Counted from the stretch's first letter, positions 1 to 61,840 are shown. The stretch: DNA of 61,840 nucleotides from Puniceicoccaceae bacterium (GCA_040830765.1 JBFOMH010000025.1:1-61840), one strand, 5' to 3'. Translations and numbers: made by a program. The notes: generated by a model from the letters alone, not told the origin.

Positions 1-733
1 AAAGCCGAAAAAGCAGGAATCGAAAGCGCCCAAAACCGGGGAGTCCTCCAAATCCCGCATCTCTTTCCAGAAAAAGTCACCCCTTCGGCTGAAGTCCAAG
101 GGTGCGCCCGAGCCGATTCCATCCTTCAAGCCCGCCGTGGCCGTACCCGACATCGCCGGCAGCAACCCGTCCAGTGTCGAACTGGCCCAGCAGCAGGAGC
201 ATATCCGCCGGAAGGAAGCCGAAGAGCGGGAGAAGGCGGAGATGAAAGTCCGCCGTGTCTGGTCAATCCGGCTTATCCTGAGTGTCGTGTTCCTGATTGC
301 CTGCTGGGCCGTTGGCATCTTGTATGTCTTCCGGCCGGAGCCGACCGCAGCCAACATCCTGATGGAGGTTTCCACTCTCAACTCGGCCCGGACCAAGATC
401 ATGGAGCCGGAAATGGTCTTTTTCCAATTGCCCGTGGATCCGGTCCACCAGGACCGCTGGATTCAATCCCTGCAGCTGCAGCCATTGCGTGAAGGACAGG
501 TCATTTCCATTCCAACCTATCATTCCCTGGATACGTGGGAGAAGCCTTCCGGCTTTATCCGCCCACCCTACTCCGAGACCGAGATTGACGAATGGTGGGA
601 CCTGCGGCTGCGTGAAGTCCGCTACGGATTCATCCACCGGTGGGATGATGGAACAATCCTCATCCTGGATCTCGAGTCGGACAGCATGATCGGCTGGGCC
701 AAGGCAAGAAATCTTCCCGAGATTCTGAACTAA
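1..733 (+). CDS. Hypothetical single-pass membrane protein, 5'-truncated by the window edge
   Basis: The reading frame is open from position 2 (KPKKQESKAPK...) through the called ORF 137..733. Lys/Pro-rich N-part, one TM helix (IRLILSVVFLIACWAVGILYVF), then a globular C-part. Confidence 0.7.
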   Translation, partial: KPKKQESKAPKTGESSKSRISFQKKSPLRLKSKGAPEPIPSFKPAVAVPDIAGSNPSSVELAQQQEHIRRKEAEEREKAEMKVRRVWSIRLILSVVFLIACWAVGILYVFRPEPTAANILMEVSTLNSARTKIMEPEMVFFQLPVDPVHQDRWIQSLQLQPLREGQVISIPTYHSLDTWEKPSGFIRPPYSETEIDEWWDLRLREVRYGFIHRWDDGTILILDLESDSMIGWAKARNLPEILN

Positions 734-748
734 GCGAAGACGGATCTC

Positions 749-2653
749 CTAGAAGATCTTTTCGAGGGTAACCGCCTTACCGTCGAGCAGGTAAGCTTCC
801 TCAAAAGTTGCCTTGGAAAGGAGGACGGCATCATCCTCACGGTCATGGGGAGCCGCCACCTTGACGTGTTCGGAGCGCAATCCACCGAGGTACCAGCGAC
901 TGTCGGCCATGTAGATGAGATCACCTTCTTCTGCCTTCAGGGTTTCCATTGTGGATGGCGATATGCGAATGACATTGTGCTCCAGCGACTCATCAAAGGC
1001 AACCGGCAGGTGACGGGCTTTCTTGCCAACTGTGTGATTGGGCTTGCCGCCCTTGTACTTGGCCATTCCTTCGTCGATCGTATCGACGGTCAGGCCGGCA
1101 ATTTCCTCTGCGTCGCGCGGTTGGGTGAAGAGGGAAATCCCGACCCCGAAAATCCCGGTCACGACCATGCCAAAGAGGGCCCGCATGTAGATGTAGACAT
1201 CGTTGTCCGGGCCACAGACAAACCTCGAAAGCGGGTCAATCCAGTCCGGATACCAGTTGGTGATGAGGGTGAAAACTGCTCCCACCAGCATGGAGATGCA
1301 GGCTGCGGGCGCCGTAAAGCGTTTCCAGAATACCCCAAGAAAGATGGTCGTCACAATGGAGGGAATAATGACCATGATCCCCTTGTAGTGGATCTGCATC
1401 AGGCTCCCCCGTTGCTGGGCAAACCAGATGACCAATAACACGCCGACAACGGTGGCAATGACCGAGGCCCAGCGGGCGGCCTTGAGGTAGTGCTTGTCAT
1501 CCGCATCCGGCTTGATGAGCGGCTTGTAGATGTCGTAGATGCCAATGGCGGCACAGGCATTGATCAGGGTGTCAATGGTCGACATGAGGGCGGCCGTCAG
1601 GGCGGCAATGACAAACCCGAAGAGAATCGAGTTCTGGTGCAGGGTCTCCCAGGTCACGACGATGAAGGTGTGGAAGGTGTTTTCGATATGAACCGCATTG
1701 ATTCCCTCAAGGGCACCGCCTTCGACGGCCTGCTTCATGACCAGCGACTTGGCCACCCAACCGACCGCACCAACAATAATGGCCGAGATGGGAAGGGTCA
1801 CGATGACATTGAAAAGGGCTGCCTTGCGCCCGTCATGCACACTCTTGATAGCAAGGTAGCGCATGATGAAGCCCTGGTTCATGAAGGAAAAGGCGATACT
1901 CCCGGCAAGCGCCTCACCCCAGAATAGACCGGCAGTGTTGAACTTGGGATCATCCGTCAGGTGGACAAAGGGCAAGCGGTGCGATTCCGGCAGGTAGGCC
2001 CACCATTCGCTGAACCCACCCAGGGCCCAGATACCCGCCATGATTGCCAGGCCACCCGCGATGTAGAGCATGACGCCCTGGAAAAGGTCGGTAAAAATAA
2101 CCGCCGTCTGGCCACCAAAGGTCACATAGGCACCCAGGAAAAACGCCACAACTGGTACCGAATAGAGAATCGGCAGACCAAACATGCCCTGCAGGGCAAC
2201 CCCGATGGTAAAGAGGTTGTACCCGATGTAGAAGAACATGTAGGCCATGATGATGCAGACCGCGATATAGCGTGCGGTGCGATTGAAGCGGCGCTCAAAG
2301 TATTCCGGGATGGAGCGGACCCGGGCAAAATAGATGATCGGCAACCAGCCAAACATGAAGAACGGGACAATAAACCAGTCGTTCATGTAGGTCATGGTAC
2401 TGCTGGTGCCCGTCAGGAAGCCCTGTTCGGAATACTTCAGGTAGCTATAGCTGCCGATACCGGTGGCCACCATGCTGGCTGCGGCGAGCCACCAGGCGAA
2501 CCGCTGCCCGCTGAAGAAAAAGTCATTAATGTCCCGGCTGAAGCGGGAGAAATAGGTCCCGAAGCCGGTAATGAGGATGAAATAACCGACGACAATACAG
2601 CCAATGACGATGGTCGCGGTTAACGGAAGATCGATGCCGAATCCCTCTTGCAT
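749..2653 (-). CDS. Sodium:solute symporter (SSS) family protein with extra C-terminal soluble domain
   Basis: About 13 TM helices; DFFFSGQRFAWW, FGGQTAVIFTDLFQG and AALMSTID motifs of the SSS family; about 90-aa soluble tail. Confidence 0.9.
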   Translation of the reverse strand: MQEGFGIDLPLTATIVIGCIVVGYFILITGFGTYFSRFSRDINDFFFSGQRFAWWLAAASMVATGIGSYSYLKYSEQGFLTGTSSTMTYMNDWFIVPFFMFGWLPIIYFARVRSIPEYFERRFNRTARYIAVCIIMAYMFFYIGYNLFTIGVALQGMFGLPILYSVPVVAFFLGAYVTFGGQTAVIFTDLFQGVMLYIAGGLAIMAGIWALGGFSEWWAYLPESHRLPFVHLTDDPKFNTAGLFWGEALAGSIAFSFMNQGFIMRYLAIKSVHDGRKAALFNVIVTLPISAIIVGAVGWVAKSLVMKQAVEGGALEGINAVHIENTFHTFIVVTWETLHQNSILFGFVIAALTAALMSTIDTLINACAAIGIYDIYKPLIKPDADDKHYLKAARWASVIATVVGVLLVIWFAQQRGSLMQIHYKGIMVIIPSIVTTIFLGVFWKRFTAPAACISMLVGAVFTLITNWYPDWIDPLSRFVCGPDNDVYIYMRALFGMVVTGIFGVGISLFTQPRDAEEIAGLTVDTIDEGMAKYKGGKPNHTVGKKARHLPVAFDESLEHNVIRISPSTMETLKAEEGDLIYMADSRWYLGGLRSEHVKVAAPHDREDDAVLLSKATFEEAYLLDGKAVTLEKIF

Positions 2654-2657
2654 GCTC

Positions 2658-2990
2658 TTATACCCCCAGGTAAGGAATGTTCAACGAGGCGACGATCCAC
2701 AGGGCGTGAACCACGGCAAAGAAGATAAAGCCCAGCATCAGCACCCAGAACCAGAGTTTGTCATGGCCCCGGTCGAGCTGGCAGGCGCCCGTGCGCAGGA
2801 TAATGAAAATTCCCATCATGAAGAACCCGGCTCCAAACCCGTACAGGTAGAGGTAGCTGGTCCAGGGATTTTCGGTGCCCAGCCAGCTGATTATCAGGCG
2901 CGGATAGGCATAGATGTAAATAAGGAGTACCGCTGTCACCGCCAGCCCAAGGGCCACCGAACGCGGGGTAGGAAGATTTTTGGTCGTCAT
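2658..2990 (-). CDS. Small 3-TM membrane protein, probably co-transcribed with the SSS symporter
   Basis: ATG at 2990 (MTTKNLP) preferred over the ORF-track start at 3035. Three hydrophobic segments; stop lies 4 bp before the SSS start codon. Confidence 0.7.
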   Translation of the reverse strand: MTTKNLPTPRSVALGLAVTAVLLIYIYAYPRLIISWLGTENPWTSYLYLYGFGAGFFMMGIFIILRTGACQLDRGHDKLWFWVLMLGFIFFAVVHALWIVASLNIPYLGV

Positions 2991-3173
2991 GGTTGAGAAG
3001 AAGACAAGTGCCGATGAAATTGGCCACCAGCCCAATGGCTGTCAAGTTTACCCCGTTGATTCAACGGTCAGGGGGGCATGGATTCCATCCCAAATCCTAC
3101 AGGTAGCCCATCAAGAGCTTCGCCGGGCCCCTTGCCAGTCGACATGGAATGTTAAATTCTCAACACTACCGCC

Positions 3174-4550
3174 ATGATGACCCATAACCGCTTTCTTTTC
3201 CTGCTGGCCTGCCTTTTCACCGCAAACGCCCTCCCCGCGGGTGATTCCGGGACCTTGACCCGAACAGAAGCCATTGACCTGGTCTGGGCGGGAAACTATG
3301 TCCGCTTCGACATGCTGCACCGGGGCGAGCACAGTTTCATTGGCTATTATGATGCCAACCGGCAGTTGACGATTGCCCACCGCTATCAGGGCACCCCGTG
3401 GGTCTACTACAAACTCGACAGCTACTTTGGTTACGACAGCCACAACTACATCGAGATGGAACTCGATGATAAGGGGATGCTTCATGTCCTTGCCAACATG
3501 CACAATCATGTTCTCGAGTACTTCCGGACCACCCGGCCATATGACATCCGTAGCCTCCGGCGCATCACGGAAATGGCTAATCCTGCTGTTGAGCAAAAAA
3601 TGACCTATCCCAACTTCCTGCGCGACAAATCCGGCCAACTGCTGGTCAAGTACCGGGATGGCTCGAGTGGCAACGGAGTCCAGATTTACAACCGGTACGA
3701 CGCCGCAAGCCAGACCTGGACACCCCTGCACAGCGAGCCTCTCATTGACGGCGAAGGCCTCATGAATGCCTATCCCAAAGGTCCAACCCTGGGACCGGAT
3801 GGCCGCTTCCACCTGGTTTGGGTCTGGCGGGACACCCCCGATGCAGCGACCAACCATGACCTGTCGTATGCCCGCAGCCCCGACCTACTCTCATGGGAAA
3901 GCGCCGGCGGCGTGCCCATCCCCCTGCCGATCACGATTTCGACCGGCGACATCGTGGATCCCGTGCCGGTGCACTCAGGAATGATCAATGGCGGCAAGAG
4001 CCTTGGATTCGACTCTCAAAACCGACCCCTTGTGGCCTACCACAAGTTTGATGAGGATGGCTGGACGCAAATCTATCTGGCCCGGGCCATGAACGGCAAG
4101 TGGGTGACGATGAAAATCACCGATTGGAAAGGCTTTCGCTGGGAGTTTGGCGGCAAGGGATCCCTGCCCAGTTTTGAAGTCCGCATGCATGGCGTCCGCG
4201 CCATGGACGACGGAACCATGGTCATCGAGGTCAAAAAACAGGGCCAGCCCCTTCGCCTGACGGTCGATGAAGACACCCTTGAACTTCTTTCCGAAGAGCC
4301 CATGAAAGCCTACCCACCCGTCCTTAACCGCTATGCCTCTTCCCCGGAGGTCATTCTCAATGGCATGGAGAGCGAAGGCGAGGCACCCGTTTTCCGAACC
4401 CTGTCAGCCTCAACGCCAGAACACACCTATTACCTGTCGTGGGAGGCCCAGCCACCCAACCGGGGGCAGGCCCGGGAGGACATTCCCCCACAGTCGACGC
4501 TTCGTCTCCATACTTTCAATAGGGCCAGCACAAAGGATCCGGCAAATTGA
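3174..4550 (+). CDS. Secreted BNR-4 repeat (beta-propeller) protein, possible polysaccharide lyase
   Basis: Signal peptide; DSHNYIEM...LHVLANMH, TYPNF, YRDGSSGNG and NHDLSYARSPDLLSW motifs typical of BNR_4 proteins (the fold of PL24-type lyases). Confidence 0.7.
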   Translation: MMTHNRFLFLLACLFTANALPAGDSGTLTRTEAIDLVWAGNYVRFDMLHRGEHSFIGYYDANRQLTIAHRYQGTPWVYYKLDSYFGYDSHNYIEMELDDKGMLHVLANMHNHVLEYFRTTRPYDIRSLRRITEMANPAVEQKMTYPNFLRDKSGQLLVKYRDGSSGNGVQIYNRYDAASQTWTPLHSEPLIDGEGLMNAYPKGPTLGPDGRFHLVWVWRDTPDAATNHDLSYARSPDLLSWESAGGVPIPLPITISTGDIVDPVPVHSGMINGGKSLGFDSQNRPLVAYHKFDEDGWTQIYLARAMNGKWVTMKITDWKGFRWEFGGKGSLPSFEVRMHGVRAMDDGTMVIEVKKQGQPLRLTVDEDTLELLSEEPMKAYPPVLNRYASSPEVILNGMESEGEAPVFRTLSASTPEHTYYLSWEAQPPNRGQAREDIPPQSTLRLHTFNRASTKDPAN

Positions 4551-6190
4551 AGATTCATGCCATTGATCTGGCCCTGATTGTCGGCTATTTCCTCTTGGTC
4601 CTTGTCATCGCCTTTAAGGTCAGCCGAAGCGTCCATGACAGTGGCGACTACTTTCTTGCCGGAAGAAAACTGAAGTGGCCCTTCATCGGAGCCTCGCTTT
4701 TTGCCACCAACATCTCCGCCGAGCAGTTTGTCGGCCAGGCCGGGCTGGCATTTGTCATTGGCATTTCCGTAGCCAATTACCAGTTGGCTGGCGTTTGGGC
4801 CTTCATCATCATGGGCATCTTTTTCCTGCCCCTTTTCCTGCGGTTGGGAATAATGACGACTTCCCAGTATTTCGAGGTCCGTTATGGAGTTGAAAGCCGG
4901 CGCTTCCTCTCCCTCCTGAACATCCTTTCCATCTCCCTCAACGTGATCCCGGTCTCCCTCTATGCCGGTGGGACGGTCATGATGGACCTGTTTGGCTTCT
5001 CCTCGATTCTCCCAGGCGTCCTCATCATCGGGCTGACGGCCGGCACCTATGCCTTTCTCGGCGGCCTTCGGGCGGTCGTCATAACGGATTTCATCCAGGT
5101 CATCTTCCTTCTCCTTGGCGGTATCCTCGTCCTCTACATCGGCCTCGATCGCCTTGGGGGTTGGGACAGGCTGATAGCGCAGCTGGCTACCGAACCGGAT
5201 GCAGCCTCGAATGGGTTCATGAGCCTGGTTCAACCGGTCAATCATGGCTGGGTCCCCTGGACGGGGGTGGTCCTGGGACTGTCCATGCACGCTCTTTTCT
5301 TCTGCTCCATGAACCATGACCTCGTCCAACGGGCCCTGGGAGCAAAGTCCATTCAGCAGGCCCGGTTGGGAGGATTGCTGGCAGGCTTCCTCAAAGTCGG
5401 AGCGGTCTTCATCATTGTCGTGCCCGGCCTGATTGGGTTCGTGCTTCACCGGGAAGGCCTTTTGGGTCCGGAACTGAGCAGTCCAGACCAGATTTTCCCG
5501 GCCATGATCCGGAGCCTCCTGCCTGTTGGTATCACGGGGCTGGTTCTGGCTGGCTTAATCGCGGCGCTGATGAGCTCCATCGATTCCCATATTTGCGCCA
5601 CCGCATCGCTGGTGACACTTGACTGGGTCAAGCCCTGGCGACCCGATGCATCCGAGGCTTCGCTGGTCCGGACCGGCCGGATCGTTGGAATTGTCGTTCT
5701 CCTGCTGGGATTTGCCTGGGCAATCTTTGTCGTCCCGCAATACAAGTTTCTCTTCGATTACTTCGCCAAATTTGTCAGCTACGCGGTCGGCGGTGTCCTC
5801 GCCTGCTTCCTCTGGGGAATGATTTCCCCACTACCTGGCCGCCGGGCCTGCTTCATTACCATGATTGTCGGGACCAGTGCAGGTCTCTTCCTCTGGCTGG
5901 CTAATGACAACCAAACAATCGCCCGGCTGGTCTGTTCAGATGACGGCCTCGGACTGGCCATTCTTCAGATGCACTTCCTCCATGCCTCTTTCGTCCTCTT
6001 TGCCTTTTCCTCCGTCCTCCTGTTCCTTCTTACCTTCCTGTTTCAGGAGGATGGACGGGAGGGATTTGCCGCGGCCCGTGAAAACCCCAACAACGAGCTC
6101 CAGCCAACAGCGAAGGAAAACCGTGTCTACTGGATCGCTACCGGCGTATTGGTCATCCTGACTATCGCCGTCTATATCTACTTCTCCTAG
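4547..6190 (+). CDS. Sodium/sugar symporter (SSS family)
   Basis: YFLAGRKLKWPFIGASLFATNISAEQFVG, GGLRAVVITDFIQ, VQRALGAK and AALMSSIDS motifs. TTG start overlaps the upstream stop (TTGA). Confidence 0.9.
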   Translation: MKIHAIDLALIVGYFLLVLVIAFKVSRSVHDSGDYFLAGRKLKWPFIGASLFATNISAEQFVGQAGLAFVIGISVANYQLAGVWAFIIMGIFFLPLFLRLGIMTTSQYFEVRYGVESRRFLSLLNILSISLNVIPVSLYAGGTVMMDLFGFSSILPGVLIIGLTAGTYAFLGGLRAVVITDFIQVIFLLLGGILVLYIGLDRLGGWDRLIAQLATEPDAASNGFMSLVQPVNHGWVPWTGVVLGLSMHALFFCSMNHDLVQRALGAKSIQQARLGGLLAGFLKVGAVFIIVVPGLIGFVLHREGLLGPELSSPDQIFPAMIRSLLPVGITGLVLAGLIAALMSSIDSHICATASLVTLDWVKPWRPDASEASLVRTGRIVGIVVLLLGFAWAIFVVPQYKFLFDYFAKFVSYAVGGVLACFLWGMISPLPGRRACFITMIVGTSAGLFLWLANDNQTIARLVCSDDGLGLAILQMHFLHASFVLFAFSSVLLFLLTFLFQEDGREGFAAARENPNNELQPTAKENRVYWIATGVLVILTIAVYIYFS

Positions 6191-6194
6191 CCAC

Positions 6195-6965
6195 TCAGCG
6201 TCCCATCCAGCCGCCATCAACCAGCATGACGGTACCGTGCATGTAGGCGGAGGCCTCTGAACAAAGGAAGACGATGGGGCCCTTGAAGTCGTCGGGACGT
6301 CCCCAGCGACCGGCCGGGATACGCGCCAGGATCTGTTCACTACGGACCGGATCATTGCGGAGGGCTTCGGTGTTGTCGGTATCGATGTAGCCCGGGGCAA
6401 TGGCATTGACGTTGACTCCCTTGCCGGCCCACTCATTAGCGAGGGCCATCGTCAGCTGACCAATGCCACCCTTGCTGGCAGCATAACCGGGAACGGTCAC
6501 CCCTCCCTGGAAGGTCAGCAACGAGGCCGTAAAGACGATCTTGCCGGAGCCCCGGTCAACCATGCCTTTCCCGATCTCCCGGGAGAGGATGAACTGGGCA
6601 TTCAGGTTAACTTCCATCACCTTGTCCCAGTAATCATCGGGATGATTAACTGCCGGCTCCCTGAGGATGGTCCCGGCATTGTTGACCAGGATGTCAATTA
6701 CCGGGAAGTCCTGCTGCACCTTCGCAATGAAGGCATACAAGGATTCCCGGTTGGAGAAGTCGCACTGGTAGCCCCTGAAGGTCCGGCCAAGGGCCGTCAC
6801 TTCCTTTTCCACCTCACTCCCGCTCTCTTCAAGGGAGGCACTCACTCCAATGATGTCCGCGCCTGCCTCAGCCAGGGCCAGGGCCATGCCTTCGCCAATG
6901 CCACGCTTGCAGCCGGTTACGAGGGCAACCTTTCCCTCCAGTGAAAATTGCTCGATAATACTCAT
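6195..6965 (-). CDS. kduD: 2-dehydro-3-deoxy-D-gluconate 5-dehydrogenase (SDR family)
   Basis: TGCKRGIG, NNAG, SLLTFQGG, YAASKGG and RIPAGRWG motifs; directly downstream of kduI. Confidence 0.9.
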   Translation of the reverse strand: MSIIEQFSLEGKVALVTGCKRGIGEGMALALAEAGADIIGVSASLEESGSEVEKEVTALGRTFRGYQCDFSNRESLYAFIAKVQQDFPVIDILVNNAGTILREPAVNHPDDYWDKVMEVNLNAQFILSREIGKGMVDRGSGKIVFTASLLTFQGGVTVPGYAASKGGIGQLTMALANEWAGKGVNVNAIAPGYIDTDNTEALRNDPVRSEQILARIPAGRWGRPDDFKGPIVFLCSEASAYMHGTVMLVDGGWMGR

Positions 6966-6977
6966 CGCGGGTTTCCT

Positions 6978-7805
6978 TTACTTAAGGTCCTTGACGGCGA
7001 TGTGGTCCATGTCGTCGAACCGCTGGTTTTCCCCGCCCATGGCCCAACAGAAAGTGTAGGCGCTGGTTCCACAGCCGGAGTGAATCGACCACATCGGCGA
7101 AATGACTGCCTGCTCATTGGAAAGGGCCAGGTGCCGGGTCTCGTCGCCCGGGCCCATCATGTGGAACACTTTCGCATCTTCGCTCAGTCCGAAGTACATG
7201 TACACCTCCGTACGGCGTTCATGCGTATGGCACGGCATCGTGTTCCAGACACTTCCCGGTTCCAGCGCAGTAAAGCCCATGACCAGCTGGCAACTCTTGA
7301 CGCCATTCTCATGGATGTACTGGTAAATCGTCCGCTTGTTCGAATCCTCAACTGACCCAAGATGGAGCGCGTTGGCATCCGCCTTCCTTGCCAGCGTTGT
7401 CGGGTATTCCGCATGCGCGGGGTAGCTGACGATGTAGAACCGCGCCGGCGCGTCCGCGCTCTCGCTGCTGAAGGAAATCTCCTTGCTGCCCCGGCCGACA
7501 TAGAGGCAGTCCTCGGACGCCATGTTGTACTCGGTTCCATCGACCACGACTGTTCCCGAGCCGCCGATGTTCAGGACACCGGCTTCCCGGCGCTGGCAAA
7601 AGTAATCGGCCGCCAACTCGGCGCCAGCCTCCAGCTTCAGGGATGACTCCCGTGGGACGGCCGCGCCGACGACTGAACGCTCGACTTCGCAGTAAATCAA
7701 ATTCAGGGCGCCATCTTCAAAGAGGTCGATCAGGAATGCCGCCCTCAGTTCATCGGTTGTCATTCGTTTGTACTCGCCTACGCCTACGGTGTATCTCGTT
7801 TCCAT
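6978..7805 (-). CDS. kduI: 4-deoxy-L-threo-5-hexosulose-uronate ketol-isomerase
   Basis: RREAGVLNIGG, SCQLVMG, WNTMPCHTHERRTEVY, SPMWSIHSG and GGENQRFDDMD signatures. Confidence 0.95.
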   Translation of the reverse strand: METRYTVGVGEYKRMTTDELRAAFLIDLFEDGALNLIYCEVERSVVGAAVPRESSLKLEAGAELAADYFCQRREAGVLNIGGSGTVVVDGTEYNMASEDCLYVGRGSKEISFSSESADAPARFYIVSYPAHAEYPTTLARKADANALHLGSVEDSNKRTIYQYIHENGVKSCQLVMGFTALEPGSVWNTMPCHTHERRTEVYMYFGLSEDAKVFHMMGPGDETRHLALSNEQAVISPMWSIHSGCGTSAYTFCWAMGGENQRFDDMDHIAVKDLK

Positions 7806-7855
7806 GGTTCTTCTTTTCCTTGGGGTGGTTGTGTTTTTAAGTTGCCAGATAGATT

Positions 7856-7869
7856 GTTCAAATATGAAC
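7856..7869. promoter_or_regulatory. Candidate IclR operator 1 (GTTCA-N4-TGAAC)
   Basis: Inverted repeat GTTCAaataTGAAC in the AT-rich divergent kduI/iclR intergenic region. Confidence 0.55.
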
Positions 7870-7944
7870 TTCTTTATGTAATCGAAAACGACAGCGTAAC
7901 AAACCGACCCCTTTATCTGTCAATATAGGAAGATAGCCAATTTG

Positions 7945-7958
7945 TTTCATATGTGAAC
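7945..7958. promoter_or_regulatory. Candidate IclR operator 2 (TTTCA-N4-TGAAC)
   Basis: Second copy of the same motif, TTTCAtatgTGAAC, 27 bp upstream of the iclR start codon. Confidence 0.5.
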
Positions 7959-7985
7959 AAATATCCCTGATACATCGCCTGCCCC

Positions 7986-8753
7986 ATGGCCAACTACACC
8001 ATTCCCAATCTCAGAAATGCCTGCCGGACACTGAGCCACATCGCCACGCGTGAGGAGGCCCTGAGCCTGTCGCAGCTTGCCGCAGAGCTCGATGTCCCGA
8101 GGACAACAATGTTGCGGATAGTCTGCACCCTCGAGGAGCAGGGATTCTTGGTCAAGGATGCGAACGGTTACCGGACTGGACCAGTCATGCTCCAACTGGG
8201 ACTGAAGGCGGTCGACCGCGTGGATATCCGCTCCTGCACCGGTCCTGTTCTCAAGCGCTTGGCTACTGCTACCGGAGAGACAGCCCACATTGCCCAGCGG
8301 GCCGGCAATCAGATGCTGATCCTTGATGTCTCGGATGGGCCCAATGTGATCCGGGTCGCTTCCCGGCCCGGCACGCAGGCCCACATGCACTGCTCCGCCA
8401 CCGGAAAGGTTATTTTAGCCAATGCCATCGAGGACCTCTCATCTTTCATCGCCGGGCTCGACCTGCAAAAGCGCACCCGCAAAACCATCACCAGGAAGGC
8501 CGACCTCCTCAAGGAGCTAGCGACAACCCGACAACGTGGTTACGGACTGGATGACGGCGAATACCACGAATCGGTCCGTTGCCTCGCTGTTCCAGTGCGT
8601 GATTCCCAGAATCAGGTAATCGCCGGCATTGGCATCACGGCCAGCACGACCACCTTTCCAAAGTCACGCATTCCTGAAATCGTCCAGAAGGTGAAGTCCG
8701 CTGCCCGGGATCTGGAATCCGCGCTTCGCCAACCCGACATGGCCAAGGTCTGA
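7986..8753 (+). CDS. IclR-family transcriptional regulator (KdgR-like role)
   Basis: N-terminal HTH (LSQLAAELDVPRTTMLRI); GETAH, HCSATGK, RGYGLDDGE and CLAVPV motifs; divergent from kduI. Confidence 0.92.
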   Translation: MANYTIPNLRNACRTLSHIATREEALSLSQLAAELDVPRTTMLRIVCTLEEQGFLVKDANGYRTGPVMLQLGLKAVDRVDIRSCTGPVLKRLATATGETAHIAQRAGNQMLILDVSDGPNVIRVASRPGTQAHMHCSATGKVILANAIEDLSSFIAGLDLQKRTRKTITRKADLLKELATTRQRGYGLDDGEYHESVRCLAVPVRDSQNQVIAGIGITASTTTFPKSRIPEIVQKVKSAARDLESALRQPDMAKV

Positions 8754-8776
8754 GGCGAGCCTTTGCCGTCTCAGAC
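8748..8776 (+). terminator. Stem-loop overlapping the iclR stop codon
   Basis: GTCTGAGGCG...CGTCTCAGAC, a 10-bp stem with one G-U pair; no clear U-tract. Confidence 0.4.
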
Positions 8777-8912
8777 GCAACAGCACATAAGCGCGACTGA
8801 TTGGATTGACAACCTTAGCTAATCCGGCCACTCCTTTGGTGACCCAAGGGTCATTTGGCAATCCGCCAGTTTGAAGCCTGGGCCTTCACTCACCAACACA
8901 AGGACAGCAAGC

Positions 8913-9401
8913 ATGAACAAGCACAAATATCTTTCAAAACTGACTACCCTACTCGCCTTCTTTGCACTTGGTACTTTTCCGGTCCTCGTCCAGGCGGAAT
9001 CCTTTGAGACAAGCGGCAGTGCGACCTACATCGTGACGGACAACCAGGTGACGACCCATGCCAACGGCACAACGACAATCGTCCAGACCAGCAAGACCAT
9101 CATCGAGTGTGATGATGAATCGGTGAGTTTCCACAAGGCACCACAGACCGCAATCGGGACCATAGTCCAGGACGCCGAAGGCAATGTCATTGCCAACATG
9201 GGTTATTGTTATGCCGTTGATGCCGATGGCGATGTCATGTACCTCAACTGGCGCATGGTCGGAAATGGATCCGAATGGAGCTTTGTCAGTGGCACCGGAA
9301 AGTACGAAAACATCGAAGGCGGCGGCACCAGCGAGGTCTTGGCTCTTATGGAAGACGGCAGCCAGATGATCCGCTGGCACGGCAAGTGGACACAGGAGTG
9401 A
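8913..9401 (+). CDS. Secreted hypothetical beta-rich protein (allene-oxide-cyclase/dirigent-like barrel by motif)
   Basis: ATG at 8913 with AGGA upstream; signal peptide ending VQA; WSFVSGTGKYENIEGGG motif. Confidence 0.6.
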   Translation: MNKHKYLSKLTTLLAFFALGTFPVLVQAESFETSGSATYIVTDNQVTTHANGTTTIVQTSKTIIECDDESVSFHKAPQTAIGTIVQDAEGNVIANMGYCYAVDADGDVMYLNWRMVGNGSEWSFVSGTGKYENIEGGGTSEVLALMEDGSQMIRWHGKWTQE

Positions 9402-9421
9402 GGCGCGGGCAAGCCTCACTC
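9396..9421. terminator. Hairpin between convergent genes, containing both stop codons
   Basis: GAGTGAGGC-gcgggcaa-GCCTCACTC, a perfect 9-bp stem. Confidence 0.5.
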
Positions 9422-10885
9422 AGGCCCGGCGAAGCGGAAGAACGTTTTACCGGGACTGGGAGCGGGTAAGGTGACTTCTGATGTCTCCGCCGTATCGAAC
9501 CAATCAATCATGTCTTCGCTCTCCTGCACCGTGAAGTTCATCGTCGCCTGACCCTCGACAATCTCGATCATGGTGCTGCCGGGGCGCAAGTCGGAGATTT
9601 CCTCAAGGGTGTACTCGTTGGCCAGTTGGGCTGATTGGTCATTAATTAAGGAGACTAAAGCATTTCCGGAAGCACCCGTGAAAATGGTGTCTGATATCGT
9701 GACGCCAGTGAGGTTGGTGCCAAGGAGGTCGGCGCCGGTGAGGTTGGCGCCGGTGAGGTTGGCGCTGCTGAGGTCGGCGAAGGTGAGATTGGCGCTGCTG
9801 AGGTTAGCGCTGCTGAGGTCGCGGAAGGTGAGGTCGGCACCGCTGAGGTCGGCGCCGGTGAGGTTGGCGCCAGGACCAATCAGGTAACCGTCGATCAGCC
9901 GCCAATCCAGAGGCAAGAGAGGGTTGCCGACAATTCCACCTGATCTTACACCTTCCAGGTTCGCGCCAATGAGCTCGGCACCGGAGAGTTTGGCGTTGGT
10001 GAGGGTAGCGCCACTGAGGTTGGCGTCGGTGAGGATGGCAAAGCTTAGGGTAACCCCGCTGAGGTCGGCGCCGGTGAGGTTGGCGCTGCTCAAGTCCGCG
10101 GCTTGACCAATCAAGTAGCCATCGATCAACTGCCAATCCACAGGCAAACTAGACGGATTGCCTACAATTCCACCCGATTTGGAATAGGTAAGGCTGGCGT
10201 TGGCGAGGACGGCGCCGCTGAGGTCGGCGCTGCTGAGGTTGGCAAAATGGAGGGTTGCGAAATCGAAATCGGCGCCGGTGAGGTCCGCTCCGGAAAGATC
10301 GGCATTGTATAGGATGGCCCCCAAGAGTATGGCGTCGGTGAGAGTTGCACCGGAGAGGTTGGCGTCGGTGAGGTCGGCGCTTGTTAGGATGGCTTGGAAG
10401 AGGTCTGCGCTGGTGAGGTCGGCCTCGCTGAGGTCAGCGGTGGTGAGGTCGGCGTTGCTGAGAGTTGCACCGGTGAGGCTGGCTTGTAGGAGGGTGGTGC
10501 TGGTGAGGTCGGCGTTGCTGAAGTTGGCATTGCTGGCTAAAACCTGGGCCAGGCCGGCATTTGAGAAATCCGCGCCATTGAGAACCGCTCCACTGAGGTC
10601 CGCCTGAAGCATGGCAGTGTCACTCAAATCGGCATTGAAGAGATTGGCACCATTGAGGTTGGCACTGACGAGGAAAGCACCGGAAAGATTGGCGCTTACG
10701 CTCACCACCCCCGGGCCCAAATCCACCCCGGCATACGGATGCGGCCCACCCCCGTTGAGAAATGTATAGTTAATTGAACTGGTGGAACCATCCCGTAACT
10801 CATAGGTGGCCGAGTGTAGAGGGAGGCTACCGTACAAAATGACGCCGGCAAAAATGAGTGAGGCTCTTGAGAACTTAACGGGCAT
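9416..10885 (-). CDS. Secreted pentapeptide-repeat protein with C-terminal non-repeat module
   Basis: Dozens of A(D/N)L(S/T)x repeats; signal-peptide-like N-terminus from ATG 10885 (MPVKFSRASLIFAGVILYG); C-terminal ...ESEDMIDW...KTFFRF module. Confidence 0.88.
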   Translation of the reverse strand: MPVKFSRASLIFAGVILYGSLPLHSATYELRDGSTSSINYTFLNGGGPHPYAGVDLGPGVVSVSANLSGAFLVSANLNGANLFNADLSDTAMLQADLSGAVLNGADFSNAGLAQVLASNANFSNADLTSTTLLQASLTGATLSNADLTTADLSEADLTSADLFQAILTSADLTDANLSGATLTDAILLGAILYNADLSGADLTGADFDFATLHFANLSSADLSGAVLANASLTYSKSGGIVGNPSSLPVDWQLIDGYLIGQAADLSSANLTGADLSGVTLSFAILTDANLSGATLTNAKLSGAELIGANLEGVRSGGIVGNPLLPLDWRLIDGYLIGPGANLTGADLSGADLTFRDLSSANLSSANLTFADLSSANLTGANLTGADLLGTNLTGVTISDTIFTGASGNALVSLINDQSAQLANEYTLEEISDLRPGSTMIEIVEGQATMNFTVQESEDMIDWFDTAETSEVTLPAPSPGKTFFRFAGPE

Positions 10886-11084
10886 GTGTTGGTCTTTCTT
10901 GAACAAGTTAAAAGACCAAAGAGCGTTTTAATCTAATAGCCTGTATGCCAGTTTATTATAGGTCGCAGCGACACCGGTCTGTCAATGGAGTAGTTCCATG
11001 GGAAGCGACCAAGCCAAAATGCAGCGAGTGGAACGAGCGATCAGCCCGTGCTTCGCCCCTGCCCCTCGGCAGGCTCGGGGCACT

Positions 11085-11120
11085 CGATTTTCCATCGCCA
11101 GCAAGCTGTCGGGAAAATCG
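11085..11120 (-). terminator. Hairpin immediately 3' of tRNA-Cys
   Basis: CGATTTTCC (11085-11093) pairs with GGAAAATCG (11112-11120); inner CAGC/GCTG stem. Confidence 0.5.
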
Positions 11121-11121
11121 G

Positions 11122-11197
<76 letters not shown>

Positions 11198-11299
11198 AAC
11201 AGAAAGAAGGAAAAATCGCTCATCTGTGGCAAAGGTCAACGGGAAAGTGATGTTTTTGGAGGTAAATGAAAAATGCCTGAAAAGGGGTAGAATGGAAGG

Positions 11300-11329
11300 T
11301 TGACGCCGAATCAACCAGTTGGTTGATTC
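11300..11329 (+). promoter_or_regulatory. Toxin-antitoxin promoter/operator: -35-like TTGACG plus 22-bp inverted repeat
   Basis: TTGACG at 11300-11305, then GAATCAACCA-GT-TGGTTGATTC (11308-11329), ending 5 bp before the antitoxin ATG. Confidence 0.65.
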
Positions 11330-11334
11330 AATCC

Positions 11335-11607
11335 ATGAAACGCATTGGCATATTCCGGGCCAAGACCCATCTTTCGGACCTATGCCGGGAGGTTAAAGAG
11401 CAAGGATCCCCTTATCTGATTGAGAAGCGGGGCAAACCGGTGGCGATGCTCAGTCCGGTACCGGAGGCAATATTGCAAGAGCAGCCGGACATCGTTACCG
11501 CCCTGGCGGATTGGGAGAAGCGGCACGGACCGGACAAGTCGCGGACCGAATTTCCGGAGGTATGGAAGCTAAGAACCGGCGGAAAAGCTGCACCGGAACT
11601 GGACTGA
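11335..11607 (+). CDS. Phd/YefM-family antitoxin
   Basis: MKRIGIFRAKTHLSDLCREV...IEKRGKPVAML is a typical Phd N-terminus; lies upstream of a PIN toxin. Confidence 0.88.
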   Translation: MKRIGIFRAKTHLSDLCREVKEQGSPYLIEKRGKPVAMLSPVPEAILQEQPDIVTALADWEKRHGPDKSRTEFPEVWKLRTGGKAAPELD

Positions 11608-11610
11608 GCA

Positions 11611-12021
11611 ATGGCGAGGCGCTACCTTCTTGACACCTCCGTCTTTTCCCAGCCGTTGCGGAGGAAACCGGTGCCAGACGTTCTGCAGAAATGGCGAGCA
11701 GTGGGCGATGAGGCCTGTGCAATTTCCATTGTCACCCTGGCGGAAATGGAATTCGGGCTGGAGCTGGAAAAGCAAACCAGCCGGAAGGAGAAGTTTGAGG
11801 CCTTGCTGCGGTATCGATTACCGGTGTTACCGACAGATGAGGCCGTCTGGTCACAGTTTTCCCGGATGAAGGCCCGCCAGCAGGCCAACGGCGAACCGGT
11901 TGGGGACATGGATCTCTTGATTGCGGCCACAGCGGTGCACCACAAGCTGTGCGTAGCCACGCTTGACCAAAACGATTTTTCCCGCATCGAGTCCCTGTCC
12001 TGGGAAGATTGGTCGAAATAA
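11611..12021 (+). CDS. vapC: PIN-domain toxin (VapC family)
   Basis: YLLDTSV, TLAEMEFG, DLLIAATA and TLDQNDF provide the acidic PIN residues. Confidence 0.92.
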   Translation: MARRYLLDTSVFSQPLRRKPVPDVLQKWRAVGDEACAISIVTLAEMEFGLELEKQTSRKEKFEALLRYRLPVLPTDEAVWSQFSRMKARQQANGEPVGDMDLLIAATAVHHKLCVATLDQNDFSRIESLSWEDWSK

Positions 12022-12073
12022 GTCCTGTTTTTGGCATTTACTTGCGCCGACTAGATAGGAAAGATGCTCACCC

Positions 12074-12859
12074 ATGTCGGCCACCGTATTCACGATTGCC
12101 AATCAAAAAGGAGGCGTGGGAAAAACCACGACCGCCATTAACCTCGCTGCCGGCCTGGCGGAGCAGAAGGTCCGGACCCTGTTGATCGACCTTGATCCGC
12201 AGGCCAACGCGACCTCCGGGCTGGGCTTTGAGAAAACGCCCGGTGGAAGCGTCTATGGTCCCCTGCACGGCGAGGGAACCTTGATGGAAAAAGTTGTCGA
12301 GACCCGGACCAAGCACCTTTCGCTGATCCCTTCGGAAGTGGATATGGCAGCCCTGGAGATTGAACTGGCCCAGCAGGACAACTACCTTGCCCGCCTGCGC
12401 CAACTGGTCGCTCCCCTGCATGACGAAGGTGGCTACCAGGCTGTCATCCTCGATTGTCCCCCTGCCCTCGGGCTGATTTCCATGAACGCCCTCGCAGCAG
12501 CCGACTACCTGCTCATTGCCCTGCAATGCGAGTACCTTGCGCTCGAGGGCCTCGGGCAGATCCTTAATGTCGTCGAAAAACTCCGGGAAGCGGGCGTCAA
12601 CCCGGACCTCGAAGTCGGCGGGATCATGATGACCATGTTCGACATCCGCACGAATCTTAGTCGCCAGGTGGTCAGCGAGGTCAAGACCCACTTTCCGGAC
12701 AAGATATTCGATGTCATGATTCCTCGATCTGTCCGCTTGGGCGAAGCGCCCAGCTACGGCCAGACAATTTTCGAGTACGATGCCAATTCAGCCGGTGCCC
12801 AAACCTACCGCACGCTGGCCAAGGAAGTCGCCAAGCGGTTTGACCTGAAGAAGAAATAG
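12074..12859 (+). CDS. parA: ParA/Soj-family ATPase
   Basis: [36 protein letters not shown] and [12 protein letters not shown] motifs. Confidence 0.93.
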
Positions 12860-12868
12860 CGGCACGCT

Positions 12869-13582
12869 ATGACCAACATGGCTGACGGGGACAAGGATAT
12901 GGCTCCCCTGGAGGAGCGCATCGGGTACCGGTTTGCCGACCGGGAATTGCTCCATCGTAGCCTGACCCACCCCTCGCACCACGGGGAGTCTGTCCAAGGC
13001 AATTATCAACGTCTGGAGTTTCTTGGTGACGCCGTCCTCGGACTGGTCCTTGCCGAGGAGCTCTTCAAGACCCAGCCCGACAAACGCGAAGGGGCCTTGA
13101 CCCGATGCCGCTCGATGCTCGTCAAGGGCCGTCAACTCAGCAAGCTGGCCAAGGAAATCGACTTGGGAGAATACCTGTTGATCGGCTCCGCGGAAGCCGC
13201 CCAGGGCGGACGAAGCCGCAATTCAATCCTTGAGGACGCCTTTGAGGCGATGATTGGGGCCGTCTACATCGATGGCGGACTGGAATCGGCCCGTCAGGTC
13301 GCTTTGGGTATCTACGGTGATCTTGAGGCGCGGCTCGACCTGCAGGCGGATGTCCACAACCCGAAAGGGAAGCTTCAGGAATTGCTCCAGCCCAGCCTTG
13401 GCAATGACTCGATTGAATACCGGGTCACCGAGGAAAGCGGCCCGGATCATCAGAAGCGTTTCACGGTCGAAGTTTGGATTGATGGCGAACGTCGGGGTGG
13501 CGGAACCGGCAACTCCAAGAAGCTGGCCGAGGAAGCAGCAGCCCGGGAAGCCCTTGAGGACATTGACCCAGCCGGCCAATGA
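12869..13582 (+). CDS. rnc: Ribonuclease III
   Basis: NYQRLEFLGDAVL signature, EDAFEAMIGAVYID, and a C-terminal dsRBD (KGKLQE...GPDHQKRF...SKKLAEEAAA). Start could be a later Met. Confidence 0.96.
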   Translation: MTNMADGDKDMAPLEERIGYRFADRELLHRSLTHPSHHGESVQGNYQRLEFLGDAVLGLVLAEELFKTQPDKREGALTRCRSMLVKGRQLSKLAKEIDLGEYLLIGSAEAAQGGRSRNSILEDAFEAMIGAVYIDGGLESARQVALGIYGDLEARLDLQADVHNPKGKLQELLQPSLGNDSIEYRVTEESGPDHQKRFTVEVWIDGERRGGGTGNSKKLAEEAAAREALEDIDPAGQ

Positions 13583-16500
13583 AGCCCTTCCGCATACCGA
13601 AAGGGCGTTCGGTCTCGTTCTACTCCGGTGTCCTTGAGGCTGCCCGGCCGCTGGTCATCGCGGACCGCATCCAGCAGGCGAAGCCCGCTGTGAGTGTCAT
13701 TATCTGCCCACGGATCATCACCGCCCGTGAGCTGATGACAACCGTCCCGCAATTTGCCACGCTGGCCAAGGAGGACTCGCTGGCTCTCAATTTGTCCCTG
13801 CTGCCTCCCCCTCCGCCGCCTGAAGATCCGGAGGATCCCATTCCTGAGCGACTGCGGGAGGAACTGGAATGCGACCGTCTGGCCAGCCTGACTCATCTGG
13901 CCAACTTTGCCACCTCACCGCCCGCAAATAAACGCCTGGTCGTCTTCACAACACCAGAAGGACTCTTTGCTGACGTTCCGTCGATGAAGGATCTGGCCGA
14001 ACGCGAGGTGCGGTTGCAGGCCGGCAGTACCGTCGCCTTTGAAGAGCTGAAGCAGCGTCTGGGAGAGGACCTGGATTACTTTGCCGAGGCGGTCTGCGAA
14101 AGGCCCGGCCAGTTTGCCATCAGGGGCGGCCTTATTGACGTCTATCCCTTGAACGCATCCGCCCCGGTTCGATTGGACTTTTTCGGGGATGAGCTGGAAT
14201 CGATCCGGCAATTCGACCCGACTACCCAGCGCTCATTGGAATCGGTCGCGGAAGTAACTATCGCCGCCCGCAATGCAACCGGGAATACCGCTGGCCGCCA
14301 TGCCATTCATTCCTATTTTGCGGAAGCCGTCTCCTGGGTCCTCCTGGAGCCGTCTGATGCCGCCGATGAAGCGCCCAGCTACTTTCAGGAATTCGAGAAA
14401 ATCAAAGACCAGCGGGCTGCCTTTCCGGCCCTATTCTATGGTCGGCAGGCCAGCCTCGACACCTGGACCATCCTCCAGGAACTGGAAACAGATCCGGGCT
14501 GCCTCGATGCCTCCTACACCCCCATCCCACTGGACTTCCAATCCCTCGAACCCTTTCGTCCCAATCCCCTCGAGGGAACCATCGGACTGGAACGCCTTGA
14601 GGAAGAGACAGCTGCCCGGACCGCCTTCATTTCCATGCTCAGCCAATGGCAGGAAGAAGAGACCTGCGAGATTCTGGGCCTGCTCCCCACTACCGGCAAG
14701 ATTGAGGAAATCAAGCGGTTGCTCGATGAACAGACTGCCAGTGGTCTTCCGGTCGAATTTCTTGAGGGCGATTTGCCGGAGGGATTTATTCTCCAGACTC
14801 CCCCGCAGGGATGGTTCAGCTGGATGGCCCGTCCTCCAAAGGGAAAAGTCATCCTGGTCACGGAACGCGAATGGCTGGGTCGGCACATCTCGCGCCGCCC
14901 GGTCCTGAGGCAGCGCCTCCTTCCCCACCGCACCCGGGTGGACAGCCTGCTTGACTTTGCTGACCTCGCCGACGGCGATTACCTGGTCCATCTTTCCCAC
15001 GGAATCTGCCGCTATCGAGGCCTGACAAAAATGGAGATGCGCGGCCGCGAGGAGGAAGTGATCTCCGTTGAGTTTGCGGAAAACGTCACCCTCCATGTCC
15101 CGCTGGCCGAGGCCCACCTGCTGACCCGTTACGTCGGCCTGACCCATGCCCAGCCGAAACTGGGCCGCCTCGGGACCAACCTCTGGGACAAGACCCGTGC
15201 CGCCGCCGAAAAGGCCACCCTGGATTATGCCTCGGAGATGCTGCAGTTGCAGGCCAAGCGCGCCCACCATCCCGGTCATGCCTTTCAGCCGGATACTGAG
15301 TGGCAAAAGGCGTTTGAGAATGCCTTCCCCTACAAGGAGACGATCGATCAGGCTGCCGCCATCGAGGACAGCAAGCTCGACATGGAGCAGGAAAAGCCGA
15401 TGGACCGGCTGGTCTGTGGGGATGTCGGTTTCGGCAAGACGGAGGTGGCCATCCGGGCAGCCTTCAAGGCGGTCATGGAAGGATTCCAGGTGGCAATCAT
15501 GGTGCCAACAACCGTCCTTGCTCAACAGCACTATGAGACCTTCCGGGAGCGCTTTGCCGCCTACCCCATCTCGGTGGAGATGCTGAGTCGCTTCCGCAGC
15601 ACGGCGCAACAAAAGGAAATCGTCAGCCAGTTGCAGAACGGGCGCATCGACCTGGTAATCGGTACGCATCGGCTAATCAGCAAGGATGTCAACTTTGCCA
15701 ATCTCGGCCTGCTGGTCATCGACGAGGAGCACCGCTTCGGCGTGCGCCACAAGGAACGACTGAAGCAGTTCAAGACGGAGGTGGATGTCCTTTCCATGAG
15801 CGCCACCCCGATTCCGCGGACCCTCTACCTCGCACTAATGGGCGCGAGGGACCTCAGTGTCATTGAAACGCCCCCTGCCGACCGGCTCCCCATCGAGACC
15901 CTCGTCCGGACCTATGACCCGGACCTCGTCAAGCGGGCCATTGAGCGGGAACTGGAACGCGGCGGCCAGGTCTTCTACCTCCATAACCGCGTCCAAAGTA
16001 TTGATTCGGTTGCTGCCAGCCTCAACGACATGCTGCCCGATGCTAGTATCGAGGTTGGCCATGGCCAGATGTCAGAGCATCAACTGGAAAAGGTCATGAC
16101 CCGGTTTGTCGCCGGAAAGACGGATATATTGGTCTGTACCACGATTATCGAGAACGGCCTCGATATCCCGAATTGCAATACGATCATCATTGAGGGAGCC
16201 GATCGCTTTGGGCTATCCCAACTCTACCAACTGCGCGGCCGGGTCGGCCGTTTCAAACGGCAGGCCTATGCCTATTTGCTGCTGCACCGATATACCCACA
16301 TGCTGGACCAGGCCCGCAAACGGCTCTCCGCCATGCGGCAGCACAACCAACTGGGGGCCGGGTTCAAGATTGCCATGCGCGACCTGGAGCTGCGGGGAGC
16401 CGGCAACCTCCTTGGCCACCAGCAAAGCGGGCACATTGCCGGCGTCGGATTTGATCTCTATTGCCAGTTGCTGCGCCAAAGTATCCAGCGGCTCAAGGGG

Positions 16501-17016
16501 GATCCAGCCGCCGCCCGCATTCGGGCCAATGTCTTTCTCGACTTTATTCGCGAAGGCCGCTCCGGGGAAGCTTCCGCAAGGCGGGTCGAGACAGGATTTG
16601 CCGCCCTCGCGGAGGAGGAATTGGCAGGGACCCGCATCGAGCCGGAATCGGCACGCCTTCCAGATGCCTACATCCCGGAAACCCGGCTCAGAATCGAATT
16701 CTACCGCCAGCTGGCCATGGCCAACTCCATGGAGGAAGTAGAGGAAATTTCGGCCGCCCTTGAGGACCGCTTCGGCAAACAACCGGCCAGTGTCAGGCGC
16801 CTGGTTACCGTCGCCCGCATTCGCGTATTGGCGGAAATAGCCGGTATCCGGACCGTCGAAACTGAAGGAAACCGCCTGAAATGTCAGCTCGCCGGGGGTA
16901 AAAAAGGCCAATTCCTGCAACAATCCGGTAGATTTCCCCGCTTGACCGGTCAAACTGCAGACCTAAGGTTACGCGAAATTGAACAATTTCTGACACGTCA
17001 GTGTCACACAACTTGA
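13579..17016 (+). CDS. mfd: Transcription-repair coupling factor
   Basis: UvrB-like region (PGQFAIRGGLIDVYP), RID (VHLSHGICRY), GDVGFGKTEVA, DEEHRFGV, QLRGRVGR, TRG motif and TRCF C-domain. Confidence 0.97.
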   Translation: MKPFRIPKGRSVSFYSGVLEAARPLVIADRIQQAKPAVSVIICPRIITARELMTTVPQFATLAKEDSLALNLSLLPPPPPPEDPEDPIPERLREELECDRLASLTHLANFATSPPANKRLVVFTTPEGLFADVPSMKDLAEREVRLQAGSTVAFEELKQRLGEDLDYFAEAVCERPGQFAIRGGLIDVYPLNASAPVRLDFFGDELESIRQFDPTTQRSLESVAEVTIAARNATGNTAGRHAIHSYFAEAVSWVLLEPSDAADEAPSYFQEFEKIKDQRAAFPALFYGRQASLDTWTILQELETDPGCLDASYTPIPLDFQSLEPFRPNPLEGTIGLERLEEETAARTAFISMLSQWQEEETCEILGLLPTTGKIEEIKRLLDEQTASGLPVEFLEGDLPEGFILQTPPQGWFSWMARPPKGKVILVTEREWLGRHISRRPVLRQRLLPHRTRVDSLLDFADLADGDYLVHLSHGICRYRGLTKMEMRGREEEVISVEFAENVTLHVPLAEAHLLTRYVGLTHAQPKLGRLGTNLWDKTRAAAEKATLDYASEMLQLQAKRAHHPGHAFQPDTEWQKAFENAFPYKETIDQAAAIEDSKLDMEQEKPMDRLVCGDVGFGKTEVAIRAAFKAVMEGFQVAIMVPTTVLAQQHYETFRERFAAYPISVEMLSRFRSTAQQKEIVSQLQNGRIDLVIGTHRLISKDVNFANLGLLVIDEEHRFGVRHKERLKQFKTEVDVLSMSATPIPRTLYLALMGARDLSVIETPPADRLPIETLVRTYDPDLVKRAIERELERGGQVFYLHNRVQSIDSVAASLNDMLPDASIEVGHGQMSEHQLEKVMTRFVAGKTDILVCTTIIENGLDIPNCNTIIIEGADRFGLSQLYQLRGRVGRFKRQAYAYLLLHRYTHMLDQARKRLSAMRQHNQLGAGFKIAMRDLELRGAGNLLGHQQSGHIAGVGFDLYCQLLRQSIQRLKGDPAAARIRANVFLDFIREGRSGEASARRVETGFAALAEEELAGTRIEPESARLPDAYIPETRLRIEFYRQLAMANSMEEVEEISAALEDRFGKQPASVRRLVTVARIRVLAEIAGIRTVETEGNRLKCQLAGGKKGQFLQQSGRFPRLTGQTADLRLREIEQFLTRQCHTT

Positions 17017-17018
17017 TA

Positions 17019-18011
17019 ATGCGACGTACTACGCTAACCCTCTTTCTTGCTTCACTATTGCTAATGCTGCCGTCGGTCTCCGCGGTGGCCCAGACCGTGC
17101 ACAACATCTGGGATCCTCCCTACCGGCAGGGAATTGCCGCCGAGGTGGAGAACAAGATTATCACTTTCGAGGAACTGCGGCGGGAAATGATGCCCCTCAT
17201 TCCGCGCATCCGGGAATCCTCCCGATCCCGCGCCGAGTTCACCGCCAGGATGCAGGAACTTTATCTGGAAGTGCTCCAGAACCTTATCGACCGGGTTCTT
17301 ATCGTGGAAGAATTCCGGGAAAAGGAATACCAGCTTCCCCAGACCTTCATCGAGAACGAGTTCGACCGTATCCTGATTGAGGATTTCGAAAACGACCGGA
17401 CCCGTTTCCTCGAATACCTCGAGTCCCTTGGCAAGAACATGCGCGAGTTCCGTATTGATCTTCGCGACCGGATTATTGTCAGTGTCATGCGCTCGGAGAA
17501 AAGAAAGTCCCAGTCGCAGATTTCCCCGGAACGGATCGAGCAGTTCTATAACGAAAACAAGATCAATTTCTACGAGGAAGAAGCGGTCAAGCTGCGCATC
17601 ATCATGCTGCGGCCACTGGCCGATGAAAACCCCGACCAGATGCGGCAGACCATCGAACGCATCTTTGAGGACCTTGAGTCCGGCAAGCCCTTTGATGAAG
17701 TTGCCAGCGAATACAGTCAGGACTCCCGCCGTGAACGCGGTGGCGACTGGGGCTGGATTCAGCGACCGGACCTCAAGGACGAACTGAGTGCGGTCGCATT
17801 TGCCCTCGAAAAAGGATCCTACAGTGAGCCGGTTACCCTTGGGGAACAGATTTTTATCCTCTACGCGGAAGACAAGCGGGATGAAGGCATCCAGCCCATC
17901 AACGAAGTCCGCGACCGCATTGAGGAAATCCTGGCCAGCCAGTTAGCCCGGCAAGCCCAGGACCAGTGGATTGAGCGGCTTCGCAGGGAAGCCTATATCC
18001 GCTACTACTGA
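17019..18011 (+). CDS. SurA/PrsA-type peptidylprolyl isomerase (parvulin)
   Basis: Signal peptide from ATG 17019; IAAEVENKIIT SurA-N motif; FDEVASEYSQD...GGDWGWI rotamase motif; follows mfd. Confidence 0.85.
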   Translation: MRRTTLTLFLASLLLMLPSVSAVAQTVHNIWDPPYRQGIAAEVENKIITFEELRREMMPLIPRIRESSRSRAEFTARMQELYLEVLQNLIDRVLIVEEFREKEYQLPQTFIENEFDRILIEDFENDRTRFLEYLESLGKNMREFRIDLRDRIIVSVMRSEKRKSQSQISPERIEQFYNENKINFYEEEAVKLRIIMLRPLADENPDQMRQTIERIFEDLESGKPFDEVASEYSQDSRRERGGDWGWIQRPDLKDELSAVAFALEKGSYSEPVTLGEQIFILYAEDKRDEGIQPINEVRDRIEEILASQLARQAQDQWIERLRREAYIRYY

Positions 18012-19751
18012 TCAGCCCCCGAGCTTGAAGATATCCTTCAGCTTCTTGCCGGCCTCTTCCTCAATCAGGTTTTCTATCTGTTGCTGACCTCCCTTGAGGA
18101 GTGCCTTTTCTATGGCGTCCTTGGGGATTTTCAAGGTCGGCCGGTCAATCGGTCCACCCAGGCCCACTTCCACCGGAAATGAGTCCAATGGCACGGAACT
18201 ACCGAAGGCGTTCAGGGTTGTGTCGTTTAGCGTAACCTTGAGAGGAATATCGAGTATCCCGTTGTTGATGTAGCCGGAGCCGGCAATGTCCATTGTTCCC
18301 CCGTTCATCGGAAGGTCCTTGCCCGCCTGCTGCTCCATTTCATCAATCGACAGGTTGCGATAGTTGACGCTGACCCCGCTGCGGTTTGGAGCTGCCGCGT
18401 AGGGCAATTCCAAGGTGAGATCCAGATCCCCATCCTCACGGGCGATTTCCACCTTGCCGGCCACTTCCAACAAGGCTGGCTGCGTGGCAAGGTTGGTCCC
18501 GCCAAGGCGGTAACTGTCGCCAGAATCCGCAATGACCAAGTTGTCCGACTTCAGTTCGCGAATCCACAAACGGGGAGACTGCTTGACCAGGGAATCGGAT
18601 TTTACCCGGGCATAGCCCTCTTCCTTGGCTCTCAATGCCAGTTGCTCGCGCCAACTGAGCCCACTGTCTTCAACGGTTTCTTCCCCGTCGGACTTCACAT
18701 GCGGGGCAATCCGGTCATAGATGCGCTTCAAGAGCCGCAGGCGTTCGCGCCAGACAGAGGCCTGGCCAATATAGTCATCGATGGAAACGACGTCCTCCTC
18801 GACCTCGACCGGCTCGGGCTCTTCCGGTGATACAACAATCACACCGGGAACGCGACGCGCCGACCCTGTTGTCGGTTCAAGAATTTGTAATGAATCGATC
18901 ACCACTTTCTTGGAAAGCAGACTCATCCCGCTGATATCCGCCACAATCGTAGCTGCCGCGAAGCGATTCGTATCGAGGGCATCCGGATTCGCCATGGCCA
19001 GTCCACTGACAGTGACCCGGTTTTCAGCCGGCAATATCTCGATACTGGCAATGTCAACCGTGGCCCCGTTGGCCCGCTCCATGCCATCCCGGACGCTGCT
19101 AGTGACAATCGTCTTGTCCAGCAGGCTAAGACTGACATAGCCCAGGACAACAAGGGAGACGACAAATATTATGCCCAGCGGGCGGACAGGCAGCCCACCC
19201 TTTTGCTCACTCAATGCAGTCCAACTTTTCTTGCCCTTCAATCCACCGACAAAGAGCCAGGCCAGGCTGCGAACCCAGAGCTTTGAGGTGTAGGCTTCGT
19301 AACGCTCAGAGTCTGTTTCCAGACCGGCCATCCGGGAACGGAAGGCACTCAGTGAGCGGCTGATAAAGATGCCAAACAGGAAGCCGGCCAATCCACCGAC
19401 CAGCAGTGACGGAACCATGACATAATAGTCCAGTCCGAACCAGGCCGTGACCGGCGCATTGACAAAAACCGCGATGGGGGCCGCCAACCCACTTTCAAGA
19501 AGGGATACCCCGAGGTTGAAATAAAGGGGTAGAAGGGCCAGCGAAAGCAGCTTGACCAGAATCAGGGTCAAGCCCCCGAGGAACAGGTTGGCGTTAAGGA
19601 TGATGAGCAGGAAAAGCAGCAGCGCCAGAAGCAGCGGGCCTTGTCCGAATCCAGGCAGGCTTCCGAGGAGCCCGCCAAGGACGGTGGCACTGATGATTTG
19701 AAATGGCGTCGCTTTACCGCGAAGGAATTTACCAAGCTTGCGTATAATCAT
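18012..19751 (-). CDS. TIGR03546-like membrane domain fused to a TIGR03545/AsmA-like domain
   Basis: N-terminal multi-TM region (TPFQII...LG...NANL...NAPV) followed by ERANGATVDI...LAMANPD...SLLSKKVVID, an AsmA-N-like beta region. Recognised by eye. Confidence 0.6.
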   Translation of the reverse strand: MIIRKLGKFLRGKATPFQIISATVLGGLLGSLPGFGQGPLLLALLLFLLIILNANLFLGGLTLILVKLLSLALLPLYFNLGVSLLESGLAAPIAVFVNAPVTAWFGLDYYVMVPSLLVGGLAGFLFGIFISRSLSAFRSRMAGLETDSERYEAYTSKLWVRSLAWLFVGGLKGKKSWTALSEQKGGLPVRPLGIIFVVSLVVLGYVSLSLLDKTIVTSSVRDGMERANGATVDIASIEILPAENRVTVSGLAMANPDALDTNRFAAATIVADISGMSLLSKKVVIDSLQILEPTTGSARRVPGVIVVSPEEPEPVEVEEDVVSIDDYIGQASVWRERLRLLKRIYDRIAPHVKSDGEETVEDSGLSWREQLALRAKEEGYARVKSDSLVKQSPRLWIRELKSDNLVIADSGDSYRLGGTNLATQPALLEVAGKVEIAREDGDLDLTLELPYAAAPNRSGVSVNYRNLSIDEMEQQAGKDLPMNGGTMDIAGSGYINNGILDIPLKVTLNDTTLNAFGSSVPLDSFPVEVGLGGPIDRPTLKIPKDAIEKALLKGGQQQIENLIEEEAGKKLKDIFKLGG

Positions 19752-19777
19752 GTCAGGAAAAGCCTAACGCTTTTCCC

Positions 19778-22030
19778 TCAGGTGGCAACAGGCAATTGGC
19801 CCCGCACGCAATCCACGACCCGCTGAACTTGTTCGTCCGTCATACTGCTGCCACTGGGCAAGGACAGGAAGGACTCGTGGATCAGCTGGCTGGACTCGCC
19901 GCCAAATGAACGCAGGCCCTGGTTGACCCCCTGCTGGTCCATCGGCCTCCACATCGGGGAGGCCTCAATCCCTGCGTCCCGCATGGCTACCACGATAGCT
20001 TCCACGTTTTCATAGCCATTGATCGAGATGCAGCTTAACCAGTAATTGCAGGTTCCATAGTCCGGTTGCGGCATGAAACCAACTCCCGCAAGGCCGGAAA
20101 GCTGTTGCTGGTATTGCTGGAAGATGGCCTTTTTCCGGGCCAGACGCGCATTTACTGTTTCCAGTTGTCCAAGACCAATGGCGGCACAGATGTTGGAGAG
20201 GCGGTAATTATAGCCCATCGTGTCGTGACGGTACCCGACAGCTTGGGGATGCTTTCCCTGATTGGCCCAGACCCGGGCCGATTCGCGCATGGATGAATCG
20301 CGGACATAAAGGGCTCCTCCCCCGCTTGTCGTCAGCACCTTGTTGCCATTGAAGGAGTAGGTTGCGGCATCGCCGTAAGCGCCAACTGCCTTGCCGCCAA
20401 AGGTGGCCCCAAAGGCACCGGCACAATCCTCGAGTACGAGGACACCTTCTTCACGGGCCAATTCAGCCAGTTTATCGATTGGGGCGGGTATTCCGAAAGC
20501 GTGGACCACCACCATGGCCCGGACTGTCCTTCCTTCAGCCTTCAGGGTCTGGATTGCTTCCCTGGCGACATCCGGATCCATGGCCCAGTTCTCGGGGGAT
20601 ACATCGACCAGGACCGGCTCCGCACCAAGGTAGCGCACCGGGTTGACCGAGGCAACAAAGGTCAGGTTCGGACAGAGCACACAATCGCCCGGACCAACTC
20701 CCAACGCCCGCAGACCCAGATGGATTGCAGCGGTCCCGCTGTTCACTGACTGGACTTCATCCAGACCCAGATAGTCCGCTATTCCCTTTTCAAATGCATT
20801 TACCTGCGGTCCGACTGGAGCAATAAACCCACTGGCAAGGGCTTCCATGACACGAATGCGCTCGACTTCGGTGATCTCTGGAGGACTCAGGAAAATATCA
20901 TACGACATCAGATCAGCGGTAGAACCCCCATTTTCAGGCCCACCAACTGCTACTGTCGAGTCCGAAGTGAGGCTTTCAGCCGCCTCCTTGAGCCGGATTC
21001 CATAGGTCCATGCGGCAACCGCGACCCAGATGCCTCCGAGAACCGCAAGTTTTGCCCAGAGGGGCCCATCGTTCCAATAGAGGCCCACACCCAGGAGAGC
21101 CAGTGCGCCAAAGAGCAGGCTCGTCAGGCGATGGCCTGACTCACGGGACGGAAATGTCCCTGCAAGGACCTGGTACAAATGGGAACGGTGTGCCTCAAAA
21201 ATGCGTTCCCGACGGATGACCCGCCGGACAAAGGCGATCGCGGTATCGATGACAAACGGCCAGACAAAGAGGACGCCGGCCTCAAGGGCCCGTTGCAAGG
21301 GCAGCCCGAAGGCCGCAAAGGCAAAGGGAAGTACGGCGAGATAGAACCCGAGGAAGGTGCTACCGATATCCCCCATGAAGATGCTCGCCGGCGACCAGTT
21401 AAGCAGGAGAAATCCAACCAGGCCACCGGCAAGGGAGAGGAGCAGGAGCGATTGCACGTCCCCGTTCGGCAGGTCCAATCGGGTATCGAGGAAGAAAATA
21501 CCAAGCCACCCCGCGATGGCAATCAGTCCCTGGATTCCGGCAATCCCATCAATTCCATCCATGAAGTTGAAGGAATTGGTCAATCCAGCCACCCAGACTA
21601 CGAACAGAATCCCGCAGATGAAGGCGGGGAAAACAGTTCCCACAAGCGGTAAAGGCTGGCCGATCCAGTAGCTCCTGAAAACGTATAAAACGAACAGTGC
21701 ACAAATGACATGCCCGCTGAAGCGTATCCCGCGGGAAAGATCGAAACGGTCATCAAAAAATGACAGCAGGGCGATTATCAAGGCAGGTCCGAGGGAAGCG
21801 GCAATCACCCAGCCGATGGAAATCTGTGGCAAAAGGATGAGGCCGAGAGCGGTTACAAGCAGCGGGACCAAAATCCCGATTCCCCCTATGCGAGGGGTCG
21901 GCTTCTCGTGAAAGCTCCGTTCATTGGGATGATCGAGCCAGTTCCAGCGCACCGCAAGGCGCTGGCAAGCCCAGACACTGACGGCCCCCAGGGCCGCTGA
22001 GAAGATAAACCATATGGGTAGTTGAAGCAT
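19778..22030 (-). CDS. Fusion: MraY/WecA-type polyprenol-phosphate sugar-1-P transferase + DegT/DnrJ/EryC1/StrS aminotransferase
   Basis: N-half: PTPRIGG, FFDDRF, NSFNFMDGIDG, FMGDIGS, HRSHLYQ. C-half: SGTAAIHL, EDCA, SFNGNKVLTTSGGG (PLP Lys), GYNYRLSNI, LSLPSG. Single uninterrupted frame. Confidence 0.88.
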   Translation of the reverse strand: MLQLPIWFIFSAALGAVSVWACQRLAVRWNWLDHPNERSFHEKPTPRIGGIGILVPLLVTALGLILLPQISIGWVIAASLGPALIIALLSFFDDRFDLSRGIRFSGHVICALFVLYVFRSYWIGQPLPLVGTVFPAFICGILFVVWVAGLTNSFNFMDGIDGIAGIQGLIAIAGWLGIFFLDTRLDLPNGDVQSLLLLSLAGGLVGFLLLNWSPASIFMGDIGSTFLGFYLAVLPFAFAAFGLPLQRALEAGVLFVWPFVIDTAIAFVRRVIRRERIFEAHRSHLYQVLAGTFPSRESGHRLTSLLFGALALLGVGLYWNDGPLWAKLAVLGGIWVAVAAWTYGIRLKEAAESLTSDSTVAVGGPENGGSTADLMSYDIFLSPPEITEVERIRVMEALASGFIAPVGPQVNAFEKGIADYLGLDEVQSVNSGTAAIHLGLRALGVGPGDCVLCPNLTFVASVNPVRYLGAEPVLVDVSPENWAMDPDVAREAIQTLKAEGRTVRAMVVVHAFGIPAPIDKLAELAREEGVLVLEDCAGAFGATFGGKAVGAYGDAATYSFNGNKVLTTSGGGALYVRDSSMRESARVWANQGKHPQAVGYRHDTMGYNYRLSNICAAIGLGQLETVNARLARKKAIFQQYQQQLSGLAGVGFMPQPDYGTCNYWLSCISINGYENVEAIVVAMRDAGIEASPMWRPMDQQGVNQGLRSFGGESSQLIHESFLSLPSGSSMTDEQVQRVVDCVRGQLPVAT

Positions 22031-22078
22031 GGAAAGAAGCTGTATTCAAGGGCACCTCTGGAAAGGGAGGCAATAGAA

Positions 22079-23065
22079 TTAAACGGGACCTGATGAGGAT
22101 TGCTTGAGCCATTCATCGACCGAATGACGCGGTTTGTAGCGCAGTTCCGCCTGTGCCAGCGAAGAGGAATACCAGGCAGAGCCGGTCAATTTGTGCAATG
22201 TCTCCCGGTCCAACGGAAGGCGCTTACCAATGACAGAGCCCAGCAGGGAGCCCACAAAGGCACCGGCTTGGAGAACAAACATGGGGATCGACCAGCTCTT
22301 TGGCGGGAAACCGTTGGCTTCGCGAATCAGGTCATACAAGTGCCTTGTTGAGGGGGCATCGTCACCGGCCAAAATATAGGTCTTACCGGCAGCGATGGGA
22401 TAATTGGATGCCCGCATGGTAAATTCGACCAGGTCATCGACATTGATCATCGATCGCCGATTACCGGTATCCGGCAGCGGGGGAAAGCGGCCTTTGCGGA
22501 CAGCCTCCACCATTCTTGGCAAATTCCCTTTTTCGCCCGGTCCGTAGACCATGACCGGTCGAAGGACAACGGCATGCTCGATCCCGGAGCCAAGGACCGC
22601 TTCCTCGGCTTCAGCCTTGGCCAGGCCATAGGGACCCTGCGGAGTGTGCGGTGATTGTTCCACCAATGGGGCCAGGTTCATTCCCGCTGGATTCCCCTCC
22701 CCCATCGCCTTGACACTGCTCATGTAGACAAAGCACTGGACCTCCTTTTTCCTTGCCAATTCCAACAGACGGCGGGTCGCGTCGACTATAATAGGCCGAT
22801 AACTGGATGCCGCCGAAGCACTTTCCGAGACTGCATGCGCCTTGCTGGCGAGATGATAAATTGTCGAAACACCTTCCAATGCCTCTGAAGGCAGGGAATC
22901 CTGCGCCAAATCGACCTCGAGAAAGCTTTGCCAGGGACCGTCCTGCCTCCTGCGTCCAACCGCCCGGATATGCACGCCTTCCTGATCCTGCAGGCGCTGG
23001 CAGAGCCGGCGCCCCAGAAATCCGGTGGCTCCGGTTACCAGGATGGTGTCATTCCCAGAGGACAT
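22079..23065 (-). CDS. NAD-dependent nucleotide-sugar epimerase/dehydratase (extended SDR)
   Basis: TGATGFLG, SSVKAMGE, YGLAK, LRPVMVYG and NRRSM motifs. Confidence 0.88.
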   Translation of the reverse strand: MSSGNDTILVTGATGFLGRRLCQRLQDQEGVHIRAVGRRRQDGPWQSFLEVDLAQDSLPSEALEGVSTIYHLASKAHAVSESASAASSYRPIIVDATRRLLELARKKEVQCFVYMSSVKAMGEGNPAGMNLAPLVEQSPHTPQGPYGLAKAEAEEAVLGSGIEHAVVLRPVMVYGPGEKGNLPRMVEAVRKGRFPPLPDTGNRRSMINVDDLVEFTMRASNYPIAAGKTYILAGDDAPSTRHLYDLIREANGFPPKSWSIPMFVLQAGAFVGSLLGSVIGKRLPLDRETLHKLTGSAWYSSSLAQAELRYKPRHSVDEWLKQSSSGPV

Positions 23066-23110
23066 GCCCTATCTTAATTAGGGCAGATGAGCTTCAGTTA
23101 AAGGAAATTC

Positions 23111-26047
23111 CTATCCTTCGTCCTCCATCGGGGCAAATCCCTGCCGCAGGGTATTCTCGGAAACAAGGCGGGGAACCGTGAACTGCTTCAGGTAATCCGG
23201 ACCACCAGCCTTGGATCCCACGCCTGAGTGGCGGAATCCTCCGAATGGTTGCCTGCCGACAAGGGCGCCTGTACAACCCCGGTTGAGGTACAGGTTGCCA
23301 ACCCGGAACTCCCGGGCCGCCAGACGCAAGTGTTCCGGATGGCGACTGAAGACACCGCCGGTCAGGGCGTATTCGCAATCATTGGCTTTTTCCAGCGCCT
23401 CCTCGAACGAGTCAACCCTGGCCACCGCCAGTACCGGTCCGAACAGTTCGTCGCGCATCAGGTCATGGTCAAAGGGAACATCCGTGAACATCGTCGCCGG
23501 AATGTAGCGGCCCTTTGGCAATCCATCTAACAAATGGCCTGTAATCGCCGGCAGGTCCGCCTTATCAATCGCTGATTGAATCCTCTCGACGGCGTCTGCG
23601 TCGACAACCGGCCCCAAATCCACAGAGGGGTCGGACGCCCTCCCCGTGACATGGCTTTCAACCGCGGCGGTCAAACGCTCAATGAAGCGGTCGTATATTC
23701 CTGCATGGACATACAACCTAGAACAGGCGGAACATTTTTGTCCCGCGTAGCCAAAAGCTGAATACACGGTTCCCTTGACCGCCTGGTCGAGGTCAGCTCC
23801 ATCGTCGATGATAATGGCGTTCTTTCCACCCATTTCAGCAATCACCCGCTTGACGTGAACCTGCCCGGGCCGCACCGCAGCCGCGGCCTTGACGATTCCC
23901 ATGCCAACTGCCTTCGATCCGGTAAAGGCAATGGTGTCGATGGCCGGGTGTTCGACAATGGCCGCTCCAAGGACTTCCCCGTAACCGGGCAGGAAGGCCA
24001 GGACATCCGCCGGGAGTCCCGCTTCCATAAACACCTCCACCAGTCGTGTAGCTACGAGGGGAGTCTGCTCAGCCGACTTGAGAACAACTGCGTTGCCCGT
24101 GACAAGGGCTGCAGCCATCATTCCACAAGGAATGGCCAAGGGAAAGTTCCACGGCCCAATGACCCCGCAAATCCCCCGCGCCTCATAGAACAAATAGTCT
24201 TCCTCGCCATCGAAGGCACACAGGCTGGTCTCCTTGAACAACTGCAGCGCATCCTTTCCGTAATAGCGGCAGAAGTCGATCGCTTCAGCGACATCCGCAT
24301 CCGCTTCCATCCATGGTTTGCCAGCCTCGGCAATAATCAATGCGGTCAGGGCAGCCCGGTCGGCCTCCATGATCCGGGCAGCCTTGAAAAGGACTTCCGC
24401 CCGTTGCTCAACCGGGGTGTTTCTCCACGCGGTAAAACCTTCCTGCAAGTTTGCCACGGCCATTTCCAGATGACGCGGCTCGGCAATCCCCACGGTGCCA
24501 AGGATGCAATCCGTTTCCTCCGGGCAGTCGCTCGGCTCGAAGGTTGAACAATCCTTGATTTCCCGGCCACCGATAACCGGCAGAATCCGCGGGTAGTCAC
24601 CATTTCTTCGATACAGTATATGATCCAGCTGCTCCTTGATAGCCTCACGATGCCCGGCAATCGAGAAGTCACGAAACGGGGCATTGATGAAGTGCTCACT
24701 TGGATCCGCCTCAAGGTAAGTTGTTCCCGGATCCGGATCCTCGACCACCGGAACGGCAAGAAGCGTCTCTGCCGATTCCTCCTCCATGAAGCCGGAACGG
24801 ATAAATCCCTCATTGGCGGTATTTTCAAGCAAGCGGCGAACCAGATAGGCCATTCCGGTCAGCATGTCTCCGATGGGCGCATATTCCCGTACCGTCAGCC
24901 CCCGCTTGAGGAAGACGTCCTTGATCGGATCCGCCATTCCATAAAGGGTCTGGAACTCGTAGTCATCAGTGGTCAGGCCAAGCTGCTCGGCACAGGCAAT
25001 GGCATGGGCCAGTGAACGGATATTGTGAGAGGCAAAGGCCGGACGAACCACAGACGCATTCTGGAGCAGAACCCGGCTCAAGCGCTCGTAGGTCAAATCG
25101 CTCATTGCCTTTTCCTGCCAGACCGGAATCGGCCACGAGGCCAGCTTGGCCAGAATGGTCTCGGTATCCCAGTAGGCTCCCTTGACAAGGCGGATGGCAA
25201 CTGGCGTACCGCGCTGGCGGACCCAATCCAGCAGACTGGCCAGGTCCGCTTCCGTCCGGCGCATGTAAGCCTGCAGCACCAGGCCGGCATCCGGCCAATC
25301 GCGAAACGCATCCTCCATCAGGAGCGACCGGACGACCTCAAGGGTGATATCCGTCTTGGTCGTGTCTTCCATATCCACATAGACGAAGGCCCCTATCTGG
25401 CGGGCCTTGCTGTAGATCTTGCGTAAATTATCCCTTAGCCGCTGCACACTCTGCTCAAAGCCGACCGCCTTGATATGGGCATAAAGGGCTGAGAGCTTGA
25501 CGGAGATGTTGACCGGGATTTCGCCATTGAGACCTTCCAGCAGGTCGAGGTAGCGGTTCAGGTAAATGTCCGCCTCAACTTCACTGACACAGGCCTCGCC
25601 GAGGAGATCGACAGTCGTACACAGGCCCTTGCGATGGAGTTTCTTGAGCCCCTTGAGCGCTTCCTTTGGCGTCGACCCGATAATGAACTGGCCACCCAGT
25701 GAGGCAATTTGATGCCGGATCATGGTTGCCGCCGCCTTGGCCCGGATTCCCTCCGGATTCAGATCCAGTCCCCACTGAAGGATACCCGGAATGCGGTGAC
25801 TGACCGGCCGGAAATAGGCCTGTGCGTGCCGGATTACCGAGGCGCTGTCCTTCAGGCCTGGCAGGACATCCACAAAACGGAACAGGGCTACCCGAAACTC
25901 GGGGTCCGCCATGGCCCAGTTCATCAGTTTACCGGTGTAGGCCTTGGGATCCATTATACTGGGGCGCTGGCCCCTGATTTCCTCAAGGCATTCGCGTCCG
26001 ATAGCCTGGACGCGCGCCTCCAGTGCGGCTTCATTCAATTCGGTCAT
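23111..26047 (-). CDS. putA: Bifunctional proline dehydrogenase / glutamate-5-semialdehyde dehydrogenase
   Basis: PRODH motifs FVDVLP, VDME, RLVKGAYW, YLVRRLLEN; ALDH motifs PWNFPLA, EMGGKN, GQKCSACS, ELFGP. No N-terminal RHH domain. Confidence 0.95.
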   Translation of the reverse strand: MTELNEAALEARVQAIGRECLEEIRGQRPSIMDPKAYTGKLMNWAMADPEFRVALFRFVDVLPGLKDSASVIRHAQAYFRPVSHRIPGILQWGLDLNPEGIRAKAAATMIRHQIASLGGQFIIGSTPKEALKGLKKLHRKGLCTTVDLLGEACVSEVEADIYLNRYLDLLEGLNGEIPVNISVKLSALYAHIKAVGFEQSVQRLRDNLRKIYSKARQIGAFVYVDMEDTTKTDITLEVVRSLLMEDAFRDWPDAGLVLQAYMRRTEADLASLLDWVRQRGTPVAIRLVKGAYWDTETILAKLASWPIPVWQEKAMSDLTYERLSRVLLQNASVVRPAFASHNIRSLAHAIACAEQLGLTTDDYEFQTLYGMADPIKDVFLKRGLTVREYAPIGDMLTGMAYLVRRLLENTANEGFIRSGFMEEESAETLLAVPVVEDPDPGTTYLEADPSEHFINAPFRDFSIAGHREAIKEQLDHILYRRNGDYPRILPVIGGREIKDCSTFEPSDCPEETDCILGTVGIAEPRHLEMAVANLQEGFTAWRNTPVEQRAEVLFKAARIMEADRAALTALIIAEAGKPWMEADADVAEAIDFCRYYGKDALQLFKETSLCAFDGEEDYLFYEARGICGVIGPWNFPLAIPCGMMAAALVTGNAVVLKSAEQTPLVATRLVEVFMEAGLPADVLAFLPGYGEVLGAAIVEHPAIDTIAFTGSKAVGMGIVKAAAAVRPGQVHVKRVIAEMGGKNAIIIDDGADLDQAVKGTVYSAFGYAGQKCSACSRLYVHAGIYDRFIERLTAAVESHVTGRASDPSVDLGPVVDADAVERIQSAIDKADLPAITGHLLDGLPKGRYIPATMFTDVPFDHDLMRDELFGPVLAVARVDSFEEALEKANDCEYALTGGVFSRHPEHLRLAAREFRVGNLYLNRGCTGALVGRQPFGGFRHSGVGSKAGGPDYLKQFTVPRLVSENTLRQGFAPMEDEG

Positions 26048-26205
26048 GGCTTAATGGGGTTGGGAAACAACGGTAAGGGAGTGGACATTGGGCCAAGAAG
26101 GTGGCGGGGGGTTCTTGACTAAGCTTCATCAAGCTTCAACATCCTGCAGCCAAGATTAGCGCTCAGTGCTAAAGTATCAATCATCAACTACTGACATTCC
26201 AGATC

Positions 26206-27051
26206 ATGCGGTTTTACAAATATCACGCCCTGGGCAATGATTACCTCGTCCTCGATCCAGTCGACGCACCGGAGTTGCCGCAGGCAACGGACATCCAGAC
26301 CATCTGTCACCGCAACTTCGGACTGGGTTCCGACGGAATCCTCTACGGTCCCCTCCCCTCTGAAAAGGCTGACTTCGGTCTCCGCATCCTGAATCCGGAT
26401 GCCAGCGAGGCGGAAAAAAGTGGGAACGGCTTGCGCATCTTCGCCCGTTACCTGCGCGACACCGGCAAGGTGGGCACCGAACCCTTTACGGTTGATACAC
26501 TCGGGGGTGTCGTAACTTGCGTGGTCAATGAGGACGGCAGTTCCATCACAGTCGACATGGGAACCGTCTCATTCGCCGCTGATGTGATCCCGGTGGACGG
26601 ATTTGAGGGAGATGTTGTGGACAAGACCATCGAGCTTGAAGGCAAGGTTTACCCAATGTACGCCGCGACCATCGGGAATCCACACTGTGTCCTCCCGATG
26701 GATGAAGTTGATAAGGCCATCGCCTGCGAATTAGGCCCGCTCATTGAAAACCATCCGATCTTCCCCAACCGGACAAACGTCCAGTTTCTCAAGGTGCTTG
26801 ATGAAAGGAATATCCAGATAGAAATCTGGGAACGCGGGGCCGGTTACACACTCGCCAGCGGCAGCAGCTCCAGTGCCGCAGGGGCCGTGGCCCGGCGCAT
26901 GGGAGCTGTCGGTTCCGACATCACCGTCCACATGCCGGGTGGTATGATCCAGCTGCAGATAGATGATGGGTTTTCCGTCCGGATGACCGGACCAGCAACC
27001 CGGGTCGGCGCCTATGACCTGGATGAGGAAGCCCTCCGCCCTACCAGTTGA
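26206..27051 (+). CDS. dapF: Diaminopimelate epimerase family protein, Ser/Ser active-site variant
   Basis: KYHALGNDY, GSDG, NPD.SEAEKSGNGLR, GNPH, FPNRTNV and WERGAGYTLASGS motifs; both canonical catalytic Cys positions are Ser. Confidence 0.85.
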   Translation: MRFYKYHALGNDYLVLDPVDAPELPQATDIQTICHRNFGLGSDGILYGPLPSEKADFGLRILNPDASEAEKSGNGLRIFARYLRDTGKVGTEPFTVDTLGGVVTCVVNEDGSSITVDMGTVSFAADVIPVDGFEGDVVDKTIELEGKVYPMYAATIGNPHCVLPMDEVDKAIACELGPLIENHPIFPNRTNVQFLKVLDERNIQIEIWERGAGYTLASGSSSSAAGAVARRMGAVGSDITVHMPGGMIQLQIDDGFSVRMTGPATRVGAYDLDEEALRPTS

Positions 27052-27949
27052 GCAACAGCCCCAGGCAAAAGAGTCCGCCAACAAGCAGCAGGGCCAAGGC
27101 CGTGCGGACAAGGACCCTTTCGAATGCATCCCTGTCGCCTGCCCTGGCCAGCAAACGGTAATTGGAGAGCAGCAAGGGTGCGGCCAGCAGCACGCACAGG
27201 CATCCCCACTTGCTTCCCACGACCGCAAAGGCCAGGGGGACGAGAAGTGCCAGCAAGCTCAGGAGCCCATACTGGAGAAGGCCAAAGTTCTTTCCCCAAC
27301 GGACCGCAAGGGTCCTTTTCCCGACCTGCCGGTCCAGCGGTTCGTCCCGCACGTTATTCACGACCAGCAGATTGGTGGCAAGGGCACCCGGGACCATCCC
27401 GGCCAGAAGCGACCAGCAAACACTTGTGCCTGAAGGAAGGGATACGGCAAAACTGCCAACCTGTACGTAGTAGGTCATGCAGGTTGCGACCCAGCCAAAG
27501 AAAATGAAGACAAAGACGTCTCCCCAGCCATTATACCCGAGCGGATAGGGACCTCCAGTGTAGGCGATGCCACAGATGATGGAGACAATGCCCACCAACA
27601 CCAGCCACCAACCTCCCCACAAGACCAGGAAGCTGCCGATCACGAAAGCGGTTACAAAAACAATGACCATACCGCGATACATCGCCTCAGGGGAAATCCA
27701 ACCAGAGGCGACAGCGCGCTTGGGACCGATCCTGCGCTCATCATCCGCACCCTTGCGAAAGTCATAATAATCGTTGGCGTAATTCGTCCCCACCTGGATA
27801 AGCAGGGCAAAGACGAGACAGATCATCCAGGGGAGAACGGAAAACAGGTTGGCTGCAGCAGCCAGCGCCCCACCAACAAATACGGGGACCGCCGCAGCGG
27901 GGAGCGTCTTCGGCCGGGCGGCCAGCATCCAGTGCCTCCATGCTTTCAT
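27041..27949 (-). CDS. menA: 1,4-dihydroxy-2-naphthoate polyprenyltransferase
   Basis: ARPKTL, NYANDYYDFRKGAD, YTGGPYPLGY.G.GD and NNVRD..D...GKRTLAVR motifs. Confidence 0.93.
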   Translation of the reverse strand: MKAWRHWMLAARPKTLPAAAVPVFVGGALAAAANLFSVLPWMICLVFALLIQVGTNYANDYYDFRKGADDERRIGPKRAVASGWISPEAMYRGMVIVFVTAFVIGSFLVLWGGWWLVLVGIVSIICGIAYTGGPYPLGYNGWGDVFVFIFFGWVATCMTYYVQVGSFAVSLPSGTSVCWSLLAGMVPGALATNLLVVNNVRDEPLDRQVGKRTLAVRWGKNFGLLQYGLLSLLALLVPLAFAVVGSKWGCLCVLLAAPLLLSNYRLLARAGDRDAFERVLVRTALALLLVGGLFCLGLLLNW

Positions 27950-27966
27950 AACCTACGGAAAACCAT

Positions 27967-28518
27967 TCACCAATATGTGTGAATGGCAATTCCTTGTCGC
28001 AATACCCGGTCCTCGGCTTCCGGAAATTGCAGATACAGAACGCCGGGTTTTTCATTTCGAAAGAAACGCCCTCCAGACGAATTAATGAGGATCTCACCAG
28101 CATATCGGATTGGGTGCTCAAGGGTTGGCTCCCAAGTTCCATCCTCCGGCCAGCTACTCAATGTCCAATTGTCACCAGTCCGGGTAAGTTCCAGCCGCTG
28201 GATTCTCCCACGGGAACCCAGGCAACGAATGCGGAGGCGGTTCAAGGCGTTCCCCGTGACCGTTTCCCAGGTCTCAATCTCCAGCCATGGGTCCTCTGGA
28301 GTAAAGGGCTCCAGGCGTTGGTCCCAGGCCATTTGCAACCGCAGGCATAAGTCTTGGACAGCTTGCACTTCCAGTTGCCTGACCTGGCTTTCTGTTAATC
28401 GCGACAGGCTGAAGTGGATTAACTTCATCCCCACCACCGCAATCAGGGATGCTGTTCCCAGAACGACAAGAAGCTCGACCAGGGCCAGGCCACGTTTCTG
28501 GCTATGGTCACGGTTCAT
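27967..28518 (-). CDS. Prepilin-like protein (type IV pilin N-terminal methylation site)
   Basis: ATG at 28518: MNRDHSQKRG|LALVELLVVLG, with G|xxxxE and a hydrophobic helix. Confidence 0.65.
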   Translation of the reverse strand: MNRDHSQKRGLALVELLVVLGTASLIAVVGMKLIHFSLSRLTESQVRQLEVQAVQDLCLRLQMAWDQRLEPFTPEDPWLEIETWETVTGNALNRLRIRCLGSRGRIQRLELTRTGDNWTLSSWPEDGTWEPTLEHPIRYAGEILINSSGGRFFRNEKPGVLYLQFPEAEDRVLRQGIAIHTYW

Positions 28519-28957
28519 TGGTCTCAGGGAAGGACTCATGCCCGGCGGTCTGGGAATCCCACCAGGTCCACTCATGCGTATTTCCGTTGAACTGTTCGAT
28601 CCACCAGAGGGCCGAACCATTGTCGACAACCAGGCGCCTCCGCCACAGAAAGCCTTCCTCGGCGGTCCCCATCATGGGAAGCCACTCCTCATCAGGAAAG
28701 TCCAGGACGCTCCACCGGCCGTCATCCGCCCGTACCGCAAGGGCTACACGTCCGCCAGAGTTTCTCCAGACAGCCTCCACTGCTTGCATCGACGCTACCC
28801 TTTCGCGGGCCAGTCCGGTCGCGCGACCCACTGCGAGTTCATAGGCCAGCAGATGGTACCCCACCGTCATCACAACCGCCAACAGCATTAAGGCGGATGC
28901 CAGCTCCAGGGCAACAAATCCGGACTTTCCACGACCGTTGTTCACAGAAGCACCCAT
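28508..28957 (-). CDS. Prepilin-like protein (minor pilin/pseudopilin)
   Basis: MGASVNNGRGKSG|FVALELASALMLLAVV; overlaps the next gene by 11 bp. Confidence 0.65.
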   Translation of the reverse strand: MGASVNNGRGKSGFVALELASALMLLAVVMTVGYHLLAYELAVGRATGLARERVASMQAVEAVWRNSGGRVALAVRADDGRWSVLDFPDEEWLPMMGTAEEGFLWRRRLVVDNGSALWWIEQFNGNTHEWTWWDSQTAGHESFPETNEP

Positions 28958-29022
28958 ATTTCCGATTCAACCGCACACTTGTCACCGGCTGAATAATCTT
29001 TTCTACCTAAATTTATCCGGCA

Positions 29023-29113
29023 TTGACAGTCTCTGAAATTGCTTCCTAATTACCCCTATCTTGCGTGAAGGCCGGATGTATCTGGACTCATCCGAATGTT
29101 TTCCCGGCCTCAC
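29023..29113 (+). promoter_or_regulatory. Candidate rho promoter (-35 TTGACA) and structured leader
   Basis: Perfect TTGACA at 29023-29028, but the -10 is weak; nested stems at 29065-29113. Confidence 0.4.
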
Positions 29114-29196
29114 CCAATTTGGACTTTTCCAAGCGAGGGGGTTGAAAACGTTTATTTTCGCCCATTCGGTAAACCTCTAAATTTTCAAGCATATCC

Positions 29197-30330
29197 ATGG
29201 AATCAGAAAAGGATTCCCAGACCACATTAACGGTTGAGGGAATTTTCGAACCCCAGAAGAACAAGTCGGGTATCCTGTTGAACCCAAAACACAACGGGAA
29301 AACCCGGCCCACGGACCCCTTTGTCCCGCGGGAACTGGTCCGTCGCTTCAAGCTCAAGCGCGGCAATTACGTTACCGGGAATGGACAGGCCGATGGCCGC
29401 CATCCCAATCCTAAGGTCCGTTTTATTGAGACCGTTGATGGAATGCCCCTCGACGAGCGGCGCAAGCAGCTGAATTTCGAGCAACTGACGACCATCGCTC
29501 CGGACGTCTGGCTCCAACTGGAGCGAAAGGGCTCCGGTAACATGACCTCGCGCGTCATGGACATCTTCTGCCCCATCGGGAAGGGCCAGCGCGGACTCAT
29601 TGTGGCCCCGCCACGAACCGGCAAGACCACTCTCCTTCAGGACATTGCCCTCGGGGTTCACGAGAACAATCCGGAATGCAAGATTGTCATGCTTCTCGTC
29701 GACGAGCGGCCGGAGGAAGTAACGGACATCAAGCGCAACACTCCTGGTATTGTGTTTGCCTCCTCCAACGATGAACAGACCACAAACCACCTTCACGTTG
29801 CGGAGCTGGCCATCGACTTCGCCAAGCGCCAGGTGGAAGCCGGTTCCGATGTGGTTGTCCTCATGGATTCCCTGACCCGCCTTTCCCGGGCCTACAATTC
29901 AGCCCGCGGGGGCAGCGGCCGGACAATGACCGGCGGCCTTGACATCCGTGCCCTCGAGAAGCCGCGGCAGCTCTTCTCCGCGGCCCGCAACACTGAGGAA
30001 GCCGGCAGCCTGACCATCATTGCCTCCGCCCTGATTGAGACGGGCAGCCGCATGGACGACCTCATTTTCCAGGAATTCAAGGGAACCGGCAACATGGAGA
30101 TGGTTCTCGATCGCAAGGTGGCCGAGTTGCGGATTTGGCCAGCCATTAATATTGCCTCCTCCGGAACACGGCGGGAAGAACTGATTCTTCCCGAGGAAAA
30201 CCTCAAGAAATCGCACTTCTTCCGCCGGGCCCTTGCTTCCATGAAGGTCGAGGATGCGGCTGAATCAGCCGTCGAGCGACTCTCCAAGACAACCACCAAC
30301 GAACAATTCTTCAAACTCATTGACATTTAA
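29197..30330 (+). CDS. rho: Transcription termination factor Rho (short form)
   Basis: PIGKGQRGLIVAPPRTGKT, DERPEEVT, DSLTRL, ETGSRMDDLIFQEFKGTGNME and SGTRREEL motifs. Confidence 0.95.
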   Translation: MESEKDSQTTLTVEGIFEPQKNKSGILLNPKHNGKTRPTDPFVPRELVRRFKLKRGNYVTGNGQADGRHPNPKVRFIETVDGMPLDERRKQLNFEQLTTIAPDVWLQLERKGSGNMTSRVMDIFCPIGKGQRGLIVAPPRTGKTTLLQDIALGVHENNPECKIVMLLVDERPEEVTDIKRNTPGIVFASSNDEQTTNHLHVAELAIDFAKRQVEAGSDVVVLMDSLTRLSRAYNSARGGSGRTMTGGLDIRALEKPRQLFSAARNTEEAGSLTIIASALIETGSRMDDLIFQEFKGTGNMEMVLDRKVAELRIWPAINIASSGTRREELILPEENLKKSHFFRRALASMKVEDAAESAVERLSKTTTNEQFFKLIDI

Positions 30331-30398
30331 AGTGTGCCTGGCCGGGGCTTTAGGCTTGCCCGCCATTTTGAGCGCTCCTTAATGGCACCTTTTCCAGA

Positions 30399-32159
30399 AT
30401 GCAAAACTTCGCAGACCAATGCCTCGACATGGCCCGGGCAATCCTCGGCCAGAACATCAGCTCCATCCAGCCCGATGGCACCATTAGCCCCGTAGAGGGG
30501 GAAAGCAGCCGCCCCGACGAACCCGGACACGCCGCCCTGGCCATCGGTGAATTCTACCGCGCCACCACGGAAAATGCCTTCGAGGACAAGGATTTGGTCG
30601 ATTTGGCCGCGCGCTGTATTACAGCACAGGCCTTTGCCGAAGAGGAATTTGAAAACGGGCTTGGTTATGCCGCCCTTGGCCTGCTCTCCTTCGGTCCTGC
30701 CAAGGAACGCAACCCAGTCTGGGAGCGCCTTCTCGATCCAACCCGTGAAAGCCTTGACCGCCGTCTGCTCGCGCGGACGGACTACGATGACCACTTTCAG
30801 GCGTTCAATGTTGCCAAGGCGGTCACCCGTTTCTCCATGGGCCTGTCCAAGAAGGACGAAACCGGCAAGCTCATTGACCGCTTCATCAGCCGGGTCCAGG
30901 AAACCAGTTCTGCCGGCTATATTGATGACGGCCCCAAGAATGGAGTTGGTGGGGTATTCGATATTTACGGCCCGATGGGCCTTATCTTCATGCGGCAGAC
31001 GCTGCAGCTGCATGCCAACATCCATTTACGCGACCGCAAGCTGCCCAGCCTGCGCACCGTGGCCGAGAAGTATCTCCGCCTGCTTCCGGATATCGTCCGT
31101 GCCGATGGCCAGGGCTGGATATACGGACGCTCGGTCGGCGTATACGGTCAAATGCACTGTATTTCGCTCATCCTGCAGGCATTGCGGGATGGTTGGATCG
31201 TCCAGGAAAAGATTCCCCACTACACAGAATTGCTGCGCAGGCTCTTCCAGTACTTCTTCCTGACCTACCTTGATCAAGAGCAGGGTTTCCTTGTCATCCG
31301 TGACCAGGAGCGGGACACCCGACCGGAACACACTACCCGGATGGCCAACTTCGATGGCGTCCGCTATCTCTGCCAATGGGCCCGCCTGGCCAGTTCCATC
31401 GGCGGAAAGATGGAAGCCGAAATCGCTCCCAAGCGCACCGGTGGGCGTTGGGTTATTTTCGACAAGGGGTCCAAGAAGGAGCAGGGCCTCTATATCTACC
31501 AGGACACGGAGAGCGGTCTGCATGTCCAGTTGCCTCTCGTTGGCAGCAACAAGTCCGGGTGCGCGGATTACCTTCCCTTCCCCCATTGTCCAGGCATATT
31601 TGACTGGCCGGCCAATCGCTACATGCCGGTTCTCCTTCCGGAGCTGACCATTGGCGGGAAAAAGATTGTCCCTGCCTTCTACGGCAAGCGCTGCGTCACC
31701 GGACTGGGACTGCGCCGCAGCTTCTATTTCCGTTATGAACAGCCCGAGTTCATCACCAACGAGGAGGAAATCCTCCCCGGGCTCGGCAGTGTCAAGGTGG
31801 CCTGGAACTTCTCCGGCAACACCATCAGCAGCGAGTTCATCTTCACGGTCAAGAAGCAGGTCCAGTGCGATTATTTCCGCTACATGCTGGCCATCGGCTC
31901 ACCCCACTCCGAAAAACATGCTCCCATGACCTTCGCCCTCGGCGAACAGGGCCTTGGTTGCTCTGTGGAGAAGGATGATTTCCAAGCCGTCTGGCAGGAA
32001 ACCGAGGTTGTCACCAATGAACCGGGATACCGCACCTACTGGGGCAACCTGCATTACATCCAGAGCCTCGTCCGCGACCATCCGCTCATCATGCGTCCGG
32101 GACAGCAATACCGGTTGAGCACTTCCTTTACCCCGGATGTCAGCCTGATGGACTCCTGA
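30399..32159 (+). CDS. Hypothetical cytoplasmic protein (helical N-part, beta-rich C-part)
   Basis: 586-aa ORF with typical codon usage, between rho and hisF; family not recognised. Confidence 0.75.
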
Positions 32160-32174
32160 GCAAGGCTTTTCGCC

Positions 32175-32942
32175 ATGTTGTCCGTGAGAATCATCCCCTG
32201 CCTGGACGTCAACGCCGGCCGGGTTGTCAAAGGGGTACGGTTCAAGGAATTGCGCGATGCCGGTGATCCGCCCCAGATTGCCAAGGCATACGAGCAGCAG
32301 GGAGCCGATGAGCTGGTCTTTTTGGACATCACCGCCTCTTCAAGCGAACGGGATATCATGCGCGATATCGTCGAAGAGACAGCCTCCCACTGTTTCATGC
32401 CGCTGACTGTCGGGGGTGGCCTGCGTTCCGTTGAGAATATCCGCGACATGCTCAATGCGGGAGCCGACAAGATCAGTCTCAACACGGCCGCTGTCCTCGA
32501 TCCGGACCTGGTTTCGGCCTCTTCCGACCGCTTTGGCAACCAGTGCATCGTCGTCGCCATTGATGCCAAATGGGACACCTCGATCGGTACCTGGCGCGTC
32601 TACACCCATGGCGGCCGCAAGCCCACCGATTGGCTGGCCCTCGACTGGGCCCAAGAGGTCGTTCGGCGCGGAGCGGGTGAGATCCTTCTCACCAGTATGG
32701 ATGCCGACGGGACCAAGGCTGGTTACGACATCGGCCTGACGAAGACCTTGTCCGACGCCGTTGAGGTTCCGGTCATCGCCTCCGGTGGAGCCGGCAACCT
32801 GGACCATTTGGTTGATGTCCTGAAGGAAGGCCACGCCTCCGCCGTCCTGGCCGCCAGCATCTTCCACTTTGGGGAATTTACCATAGCCGAAGCAAAAGCG
32901 CATCTGGCAGCGGAAGGGCTTCCCGTTCGCTTGACCGGCTAG
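32175..32942 (+). CDS. hisF: Imidazole glycerol phosphate synthase, cyclase subunit
   Basis: [48 protein letters not shown] and LAASIFH motifs. Confidence 0.97.
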
Positions 32943-32956
32943 CCGGAATCCCCAAA

Positions 32957-33718
32957 ATGGACTCCATGCGCATTTACCGCTTCCTTATCCCGCTCCTGCT
33001 CGTCGGTGTATCCGCTTCCTTCTCCTCCGGGCAGGATGAAAGTGAAACCGTTACTCTTGACTATGTCCTCAGCCGCTATGTTGAGAGCATGGGTGGCCGG
33101 GCCAACCTGCAGAAAATCATGAGTGTCCGTATTAGCGGGACCGTCGACTACCCCGACGGTACCAGTCATGCCATCACAGTCTTGAAGAAGAAGCCCAATC
33201 TGGTTCGCATGATCCTTGATACGGGGACCATGCGCATCATTCAGGGTTACGATGGGAAGGATGTCTGGTTCGCCCGCGAATCGGGTCCCAACCAGATGGT
33301 TGACCGACTGCGCGGCGCCAGTGAGACGTCCTTTATCCGGGATGCCCCTCTTGAAGGGGTCCTGATGAATGCCTATGCCGCCAATGCCGTCCTTGAGTTG
33401 GGAAAGACGGTCGTTCTCGATGGGATGCCTTGCTACCAGATCATCGCCAGCTTTCCCGGTGGTGCAAAATCCATTCACTGCATCGACAGGGAAGAATTCA
33501 ATGAGCGCCGGATTTACCAGTATGATTCCGATGGTAAATTGCTCTCAGAATTGGTACCGAGTGAGTTTGAGCTTTATGATGGAGTCCTGTTCTCGATGAA
33601 GACAGACCGCGTCAAGGATGGTGAAATTGTCTCCAGCGTAACGGTGGAAGATGTGCAAATTAACATGGGCATCTTAAACGCGGCCTTCTCACCACCGTCT
33701 GAATTACCCCCTCGTTGA
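32957..33718 (+). CDS. Secreted LolA-like / outer-membrane lipoprotein-sorting family protein
   Basis: Signal peptide; YVESMGG..NLQKI, KKPNLVR, QGYDGK..W and C-terminal IN..I...FSPP pattern. Start may be 32966. Confidence 0.55.
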   Translation: MDSMRIYRFLIPLLLVGVSASFSSGQDESETVTLDYVLSRYVESMGGRANLQKIMSVRISGTVDYPDGTSHAITVLKKKPNLVRMILDTGTMRIIQGYDGKDVWFARESGPNQMVDRLRGASETSFIRDAPLEGVLMNAYAANAVLELGKTVVLDGMPCYQIIASFPGGAKSIHCIDREEFNERRIYQYDSDGKLLSELVPSEFELYDGVLFSMKTDRVKDGEIVSSVTVEDVQINMGILNAAFSPPSELPPR

Positions 33719-33725
33719 GGCTGGC

Positions 33726-35249
33726 CTACAGCTTGCCCTGAAGAAGGCGCAGGGATGGATACCGGAAGGCCCGCAGGATTGCGAAATAGATTGCGGCAGC
33801 AAAGGGTATCACAAGGACAACTGCCAACAGGTCCTGAAGTTTGGTCACTATTCCGGTCAAATGGATGACATACATCCCGGCAAATGCCGCCAGGACAAGT
33901 CCAGCCAGGGCAACGACCAGCTTAAGTACCGTGACAAGCTTGAACCCGACGATGGACTCGCCCGGGAGAAACAGTTGCAGGGCAAGACAATGAATCATTG
34001 AGCTGAGGGTATTGGCCAGTGCAAGGCCCACAGCTCCCAGATAGCGCATCAGGACAAGGCCCAGGACCAGATTCAGGACCAGATTCAGGGCAGCCAGTCG
34101 CACGGGTAATTTCATGTCCTGGCGGGCATACCAGGCCCGTGTAAGGAGCGTCGACCAGGCAAAGAAGGGTAATCCCAAGGCAGCGGCCGCGAGAACCGGA
34201 ACAGCTGCCAGAACGTCCCGGCTTTCGAAAAGGCCCCACTGGAACAGGAAGCCCAGAATTGGCTCTCCGAGGACAATCAGGCCCAGCATGGCGGGAAGAG
34301 TAATCATGAAGATTATCCCAAGTCCGCGCGTGAAAACAGTGGCAAATCCGCTCTGGTCCCCGGTCGAGCTAAGGCGGGACAAATCCGGAAAGATGACTGT
34401 CGTGACAGCGATGGCAAACACGCCCAATGGCAACTCCACGAGACGACTCGAGATGTAGAGTAATCCCGTCGCGGTATCATCGAGGGAAAAGGCCAGGAAG
34501 CGGGAAACGAGGATATTTACTTGGAATATAGCCGCCCCCAGTAATCCGGGAAGAAAGAGTTTCAGCAGTTGTTGCAGGCCCGGATGGTTACCGAGTTCCA
34601 ACCGCGGTCGCCAACCCTCCCTGTAGAGGCCAATTGCAGGTACCAGTAACTGGAGCAAACCTCCGCCGAGCACCGCTGCAGAAAGCAGGTACACCCTCCC
34701 CCAGCCCTCTGAGGGCATCCAGAATATTCCCACCAGCATGGCCCCGATCATGGTCAGGTTGAGCCAGACCTGGTTAAAGGCAGCCAGGGCGAATCGGTTC
34801 AATACGTTCAGCATGCCGCAAAGCAATGCCCCGAGGCAGATGAAGACCATGTATGGAAACAGGACCTGGGACAGACCGGCCCCGGCGTACCAGCGTTCTT
34901 CCAGTCCAGGAATCCGGTCGACAAGAAACAAGGCCGGGATGACGATTACCTGCAACAGGAGCAAACCGATTCCAAGGCGACTGAGGATGGCGTTGAGGAG
35001 CCGGAATGTGTCATCAGGACCCTGCTTTTCCAGAGACTCGGCAAGAACCGGAATCGAGGATGAGGTCAGGGCGCCCTCTCCCAAAAGCCGCCGGAAGAGA
35101 TTCGGTATGGTAAAAGCGAGGATAAAAGCAGAGTTGAGAATTCCGGTCCCGAGGGAAGCGAAGAGAAGAACATCCCGGGCCAGGCCCAGGATACGGGAAG
35201 CCATGGTCCAGCCTGCGACCTCTGATATGCGCCGTGTAAATGAGCCCAC
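33726..35249 (-). CDS. murJ: Lipid II flippase MurJ (MviN)
   Basis: SRILGLARD, AFTIPNLFRRLLGEGAL, RLVELPLGVF and about 14 TM helices. GTG start at 35249 chosen because the longer call overlaps pta. Confidence 0.92.
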   Translation of the reverse strand: MGSFTRRISEVAGWTMASRILGLARDVLLFASLGTGILNSAFILAFTIPNLFRRLLGEGALTSSSIPVLAESLEKQGPDDTFRLLNAILSRLGIGLLLLQVIVIPALFLVDRIPGLEERWYAGAGLSQVLFPYMVFICLGALLCGMLNVLNRFALAAFNQVWLNLTMIGAMLVGIFWMPSEGWGRVYLLSAAVLGGGLLQLLVPAIGLYREGWRPRLELGNHPGLQQLLKLFLPGLLGAAIFQVNILVSRFLAFSLDDTATGLLYISSRLVELPLGVFAIAVTTVIFPDLSRLSSTGDQSGFATVFTRGLGIIFMITLPAMLGLIVLGEPILGFLFQWGLFESRDVLAAVPVLAAAALGLPFFAWSTLLTRAWYARQDMKLPVRLAALNLVLNLVLGLVLMRYLGAVGLALANTLSSMIHCLALQLFLPGESIVGFKLVTVLKLVVALAGLVLAAFAGMYVIHLTGIVTKLQDLLAVVLVIPFAAAIYFAILRAFRYPSLRLLQGKL

Positions 35250-35388
35250 GCATGCAGTTGTGCCAAAAGAAGCCGCAAGGACGAGAAAATTCCTCCCTCT
35301 GCCCAAAGTTGTCCCACAGATGCGTTTTACCTTCCCCTGAAGCGAATGTTGACCCAAGATTCCGCTTTTTCCATTCAAACCGATCAAC

Positions 35389-36438
35389 ATGTCGTTGCTG
35401 GAATCCTTAACTGCTAAACTACAACGCCATCCGAAGCGCATCGTCTTTCCGGAAGGGGCGGATCCCCGGATCATTCAAGCTGCCCGACAGTTGGTCAGCT
35501 ATCGTTGCGGCGTGCCGATCCTTCTTGGGGACCGGGCCAGGATAAAGGCCCGGGCCAGCCGCCTGGATATCAAACTTGACGGTATCCGCATCATCGAACC
35601 CGGACGGAGCGACGATACCGAACTCTTTCTTCCCATGCTGGACAATTCCTCGCATGCGCATCTTGAAATGGAGGAAAAGAAAGCTCTCTTGCTGGACCAG
35701 CACAACTTCGCCGCCCTGATGCTTGTCTCGGGCCGCGCGGACGCGCTGGTTGGCGGAGCCACTGTCACGGCCTCAAGTGGATTGCGATCCCTGTTCCGCA
35801 TCGTTCCAACCTTACCGGCTGTACGAACCGCATCCTCTATGCTGGTCCTGGATCAGGAAAACACCAAGGTCGGCATGGATGGCATCCTTTTCCTCGCGGA
35901 TTGTGGAGTGCTCCCCGACCCCACCGCAGAGCAGTTGGCCGACATCGCGGTCTCCACCGCCGAGACTGCCCACCACTTGACGGGATGTGTTCCCAAAGTT
36001 GCCTTTCTGAGCTTTGCCACGCACAGCCGGCGTCCAGCCCACCCTTCCATCCTGAAGATCCGGGAGGCCCTCCCGATGGCCCAGGCAAAGGCCGCTGCCA
36101 AGGGAGTGGAGGCGGACTTTGAAGGTGAGTTGCAACTGGATACCGCCTTGGACCTGGAGGTCGCCAAACAAAAGGGATTCGCAGAGGGCATTGTCGCCGG
36201 TGCGGCCAATGTCTTGATTTTTCCAGATCTGAACTCAGGCAACATTGCCTCGAAGATGCTCCAGGTCGTTGCTAACGCCAGGACTTACGGGCAAATCATC
36301 ATCGGACTCGACAAGCCGTGTGCGGAGATCAGCCGCGGTGCGCACGTCTATGACATAGTCGGCACGGCCATTATCACCGCCTGTCAGGCAATCGACCATA
36401 CGGTCTTGTTCCGTGAGGAAGTGGAGCCTTCAAACTGA
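35389..36438 (+). CDS. pta: Phosphate acetyl/acyltransferase (catalytic domain only)
   Basis: KRIVFPEG.D.RI, FLADCGV.PDPTAEQLADIA, GELQLD and NVLIFPDLNSGNI motifs. Confidence 0.88.
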   Translation: MSLLESLTAKLQRHPKRIVFPEGADPRIIQAARQLVSYRCGVPILLGDRARIKARASRLDIKLDGIRIIEPGRSDDTELFLPMLDNSSHAHLEMEEKKALLLDQHNFAALMLVSGRADALVGGATVTASSGLRSLFRIVPTLPAVRTASSMLVLDQENTKVGMDGILFLADCGVLPDPTAEQLADIAVSTAETAHHLTGCVPKVAFLSFATHSRRPAHPSILKIREALPMAQAKAAAKGVEADFEGELQLDTALDLEVAKQKGFAEGIVAGAANVLIFPDLNSGNIASKMLQVVANARTYGQIIIGLDKPCAEISRGAHVYDIVGTAIITACQAIDHTVLFREEVEPSN

Positions 36439-36447
36439 GGCCGGATC

Positions 36448-37587
36448 ATGCCAGAAGAGACCTTGCTGACGACCCCTGAAAACACGGAGACCCCGCGGCT
36501 CTTTGTCGCCGCGACGCGGCAAAATGATGGCAAGACGACTACCTGCCTGGGATTGTTCGCAGCCCTGCAGCAAAGATTCAACCGGGTTGGCTACATCAAG
36601 CCAATGGGCCAGCGTTTCATCCAATACGAGAATCATCTCATTGATGAGGATTCCCTGCTCTTCGACAAGACTTACGAGATCCACACCCCCATCGAGAGCA
36701 TGAGTCCGGTGGCCATCGATTCAACCTTCACAAGGCGCTTTCTCGATGAGCCCGAAAAGACGTATCCGATTCTTGTCGACAAGATGCTGCGTGCCTTTGA
36801 TCGCTCAGCTTTTGAAAAGGATGTGGTAATCATCGAAGGTTCCGGCCATGCCGGAGTCGGGGCCATCTCCAATCTTTCAAACGCCGAGGTAGCCCGTCTC
36901 CTCGGAGCCAAGGCAGTCATTGTCTCACGGGGAGGCATCGGCAAGCCGGTCGACGAAATCACCTTGAACAAGAGCCTCTTTGACAAGCATGGCGTGGAGG
37001 TCGTTGGGGCAATCCTGAACAAGGTCGAGCCGGACAAGATTGAAACGGTCCGCGATTACACTGGCAAAGCACTGGACCGAATGGGCGTTCCCCTGATCGG
37101 GATCATTCCCAAGATGCCCTCTCTTTCCTTCCCCAGCCTTTCCCAGGTCGTTGAAGCGGTTGAAGGCCGCTGGCTCAATGCCCAGTCATCGGGCGAGTAC
37201 AATCGTATCCTCAACGTCGTTGTCGGGGCCATGACGGCCAAGAGCTTGATCGATTACATCAAGCCGGGCGTCCTCATCATTGCGCCCGGTGACCGGGAAG
37301 ACGTTCTCCTCCTGACAATCGCGGCCTGCAGTGTCACCGGGCACAAGCCATTGGCCGGTATTGTCCTGACGAGGAACATCCTCCCTTCACCGCATATCAT
37401 GGAGATGATTGCCCAGACGAACATCCCCGTAGTTATCAGCCATGAGGAAAGCTATACCGTGGCTTCCAGGATCAATTCCATGACCGTCAAGACCCAACCA
37501 CATGATGCGGACAAGATCCCGCTCATCAAGCGGTTGATCCTCGAAAATGTCGATACCGAGGCCCTGATAACCAGCCTCGGCAGTTAA
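36448..37587 (+). CDS. BioD-like P-loop + DRTGG domain protein (the N-terminal module of long Pta as a separate gene)
   Basis: ATRQNDGKTT, GYIKPMG, IIEGSGHAGVG..SNAEVA, ILNKV, VGAM and PGDRED motifs. Confidence 0.85.
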   Translation: MPEETLLTTPENTETPRLFVAATRQNDGKTTTCLGLFAALQQRFNRVGYIKPMGQRFIQYENHLIDEDSLLFDKTYEIHTPIESMSPVAIDSTFTRRFLDEPEKTYPILVDKMLRAFDRSAFEKDVVIIEGSGHAGVGAISNLSNAEVARLLGAKAVIVSRGGIGKPVDEITLNKSLFDKHGVEVVGAILNKVEPDKIETVRDYTGKALDRMGVPLIGIIPKMPSLSFPSLSQVVEAVEGRWLNAQSSGEYNRILNVVVGAMTAKSLIDYIKPGVLIIAPGDREDVLLLTIAACSVTGHKPLAGIVLTRNILPSPHIMEMIAQTNIPVVISHEESYTVASRINSMTVKTQPHDADKIPLIKRLILENVDTEALITSLGS

Positions 37588-37599
37588 CCCGGTCTTTTC

Positions 37600-37977
37600 C
37601 TACCGGGTCTGCTTGCGACGGCGGAACTTGAGGATTACCAGCTTGTCCAAACCGGCAAACTGGACGACGCGATGAATGGCCGGACTGCTGATGCGCAGGA
37701 CCATCCGCTTCTTGTTTTCCTTGAGACGTACCGTCTCTGCGAAGAGCCAGTTGATGCCCATGGAATCAATCATGCGCGAATTACGCATGTCGAGGTAAAG
37801 GTCTCTCCATGAATCCAATCCCACTTCCTGGGTAATGTGCATCAGGCCGCGGCGCAACTCCCCTACCTGGGAACTGGTGACATCATCTTTCACCTCGACG
37901 AGGAGGCGGCCCTTTCTTTCGTCCAGGTGACCTTCGATAAGGTTTCCGGGCTCCTGAAATATTCCGTTTTGTACCAT
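37600..37977 (-). CDS. STAS-domain anti-sigma-factor antagonist
   Basis: LDMRNSRMIDSMGINWL (phosphorylatable Ser) and VVQFAGLDK motifs; downstream of the REC-PP2C-kinase gene. Confidence 0.8.
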   Translation of the reverse strand: MVQNGIFQEPGNLIEGHLDERKGRLLVEVKDDVTSSQVGELRRGLMHITQEVGLDSWRDLYLDMRNSRMIDSMGINWLFAETVRLKENKKRMVLRISSPAIHRVVQFAGLDKLVILKFRRRKQTR

Positions 37978-37988
37978 TGCTTGAAGCC

Positions 37989-39539
37989 CTATACCACCGG
38001 GTTAACTTCAAAGTCGAAGACCAGCGAGGTCCCCTTGTTCTCGACCCGGAATTCGTCACTGAGGTGATGAATAATGCCCAGGCCCAGGTGCTTGCCAGTT
38101 TGCTCGCTGATTGTTGCCAGTCGCTCCTTCAGATCAAAGGCGTGCCCACGACCCGGATCGTCAATGTAGATGCGAAGGATATCCTTTTCATCGTTCATGC
38201 AAATCTGCAGGTGGGCAAATTTCTCTGATGAGCCTTCACAACCATGGGTCAGGGCATTGAGCATTCCTTCGCGGATGCAGATGAGAAGGTCGTAAAGCCG
38301 ATCGCCGAGACGGTCGTCGAGGGCGAAAGTTATGCAGCGGCGCCAGTTGGATTGGAGCTGATCAATATGGTCAACCTCCGTACCAGCGTAATGCTCGCTG
38401 AGAATCGGTTCAAAGGACTGGCTCAAGGGTAGGTCAGGGATAAGGTTAAATCGAATCGCTAGTATGTCATCTGTGGGAGCCTGTGGCAACCCATCCCAAG
38501 GATTATTTGCCCTCAAAAATCGGTATAACAAGCTGAAATAATTTATATTTAAAGTATTCGCAAATTCGAGCAATCCATCTGTAAAAATATAAAGCAGATT
38601 ATTCCCCTTTACGCGAATAGGAACCGGCAAGGTGGCAATCTCCTCCATCCATCCGAGGGGAAAGTGGCCATACGGGCATTCAACAACACGCCCTGATTGT
38701 GAAACCAGTTGGCAGGGGGTGAAACCGAAGTTCCAATGCTGGATATAATCGTCCAGGGGGCCGAAATCAATGGCTGAGAGGGAGAGGCTGACCGGTTCGG
38801 CATGGTCGGACTCCTGGAGTGCTTGTTGCCGGAGGGACCGGTTGAACAGATCGAGTGCATTGGCGATGCGCGCACTCCCTTCAAGAGCGCCGCGAAACAT
38901 GCCCTGGAAATAAGTTGAAACATAACCGGAGCGAATGTCGTGGCCGGAGATATCCCCCATCAGGACAACATAGCGACCCCTGCCAAAGTCGTGGGTAATA
39001 AAGAAATCCCCACCCACCTCGTGCAGGGGCCGATAAAGGACCGACAATCGATCCTTCAAAGAGTCCGGAATAACAACGTTCATGGATTGGCCGAGGTGCT
39101 CAAGGGCTTGCAGGCCCTTGCGGTCGGCAACGTACTTCCGCTGGAGACGCGTATTCTCCACAGCTCTCCAGACAACCTCACGCAATTGCTGGTGGGTAAC
39201 GGGTTTTTCCAGGTAATGAAAGACACCGGCAGCAATGGATTCCTCAACAACGGACTTCTCACCCTGTCCGGTTATGATGATCGAGGAGAGCGAACTGTCC
39301 TGTTCACGAATCCAGCGGACAAACTGGGTCCCGGAATCCCTTGGGAGACGGTAGTCCGAGACAACGGCGGAAATCGTGGTCAAACCAAGCTTCCCGGAGA
39401 GTTCCCTGGCCGCTTCCACTGAATCAGCACAGAGCACCTTGAATCCTGAAAGTTCAAGGCTCGATTCCATGAAATTCCTGCTGTGGGGATCATCCTCCAC
39501 GACCAGGATTACTGGTTCCCTGTTCGGGCTCTCAACCAT
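37989..39539 (-). CDS. Response regulator with PP2C (SpoIIE) phosphatase and RsbW-like HATPase kinase domains
   Basis: REC (VVEDD, SDYRLP, LEKP); PP2C (GGDFF, GDISGH, FTDGL, DDI); HATPase (EGMLNALTHG, DDPGRG, LGLGII). ATG at 39539. Confidence 0.87.
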   Translation of the reverse strand: MVESPNREPVILVVEDDPHSRNFMESSLELSGFKVLCADSVEAARELSGKLGLTTISAVVSDYRLPRDSGTQFVRWIREQDSSLSSIIITGQGEKSVVEESIAAGVFHYLEKPVTHQQLREVVWRAVENTRLQRKYVADRKGLQALEHLGQSMNVVIPDSLKDRLSVLYRPLHEVGGDFFITHDFGRGRYVVLMGDISGHDIRSGYVSTYFQGMFRGALEGSARIANALDLFNRSLRQQALQESDHAEPVSLSLSAIDFGPLDDYIQHWNFGFTPCQLVSQSGRVVECPYGHFPLGWMEEIATLPVPIRVKGNNLLYIFTDGLLEFANTLNINYFSLLYRFLRANNPWDGLPQAPTDDILAIRFNLIPDLPLSQSFEPILSEHYAGTEVDHIDQLQSNWRRCITFALDDRLGDRLYDLLICIREGMLNALTHGCEGSSEKFAHLQICMNDEKDILRIYIDDPGRGHAFDLKERLATISEQTGKHLGLGIIHHLSDEFRVENKGTSLVFDFEVNPVV

Positions 39540-39594
39540 GCGGCAGCATCTTGGATTGTCAGATGGATGTCCATTTGGCAACTTGATTCCAAGG

Positions 39595-41013
39595 ATGGCA
39601 TCCCTCACTGAACAGTTTCATCCGCAGCACTGGAGCTTCCTCAAGAACCTCGCCAACGCCTGCCATGCAAAAAACGGAACAGCCTATCTGGTCGGCGGTT
39701 GCGTCCGTTCCGGCCTGCTGGGAGAAACGGTCAATGACTTCGATCTCGAGGTGTTCGGCCTGCCTCCGGATGTTCTCGAGACGGTGCTGGAATCAGTGGC
39801 CAGGGTAAAGCGGGTCGGCAAGGCCTTTGGCATCTACAAACTGGAGGGATGGCCCATCGACGTGGGATTACCGCGGAGGGAGCGCAGAAGCGGTATCCGG
39901 CACCGGGACTTCTCAATCGACATTATTCCTGACATGTCGCTGGAGGAGGCGGCCCGGCGCCGGGACTTCAGAATGAATGCCATCTATTATGACATCCGAA
40001 AGGAGAAAATCCTGGATCCCCTTGGCGGTTTGCTCGATTTGGAAAACCGGGCCCTGCGGCACTGCTCGCCGCGCTTTTCCGAGGATCCCTTGCGGGTCCT
40101 TCGGGGCATGCAACTGGCCGCCCGCATACCGGCAACGGTTGCCCCCGACACATTGGAATTGTGCCGCCAGCTGACCCCGGAAAGCCTGTCCCCGGAACGA
40201 TTCTTCGGTGAATGGGAAAAGTTGATTCTTTACGGCCGCTCGCCCTCCAATGGCCTCGCTTTCCTGAAGGCCTGTGACTGGACCCGCTTTTTCCCTGAAC
40301 TGCATGCCATGATAGGCTGTGAGCAGGATCCTCAATGGCACCCCGAGGGCGATGTCTGGGACCACACACTTCACTGCATGGATGCTTTTTCAAAAGGCCG
40401 AACCGGAATCCGGGACGATGATCTGGCAGTCGGATTAGCTGTTCTTTGCCATGACATGGGCAAGCCCCTGACAACGGAAAGACATGAGAGCAAAATCCGT
40501 TCCCATGGTCATGAAAGTGCCGGAGTCAAACCGGCCCGGCGATTCCTCGAACAATTGCGGGTGTCCGGACGTTTGACCGAAGTCATCCTGCCACTCATCA
40601 AGTGCCACATGCGTCCCGGGGTCCTCTTTGAGCAGAAGAGTTCAGCAAGTGCCATACGTCGCCTGGCCCGGGACTGCGGCCAACTGGACTTGTTGCTGCG
40701 GGTCTTCCAGGCCGACTCGGCCGGGCGCCCTCCCCTGCCGGATGAGAGCGGGAAAGCGGTCCAGTGGCTGACTAACCGGGCCCGCGAGCTGGAGGTTTCC
40801 CGATCAGGACCAAAACCAATTCTCAAGGGAACCGACTTGCTGCAACGGGGATGGCAAAGCGGGCCGAAATTGGGCCGGTTCCTGAATGCAGCCTACGAGG
40901 CTCAACTGGACGGTTCCTTCACGTCACGCGAAGAAGCCCTGCAGTGGTTGGACGATCAATTAGACGGCAAATCGTCCGTCAAGCCGACCCATTGCGATGA
41001 TGCGGTATCATAG
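39595..41013 (+). CDS. cca: tRNA nucleotidyltransferase (CCA-adding class II) with HD domain
   Basis: YLVGGCVR, DFDLEV, RRDFRMNA, EDPLRVLR, HPEGDVWDHT and CHDMGK motifs; ATG at 39595. CCA versus A/CC specificity cannot be determined. Confidence 0.85.
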   Translation: MASLTEQFHPQHWSFLKNLANACHAKNGTAYLVGGCVRSGLLGETVNDFDLEVFGLPPDVLETVLESVARVKRVGKAFGIYKLEGWPIDVGLPRRERRSGIRHRDFSIDIIPDMSLEEAARRRDFRMNAIYYDIRKEKILDPLGGLLDLENRALRHCSPRFSEDPLRVLRGMQLAARIPATVAPDTLELCRQLTPESLSPERFFGEWEKLILYGRSPSNGLAFLKACDWTRFFPELHAMIGCEQDPQWHPEGDVWDHTLHCMDAFSKGRTGIRDDDLAVGLAVLCHDMGKPLTTERHESKIRSHGHESAGVKPARRFLEQLRVSGRLTEVILPLIKCHMRPGVLFEQKSSASAIRRLARDCGQLDLLLRVFQADSAGRPPLPDESGKAVQWLTNRARELEVSRSGPKPILKGTDLLQRGWQSGPKLGRFLNAAYEAQLDGSFTSREEALQWLDDQLDGKSSVKPTHCDDAVS

Positions 41014-44000
41014 AACAGGGCAGAACCTTCCAGGTACCACAACCAACTATCACCACCAGTCCGGTAGAACCACGGGTAGAAGGATCCGGAAGTTTGAAGC
41101 CAGCCCCAGTTGTTGGCCGTTGGATAGAGAAAATAGGTATTGCTGCCAGTACCATGTCCCGTAAATGCCCAGCCCAGCGAAAGGGTGTAGATCCAGGGAA
41201 AGGCATCACCATAAAGCCAACCCAGCGTCCGATCGGTCCACCAGCCGTTGCCGTAGTCCGAGAGCAATTTGTAGTGGTTTTCCAACTCGTTCCAGGGAAG
41301 CGTCAGCGGCACCCTCTGCGCTTCAAATATATCCACCTGTCCCTTGAAGCTCCCGGTGGAAACGGCAAAGGAGTCGAGAGTCTGGTCCAGCGGCAGGTAA
41401 AGCTGCAAACCGGTCTCGGAACCCGTGAGCCGCTGATCATGCAAGTCGGCAATCGTGGATGCCGGAAGGACCCTGTTCCAAATCCGAAACTCCGTCATCC
41501 GGCCATTAAAGGCTCTGGCCCCGTTATCCGACTCACCGATGAACAATGGACTGTTCCGGTTGTCACTGATCGGCAGGCTGGGACGGGTGGTAGAAACTTC
41601 AGTGGGATAATCCACTGCCACTTGGGAACCGTCGACATACATGCGCACGGGTTGCGAATCGGAACTGTTGTAAGTCACAGCCACGTGCTGCCAGCGGTTC
41701 AGATTAATTGTCAGGGGGAAGGAATTAATTGCGAATGCCCTTCCATCCGAAGTAATGACATAGAGAACCAGGCTTCGGTCATTGTAGAAAGAGTGGTCGA
41801 ATCCGTTGAGGAAGAAGACAAAGGTATCGCGGTCAAAAATACGCCCGAATCCAGTGACATACTCCCCGAAGGTTTCCGGATAGATCCATGCCTCAGCGGT
41901 AAAGTTGTCCGTCATTCCGATCTGGAATGTTGGAGGCACTCGCAAGTAGTCGTCCTCTCCGTCAAACTGTATCGCCAGTTCCGGTGAATCCTGGACAACA
42001 AGCGTGATCCATCCAGCCGACTGGCCATCGGAGTCATCGGTGAGTTCGTATTTGAGGCGGGCGACACCCGTAAAATCCAGCGGAACGGTGTAGCGAACGA
42101 CCCCGGTTTCAAGAATGGTCGCGAACTGGCTATTAGGACCGGTTACGGAAAGAATCCGTAATGGGTCTCCATCCGGATCCCGGTCATTGCTAAGGATGGG
42201 CAAGTCCAGAGTGGCTCCTGCGGTAACCGGGTAGAGGTCATTGACGGCAACCGGCCGCGGATCCAGTACCTCGACCATGCGCCGCAGGACACCTCCCTTG
42301 CCATCGCCCACGAGAACACCGAAGCTGTCCCAGCCGTTCTTGGATTCACCCATATTGAAGGAAAAGCGTCCATTCTCCAATTCCCTCAAGGTGCTGAATT
42401 GGGGATAAGCGACGGCTAGAATTTCCAGGGAATCACCATCCGGATCAGTCAATCCGTCGAGGATATCAATTTCCATCGGAAAATCCGTGGTCTCGATGAA
42501 AAGATCGTCCCCAGTAGGGTGGGAATTGTCCCGGAAGGCCGTGTCATGACCCATGACATCAATGGACCAACTGGTCCAGCTGCCGGTACCTCCCGTCCCG
42601 TCATCGGTGACAATCAGCTTCCAGTTCCCATTGGCCGGTTCACCCAGATGCCGGGTGCTGAGGTATGTCCATTGTCCGGGCAATCCTTGGCCGTTTGCAT
42701 TGGCATGGGGCTCGGCGAGGACACTTTGCGTTCCCGATGGCGATTCCAGGACAACCCGGATATCGCCCCAGTCCGAGTGGTTCAGTCGCAAGGTTACGCG
42801 AACAAACTGGACCTCGTAGCTACTGGCTACAGCAATTGTGCTCTCCTGGGCAATGCCGGTAAACAGGGATCGCTGAACCGTCTGCGAGCCGGTGCGACTG
42901 ATCAAGGTCCCCAAGGAAGGCCAAACAGTGGCCAACTGGGTAGCGGCATCCGCGTCAACCCGGCCAAAACCGTATTCATGATTGACCCAGAGTCCGGCTG
43001 CATTGGTCGACCAATCGGGATTGGAAAAGTCAACAGGGGTCGCGGTCAGGGCAAGGATTTGCTGGACATCACGCCAGTTCAGATCGGGCCTATGCTCGAG
43101 CATCAGGGCAACCACGCCGGAAACCATCGGGGCGGCCGCTGAGGTGCCGCTGAAGTCCTCATACTCGTCCCCGGGCGCGTAGCCGGAAAATCCCGTATTG
43201 TCGGTTGTCAGGATACCGCCACCACGCCCCCCGCTGGGTGCTACCACGAGCAGGTTGGCTCCCGGTTCACTGTAACCGGACCGTATATTATCATCCCCCA
43301 CAGCGCCAACAGAGATGGTCCAGGGGAGTGAATTATAGCCGTCGTAGTTCGAATTGTCACCATTCAGGCCACCGTTGCCAGCGGCCCAGACATAGATATT
43401 GCCCAATCCACCGCGTCCGTTGGAGGAGTTGGCCCGCAAGGCATCCTTGAGGACTGTTGACGAATCTGCGTACCGGACACCAAAGTCATCGGAAGGACCC
43501 CAGCTGTTGTTGTAGATATCGACCGAAAAGCCTTTGCGGTAAACATTCTCTTCGCTACCATCGCCACTGCGGTAGGAAAGCGCCTCAGCTTCCTCCCCCA
43601 AGGCATAGGGACCAGCAATCAAGCGCAAGGGAACCAGCTTGGCGTCGTAGGCGATGCCAAGTCCCCCGATACCGTTGGCATCGGCAAGCGAAATTCCCGC
43701 CACGGCCGTCCCATGCTGATCATTAATTCCCGATGGAGAAGGATCGAAGTCGTCATCGTTATAATCATATCCACTGCCTGAGAGATAATTTCCCTGTAAA
43801 TCCGGATGAGTATACTGGGTCCCTTCGTCGACAATTGCGATGACCACGCCTTCGCCGCTCAATCCCCTGTCCCATGCGGGACGCACCCGGGCGTCGGCAA
43901 AGGGAACGCCGCCGGACTGCCCCGCGTTTTCCAAATGCCATTGGTCAGGAAAAAGGGGATCCGCCGGATTGAAAACTTTCGGGTAACTGACGATCAGGAT

Positions 44001-44330
44001 GTCCTCCTCAAAGGTCTCAATCTCCGGCCGGGCTGCCAATTGCTGGAAGACCTGTTCTTTCCAATCGGCCTCATCCGGCTTGGAAGCCAGATCGCGGAAA
44101 AATCGGACCCGGTGGTACCCGTCGACGCCCTTGAGGGGTCCTATGTATACAGCACCGGCGGCCAAGGCTGTTTCCTCGGCATCTGAGCCAGGCGCAACCT
44201 TGATCAACCAATTACCGCCTGATCCGGATGTATTCGGATCCTTGTCGGCGGCAACCAACAAGCATGGTGTCAACAGGGCCCCAAGAAGGGCCACTGAGCG
44301 AAAAATTGATGTCAGGGAGCGTATACCCAT
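40956..44330 (-). CDS. Secreted kexin/furin-like S8 serine protease with P-domain, cadherin/Ig-like repeats, LamG domain and Trp-rich C-terminal module
   Basis: Triad D (AIVDEG), H (HGTAVAG), S (GTSAAAP); oxyanion AAGNGG; YGFGRVDA; P-domain (LESPSGT, GEPANGNWKL); DPDGD repeats; LamG (WQHVAVTY, MYVDG, FRIWNR). Confidence 0.9.
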   Translation of the reverse strand: MGIRSLTSIFRSVALLGALLTPCLLVAADKDPNTSGSGGNWLIKVAPGSDAEETALAAGAVYIGPLKGVDGYHRVRFFRDLASKPDEADWKEQVFQQLAARPEIETFEEDILIVSYPKVFNPADPLFPDQWHLENAGQSGGVPFADARVRPAWDRGLSGEGVVIAIVDEGTQYTHPDLQGNYLSGSGYDYNDDDFDPSPSGINDQHGTAVAGISLADANGIGGLGIAYDAKLVPLRLIAGPYALGEEAEALSYRSGDGSEENVYRKGFSVDIYNNSWGPSDDFGVRYADSSTVLKDALRANSSNGRGGLGNIYVWAAGNGGLNGDNSNYDGYNSLPWTISVGAVGDDNIRSGYSEPGANLLVVAPSGGRGGGILTTDNTGFSGYAPGDEYEDFSGTSAAAPMVSGVVALMLEHRPDLNWRDVQQILALTATPVDFSNPDWSTNAAGLWVNHEYGFGRVDADAATQLATVWPSLGTLISRTGSQTVQRSLFTGIAQESTIAVASSYEVQFVRVTLRLNHSDWGDIRVVLESPSGTQSVLAEPHANANGQGLPGQWTYLSTRHLGEPANGNWKLIVTDDGTGGTGSWTSWSIDVMGHDTAFRDNSHPTGDDLFIETTDFPMEIDILDGLTDPDGDSLEILAVAYPQFSTLRELENGRFSFNMGESKNGWDSFGVLVGDGKGGVLRRMVEVLDPRPVAVNDLYPVTAGATLDLPILSNDRDPDGDPLRILSVTGPNSQFATILETGVVRYTVPLDFTGVARLKYELTDDSDGQSAGWITLVVQDSPELAIQFDGEDDYLRVPPTFQIGMTDNFTAEAWIYPETFGEYVTGFGRIFDRDTFVFFLNGFDHSFYNDRSLVLYVITSDGRAFAINSFPLTINLNRWQHVAVTYNSSDSQPVRMYVDGSQVAVDYPTEVSTTRPSLPISDNRNSPLFIGESDNGARAFNGRMTEFRIWNRVLPASTIADLHDQRLTGSETGLQLYLPLDQTLDSFAVSTGSFKGQVDIFEAQRVPLTLPWNELENHYKLLSDYGNGWWTDRTLGWLYGDAFPWIYTLSLGWAFTGHGTGSNTYFLYPTANNWGWLQTSGSFYPWFYRTGGDSWLWYLEGSALFYDTASSQWVGLTDDLPSN

Positions 44331-44403
44331 GGGCGAATAAAATAGCCTACTCCGCCCAAGAGACAACCAACAGGGCCAATTGTTTCAAGCAATTCAAGAA
44401 AAC

Positions 44404-45981
44404 TTAGCGAACCAGCATGAAAGCCAGGGCCATGACAATTGTCGGGAAAAGGGCTCCCATGAGAAGCTTTGCCGGATTGACTCCCCCGGTAAAATAGCGG
44501 CTCAGGAGCGACTGGCCGGCGGGGTTCGGCGCGTTGGCGATAACCGTCAAGCCCCCGCCGGTAACGGCACCGGCGACAACGGCATATTGCTTTATCTCAC
44601 AACCGGGCACGCCAGGATTAAAGTCCGGCACCTGGCTGGCGAGGAAAGTAATTGCGGCATTGTCATTAAAGGCCGTCAGGATGGTTGAACCGGTAAAGAG
44701 GCTCACTTCGCCCAGTTGACCAAGGACCGGGGCAATCCACCACTGCTGCAACGGCCCATGAGTGACCAAACCGGCGAGGAAAAAGCCAACCAGGAGGGGT
44801 CCCTTAATGCGGACATCATCCTGGTGGGTCGCCGTCGCCTGGACAAATGCCATGAAAAAGAGAAATCCGGCGATGAAGAGGGGCGGATTGTGAAGGTTGA
44901 GAACCGTCCAGCCCATGAAGGCAAGGATGACGAAGGTAATCCAGAGCGGAATCGGCTCTTCCTCAGCGCCCTGGAGGTTCTTGTCCCGTTCCTCCGCTTT
45001 CAGCTTGAGGGAGTCAAATTCGCCCCGTAGGAAAAAGCCGTAGACCAGCGTGGCAATGACAATACCGACAAAGGCCTTCCAACCGAAGTTCATGAACATG
45101 AATGCAATATCCCAGTTCCATGCCCCGGCCACCATCAGCACCGGAGGAGCGGCGAAGTGCGTCAGGGTTCCGCCAACTGAAATGTTGACGAATAGCAGTC
45201 CCAGTGTGCCGTACTTGAACTTGGTCGACGGCTCGAGGCTGTAAATGGTCTTGGCCAGGAGAAGGGCAGAAATGGTCATGGCGGCCGGTTCGGTGATGAA
45301 GGAACCGAGCAACGGGGCTACGATAAGGATGCTGTACCACCAGGCCCGTGGACTCCTCCCACCCAAGCCAGCAAGCAACCCGAGGACGCGTTCGCTGATC
45401 TTCAATACCGGCCGGGTCGAGGAAATCGCCATGATGATGACGACAAACATCGGCTCAGTGTAGTTGACCACGTTGTCGATGTAGAAAGTGGCCGAGTCCC
45501 AGCCATAGAAATAGAGGATCGAACCAAAGAGCGGCACACACCAGATGCCGAAGATGGCCTCGATTTCGCCCAGGAAGTGATACACGGTTGCCGAGAAACT
45601 GGTGTCATCCTTGGCGTTGTGATAAGGCTTGGTATCGGCCGTCCGGCCGCGCTCTTCAATTTCCTGGCGATGACGCTCTTCAATGTCGTGGGCCAGTTTC
45701 TGGAAGAAGCCGGCCATGAAGGTATGGAGAACCGCACAAAGGAAAATAATGGAAGCCACCAGATTGAATGGCGTCTTCTTGATACGATGAACGAGAATGT
45801 CTATGAGTGAGGTCAAGCCCAGCTCGGCCTCAGCCGCCTTGTACTCCTCAATGGAGTAAGGTAGGACGGTTGTATCCGCGGAAGGGGCATGCCCCCCTCC
45901 TCCACCGGCAGCCAGCGCTGCCACTGGAACCAGGGCTGGCAGGATCATCACGAGAAAGAGAAACAGTTTACGCATCGTCAT
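44404..45981 (-). CDS. Putative Na+/H+ antiporter (DUF1504-type ion-transporter superfamily)
   Basis: LGEIEAIFGIW, GSFITEPAAMT, NISVGGTLTHFAAPPVLMVA, DNAAIT and GGGLTVIANAPNPAG motifs; many TM helices. Confidence 0.75.
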   Translation of the reverse strand: MTMRKLFLFLVMILPALVPVAALAAGGGGGHAPSADTTVLPYSIEEYKAAEAELGLTSLIDILVHRIKKTPFNLVASIIFLCAVLHTFMAGFFQKLAHDIEERHRQEIEERGRTADTKPYHNAKDDTSFSATVYHFLGEIEAIFGIWCVPLFGSILYFYGWDSATFYIDNVVNYTEPMFVVIIMAISSTRPVLKISERVLGLLAGLGGRSPRAWWYSILIVAPLLGSFITEPAAMTISALLLAKTIYSLEPSTKFKYGTLGLLFVNISVGGTLTHFAAPPVLMVAGAWNWDIAFMFMNFGWKAFVGIVIATLVYGFFLRGEFDSLKLKAEERDKNLQGAEEEPIPLWITFVILAFMGWTVLNLHNPPLFIAGFLFFMAFVQATATHQDDVRIKGPLLVGFFLAGLVTHGPLQQWWIAPVLGQLGEVSLFTGSTILTAFNDNAAITFLASQVPDFNPGVPGCEIKQYAVVAGAVTGGGLTVIANAPNPAGQSLLSRYFTGGVNPAKLLMGALFPTIVMALAFMLVR

Positions 45982-46856
45982 TATTCAATATTTTGGATTT
46001 GCTCCCGGATTCGTTCAATTTCGTTTTTTGCCTCGATGACACTTCGGCTGACTTCCATGTTATTGGCCTTTGAGCCGATGGTGTTGAATTCCCGGTTTAC
46101 CTCTTGCAGGATGAATTCAAGCTTCCGGCCGACCGGGCTTCCCCCGGTGACGCACTCCTTGAACTGTTCGAAGTGGCTCTTTAAGCGGGTGATTTCCTCG
46201 GAGATGTCACATTTGTCAGCAAACAGGGCGATCTCCTTGAGAACGCGCTCATCATCGAGGTCAATTTCCAGCCCGGCCTGGCTCAAGCGCTGCAGGAGTA
46301 GCTCCCTGAAACGGTTGACCGTACCGCCCGAATCACGACCGATGGACTCCAGATGTGTCTCCAGGCTGTCTATCCGGTTGAGAATGTCCTCCGCCAGGGC
46401 GGCTCCCTCCGTCTGGCGCATGTCCAGCAACTGATCGAGGGCACTGGCAACCAACTGCAACAAGTCGCCGGAAATCGCTTCCAATTCCGGGAGGACTGCA
46501 TCCGTCTTGTTCAAGGCTGCCAGGCGGGTTAAGGTATCAAAGTCCACTTCCGGTTCGATCCCGTGCTTCTCCGCCGTTGCCTGCAGGCGTTTCAGGCTGG
46601 AGGCCAGTCCGGCTTCGTCCCAGCAGAATCCTTCCTCCCCGCAGGCGGCACTGGCCTGGATTTGCAGGTGTAGCTTGCCGCGATTGAACCGCTCTTTGAC
46701 CGCAGCCTGGATGTCCCGCTCAAAGCTTTGCCACTCGCGGGGCAATGCCACTGAAGCCTCCAAGTTACGCCGGTTGACGGAATTGACCTCAATGGCCAAA
46801 TCCACCCCTTCAAGGGTGTTCTTGCTCTGGCCAAATCCTGTCATCGATTGAATCAT
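45981..46856 (-). CDS. yicC: YicC/YloC family endoribonuclease
   Basis: [22 protein letters not shown] and [21 protein letters not shown]...EQIQNIE motifs. Confidence 0.93.
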
Positions 46857-48079
46857 GATTGCTCCTCCCTGGCTTCGGAAAGTATCCGCTCAACCTCGCT
46901 CACATCCTTGTCACCGCGACCACTGAGATTGATACACATTACCTGCTCGGGGCGCATCTCCGGGGCCCGTTTCATTGCGTAGGCAATGGCATGGGTACTT
47001 TCGAGGGCTGGCAGGATTCCCTCCGCCTCACAGAGGAAGCGGAATCCCTCCATTACCTCGTCATCCGTGGCGTAAGCATAGCCAATGCGGCCGAGATCCC
47101 GGTAATAGGAATGCTCCGGCCCGATGGCCGCGTAGTCGAGGCCGGCTGAAACAGAGTGGGTCGGCTCGATCTGGCCGTCATCGTCCTGGAGGATGTAGGT
47201 CCGGCAGCCTTGCAAGACTCCCATCTTTCCTCCCTGGAACCGGGCAGCATGCTCGCCCGGCTCAATGGAGCGACCACCTGCTTCAACGCCCACCAACCGG
47301 ACTGAGGATTCATTCAGGAATTCATAAAAGAAGCCAATCGCGTTGCTGCCTCCGCCGACACATGCGACCATCTCGTCGGGTAGCCTACCCTCCTTGGCAA
47401 GGATCTGTTCCCGTGTTTCCTTGCCGATGATACTGTGAAAATCCCTCACCATCATCGGAAACGGGTGAGCCCCAAGCGCTGAGCCGAGAATGTAGTGGGT
47501 GTCCCTTGAAGTCGCCACCCAGTCCCTCATCGCCTCGTTGACGGCATCCTTCAGGGTCCGCTGGCCATTGCTGACGCCCCGTACCTCGGCTCCGCAAAGG
47601 CGCATCCGGAAAACATTAAGTGCCTGCCGCTGCATATCCACTTCACCCATGTAGATGACACACTCCAGCCCGAACTTGGCACACACTGTTGCCGTGGCGA
47701 CACCGTGCTGGCCGGCGCCAGTCTCGGCAATTATCCGTGTTTTGCCCAACCGGCGGGCCAGGAGCACCTGTCCCAGGACATTGTTGATCTTGTGGGCCCC
47801 GGTATGCAGCAGGTCTTCCCGCTTGAGGTAAATTCGCGCCCCGCCAAGTTTGCAGGTCATGTTCTCGGCAAAATAAAGCCCGGTAGGCCGACCTGCGTAC
47901 TCCCGAAGCCAATCGGCCAATTCTGCCTGAAATGCGGAATCCTGGCGCGCCTCGAGGTAAGCTGCCTCCAGATCCTGCAGGCAGGTCATGAGGGTTTCAG
48001 GAACATAGCAACCTCCATAAGGACCGAAATGACCCCTTTCATCCGGCAAGGCTGCTTTATCTATATGCTGACTCGTCAT
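46853..48079 (-). CDS. trpB: Tryptophan synthase beta chain
   Basis: [38 protein letters not shown] and NLSGRGDKD motifs. Confidence 0.97.
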
Positions 48080-48161
48080 GTACTGAAATCCGTAGTGAAT
48101 GCAGGTTTAGAACAAAAGCCCGTATCCATGACAATGAAAACCGTGTCTTCCCGGGTGTCCA

Positions 48162-49598
48162 TCAGAGATGACGGGCAATGACAACCGTCAGGTCATCGGA
48201 TTGGGACGGGGCACCGGAAAAGAGGGAAATGCGGTCCAGGATTCCCTGGGTTATCTCCTGGGAATGCCTTGTCCGCAGGCTGCAAACCACCTCTGCCAGT
48301 CGCTCCTTGCCAAATTCCGTACCTTCCTGGTTGGCTACCTCGGTAATGCCATCCGTGTAAAGGGCCAGGATATCCCCCTCGACAAACGGTACCCGGTGGT
48401 CCTGCACGGCGACATTGAAGATTTCGCCCGGAACCATTCCCAAGGCCATTCCATCACAGGCGATGAACTCCGAACGGGTTTCGGGGCCATTGCTCGAGTG
48501 GACCATGATTGGCAGTTCATGCCCGCCCCGGGCAAGAACCAGTTCACCCTTCGCCATGTCAATCACCGCATAGACTATGGTAACAAACATTTCCGGGCGC
48601 ATTTCCCCCAGCATGACATCATTCAATTCCCGCAGTACCTCAGCCGGCGAATCCAGGTCACGGGCAAAGTGCCGCAGGTTGCTCTGACAAATGGCCATCA
48701 GCAGGCTGGCAGGAATCCCTTTTCCGGAAACGTCCGCGATGGCGATCCCGACCCGCGACTCATCGAGCGGGAAAACGTCGTAGAGGTCACCCCCAACCTT
48801 CTGTGCCGGAATGTAGATACTGGCCATCTCCAGCTTGTCGAGACGAGGTAATTCCCGCGGCAAGAGCATGCGCTGGATTTCGTTGGCCAGACCAAGGTCC
48901 ACATCCAGTTTGTTCTTCTCAATCTGTGTGGCCATGAGGTCCAGGTTATGAATAGCGAGACCGGCCTGCTCGGCTATACTGACCGCGAGGGAAAAGTCGG
49001 TATCACCAAAGGAACCGCCATCCGACGGATTGACGATGGCCAGCACCCCGAGGTTCTTTTCCCGGAAGCTGATCGGGACAACAACCACGCTGCGGACTTC
49101 CAGGGAGGGATCCTCGTGCTTGATGATGCGGGGATCATCAAGGGCATTCTCGATCAGGATCCCTTCACCCGTCTTGGCTGCATTTCCAACCAAGCCTTCA
49201 CCCACCTTGAAGATCTCCGACTTGAGGATTTGCTCCACAAACTTTGTCCGGGTTGTGATCTTGGCTCGCGAACTTTCCGGAAGTGGCCGGTGCGGGGGAA
49301 ACAGACCTTCAACCGCAACACCTCGCAACTGGGTTTCCGTCCGCTCGAAAATACAAGCACTGAGTGCACCGGTGCTGAGGATGGCGGCATGGACTACCCG
49401 CTCAAACAGTTCTTCCCGGGTCACACCCTCGCCAATGGCCTCCACCATGTTATGGACAAAATCAAAGACGATCAGCTTCTCTTGGCCCAGCATCTGTCGT
49501 TGTTCATCCAGGCGGACAATCTCCCGCCTTGCCGTCCACCAGAAGAACCATCCGACTCCAAGTCCGAGCACCGCGCCAATGCAAAAAGTAAGGAGCAT
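48162..49598 (-). CDS. Membrane-anchored GAF + PP2C (RsbU/SpoIIE-like) phosphatase
   Basis: N-terminal TM helix; GAF (GEGLVG, SVVVVPI); PP2C (VGGDLYD, ADVSGKG, YTDGITE, DDLT). Confidence 0.9.
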   Translation of the reverse strand: MLLTFCIGAVLGLGVGWFFWWTARREIVRLDEQRQMLGQEKLIVFDFVHNMVEAIGEGVTREELFERVVHAAILSTGALSACIFERTETQLRGVAVEGLFPPHRPLPESSRAKITTRTKFVEQILKSEIFKVGEGLVGNAAKTGEGILIENALDDPRIIKHEDPSLEVRSVVVVPISFREKNLGVLAIVNPSDGGSFGDTDFSLAVSIAEQAGLAIHNLDLMATQIEKNKLDVDLGLANEIQRMLLPRELPRLDKLEMASIYIPAQKVGGDLYDVFPLDESRVGIAIADVSGKGIPASLLMAICQSNLRHFARDLDSPAEVLRELNDVMLGEMRPEMFVTIVYAVIDMAKGELVLARGGHELPIMVHSSNGPETRSEFIACDGMALGMVPGEIFNVAVQDHRVPFVEGDILALYTDGITEVANQEGTEFGKERLAEVVCSLRTRHSQEITQGILDRISLFSGAPSQSDDLTVVIARHL

Positions 49599-49610
49599 GG
49601 CTGACGGGTC

Positions 49611-50126
49611 CTAGTTGTCCTCTACCTGGTTTTTCAGGAAGGAAATAACATCCTGGAACTTGGTCCGGTTGGATGCGTCCACCTCGACAAGGTTCTCATG
49701 CGCCTCCAGTACAAGTCGGGCATTTTCCGCCTGGCTCAGCTTCCCCTTGTTGCCAACTGCTTCAAGGTCCCCAGCGCTCTCCACGGAGGATTGGCTTTCA
49801 CCGGTATCCAGTACCAGCAGGCGATGCAGGCCGAGGTTCTCAATCAATTCCCGGTTACGCTCACCAAGCCGGCACAGGACGACGGAACCCGGGGGGTCCT
49901 TTTTCAAAAGGTTGATTCCCAGCCCGGCCAGTATCCCCAGGAAGGTACTGTCCATTCCAGTACAATTCTTGAAATCGATGATGAACCTCGCCTTCCCTTC
50001 GGACAATAACTGGTCGAAGAGTTCCTTCATCGGCGAACTGTTGAGAAAGGAAGCCTTGCCCTTGATCGTCACTATGACCGGATCGTCATACGGGTTCACA
50101 AGAAACTGTGCATCATCTTGTGTCAT
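49611..50126 (-). CDS. STAS-domain protein
   Basis: IDFKNCTGMDSTFLGIL motif plus a C-terminal helical extension (LEAHENL); ATG at 50126. Confidence 0.85.
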   Translation of the reverse strand: MTQDDAQFLVNPYDDPVIVTIKGKASFLNSSPMKELFDQLLSEGKARFIIDFKNCTGMDSTFLGILAGLGINLLKKDPPGSVVLCRLGERNRELIENLGLHRLLVLDTGESQSSVESAGDLEAVGNKGKLSQAENARLVLEAHENLVEVDASNRTKFQDVISFLKNQVEDN

Positions 50127-50157
50127 GGCCTGTCGGATCAAGCGATGGATTCGCCGT

Positions 50158-52875
50158 TCAGGATTGCTGCAGGAGACTCCTTAAAACATAGGGAAGGATG
50201 CCGCCGTGTCGATAATATTCAACCTCGATACCCGTATCGATGCGGACCTTCAGCTTGGTTTGGACAACCTCTCCATCGGCCCGGACTATATCCAGCACGA
50301 CCTCCTGACCCGGCTTGAGACCATCATCGATCCCGGACAAATTGAATGTCTCACTGCCGTCGAGTTCAAGTGTATCGACATTTTCACCATCGGTGAATTC
50401 AAGAGGGAGGACACCCATACCAATCAGATTGGAACGGTGGATGCGCTCAAAGCTCTTGGCAACGACAGCCTTGACGCCGAGCAGGTTGGTTCCCTTGGCG
50501 GCCCAGTCGCGACTGGAACCCATGCCGTAGTCAACTCCACCAAAAACGATAAGGGGAGTTCCCTTTTCACGGTAAGCTGCGCAAGCATCGAAAATTGGGA
50601 CAACCTCGCCCTCGGGCTGGAGCTTGGTGTATCCACCCTCCTTGCCATCGGCCATGCGATTCTTGATACGGACATTGGCAAACGTTCCCCGTGTCATGAT
50701 TCTGTCGTTACCACGGCGTGAACCAAAGGAATTGAAGTCCTTCTTCTCGACCCCGTGGGACTTGAGGAACTTACCGGCCGGCCCGTCCTCGGGAATGGCC
50801 CCTGCCGGTGAAATGTGGTCGGTGGTGACAGAGTCCCCGAGGATGGCCAGCGGACGCATTCCCTCGAAGGACCGGATTGATCCGGCTTCCATGCCAAAGC
50901 CCTCGAAGAACGGCGGCAACTGGATGTAGGTGCTGCTATCCTTCCACTCATAGAGACTACCGGTGGAGGATAGGATTTCCTTCCATTCGGGATTGGCATT
51001 GAGCACATCACTGTACTGGTCGGCGAACATCTGCGGGCGGATGCCACTGGCAACCGCTTCCGCGATTTCGGCATGGGTTGGCCAGATGTCCTTCAGGAGT
51101 ACCGGATTGCCCTCGGTATCCTGACCGATCGGATCCGTGTCCAAGTTGATGTCGACCGTTCCAGCGAGGGCATAGGCCACGACCAGCGGGGGCGACATCA
51201 GGAAGTTCGCCTTGACCGCGCTGTGCACGCGAGCCTCAAAGTTACGGTTACCACTGAGCACCGAAGCCGTGACCAGGTTCCCTTCCTCGATAGCTGCCTC
51301 CACTTGGGGATCCAGCGGTCCACTGTTGCCAATACAGGTTGTGCAGCCGTAGCCAACCAGGTTGAAGCCCAATTGATCAAGATACGTCTGCAAACCGGTT
51401 TGATTGAGATAGTCCGTCACTACCCGGGAACCCGGAGCAAGGGAGGTCTTGACCAGTGGGTTGACCGTGAGTCCCTTCTCGACTGCCTTCTTGGCCAGGA
51501 GACCGGCTCCAACCATGACAGATGGATTGGAAGTGTTGGTGCACGAAGTAATAGCGGCAATGACAACGGACCCGTTGGTCAGCGAAACCTCTGTGGCAAC
51601 ACTGGTTCCGCCTTCACCCGGCTTGTCCATGGAAGTGGATACCGACTTGTTGCGGTTTTCCGCCGGGATACCGAACCCGCCCTCGGCCACCGGGGCGTCC
51701 ATCAGGAGGTTGAACTTGTCCTTGAGATCCGGAACATCGATTCGATCCTGCGGGCGCTTCGGGCCTGCGACACTGGGAACGATGCTGCCGAGGTCCAGGT
51801 TGAGGACCTTGGTGTAGTCGAGGTCCCCTTCACGCGGAATACCGAACATCCCCTGCGCGGTGTAATAGTCCCTCACCAGGCCGACATCGGCTTCGGATCG
51901 GCCGGTCATCCGCATGTAGTCGAGCGTCTTCTCGTCGATCGGGAAAAAGCCCATCGTGGCGCCGTATTCCGGAGCCATGTTGGCTATGGTCGCACGGTCC
52001 GGAAGGGACAGGCTGGCCGTGCCCTCTCCGAAGAACTCGACAAACTTGCCGACAACCTGCTCTTCACGCAGCAATTGGGTGATGCGCAGGGTAAGGTCGG
52101 TTGCCGTTACGCCCTCACGCAGGACGCCGGTGAGGTTGACCCCAATGACTTCCGGCGTCTGGAAGGCAATCGGCTGCCCCAGCATGCCGGCTTCCGCCTC
52201 GATGCCACCAACGCCCCAACCGACAATGCCGAGTCCGTTGATCATCGTGGTGTGGGAATCAGTCCCGACCAGGGTGTCCGGATAGAACACACCGTCCTTT
52301 TCAAAGACCACCTTGGCCAGGTATTCCAGATTCACCTGGTGGACAATGCCGATCGCCGGTGGAACCACGGAAAAGGTTTCAAAGGCCTGCTGCCCCCACT
52401 TGAGGAATTCGTAACGCTCGCGATTCCGCTCAAATTCAATGCGCAGATTGTCAGCAAAAGCGGAGGCGGTTCCGGCCCGGTCAACCTGGACCGAGTGGTC
52501 GACCACCAAATCGACCGGCACCAGCGGCTCGATGACTGCCGGGTCACCGTCAACCGACCTGACCGCATCCCGCATGGCAGCGAGATCCACCAGCAGGGGA
52601 ACCCCGGTAAAGTCCTGCAGGACAATGCGGCTGACAACGAAAGGAATCTCCTTTGTTCCCGGATTGCGCGGGTTGTAAGCTGCCAGCGCCTCCACGTCAG
52701 CTTTGGTCACCCGCTGGCCATCACAATTGCGCAGGATGGACTCCAGGACTACCCGGATGCTCACCGGGAGCCGGGCAATGGCCCCGAGGCCGCGTTCTTC
52801 CAAAGCCGGAAGGCTATATAACTCGCCGTCACGAAACGGCTTACGCACGGAAAAAGGATCGTTCTCTACACTCAT
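50158..52875 (-). CDS. acnA: Aconitate hydratase A
   Basis: [45 protein letters not shown] and [10 protein letters not shown] motifs. Confidence 0.97.
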
Positions 52876-52940
52876 TTTTTAATTTCTGCGAAGCCTCCAC
52901 TTAAAGAAATACCCTCAGGTCTTGTCTACCCTAAAGACCC

Positions 52941-52980
52941 AAAAACACGGAATGCCCGGACAATTCCTGCCCGGGCATTC
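52941..52980 (-). terminator. Probable intrinsic terminator of the peroxiredoxin gene
   Basis: GAATGCCCGG (52950-59) / CCGGGCATTC (52971-80) 10-bp stem, followed by GTGTTTTT on the minus strand. Confidence 0.6.
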
Positions 52981-53001
52981 GAAAATCCGATCAAATTGCC
53001 C

Positions 53002-53472
53002 TTATTGCAGGGCAGCCTTGATTTCGTCAAAGGAGGGAACAACAGTCGGATCGTCGCTGGCGCTGCTGTAGACAATCGTCCCATCCAGATCGATAACGAA
53101 GGCGCTCCGTTTTGAAACACCCTTCAGGCCAAGGATCTCGTCATAACTGACATCGTAAGCCTTCGAGACATCCCCATTGAAATCAGAAATCAGCGGGAAA
53201 TTGATGCCGACGGCGCTGGCAAAGGCCGCCTGGGCAAACGGGAGGTCCACGCTGATTCCCAGGACTTGGGCGTTAAGGGACTCATACTGGTCCAACCCAC
53301 CGGAGACTGAGCAGAGTTCCTCCTCGCAGACACTCGAGAAAGCGAAAGGGAAGAAGAGCAGGACCACCTTCTTCTTGCCGATGAAGTCGGAGAGGGCCAC
53401 GTCGGCGAAACCGTCCGCGGTGCGTTGCTTTAAAGTAAAAAGAGGAGCTTTCGTATTAACTGCTAATGCCAT
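53002..53472 (-). CDS. Peroxiredoxin (AhpC/TSA, AhpE-like)
   Basis: FFPFAFSSVC (PxxxSxxC), GISVD, LISDFN and RSAFVID motifs; RBS AAAGGA before ATG 53472. Confidence 0.88.
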   Translation of the reverse strand: MALAVNTKAPLFTLKQRTADGFADVALSDFIGKKKVVLLFFPFAFSSVCEEELCSVSGGLDQYESLNAQVLGISVDLPFAQAAFASAVGINFPLISDFNGDVSKAYDVSYDEILGLKGVSKRSAFVIDLDGTIVYSSASDDPTVVPSFDEIKAALQ

Positions 53473-53629
53473 GTTTCCTTTCTGGTTGTTCAATAAAGAT
53501 GAACTTCAAAATATGGCTCCCCTTTTCCTGAAGGCAATTCCTCCTGTGTTATTTTTAGTAAATTCTCCTCGCGAAGTGAATTGCATCCCGAGGTTGCATT
53601 GCCGGAATCCTCCCTACACTGTCCAAATA

Positions 53630-54331
53630 ATGGCCTACCCATACCAGCAAAGTAACAACCCGGTGGTTCCGCCGCTCATTCTGAATCTGCTCATTGCCAA
53701 CGGAATGATGTTCTTCTTCCAGACCTTCTTCCAGGGGAAGACCGCCGCCATGTTGATCAAGCTGCTGGCATTGTGGCCACTGGGCGGAGCGGCCTGGGCG
53801 GAAAGCTACCCCATGTACGCAAACCAGGTCTCAACCTTTTTCCCCTGGCAGCTGATTACGTATGGATTCCTTCACGGGAACTTCATGCACATCTTCTTCA
53901 ACATGCTGGCACTGTGGATGTTTGGGCGGGAAATTGAACTGCGCTGGGGATCCATGCGGTTTGGCATCTACTACTTCACCTGTGTTGCCGGAGCGGGTCT
54001 ACTTCAGCTCATGGTCGGCACCCTCTCGGTTAATAACGGAGGATTCCCCTATCCCACAGTGGGTGCTTCCGGCGGCACCTTCGGTATCCTCCTGGCCTTT
54101 GGGATGCTGTTTCCCTACCGGAAGATTATGCTGCTCTTCCCCCCCATCCCGATGGAGGCGCGGTATTTTGTCATCATCTTCGGAGGACTTGAGCTGTTTC
54201 TCGGGGTCTCCGGGCTCCGGACCGGCATTGCCCACTTTGCCCACATCGGGGGAATGCTCTTCGGCTTCCTGCTCATCCTTTACTGGCGCGGCAAGCTTCC
54301 CATCAAGCCGAAACACCGGATGTATTGGTAG
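53630..54331 (+). CDS. Rhomboid-family intramembrane serine protease
   Basis: PWQLITYGFLH...HIFFNM, GASGG (catalytic Ser) and AHFAHIGG (catalytic His); ATG at 53630. Confidence 0.92.
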   Translation: MAYPYQQSNNPVVPPLILNLLIANGMMFFFQTFFQGKTAAMLIKLLALWPLGGAAWAESYPMYANQVSTFFPWQLITYGFLHGNFMHIFFNMLALWMFGREIELRWGSMRFGIYYFTCVAGAGLLQLMVGTLSVNNGGFPYPTVGASGGTFGILLAFGMLFPYRKIMLLFPPIPMEARYFVIIFGGLELFLGVSGLRTGIAHFAHIGGMLFGFLLILYWRGKLPIKPKHRMYW

Positions 54332-54340
54332 GTCGTAGGA

Positions 54341-54712
54341 CTAAATATGCCTTGAGTCGTCCTCGTCCTTGGTCGCGTAACCGGTCTCCTGGCGCTCGTG
54401 GTTGACCTTGTTCTTCTTCACGTAGGCGTCATAGACATCGTCGGGGCTCATTCCCAGGACCTGGGCCAGGGAGACCAGGAAGTGGAAAAGATCAACCACT
54501 TCCACCTTGGCATTCTGCTCATCGAAATTCTGGTACTTGGCCCACCATTTCCAGGGAACGGAGTCGATGAGCTCTGCCAGTTCCTGCTGCATGGCCCGTG
54601 TGTAGTTCAGCACCCACTTGGTCTTGCCTTCCTCATCAAGGCCTTCCAGTTCCACACCAATTCGGCGGTTCAATTCCGCCTGCATCGAAAAAATTTCCGC
54701 CAGTTTATCCAT
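54341..54712 (-). CDS. Dimeric (all-alpha) dUTPase
   Basis: QELAEL..SVPWKWW, EVVDLFHF and KNKVNHERQ..GY motifs; ATG at 54712. Confidence 0.85.
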   Translation of the reverse strand: MDKLAEIFSMQAELNRRIGVELEGLDEEGKTKWVLNYTRAMQQELAELIDSVPWKWWAKYQNFDEQNAKVEVVDLFHFLVSLAQVLGMSPDDVYDAYVKKNKVNHERQETGYATKDEDDSRHI

Positions 54713-54824
54713 GGCAACCGTGATGGGCCGATAGCAGGGAAAGGGCAAGTCCGGATTCACCCCACCTTTTATCTTGCTGATGTCCCAGCTTTTGGCCTTC
54801 AATTCCAACACAAAGGTCAACCCG

Positions 54825-55466
54825 ATGCCAAATTTTGAGAATTTAGACCAATACGAGATAACCAACCGCAAATCCGGCAAAAAGGAAATCGTTCCCATCG
54901 CCCCTCATTCCCTGCAAAAGGCGGATTACCGTCCGCGTCCACGCCCTGAAGGCCAGCGTGAACCCAAAAATCAGGGTCCGGAATTTCCCGAAGTGGAAAT
55001 CGAGCCCATTTCCGTCCAGCAAATGGAAAGGGAATTCCGAATGGCGGGAAAAAAATCCCGGAAATCCCGTGGCCGGCGCAAAAAGTCCTGGTTCCAGAAG
55101 CTTCTAAAATGGGTCCGCAAGCTCCTTGGGGGTAAGTCGGGCAAGAAGCGAAACGCCAAGGGGTCCAAGTCGCGCCGCCGACGCCACCGCTCCAACCGGA
55201 AACCATCCGGGCAACAGCGACAGGGCCAAAAGAGCAGGAACCAACAAGGCAAAAATCAACAGGGCAAGGATAGCCAAAAGAGTGGCAACCGGCAACGACG
55301 GCGACGGCGCAAGTCCTCCGGTTCCAATCAGGGCAGTCAGGGAAGCCAGGCCAAGGCAAAATCCGGCGGAGAGAATGCCGGCCAGCAGTCCTCGCAAGGC
55401 GGAAAGAGGCGGAGAAGGAGGCGTTCCAATCGCTCGAGGAACAATTCCAAGGATAATTCCCAGTAA
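54825..55466 (+). CDS. Hypothetical basic low-complexity protein with central amphipathic helix
   Basis: ATG at 54825 (AAAGG upstream); R/K/S/Q/G-rich C-half; ends 15 bp before murA on the same strand. Confidence 0.7.
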   Translation: MPNFENLDQYEITNRKSGKKEIVPIAPHSLQKADYRPRPRPEGQREPKNQGPEFPEVEIEPISVQQMEREFRMAGKKSRKSRGRRKKSWFQKLLKWVRKLLGGKSGKKRNAKGSKSRRRRHRSNRKPSGQQRQGQKSRNQQGKNQQGKDSQKSGNRQRRRRRKSSGSNQGSQGSQAKAKSGGENAGQQSSQGGKRRRRRRSNRSRNNSKDNSQ

Positions 55467-55481
55467 TATAGGACGGTAACG

Positions 55482-56786
55482 ATGGAGGTATTCCGAGTTG
55501 AAGGCGGCCACAAGTTAAGCGGGTCCGTGGCAGCAGGCGGAGCCAAGAATGCCGCCTTGCCGATTTTCGCGGCAACGCTGCTCACGGCCGGAATCTGTCG
55601 CATCCATGCCGTGCCGGACCTGACGGATATCCGCTTCATGGCCAAGATCCTTCGCCACCTCGGCGCCCGGGTCGACCAGATAGGACCGAATTCATGGGAG
55701 ATTGAAGCCGGAGAAGTCCATCACAAGGCACCTTATGAATTGGTCCGGCAAATGCGGGCTTCCATTTGCTTGCTGGGGCCGCTTGTTGGTCGCTTGCGGA
55801 CGGCTGAAGTTTCCCTTCCCGGAGGTTGTGTCATCGGACCGCGCCCCATAGACCTGCACCTGAAGGGTCTGAGCCGACTGGGCTGCAAATTGTCCATTCG
55901 CAAGGGGTACGTGGATGTCGATGGATCCGGCCTCTGTGGTGATTACCTTTACCTTGGCGGTCGTCATGGCTCGACCGTCACCGGAACCGCCAACATGATC
56001 ATGGCCGCGGTCCTTGCCCCTGGCACCACCCGGATTGAAAGTGCGGCCTGTGAACCGGAAGTGGTCGATCTCTGCCAGATGCTGGTCAAGATGGGGGCCA
56101 AAATCCAGGGAATCGGCAGCCACTACCTCAAGATTGAAGGGGTAAAGGAATTAACGGGCTGCGAGCACACGGTTCTGCCGGACCGCATCGAAGCCGGCAC
56201 CCTGCTCGTTGCCGGCGCCATTACCAATAGCGAAATCACCGTCCAGAATGTCATTCCCGGTCACATGCGGGCGCTTCTCGACGTGATGGAATCCTGCGGA
56301 ATCCCCTTTGATTGCCAACCGGACCAGCGCCAGATAACGGTTGAGCCGCACAAGCATACACTCAAGCCGGTGGAAATCATCACCCTTCCCCATCCGGGCT
56401 TTCCCACCGATCTGCAGGCCCAGATGCTGGCCTTGATGACCGTTACCAAGGGACTGAGCTTCATTACCGAGCGCGTCTACCCGAACCGTTTCATGCACGT
56501 TCCAGAACTATCCCGGATGGGCGCACACATTTCGATGGAAGGATCCTCCGCGGTCGTCAACGGGATAGACCGCCTTAATGGAGCCCCGGTCATGGCATCT
56601 GACCTGCGCGCCAGTGCCGCCCTTGTCCTTGCCGGGCTGGCAGCCGAGGGAGATACCTGGATCCAGCGTATTTACCACCTCGACCGTGGCTATGAGAAAC
56701 TTGAGGAAAAATTGAACCACCTGGGCGCCAAAGTTGAACGACTGTCCCAGGACGCCATTCCAAGTGACCTTGTGGAGGAAGAATGA
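55482..56786 (+). CDS. murA: UDP-N-acetylglucosamine 1-carboxyvinyltransferase
   Basis: [23 protein letters not shown] (active-site Cys present), [12 protein letters not shown] and HLDRGY motifs. Confidence 0.97.
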
Positions 56787-56787
56787 C

Positions 56788-57828
56788 ATGAGCGATAATC
56801 CCACTGGCCATGATTTTCTTTCCCAGGCCATCTCGCGGGATGAATCGCGGGATGCCGCCCTCCGGCCGACCAGTTTCGAAGACTTTCGTGGGCAACCCAA
56901 GACCGTCGAGCGCTTGACCATCATGACGGGTGCAGCCCTTAAGCGTGACGACGTCATGGGGCATGTCCTGCTCAGTGGACCTCCTGGTCTCGGCAAGACA
57001 ACCCTCGCTCACATCATCGGTCATGTCATGGAACGGAAGGTCCATCTCACGGCCGGCCCGGTAATCGACAAGCCGGGTGACCTCGCCGGGATGCTGACCA
57101 ACCTTGAGGAAGGAGATATCCTCTTCATTGACGAAATCCATCGCATTCCCAAGACCGTCGAGGAATTCCTCTACAGCGCAATGGAGGATTTCAGGATTGA
57201 TATCATGGTGGACCAGGGTCCCAACGCGCGCTCGGTCCGCCTTGAACTGCCCCGGTTTACCCTCATCGGGGCGACAACCCGGATGGGCCTCTTGACCGCC
57301 CCCTTGCGCAGTCGCTTCACGCTTCAGTCCAGACTGGATTACTACAACCGGGATAACCTCGAGCACATCGTCCATCGCAGCTGCGGATTACTGGAAGTAC
57401 CGGTCAAGGAGGACGGGGCCAGGGAAATTGCCGGGCGTGCCCGCGGTACACCCCGGATAGCAAATAACCTCATCCACTTTGTCCGCGACTATGCCCAGGA
57501 ACGGGCGGATGGCATCATTACCCGCGATGTCGCCTCAAAGGCACTCGCTCTTCTTGAGATTGATGAGCGCGGCCTTGATGAGATGGACAAGCGCATCCTC
57601 GATGTCATGGGCCGTCATTACAAGGGTGGTCCGGTCGGGCTGGGAACCATCGCCGTGGCCGTCGGGGAAGAACAACAGACTCTCGAGGAAGTCCACGAAC
57701 CGTACCTCATCCAGGAGGGCTACCTGCAGCGAACTCCCCAGGGCCGGATCCTCACCCCCAGTGGTTGGGCCGTTTCCGGGCATAACCCGGCCAGTGATTC
57801 CCAGGCGGAACTTGGTCTCAATTCCTGA
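56788..57828 (+). CDS. ruvB: Holliday junction branch migration helicase RuvB
   Basis: LRP..F....[33 protein letters not shown] and EPYL motifs; ATG at 56788. Confidence 0.97.
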
Positions 57829-57830
57829 GA

Positions 57831-58664
57831 ATGGATATGGAGGAGCCTGCTATTCCGGAAAAGGCCCTTTTGTCGGCGGACAACCTCAGGATATCCATTG
57901 GCCAACCGGCCGTGGAGGCGGTCAGGGGAATCCGTTTTGCCATAAACAAGGGGGAGATCCTTGGACTGGCCGGGGAAAGTGGCAGTGGCAAGTCCGTTAC
58001 CGCCCTTTCGCTCACCCGACTGCTGCCACCCTCCGCATCCCCTTGCTATGCTGGCAACGTCAATCTCGACGGCATCCCGGGCAACCTCCTGGAACTTCCC
58101 GAATCGCGCTTGCGGCAGATTCGCGGTCCCCGCATTGCTTACGTATTCCAGGAGCCCTCCTCCAGCTTTAATCCGGTGTTCTCCATCCGGAATCACCTCG
58201 AGGAGATCCTTAAACTGCAAGGCGTGAAAAGGAGTGCCCGCCTCCCAGCCATCCGGCAGGCCATGGAGGAAGTCGGCATCGAGCCCAGCCGAGACAACCT
58301 GGAGGCTTATCCGGGAAGCTTCAGTGGCGGGATGCTGCAGCGGATGGCCATTGCCTGCGCACTCCTCTACAAACCCGATTTGCTCGTTGCCGACGAACCC
58401 ACAACAGCCCTCGACACTTCGACCCAGAAACGGGTGGTGGATCTCCTCACGCAGTTGAACCGGGATCATGGCATGGCGATCCTGTTCATCTCCCACAATC
58501 TCGGCTTACTGAGACAGCTGGCCGGTCGACTCCTTGTCATGAAAACCGGGGAAATTGTCGAATCCGGAACCGCGGACTCGGTCCTGGATTCCCCACAGCA
58601 TGCATATACACAAGAGCTGGTTCGCTCGATTCCGAAGCTGAAGCTGGCGGATGACCAAAGCTAA
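57831..58664 (+). CDS. Peptide/nickel ABC transporter ATP-binding subunit (DppD/OppD type)
   Basis: GESGSGKS, FQEP, FSGGMLQR, ADEPTTALD and PQHAYT motifs. Confidence 0.9.
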   Translation: MDMEEPAIPEKALLSADNLRISIGQPAVEAVRGIRFAINKGEILGLAGESGSGKSVTALSLTRLLPPSASPCYAGNVNLDGIPGNLLELPESRLRQIRGPRIAYVFQEPSSSFNPVFSIRNHLEEILKLQGVKRSARLPAIRQAMEEVGIEPSRDNLEAYPGSFSGGMLQRMAIACALLYKPDLLVADEPTTALDTSTQKRVVDLLTQLNRDHGMAILFISHNLGLLRQLAGRLLVMKTGEIVESGTADSVLDSPQHAYTQELVRSIPKLKLADDQS

Positions 58665-58732
58665 TGGGACGGTTTTTCCCTTGCCGACACGTATTTCCCC
58701 AAAGATAATCATTCCTTAAGGAGAATCGGAAT

Positions 58733-59425
58733 ATGAATAAAATTTATGCCATAATTGCTGTCCTTATCATTCTGGCACTTGCCGGATTCGGACTTTACTT
58801 TGCCAATCAGTCCAAGATGGCTGAACAGGAAGCCGCCATGAATGAGCGCATCAGCCAGCTGGAATCCGAACAGCAACAGCTGAAGGCCAGCGAGGACATC
58901 CTCCGGGCCGAGCAGGCGGAAGCCGAGCGCCTGGCCCGCCAGGCGGAAGAAGCCCGCTTGATGGCGGAGGCCCAGGCGGAAAAAGAACGCCTCGAGCGGG
59001 AGAAACTGGTTGCTGAATTGAATGAGCGCCTCGCTCGTGAAGCTGCGGAACGCAAAGCCGCTGAAGAGGCACAACTGGCATTGGCCGCAAAAATGGCTGA
59101 ACTTGAGGCAGCCCAAGCAGAGGCCCAGGCCTCATTAGCCGCCCTGGAAGCGGAACAGGCTGGCGAGGTGACCGCCGATGCCAGCGCCTTGAAGGAGCAA
59201 CTTGAGGCCCAGGAGGCCGAACTGGTTGCCCTCTCCGCTGAAAACGAAGCCCTCAAGGAGCGGCAGCAGTTACTGGAGCAACGGCAGATTGCCACCGAGG
59301 AGGCCATCGTATCGGCCGGCGGTAAAGTGGAAATTCCGTACCCGGAAATCCGTTCACCGAATGTGCGTCGGCAACAGGCGATTTACTTCAAGCAACGCGT
59401 TCTTGGTCACACGGACGGTGGCTAA
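58733..59425 (+). CDS. Membrane-anchored coiled-coil protein
   Basis: RBS AAGGAG; N-terminal TM helix; about 170 aa of Ala/Glu/Gln-rich heptads. Confidence 0.75.
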   Translation: MNKIYAIIAVLIILALAGFGLYFANQSKMAEQEAAMNERISQLESEQQQLKASEDILRAEQAEAERLARQAEEARLMAEAQAEKERLEREKLVAELNERLAREAAERKAAEEAQLALAAKMAELEAAQAEAQASLAALEAEQAGEVTADASALKEQLEAQEAELVALSAENEALKERQQLLEQRQIATEEAIVSAGGKVEIPYPEIRSPNVRRQQAIYFKQRVLGHTDGG

Positions 59426-59435
59426 GGGCCACCGC

Positions 59436-60188
59436 TCAGGCCGGCTTGCGGGCTACCCAGAAGCGGCATTCGTCGGAAAACTGCTTTGTTTCCGGTGACT
59501 CGCGGGCGATGGAGGAACGCGGACTGTCCCACTCGCACTTCCAGCCAGTGGCTTTCAGATCGTCCCGGATATCCCGTGCTTCGGGAACATGGATGAAGAG
59601 TTTCCCGAGGTTCGTTTCCTCGTAACGGTCGCCATACTCCAGCAGCTCAGACTTTTGCTTTCCCTTGTTCCAGCGGCCTAGTTCTGCCTTCCAGTAATTC
59701 TTGTGACGGGCATTCTGGCGATCATGGGTCGTGAAAACCAGCGCTCCACCGGGGCGTATGACCCGGGATATCTCCCGCAAGGCGGTACGCCTTGATTCAC
59801 GGCCAGGAATCTGCATCAAGCCGTTGAACCCGAAGATGGCTCCATCAAAAAGGGCATCTTCAAAACTAAGCGCGGTCGCATCCCCGACATGGAAAGAGGC
59901 GGAAACTTCCATTACCTTGGCAATCCGCCTCGCTTCCTTGACCATGGGACGCGAAATATCCACCCCGAGCACATGCGGGAATCCAATTTCCGCCAACCCG
60001 ACGGCGATCCGCCCGGTCCCGCACCCCAGTTCAAGGATACGGTCCTCCGGTTTGAAGACCCGGCGGAAGACGATTTCCTCGGACAGCCATAGCCCGATAT
60101 TTGCGGTCGCCCGGCGGTAGTGATCGACCACTCCCGGATCGGCATAAAAGGTCCTCACGGTATCGGTATTGATCTTCTCACTGCCCAT
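59436..60188 (-). CDS. Class I SAM-dependent methyltransferase
   Basis: ILELGCGTGR, GVDIS, GDAT.L.F and RVIRPGG motifs. Confidence 0.88.
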   Translation of the reverse strand: MGSEKINTDTVRTFYADPGVVDHYRRATANIGLWLSEEIVFRRVFKPEDRILELGCGTGRIAVGLAEIGFPHVLGVDISRPMVKEARRIAKVMEVSASFHVGDATALSFEDALFDGAIFGFNGLMQIPGRESRRTALREISRVIRPGGALVFTTHDRQNARHKNYWKAELGRWNKGKQKSELLEYGDRYEETNLGKLFIHVPEARDIRDDLKATGWKCEWDSPRSSIARESPETKQFSDECRFWVARKPA

Positions 60189-60194
60189 TGTCGC

Positions 60195-61628
60195 TCACTG
60201 TTTTGCCATGAGGATATGTTTGTTGGCCATGCTAATTCCACTCAGCATGGCCCCCACGATCCCGAGAAAGCCCTGGTCGGTTCCTGCAAGGTAGAGGTTC
60301 TCCACCTCCGTCCGTCCGCTTTTCGACTTGTTCGGAGCCCCGTAGACGGCGCCCCCAAAGTGGCTCGTGAATTTCTCCACAGTCCGCGGAGTGAACATGT
60401 CCTGGAAGACGGTCCTCCGCTGAATCTCCCCGGCTTCGGCTCCTGGCACAAAGCGGAGGGCACTTTCGACAATCCTCGGGAACCAAGCCGCCTTTTCCGC
60501 CGTGTAGGTCTCCTCGTCAAAGCCGGTCCAGAGGGCGTGGCTGGCAATGCCGGTTATCCGCAGGATTCCCTCCGGAAGGGATTCCCCGTCTGCGTAACAA
60601 TAGTTGTTGGGGATGCAAATAACTCCGCTGCGGAGGTCAAACGGCTCCGTTGCCTGCTCGTAATGAAAGCGCTCACTGTCATTGAAGAAGACAATGGTCT
60701 CATCGAGGCCCAGTTGCCGCGGCTCGGCATCGAGGACACTGATGGTCTCAGCAAAACTGAGGCGACCAATGTTGGCCTTTATTTGGGGATCCGATCGTTC
60801 GCTGCCACAGAGGACTTTTGTCTCCACCCACCCAGCGGTTGAGAGGATATGGGAAGCCTGCAGGACCTCGCCATTCTCCAATTCGACACCTGTAGCCTTG
60901 TCTCCCTCCAAGAGGATTCGCCGGACGCCACATTTCATCCTCCGCAATCCCCCGAGGGAACGGTACTTGTCCAGCAGGGCCCGGATGACAACTCGCACTC
61001 CTTCCAGCGGCCTTGCAAACCCCTCCTCAAAAATGGCCTTCCAGAGAGTGACAAACTGATCGAAGTCCATGTCATGCTCCCGCGCACTGCCATAGTACAT
61101 CAACGGGCAAAAGAGCATGTCGGCCAGGACGGGGTCGCTGATGTGGCTCGAAACGACCTCCCGGGCGGAAAGTGGTTTGGCCTCCAGATTCAGGGCATCA
61201 TGCTCAAGGACCACCTGTCGCAGTTTCCGAAAGGCGTCGATTTCGGCCGGAAAGGCCCGGGCCACTTCGGACTCCAGCAAGCTGAAGTCGTTATTGAACC
61301 GCAGGTCTGCTCCCGGAAAGGCAATCCGGCTCCCCGCCTGCGGGCAGAGCTGGAAGGCGTCCCGTGGCAGGCGCAGCTGCCGGATGAGGGTCCCGAGCGG
61401 TGTTCCCCTGCCCTGCGGCTCGACAAAGTTGGTCACCGCATGGAGGCCAACGTCAAATTTACGCCCGCCGAGGAAGTAAAAGCTGTTCAGGCCACCGGGG
61501 GCATTGTGCTTTTCGAGAATGACCACCCGCTGGCCGTACATGGCGAGTCGGATACCGGCGGCCAATCCCGCCATTCCACAGCCGATGATAATGGAATCGT
61601 AAGAATCGCCACCCTGGGAAGCTTCCAT
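60195..61628 (-). CDS. Phytoene-desaturase-like NAD(P)/FAD-dependent oxidoreductase
   Basis: IIGCGMAGL, LEKH...GG, FDVGLHA, TP.T..., GAVYG and LYLAGTDQGFLGIVGAMLSG motifs. Confidence 0.85.
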   Translation of the reverse strand: MEASQGGDSYDSIIIGCGMAGLAAGIRLAMYGQRVVILEKHNAPGGLNSFYFLGGRKFDVGLHAVTNFVEPQGRGTPLGTLIRQLRLPRDAFQLCPQAGSRIAFPGADLRFNNDFSLLESEVARAFPAEIDAFRKLRQVVLEHDALNLEAKPLSAREVVSSHISDPVLADMLFCPLMYYGSAREHDMDFDQFVTLWKAIFEEGFARPLEGVRVVIRALLDKYRSLGGLRRMKCGVRRILLEGDKATGVELENGEVLQASHILSTAGWVETKVLCGSERSDPQIKANIGRLSFAETISVLDAEPRQLGLDETIVFFNDSERFHYEQATEPFDLRSGVICIPNNYCYADGESLPEGILRITGIASHALWTGFDEETYTAEKAAWFPRIVESALRFVPGAEAGEIQRRTVFQDMFTPRTVEKFTSHFGGAVYGAPNKSKSGRTEVENLYLAGTDQGFLGIVGAMLSGISMANKHILMAKQ

Positions 61629-61661
61629 CGCCTAGGAGCAGTTCCGGGGAAGCGGGTGCGC

Positions 61662-61840
61662 TTAAGCCCGGACCTCTTTGAATTTCGGGGTCAGGTAATC
61701 CGCGCAGCTGTCGAGGCTGGCCAGTTGTTGATAATCTTCCTCGGGTACCTCAATGCCGAACTGCTTGCGCAATTCCATAACGATATCGAGAAAGTCCATG
61801 GAATCCAGATCCAGCTGGTCCCTGAGCCGGACGTCCGGCT
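61662..61840 (-). CDS. Acyl carrier protein, 5'-truncated by the window edge (absent from the ORF track)
   Basis: Manual translation PDVRLRDQLDLDSMDFLDIVMELRKQFGIEVPEEDYQQLASLDSCADYLTPKFKEVRA*, with the DS(M)D phosphopantetheine motif. Confidence 0.88.
   Translation of the reverse strand, partial: PDVRLRDQLDLDSMDFLDIVMELRKQFGIEVPEEDYQQLASLDSCADYLTPKFKEVRA

What the first reader, a model, noticed from the sequence alone, without database searches (positions are those of the whole stretch)
26206..27051. DapF with both catalytic cysteines replaced by serines
Seen: canonical EMCGNG reads EKSGNG (Ser72, AGT at 26419-21) and TLACGTG reads TLASGSS (Ser218, AGC at 26857-59). The DAP-binding motifs (GND, NxD, GNPH, NV, ERG) are intact, and both codons are AGY, one base from TGY Cys. 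Established: DapF and related PLP-independent racemases use a thiol/thiolate pair. I recall serine-pair DapF homologues being reported recently, so this may be a little-known class rather than wholly new. Inference: an oxidation-resistant Ser/Ser epimerase, or one with altered substrate. The paired change argues against decay or sequencing error.
Basis: partly seen in the sequence, partly recalled or inferred. Interest (0 to 1): 0.7.

Follow-up and report, generated by a model that had tools for sequence, protein, structure and literature searches.

The report
Natural serine-serine diaminopimelate epimerase (DapF)
This gene is the bacterium's only copy of the lysine and cell-wall enzyme DapF and carries serines where textbook DapF has its two catalytic cysteines, a natural enzyme class first reported in 2025, so it is a new member of a known kind.

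Summary
ORF 26206-27051 (+) is a full-length DapF: TIGR00652 scores 232 bits against a cut-off of 115. It has Ser72 (AGT) and Ser218 (AGC) exactly where solved DapFs have their two cysteines.

It is not decay or a sequencing error. It is the only DapF-family gene in a 97%-complete Puniceicoccaceae/Opitutales genome that also has DapL, a LysA-like gene and two DAP-type MurE genes, and no DAP dehydrogenase. Of 37 order relatives with a hit, 36 carry the same Ser/Ser form as their single copy. dN/dS against the closest relative is 0.07. Both serines are kept across AGY and TCN codon families.

The Ser/Ser form is a large clade spanning several phyla: 125 of the top 150 50%-identity representatives. 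Some members are fused to LysA, MurE or alanine racemase. Six further positions co-vary with the serines: Y13, K71, I78, Q193, Y214 and S221.

The class is already in print (Lamer et al., J Mol Biol 2025). I saw it only as cited in PMC13728532. This scan has also noted it before, in at least 31 other genomes.

Verdict: a working thiol-free DAP epimerase, a new member of a known kind, of modest interest.

The parts
26206..27051 (+). dapF coding sequence, 281 aa plus stop; Ser/Ser-class diaminopimelate epimerase
   Evidence: ORF. PF01678 matched twice, 188.8 bits. TIGR00652 232.4 bits against cut-off 114.65. AF2 model pLDDT 95.9, pTM 0.92. Best Foldseek match 9mro_A, TM 0.92.
26419..26421 (+). 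AGT codon for Ser72, at the position of the first catalytic Cys of canonical DapF
   Evidence: Sequence; aligned to the Cys of CGNG in PDB DapFs. It lies immediately before helix 73-85 in the model. Ser in 139 of 139 Ser/Ser rows by definition of the set, Cys in 30 of 30 Cys/Cys rows.
26857..26859 (+). AGC codon for Ser218, at the position of the second catalytic Cys
   Evidence: Sequence; aligned to the Cys of ACGTG. It lies immediately before helix 219-231 in the model.
26242..26244 (+). TAC codon for Tyr13 (GNDY). Class-specific: Tyr in Ser/Ser enzymes, Phe in most Cys/Cys enzymes
   Evidence: Tyr in 135 of 139 Ser/Ser rows; Phe in 27 of 30 Cys/Cys rows. Part of the YKIQYS signature found in 116 of 120 Ser/Ser loci.
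26416..26418 (+). AAA codon for Lys71, directly before Ser72 (Met in Cys/Cys enzymes)
   Evidence: Lys 113 and Arg 9 of 139 Ser/Ser rows; Met in 30 of 30 Cys/Cys rows.
26437..26439 (+). ATC codon for Ile78 (a conserved third Cys in Cys/Cys enzymes)
   Evidence: Ile in 134 of 139 Ser/Ser rows; Cys in 28 of 30 Cys/Cys rows.
26782..26784 (+). CAG codon for Gln193 (NVQF; Glu or Asn in Cys/Cys enzymes)
   Evidence: Gln in 131 of 139 Ser/Ser rows; Glu 17 and Asn 13 of 30 Cys/Cys rows.
26845..26847 (+). TAC codon for Tyr214 (GYTLASG; Glu, Ile or Val in Cys/Cys enzymes)
   Evidence: Tyr in 113 of 139 Ser/Ser rows; Glu 16, Ile 7, Val 6 of 30 Cys/Cys rows.
26866..26868 (+). AGC codon for Ser221 (SGSS; Gly in Cys/Cys enzymes), in the first turn of the second central helix
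   Evidence: Ser in 134 of 139 Ser/Ser rows; Gly in 30 of 30 Cys/Cys rows. Helix 219-231 in the model.

Best explanation
The gene encodes the organism's working LL-/meso-diaminopimelate epimerase (EC 5.1.1.7). It takes LL-DAP made by the DapL aminotransferase route and makes meso-DAP for DAP decarboxylase (lysine) and for MurE (peptidoglycan). It has the ordinary DapF fold and the ordinary DAP-binding residues. Shown here: the fold, the position of the serines, conservation, sole-copy status, pathway context and natural fusions. Taken from print, second-hand: enzymes of this class are active, and swapping their serines for cysteines inactivates one of them. Inferred: the class-specific residues Tyr13, Lys71, Gln193, Tyr214 and Ser221, plus loss of Cys78, tune or relay protons to the serines.
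For: (1) Family: TIGR00652 equivalog at 232.4 bits against cut-off 114.65; two PF01678 halves; AF2 pLDDT 95.9 and TM 0.92 to the Anabaena DapF 9mro.
(2) Substrate site: N11, N63, N74, N158, N191, E209 and R210 are kept in both classes.
(3) Need: the genome (96.9% complete) has DapL at 567 bits over cut-off, a LysA-like gene and two MurE genes over the meso-DAP ligase cut-off. It has no DAP dehydrogenase and no other DapF-family gene.
(4) Phyletic pattern: 38 of 41 order genomes have exactly one TIGR00652 hit. Of the 37 relatives with a hit, 36 are Ser/Ser and 1 (G039) is Cys/Cys. Two reduced genomes of 0.8-0.9 Mb keep the Ser/Ser form. In 7 of 10 genomes of other lineages the Ser/Ser gene is again the only hit.
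(5) Selection: dN/dS is 0.066 against the closest relative, at dS 0.88. Ser is kept across both codon families.
(6) Natural fusions of Ser/Ser DapF domains: to LysA (TIGR01048 at 360 and 410 bits, over 297.9), to MurE (NF001126 at 433.6, over 373) and to alanine racemase.
(7) Print: PMC13728532 (passages) reports that Lamer et al. 2025 identified DapF enzymes using two catalytic serines, and that Ser-to-Cys replacement inactivated the Anabaena sp. YBS01 enzyme.
Against: No activity was measured for this protein or for any Opitutales member. The primary paper is not held, so I could not check how close the assayed enzymes are to this one. The nearest cyanobacterial Ser/Ser sequences I read are 56-58% identical. 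Engineered Cys-to-Ser changes in related enzymes hinder catalysis (PMC11602996, passages), so activity depends on the class-specific context, and I can only infer that this protein has it. The LysA-like gene scores below its curated cut-off (257.3 against 297.9). Roles of Tyr13, Lys71, Tyr214 and Ser221 are inferred from co-variation only, as no coordinates were available to measure distances. Lys71 is not universal: Ile or Met occurs in some Ser/Ser rows.
Confidence: 0.85

Rival explanations
1. The protein keeps the DapF fold but acts on another substrate or does another reaction, such as a different amino-acid racemase or a dehydratase-type reaction. Some other enzyme then supplies meso-DAP.
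For: DapF-fold enzymes with other substrates exist: O-ureidoserine racemase 7vdy is hit at 1.4e-30, and a histidine racemase is described in PMC11602996. Some genomes carry a Ser/Ser copy beside a Cys/Cys copy: G162, G164 and G166. A Ser/Ser member also occurs in Leclercia/Enterobacter, where a second, canonical DapF is likely but was not checked.
Against: All DAP-contact positions are conserved. It is the only DapF-family gene here and in most genomes examined. No DAP dehydrogenase was found. Members are fused to LysA and to meso-DAP-type MurE. It scores far above the DapF equivalog cut-off.
Confidence: 0.06
2. A bifunctional enzyme: a DAP epimerase that also supplies D-glutamate, as reported for the chlamydial DapF, because the lineage lacks glutamate racemase.
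For: MurI (TIGR00067) was over cut-off in 0 of 31 Opitutales genomes searched, with one weak 28.5-bit match. PMC5885031 (passages) shows a DapF with PLP-dependent Glu racemase activity in Chlamydia and proposes the same for other PVC bacteria without MurI.
Against: The chlamydial bifunctional model NF038284 scores only 59.9 bits against a cut-off of 350. A D-amino-acid-aminotransferase-like gene is present (205.7 bits, below cut-off 277.45) and could supply D-Glu. Nothing in the sequence points to PLP binding. The Ser/Ser clade is not restricted to genomes without MurI as far as I tested, and I did not test that.
Confidence: 0.07
3. A non-catalytic pseudo-enzyme, or an artefact of sequencing or assembly.
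For: Engineered Cys-to-Ser changes hinder catalysis in related enzymes (PMC11602996).
Against: dN/dS is 0.066. Ser is kept in 120 distinct loci through switches between AGY and TCN codons. The gene is retained in 0.8-0.9 Mb reduced genomes. It is the sole copy in a pathway that needs it. The class is reported as catalytic.
Confidence: 0.02

Closest known systems
Ser/Ser diaminopimelate epimerases of Lamer, van Belkum, Chen et al., J Mol Biol 437:169375 (2025). The paper is not held; known to me only through its citation and description in PMC13728532.
   Same: Serines at both catalytic positions on an unchanged DapF fold. The window protein falls in one clade with cyanobacterial Ser/Ser DapFs (Aphanothece L135 and two others, 56-58% identity), which share the Y13/K71/I78/Q193/Y214/S221 signature.
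   Different: In Anabaena sp. YBS01 the Ser/Ser enzyme is described as a second copy beside a Cys/Cys DapF. Here, and in 36 of 37 Opitutales relatives with a hit, it is the only copy, so it is the housekeeping enzyme. I could not compare directly with the assayed sequence.
Canonical Cys/Cys DapF (EC 5.1.1.7), for example P. aeruginosa 8qzy, Anabaena 9mro, A. thaliana 3ejx, E. coli 4ijz, H. influenzae 1gqz/2gke
   Same: [quoted passage not shown]
   Different: 32-38% identity to these chains in the Foldseek alignments. Both cysteines are Ser, and six further positions differ systematically. All 33 Cys/Cys rows sit on one side of a branch with SH-aLRT 97; all Ser/Ser rows sit on the other.
Engineered C73S and C217S mutants of H. 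influenzae DapF (2q9h, 2q9j)
   Same: Serine at one catalytic position on the same fold; found among the top structural matches.
   Different: These are single laboratory substitutions in a Cys-tuned active site. The natural class changes both residues together with their surroundings. That the mutants have low activity is my recollection, not a call. PMC11602996 says only that such mutations hinder catalysis.
Chlamydial bifunctional DapF/glutamate racemase (NF038284; PMC5885031)
   Same: A DapF homologue in a PVC-group bacterium that lacks a recognisable MurI.
   Different: Scores 59.9 bits against a cut-off of 350; the chlamydial enzyme is a different DapF lineage.

Membership tests
DapF, diaminopimelate epimerase (TIGR00652 / PF01678, EC 5.1.1.7) | Full-length match above the curated equivalog cut-off; two DAP_epimerase halves | tested here: met
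   TIGR00652 at 232.4 bits against 114.65, covering 1-268 of 281. PF01678 matched twice, 188.8 bits.
DapF, diaminopimelate epimerase (TIGR00652 / PF01678, EC 5.1.1.7) | DapF fold with two pseudo-symmetric alpha/beta domains | tested here: met
   AF2 pLDDT 95.9, pTM 0.92. Foldseek 9mro_A at E 2.5e-34, TM 0.92, followed by further DapF chains.
DapF, diaminopimelate epimerase (TIGR00652 / PF01678, EC 5.1.1.7) | DAP-binding residues. In H. influenzae numbering, recalled rather than taken from a call: N11, N64, N75, N157, N190, E208, R209 | tested here: met
   N11, N63, N74, N158, N191, E209 and R210 are present, and invariant or nearly so in both the Ser/Ser and the Cys/Cys sets.
DapF, diaminopimelate epimerase (TIGR00652 / PF01678, EC 5.1.1.7) | Thiol/thiolate pair of catalytic cysteines | tested here: not met
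   Ser72 and Ser218 occupy both positions. This is the defining feature of the classical mechanism, not of the activity, since a Ser/Ser class is reported as active.
DapF, diaminopimelate epimerase (TIGR00652 / PF01678, EC 5.1.1.7) | [quoted passage not shown] | tested here: met
   Helices 73-85 and 219-231 in the model, so Ser72 and Ser218 are the residues just before them.
DapF, diaminopimelate epimerase (TIGR00652 / PF01678, EC 5.1.1.7) | Pathway context: an LL-DAP source upstream, meso-DAP users downstream, no bypass | tested here: met
   DapL at 567.3 bits over cut-off. Two MurE genes over the NF001126 cut-off. LysA-like gene at 257.3 bits, below cut-off 297.9. No DAP dehydrogenase. No second DapF.
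DapF, diaminopimelate epimerase (TIGR00652 / PF01678, EC 5.1.1.7) | LL-/meso-DAP epimerase activity | not testable with these tools
   Needs an enzyme assay or complementation.
Ser/Ser DapF class (Lamer et al. 2025, as described in PMC13728532) | Serine at both catalytic positions on the DapF fold | tested here: met
Ser/Ser DapF class (Lamer et al. 2025, as described in PMC13728532) | Common descent with the assayed cyanobacterial Ser/Ser enzyme | tested here: inconclusive
   The window protein shares a clade and the six-residue signature with Ser/Ser DapFs of three cyanobacterial genomes. One of these (G164) also has a Cys/Cys copy, as described for Anabaena sp. YBS01. The YBS01 sequence itself was not available to me.
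Chlamydial bifunctional DapF/glutamate racemase (NF038284) | Score above the curated cut-off of the model | tested here: not met
   59.9 bits against 350.

The most novel reading that the evidence does not exclude
The serines do not act alone. Each works in a proton relay with class-specific neighbours: Tyr13 and Lys71 around Ser72, and Tyr214 and Ser221 around Ser218, with Gln193 replacing an acidic or amide residue. The Ser/Ser clade would then have a differently built acid/base apparatus, not a simple Cys-to-Ser swap. In Opitutales this thiol-free machine has fully replaced the thiol enzyme as the housekeeping DapF. The clade would have arisen once, through Thr/Cys and Ser/Cys intermediates that still exist, and spread between phyla by gene transfer.
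Probability: 0.3. Interest if true: 0.55.

Novelty: new member of a known kind. Interest (0 to 1): 0.3.

Why it matters
DapF is a textbook case of a thiol/thiolate two-base racemase and a proposed antibiotic target that is hit by cysteine-directed inhibitors. A natural thiol-free form that serves as the sole housekeeping enzyme has three consequences:
- The thiol pair is dispensable for the chemistry. Here it is absent in a whole order of Verrucomicrobiota and in members of several other phyla.
- Cysteine-directed DapF inhibitors and redox inactivation would not apply to these bacteria.
- Annotation rules that demand the two cysteines would wrongly flag these genes.

The class itself is already published, so this window adds distribution, context and a residue signature, not a new principle.

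Tried and rejected
- Sequencing error or recent mutation: rejected. 120 distinct Ser/Ser loci were read, with both Ser codon families at both positions.
- Pseudo-enzyme: rejected on dN/dS of 0.066. Other pairwise comparisons had saturated dS and say little.
- Hidden second DapF: none found with TIGR00652 or PF01678 in the own genome. The only other PF01678 row is a 12-bit match at E 0.53.
- DAP dehydrogenase bypass: not found.
- Operon context in the window: none. The neighbours are putA-like (divergent), menA (convergent) and rho.
- Literature: four full-text searches on natural Ser DapF found nothing directly. These were, which had zero hits. led only to PMC13728532. The primary paper could not be opened by DOI or PubMed id.
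- Structure: no natural Ser/Ser DapF is in the PDB copies searched by sequence or by fold. I could not measure distances in the model, so residue roles stay inferred.
- Not run: the second look-up of earlier notes found nothing. I did not use sequencing reads, complex prediction or the protein atlas, because conservation already answers what they would address.

Full report
**Observation.** The ORF at 26206-27051 (+) is intact: 281 aa with an ATG start. Counting in frame from 26206, codon 72 is AGT (26419-26421) and codon 218 is AGC (26857-26859). The protein matches PF01678 twice (188.8 bits). It matches the DapF equivalog TIGR00652 at 232.4 bits, against a cut-off of 114.65. phmmer against PDB chains finds 17 distinct sequences. 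The best is P. aeruginosa DapF 8qzy (5.7e-53), then Anabaena 9mro and Arabidopsis 3ejx. The printed alignments put Ser72 on the Cys of CGNG and Ser218 on the Cys of ACGTG.

**Is it the organism's DapF?**
- The genome holding the window (3.99 Mb, 40 contigs, 96.9% complete) has a single TIGR00652 match, which is this gene. It has no other meaningful PF01678 match.
- It encodes a DapL-type LL-DAP aminotransferase (567.3 bits, over cut-off).
- It has a LysA-like decarboxylase (257.3 bits, below the cut-off of 297.9).
- It has two MurE paralogues, both over the cut-off of the meso-DAP-adding ligase model NF001126 (446 and 414.9 against 373).
- It has no DAP dehydrogenase.
- The route therefore makes LL-DAP and needs an epimerase, and this gene is the only candidate of a known kind.
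- The neighbours give no help: putA-like (divergent), menA (convergent) and rho.

**Relatives in the order.** Names given by sources place the organism in Puniceicoccaceae/Opitutales.
- Among 41 genomes of the order including this one, 38 have a TIGR00652 hit, and each of those has exactly one. The three without a hit are 68%, 92% and 80% complete.
- I read all 37 relatives' genes. 36 are Ser/Ser and one (G039) is Cys/Cys at 30% identity.
- Two reduced genomes of 0.8-0.9 Mb keep the Ser/Ser gene.

**Relatives in the phylum.** In a sample of 121 genomes, 111 have a hit.
- Of the 30 loci returned, 3 are Ser/Ser: two from the same order, and one (G118) from another part of the phylum.
- The other 27 are Cys/Cys, at only 28-37.5% identity to the query.
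- So the Opitutales enzyme is not a diverged copy of the DapF of its sister lineages. It belongs to a different branch of the family.

**Size and shape of the Ser/Ser branch.** A full HMMER scan of 1.84 billion 50%-identity representatives gave 17,990 hits at E <= 1e-3. The best 150 break down as follows:
- 125 are Ser/Ser.
- 14 are fragments showing Ser at the one position covered.
- 4 are Cys/Cys.
- 7 are mixed or odd: A/S, T/C, S/C, S/T, R/S, L/S and C/S.

A scan of species-representative genomes confirmed 587 relatives. The best 80 include Opitutales and other Verrucomicrobiota. They also include Planctomycetota (Pirellulales, Sedimentisphaerales), a BRC1/Sumerlaeota MAG, Myxococcota and a cyanobacterium, Aphanothece. 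Source names for other members include Leclercia/Enterobacter and Candidatus Solincola.

I searched ten of these genomes from outside the order sample. In 7 the Ser/Ser gene is the only DapF hit. In 3 (a Sedimentisphaerales, a Pirellulales and the Aphanothece genome) it sits beside a Cys/Cys copy.

In a sample of 61 cyanobacterial genomes, 3 have a Ser/Ser-type gene at 56-58% identity. Two of those three show no second match.

**Tree.** I built a quick IQ-TREE tree of 96 rows. It held 57 Ser/Ser, 33 Cys/Cys and 6 mixed rows. I left out multi-domain proteins, fragments, duplicate loci, and two of every three Ser/Ser representatives.
- All Cys/Cys rows fall on one side of a branch with SH-aLRT 97.
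- A T/C row and an S/C row branch at the base of the Ser/Ser side.
- The Aphanothece Ser/Ser protein nests in the same subclade as the window protein.
- The root is not inferred, and many inner branches are weak.

**Selection.** Against the closest relative (90% amino-acid identity), dN/dS is 0.066 at dS 0.88. More distant pairs have saturated dS. Codon use at the two positions across 120 distinct Ser/Ser loci is:

| Position | AGC | AGT | TCG | TCC | TCA | TCT |
|---|---|---|---|---|---|---|
| 72 | 73 | 24 | 5 | 17 | 1 | 0 |
| 218 | 22 | 5 | 41 | 30 | 14 | 8 |

Moving between AGY and TCN needs two base changes. Serine itself has therefore been held for a long time. The AGY/AGY state of this gene is just one lineage's codon choice.

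**Functional linkage.** Ser/Ser DapF domains occur fused to several partners in metagenome proteins:
- to LysA (TIGR01048 at 360.3 and 409.8 bits, over 297.9);
- to MurE (TIGR01085 at 451.1; NF001126 at 433.6, over 373);
- to alanine racemase (TIGR00492 at 378.8 and 247).

Fusion calls on metagenome contigs can be artefacts. However, five independent fusions to enzymes that use or accompany meso-DAP agree with an epimerase role.

**How it probably works.** The AF2 model is confident (pLDDT 95.9, pTM 0.92). It places Ser72 and Ser218 immediately before helices 73-85 and 219-231, the same helix-cap positions as the cysteines of solved DapFs. The best structural match is the closed, inhibitor-bound Anabaena enzyme 9mro (TM 0.92). 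All DAP-contact residues are kept in both classes.

Six positions change together with the serines. Counts are from 139 Ser/Ser and 30 Cys/Cys rows:

| Position | Ser/Ser class | Cys/Cys class |
|---|---|---|
| 13 | Tyr 135 | Phe 27 |
| 71 | Lys 113 | Met 30 |
| 78 | Ile 134 | Cys 28 |
| 193 | Gln 131 | Glu or Asn |
| 214 | Tyr 113 | Glu, Ile or Val |
| 221 | Ser 134 | Gly 30 |

The full signature is present in 116 of 120 Ser/Ser loci. It is also present in the three cyanobacterial Ser/Ser genes. The Cys/Cys set is mostly from one phylum, and the 120 loci are mostly close relatives, so these frequencies are not unbiased.

I infer that these residues tune or relay protons to the two hydroxyls. 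This fits the published remark that putting cysteines back inactivates a Ser/Ser enzyme, but it is not shown.

**What is known.** PMC13728532 (passages read) states three things about Lamer et al. [quoted passage not shown]
- They identified DapF enzymes that use two catalytic serines on the same fold.
- Ser-to-Cys replacement in the Anabaena sp. YBS01 enzyme inactivated it.

I could not open the primary paper. I therefore cannot say whether it already covers sole-copy lineages, the fusions or the signature. Other papers read in passages:
- PMC12039745 covers the Anabaena Cys/Cys enzyme, its kinetics and 9MRO.
- PMC11602996 says Cys-to-Ser mutation hinders catalysis.
- PMC8142540 is a review and makes no mention of natural Ser DapF in the passages shown.
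- PMC5303756 reports that Opitutaceae contain DAP at about a tenth of the E. coli level, plus ornithine, and lists a DapF without comment.
- PMC5885031 covers the chlamydial bifunctional DapF.

Earlier notes of this scan hold 31 findings of the same kind in at least 31 other genomes. One of them is marked as checked and in print.

**Verdict.** The gene is best read as a working, thiol-free DAP epimerase that is the housekeeping enzyme of this order. It is a new member of a known kind. The residual novelty lies in distribution, replacement of the thiol enzyme, and the co-varying residues.

Noticed in passing
own genome, outside the window: G000:C3:84784-86175 (L154) and G000:C21:113946-115232 (L170): There are two MurE paralogues, both over the curated cut-off of the meso-DAP-adding ligase model NF001126 (446 and 414.9 against 373). 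Opitutaceae are reported to contain both DAP and ornithine (PMC5303756), so one copy might add a different diamino acid.
   Followed up: partly
own genome and 30 Opitutales relatives; G000:C17:313112-313951 (L186): No glutamate racemase (TIGR00067) was over cut-off in 0 of 31 genomes. A D-amino-acid-aminotransferase-like gene (205.7 bits, below cut-off 277.45) is present in the own genome. The source of D-glutamate is therefore open.
   Followed up: partly
proteins P0134, P0146, P0158, P0149, P0174, P0156, P0127, P0205, P0184: Ser/Ser DapF domains occur fused to LysA, alanine racemase and MurE. They also occur fused to a gamma-glutamyl cyclotransferase-like domain, a methyltransferase and a GNAT acetyltransferase. 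The last three partners are unexplained.
   Followed up: partly
protein cluster of P0132: Leclercia adecarboxylata and Enterobacter isolates carry a 286-aa Ser/Ser 'diaminopimelate epimerase', 48% identical to the window protein. It is presumably a second copy beside the enterobacterial DapF. Neither its gene neighbourhood nor the second copy was checked.
   Followed up: no
L008 (G039, same order) and L067 (G118, another family of the phylum): There are exceptions to the taxonomic pattern. One Opitutales-order genome has only a Cys/Cys DapF, and one genome elsewhere in the phylum has only a Ser/Ser DapF at 61% identity. In the tree, Ser/Ser genes of different phyla are intermixed on short branches. 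This suggests gene transfer and replacement.
   Followed up: partly
proteins P0179 (Thr/Cys), P0181 (Ser/Cys), P0182 (Ser/Thr), P0252 (Cys/Ser), P0163 (Ala/Ser), P0198 (Arg/Ser): These are mixed catalytic pairs. The Thr/Cys and Ser/Cys proteins branch at the base of the Ser/Ser side of the tree and already carry some class residues. They may be intermediates, or simply errors in single metagenome sequences.
   Followed up: partly
window 27041-27051: The 3' end of dapF (+) and the 3' end of menA (-, 27041..27949) overlap convergently by 11 bases.
   Followed up: no
window 27967-28629 (-) and 28508-28957 (-): Two ORFs (220 and 149 aa) have no NCBIfam match. By eye, their N-terminal parts have a hydrophobic stretch after a short charged leader that resembles prepilin or pseudopilin N-termini. 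Nothing was tested.
   Followed up: no
L053 (G082:C48:1416-2189): A Cys/Cys dapF of another family of the phylum is interrupted by one in-frame TGA near a contig end.
   Followed up: no
own genome G000:C4:243254-244468 (L034:1489-2778, -): The only LysA candidate scores 257.3 bits, below the TIGR01048 cut-off of 297.9. It is a divergent DAP decarboxylase or a related decarboxylase.
   Followed up: partly
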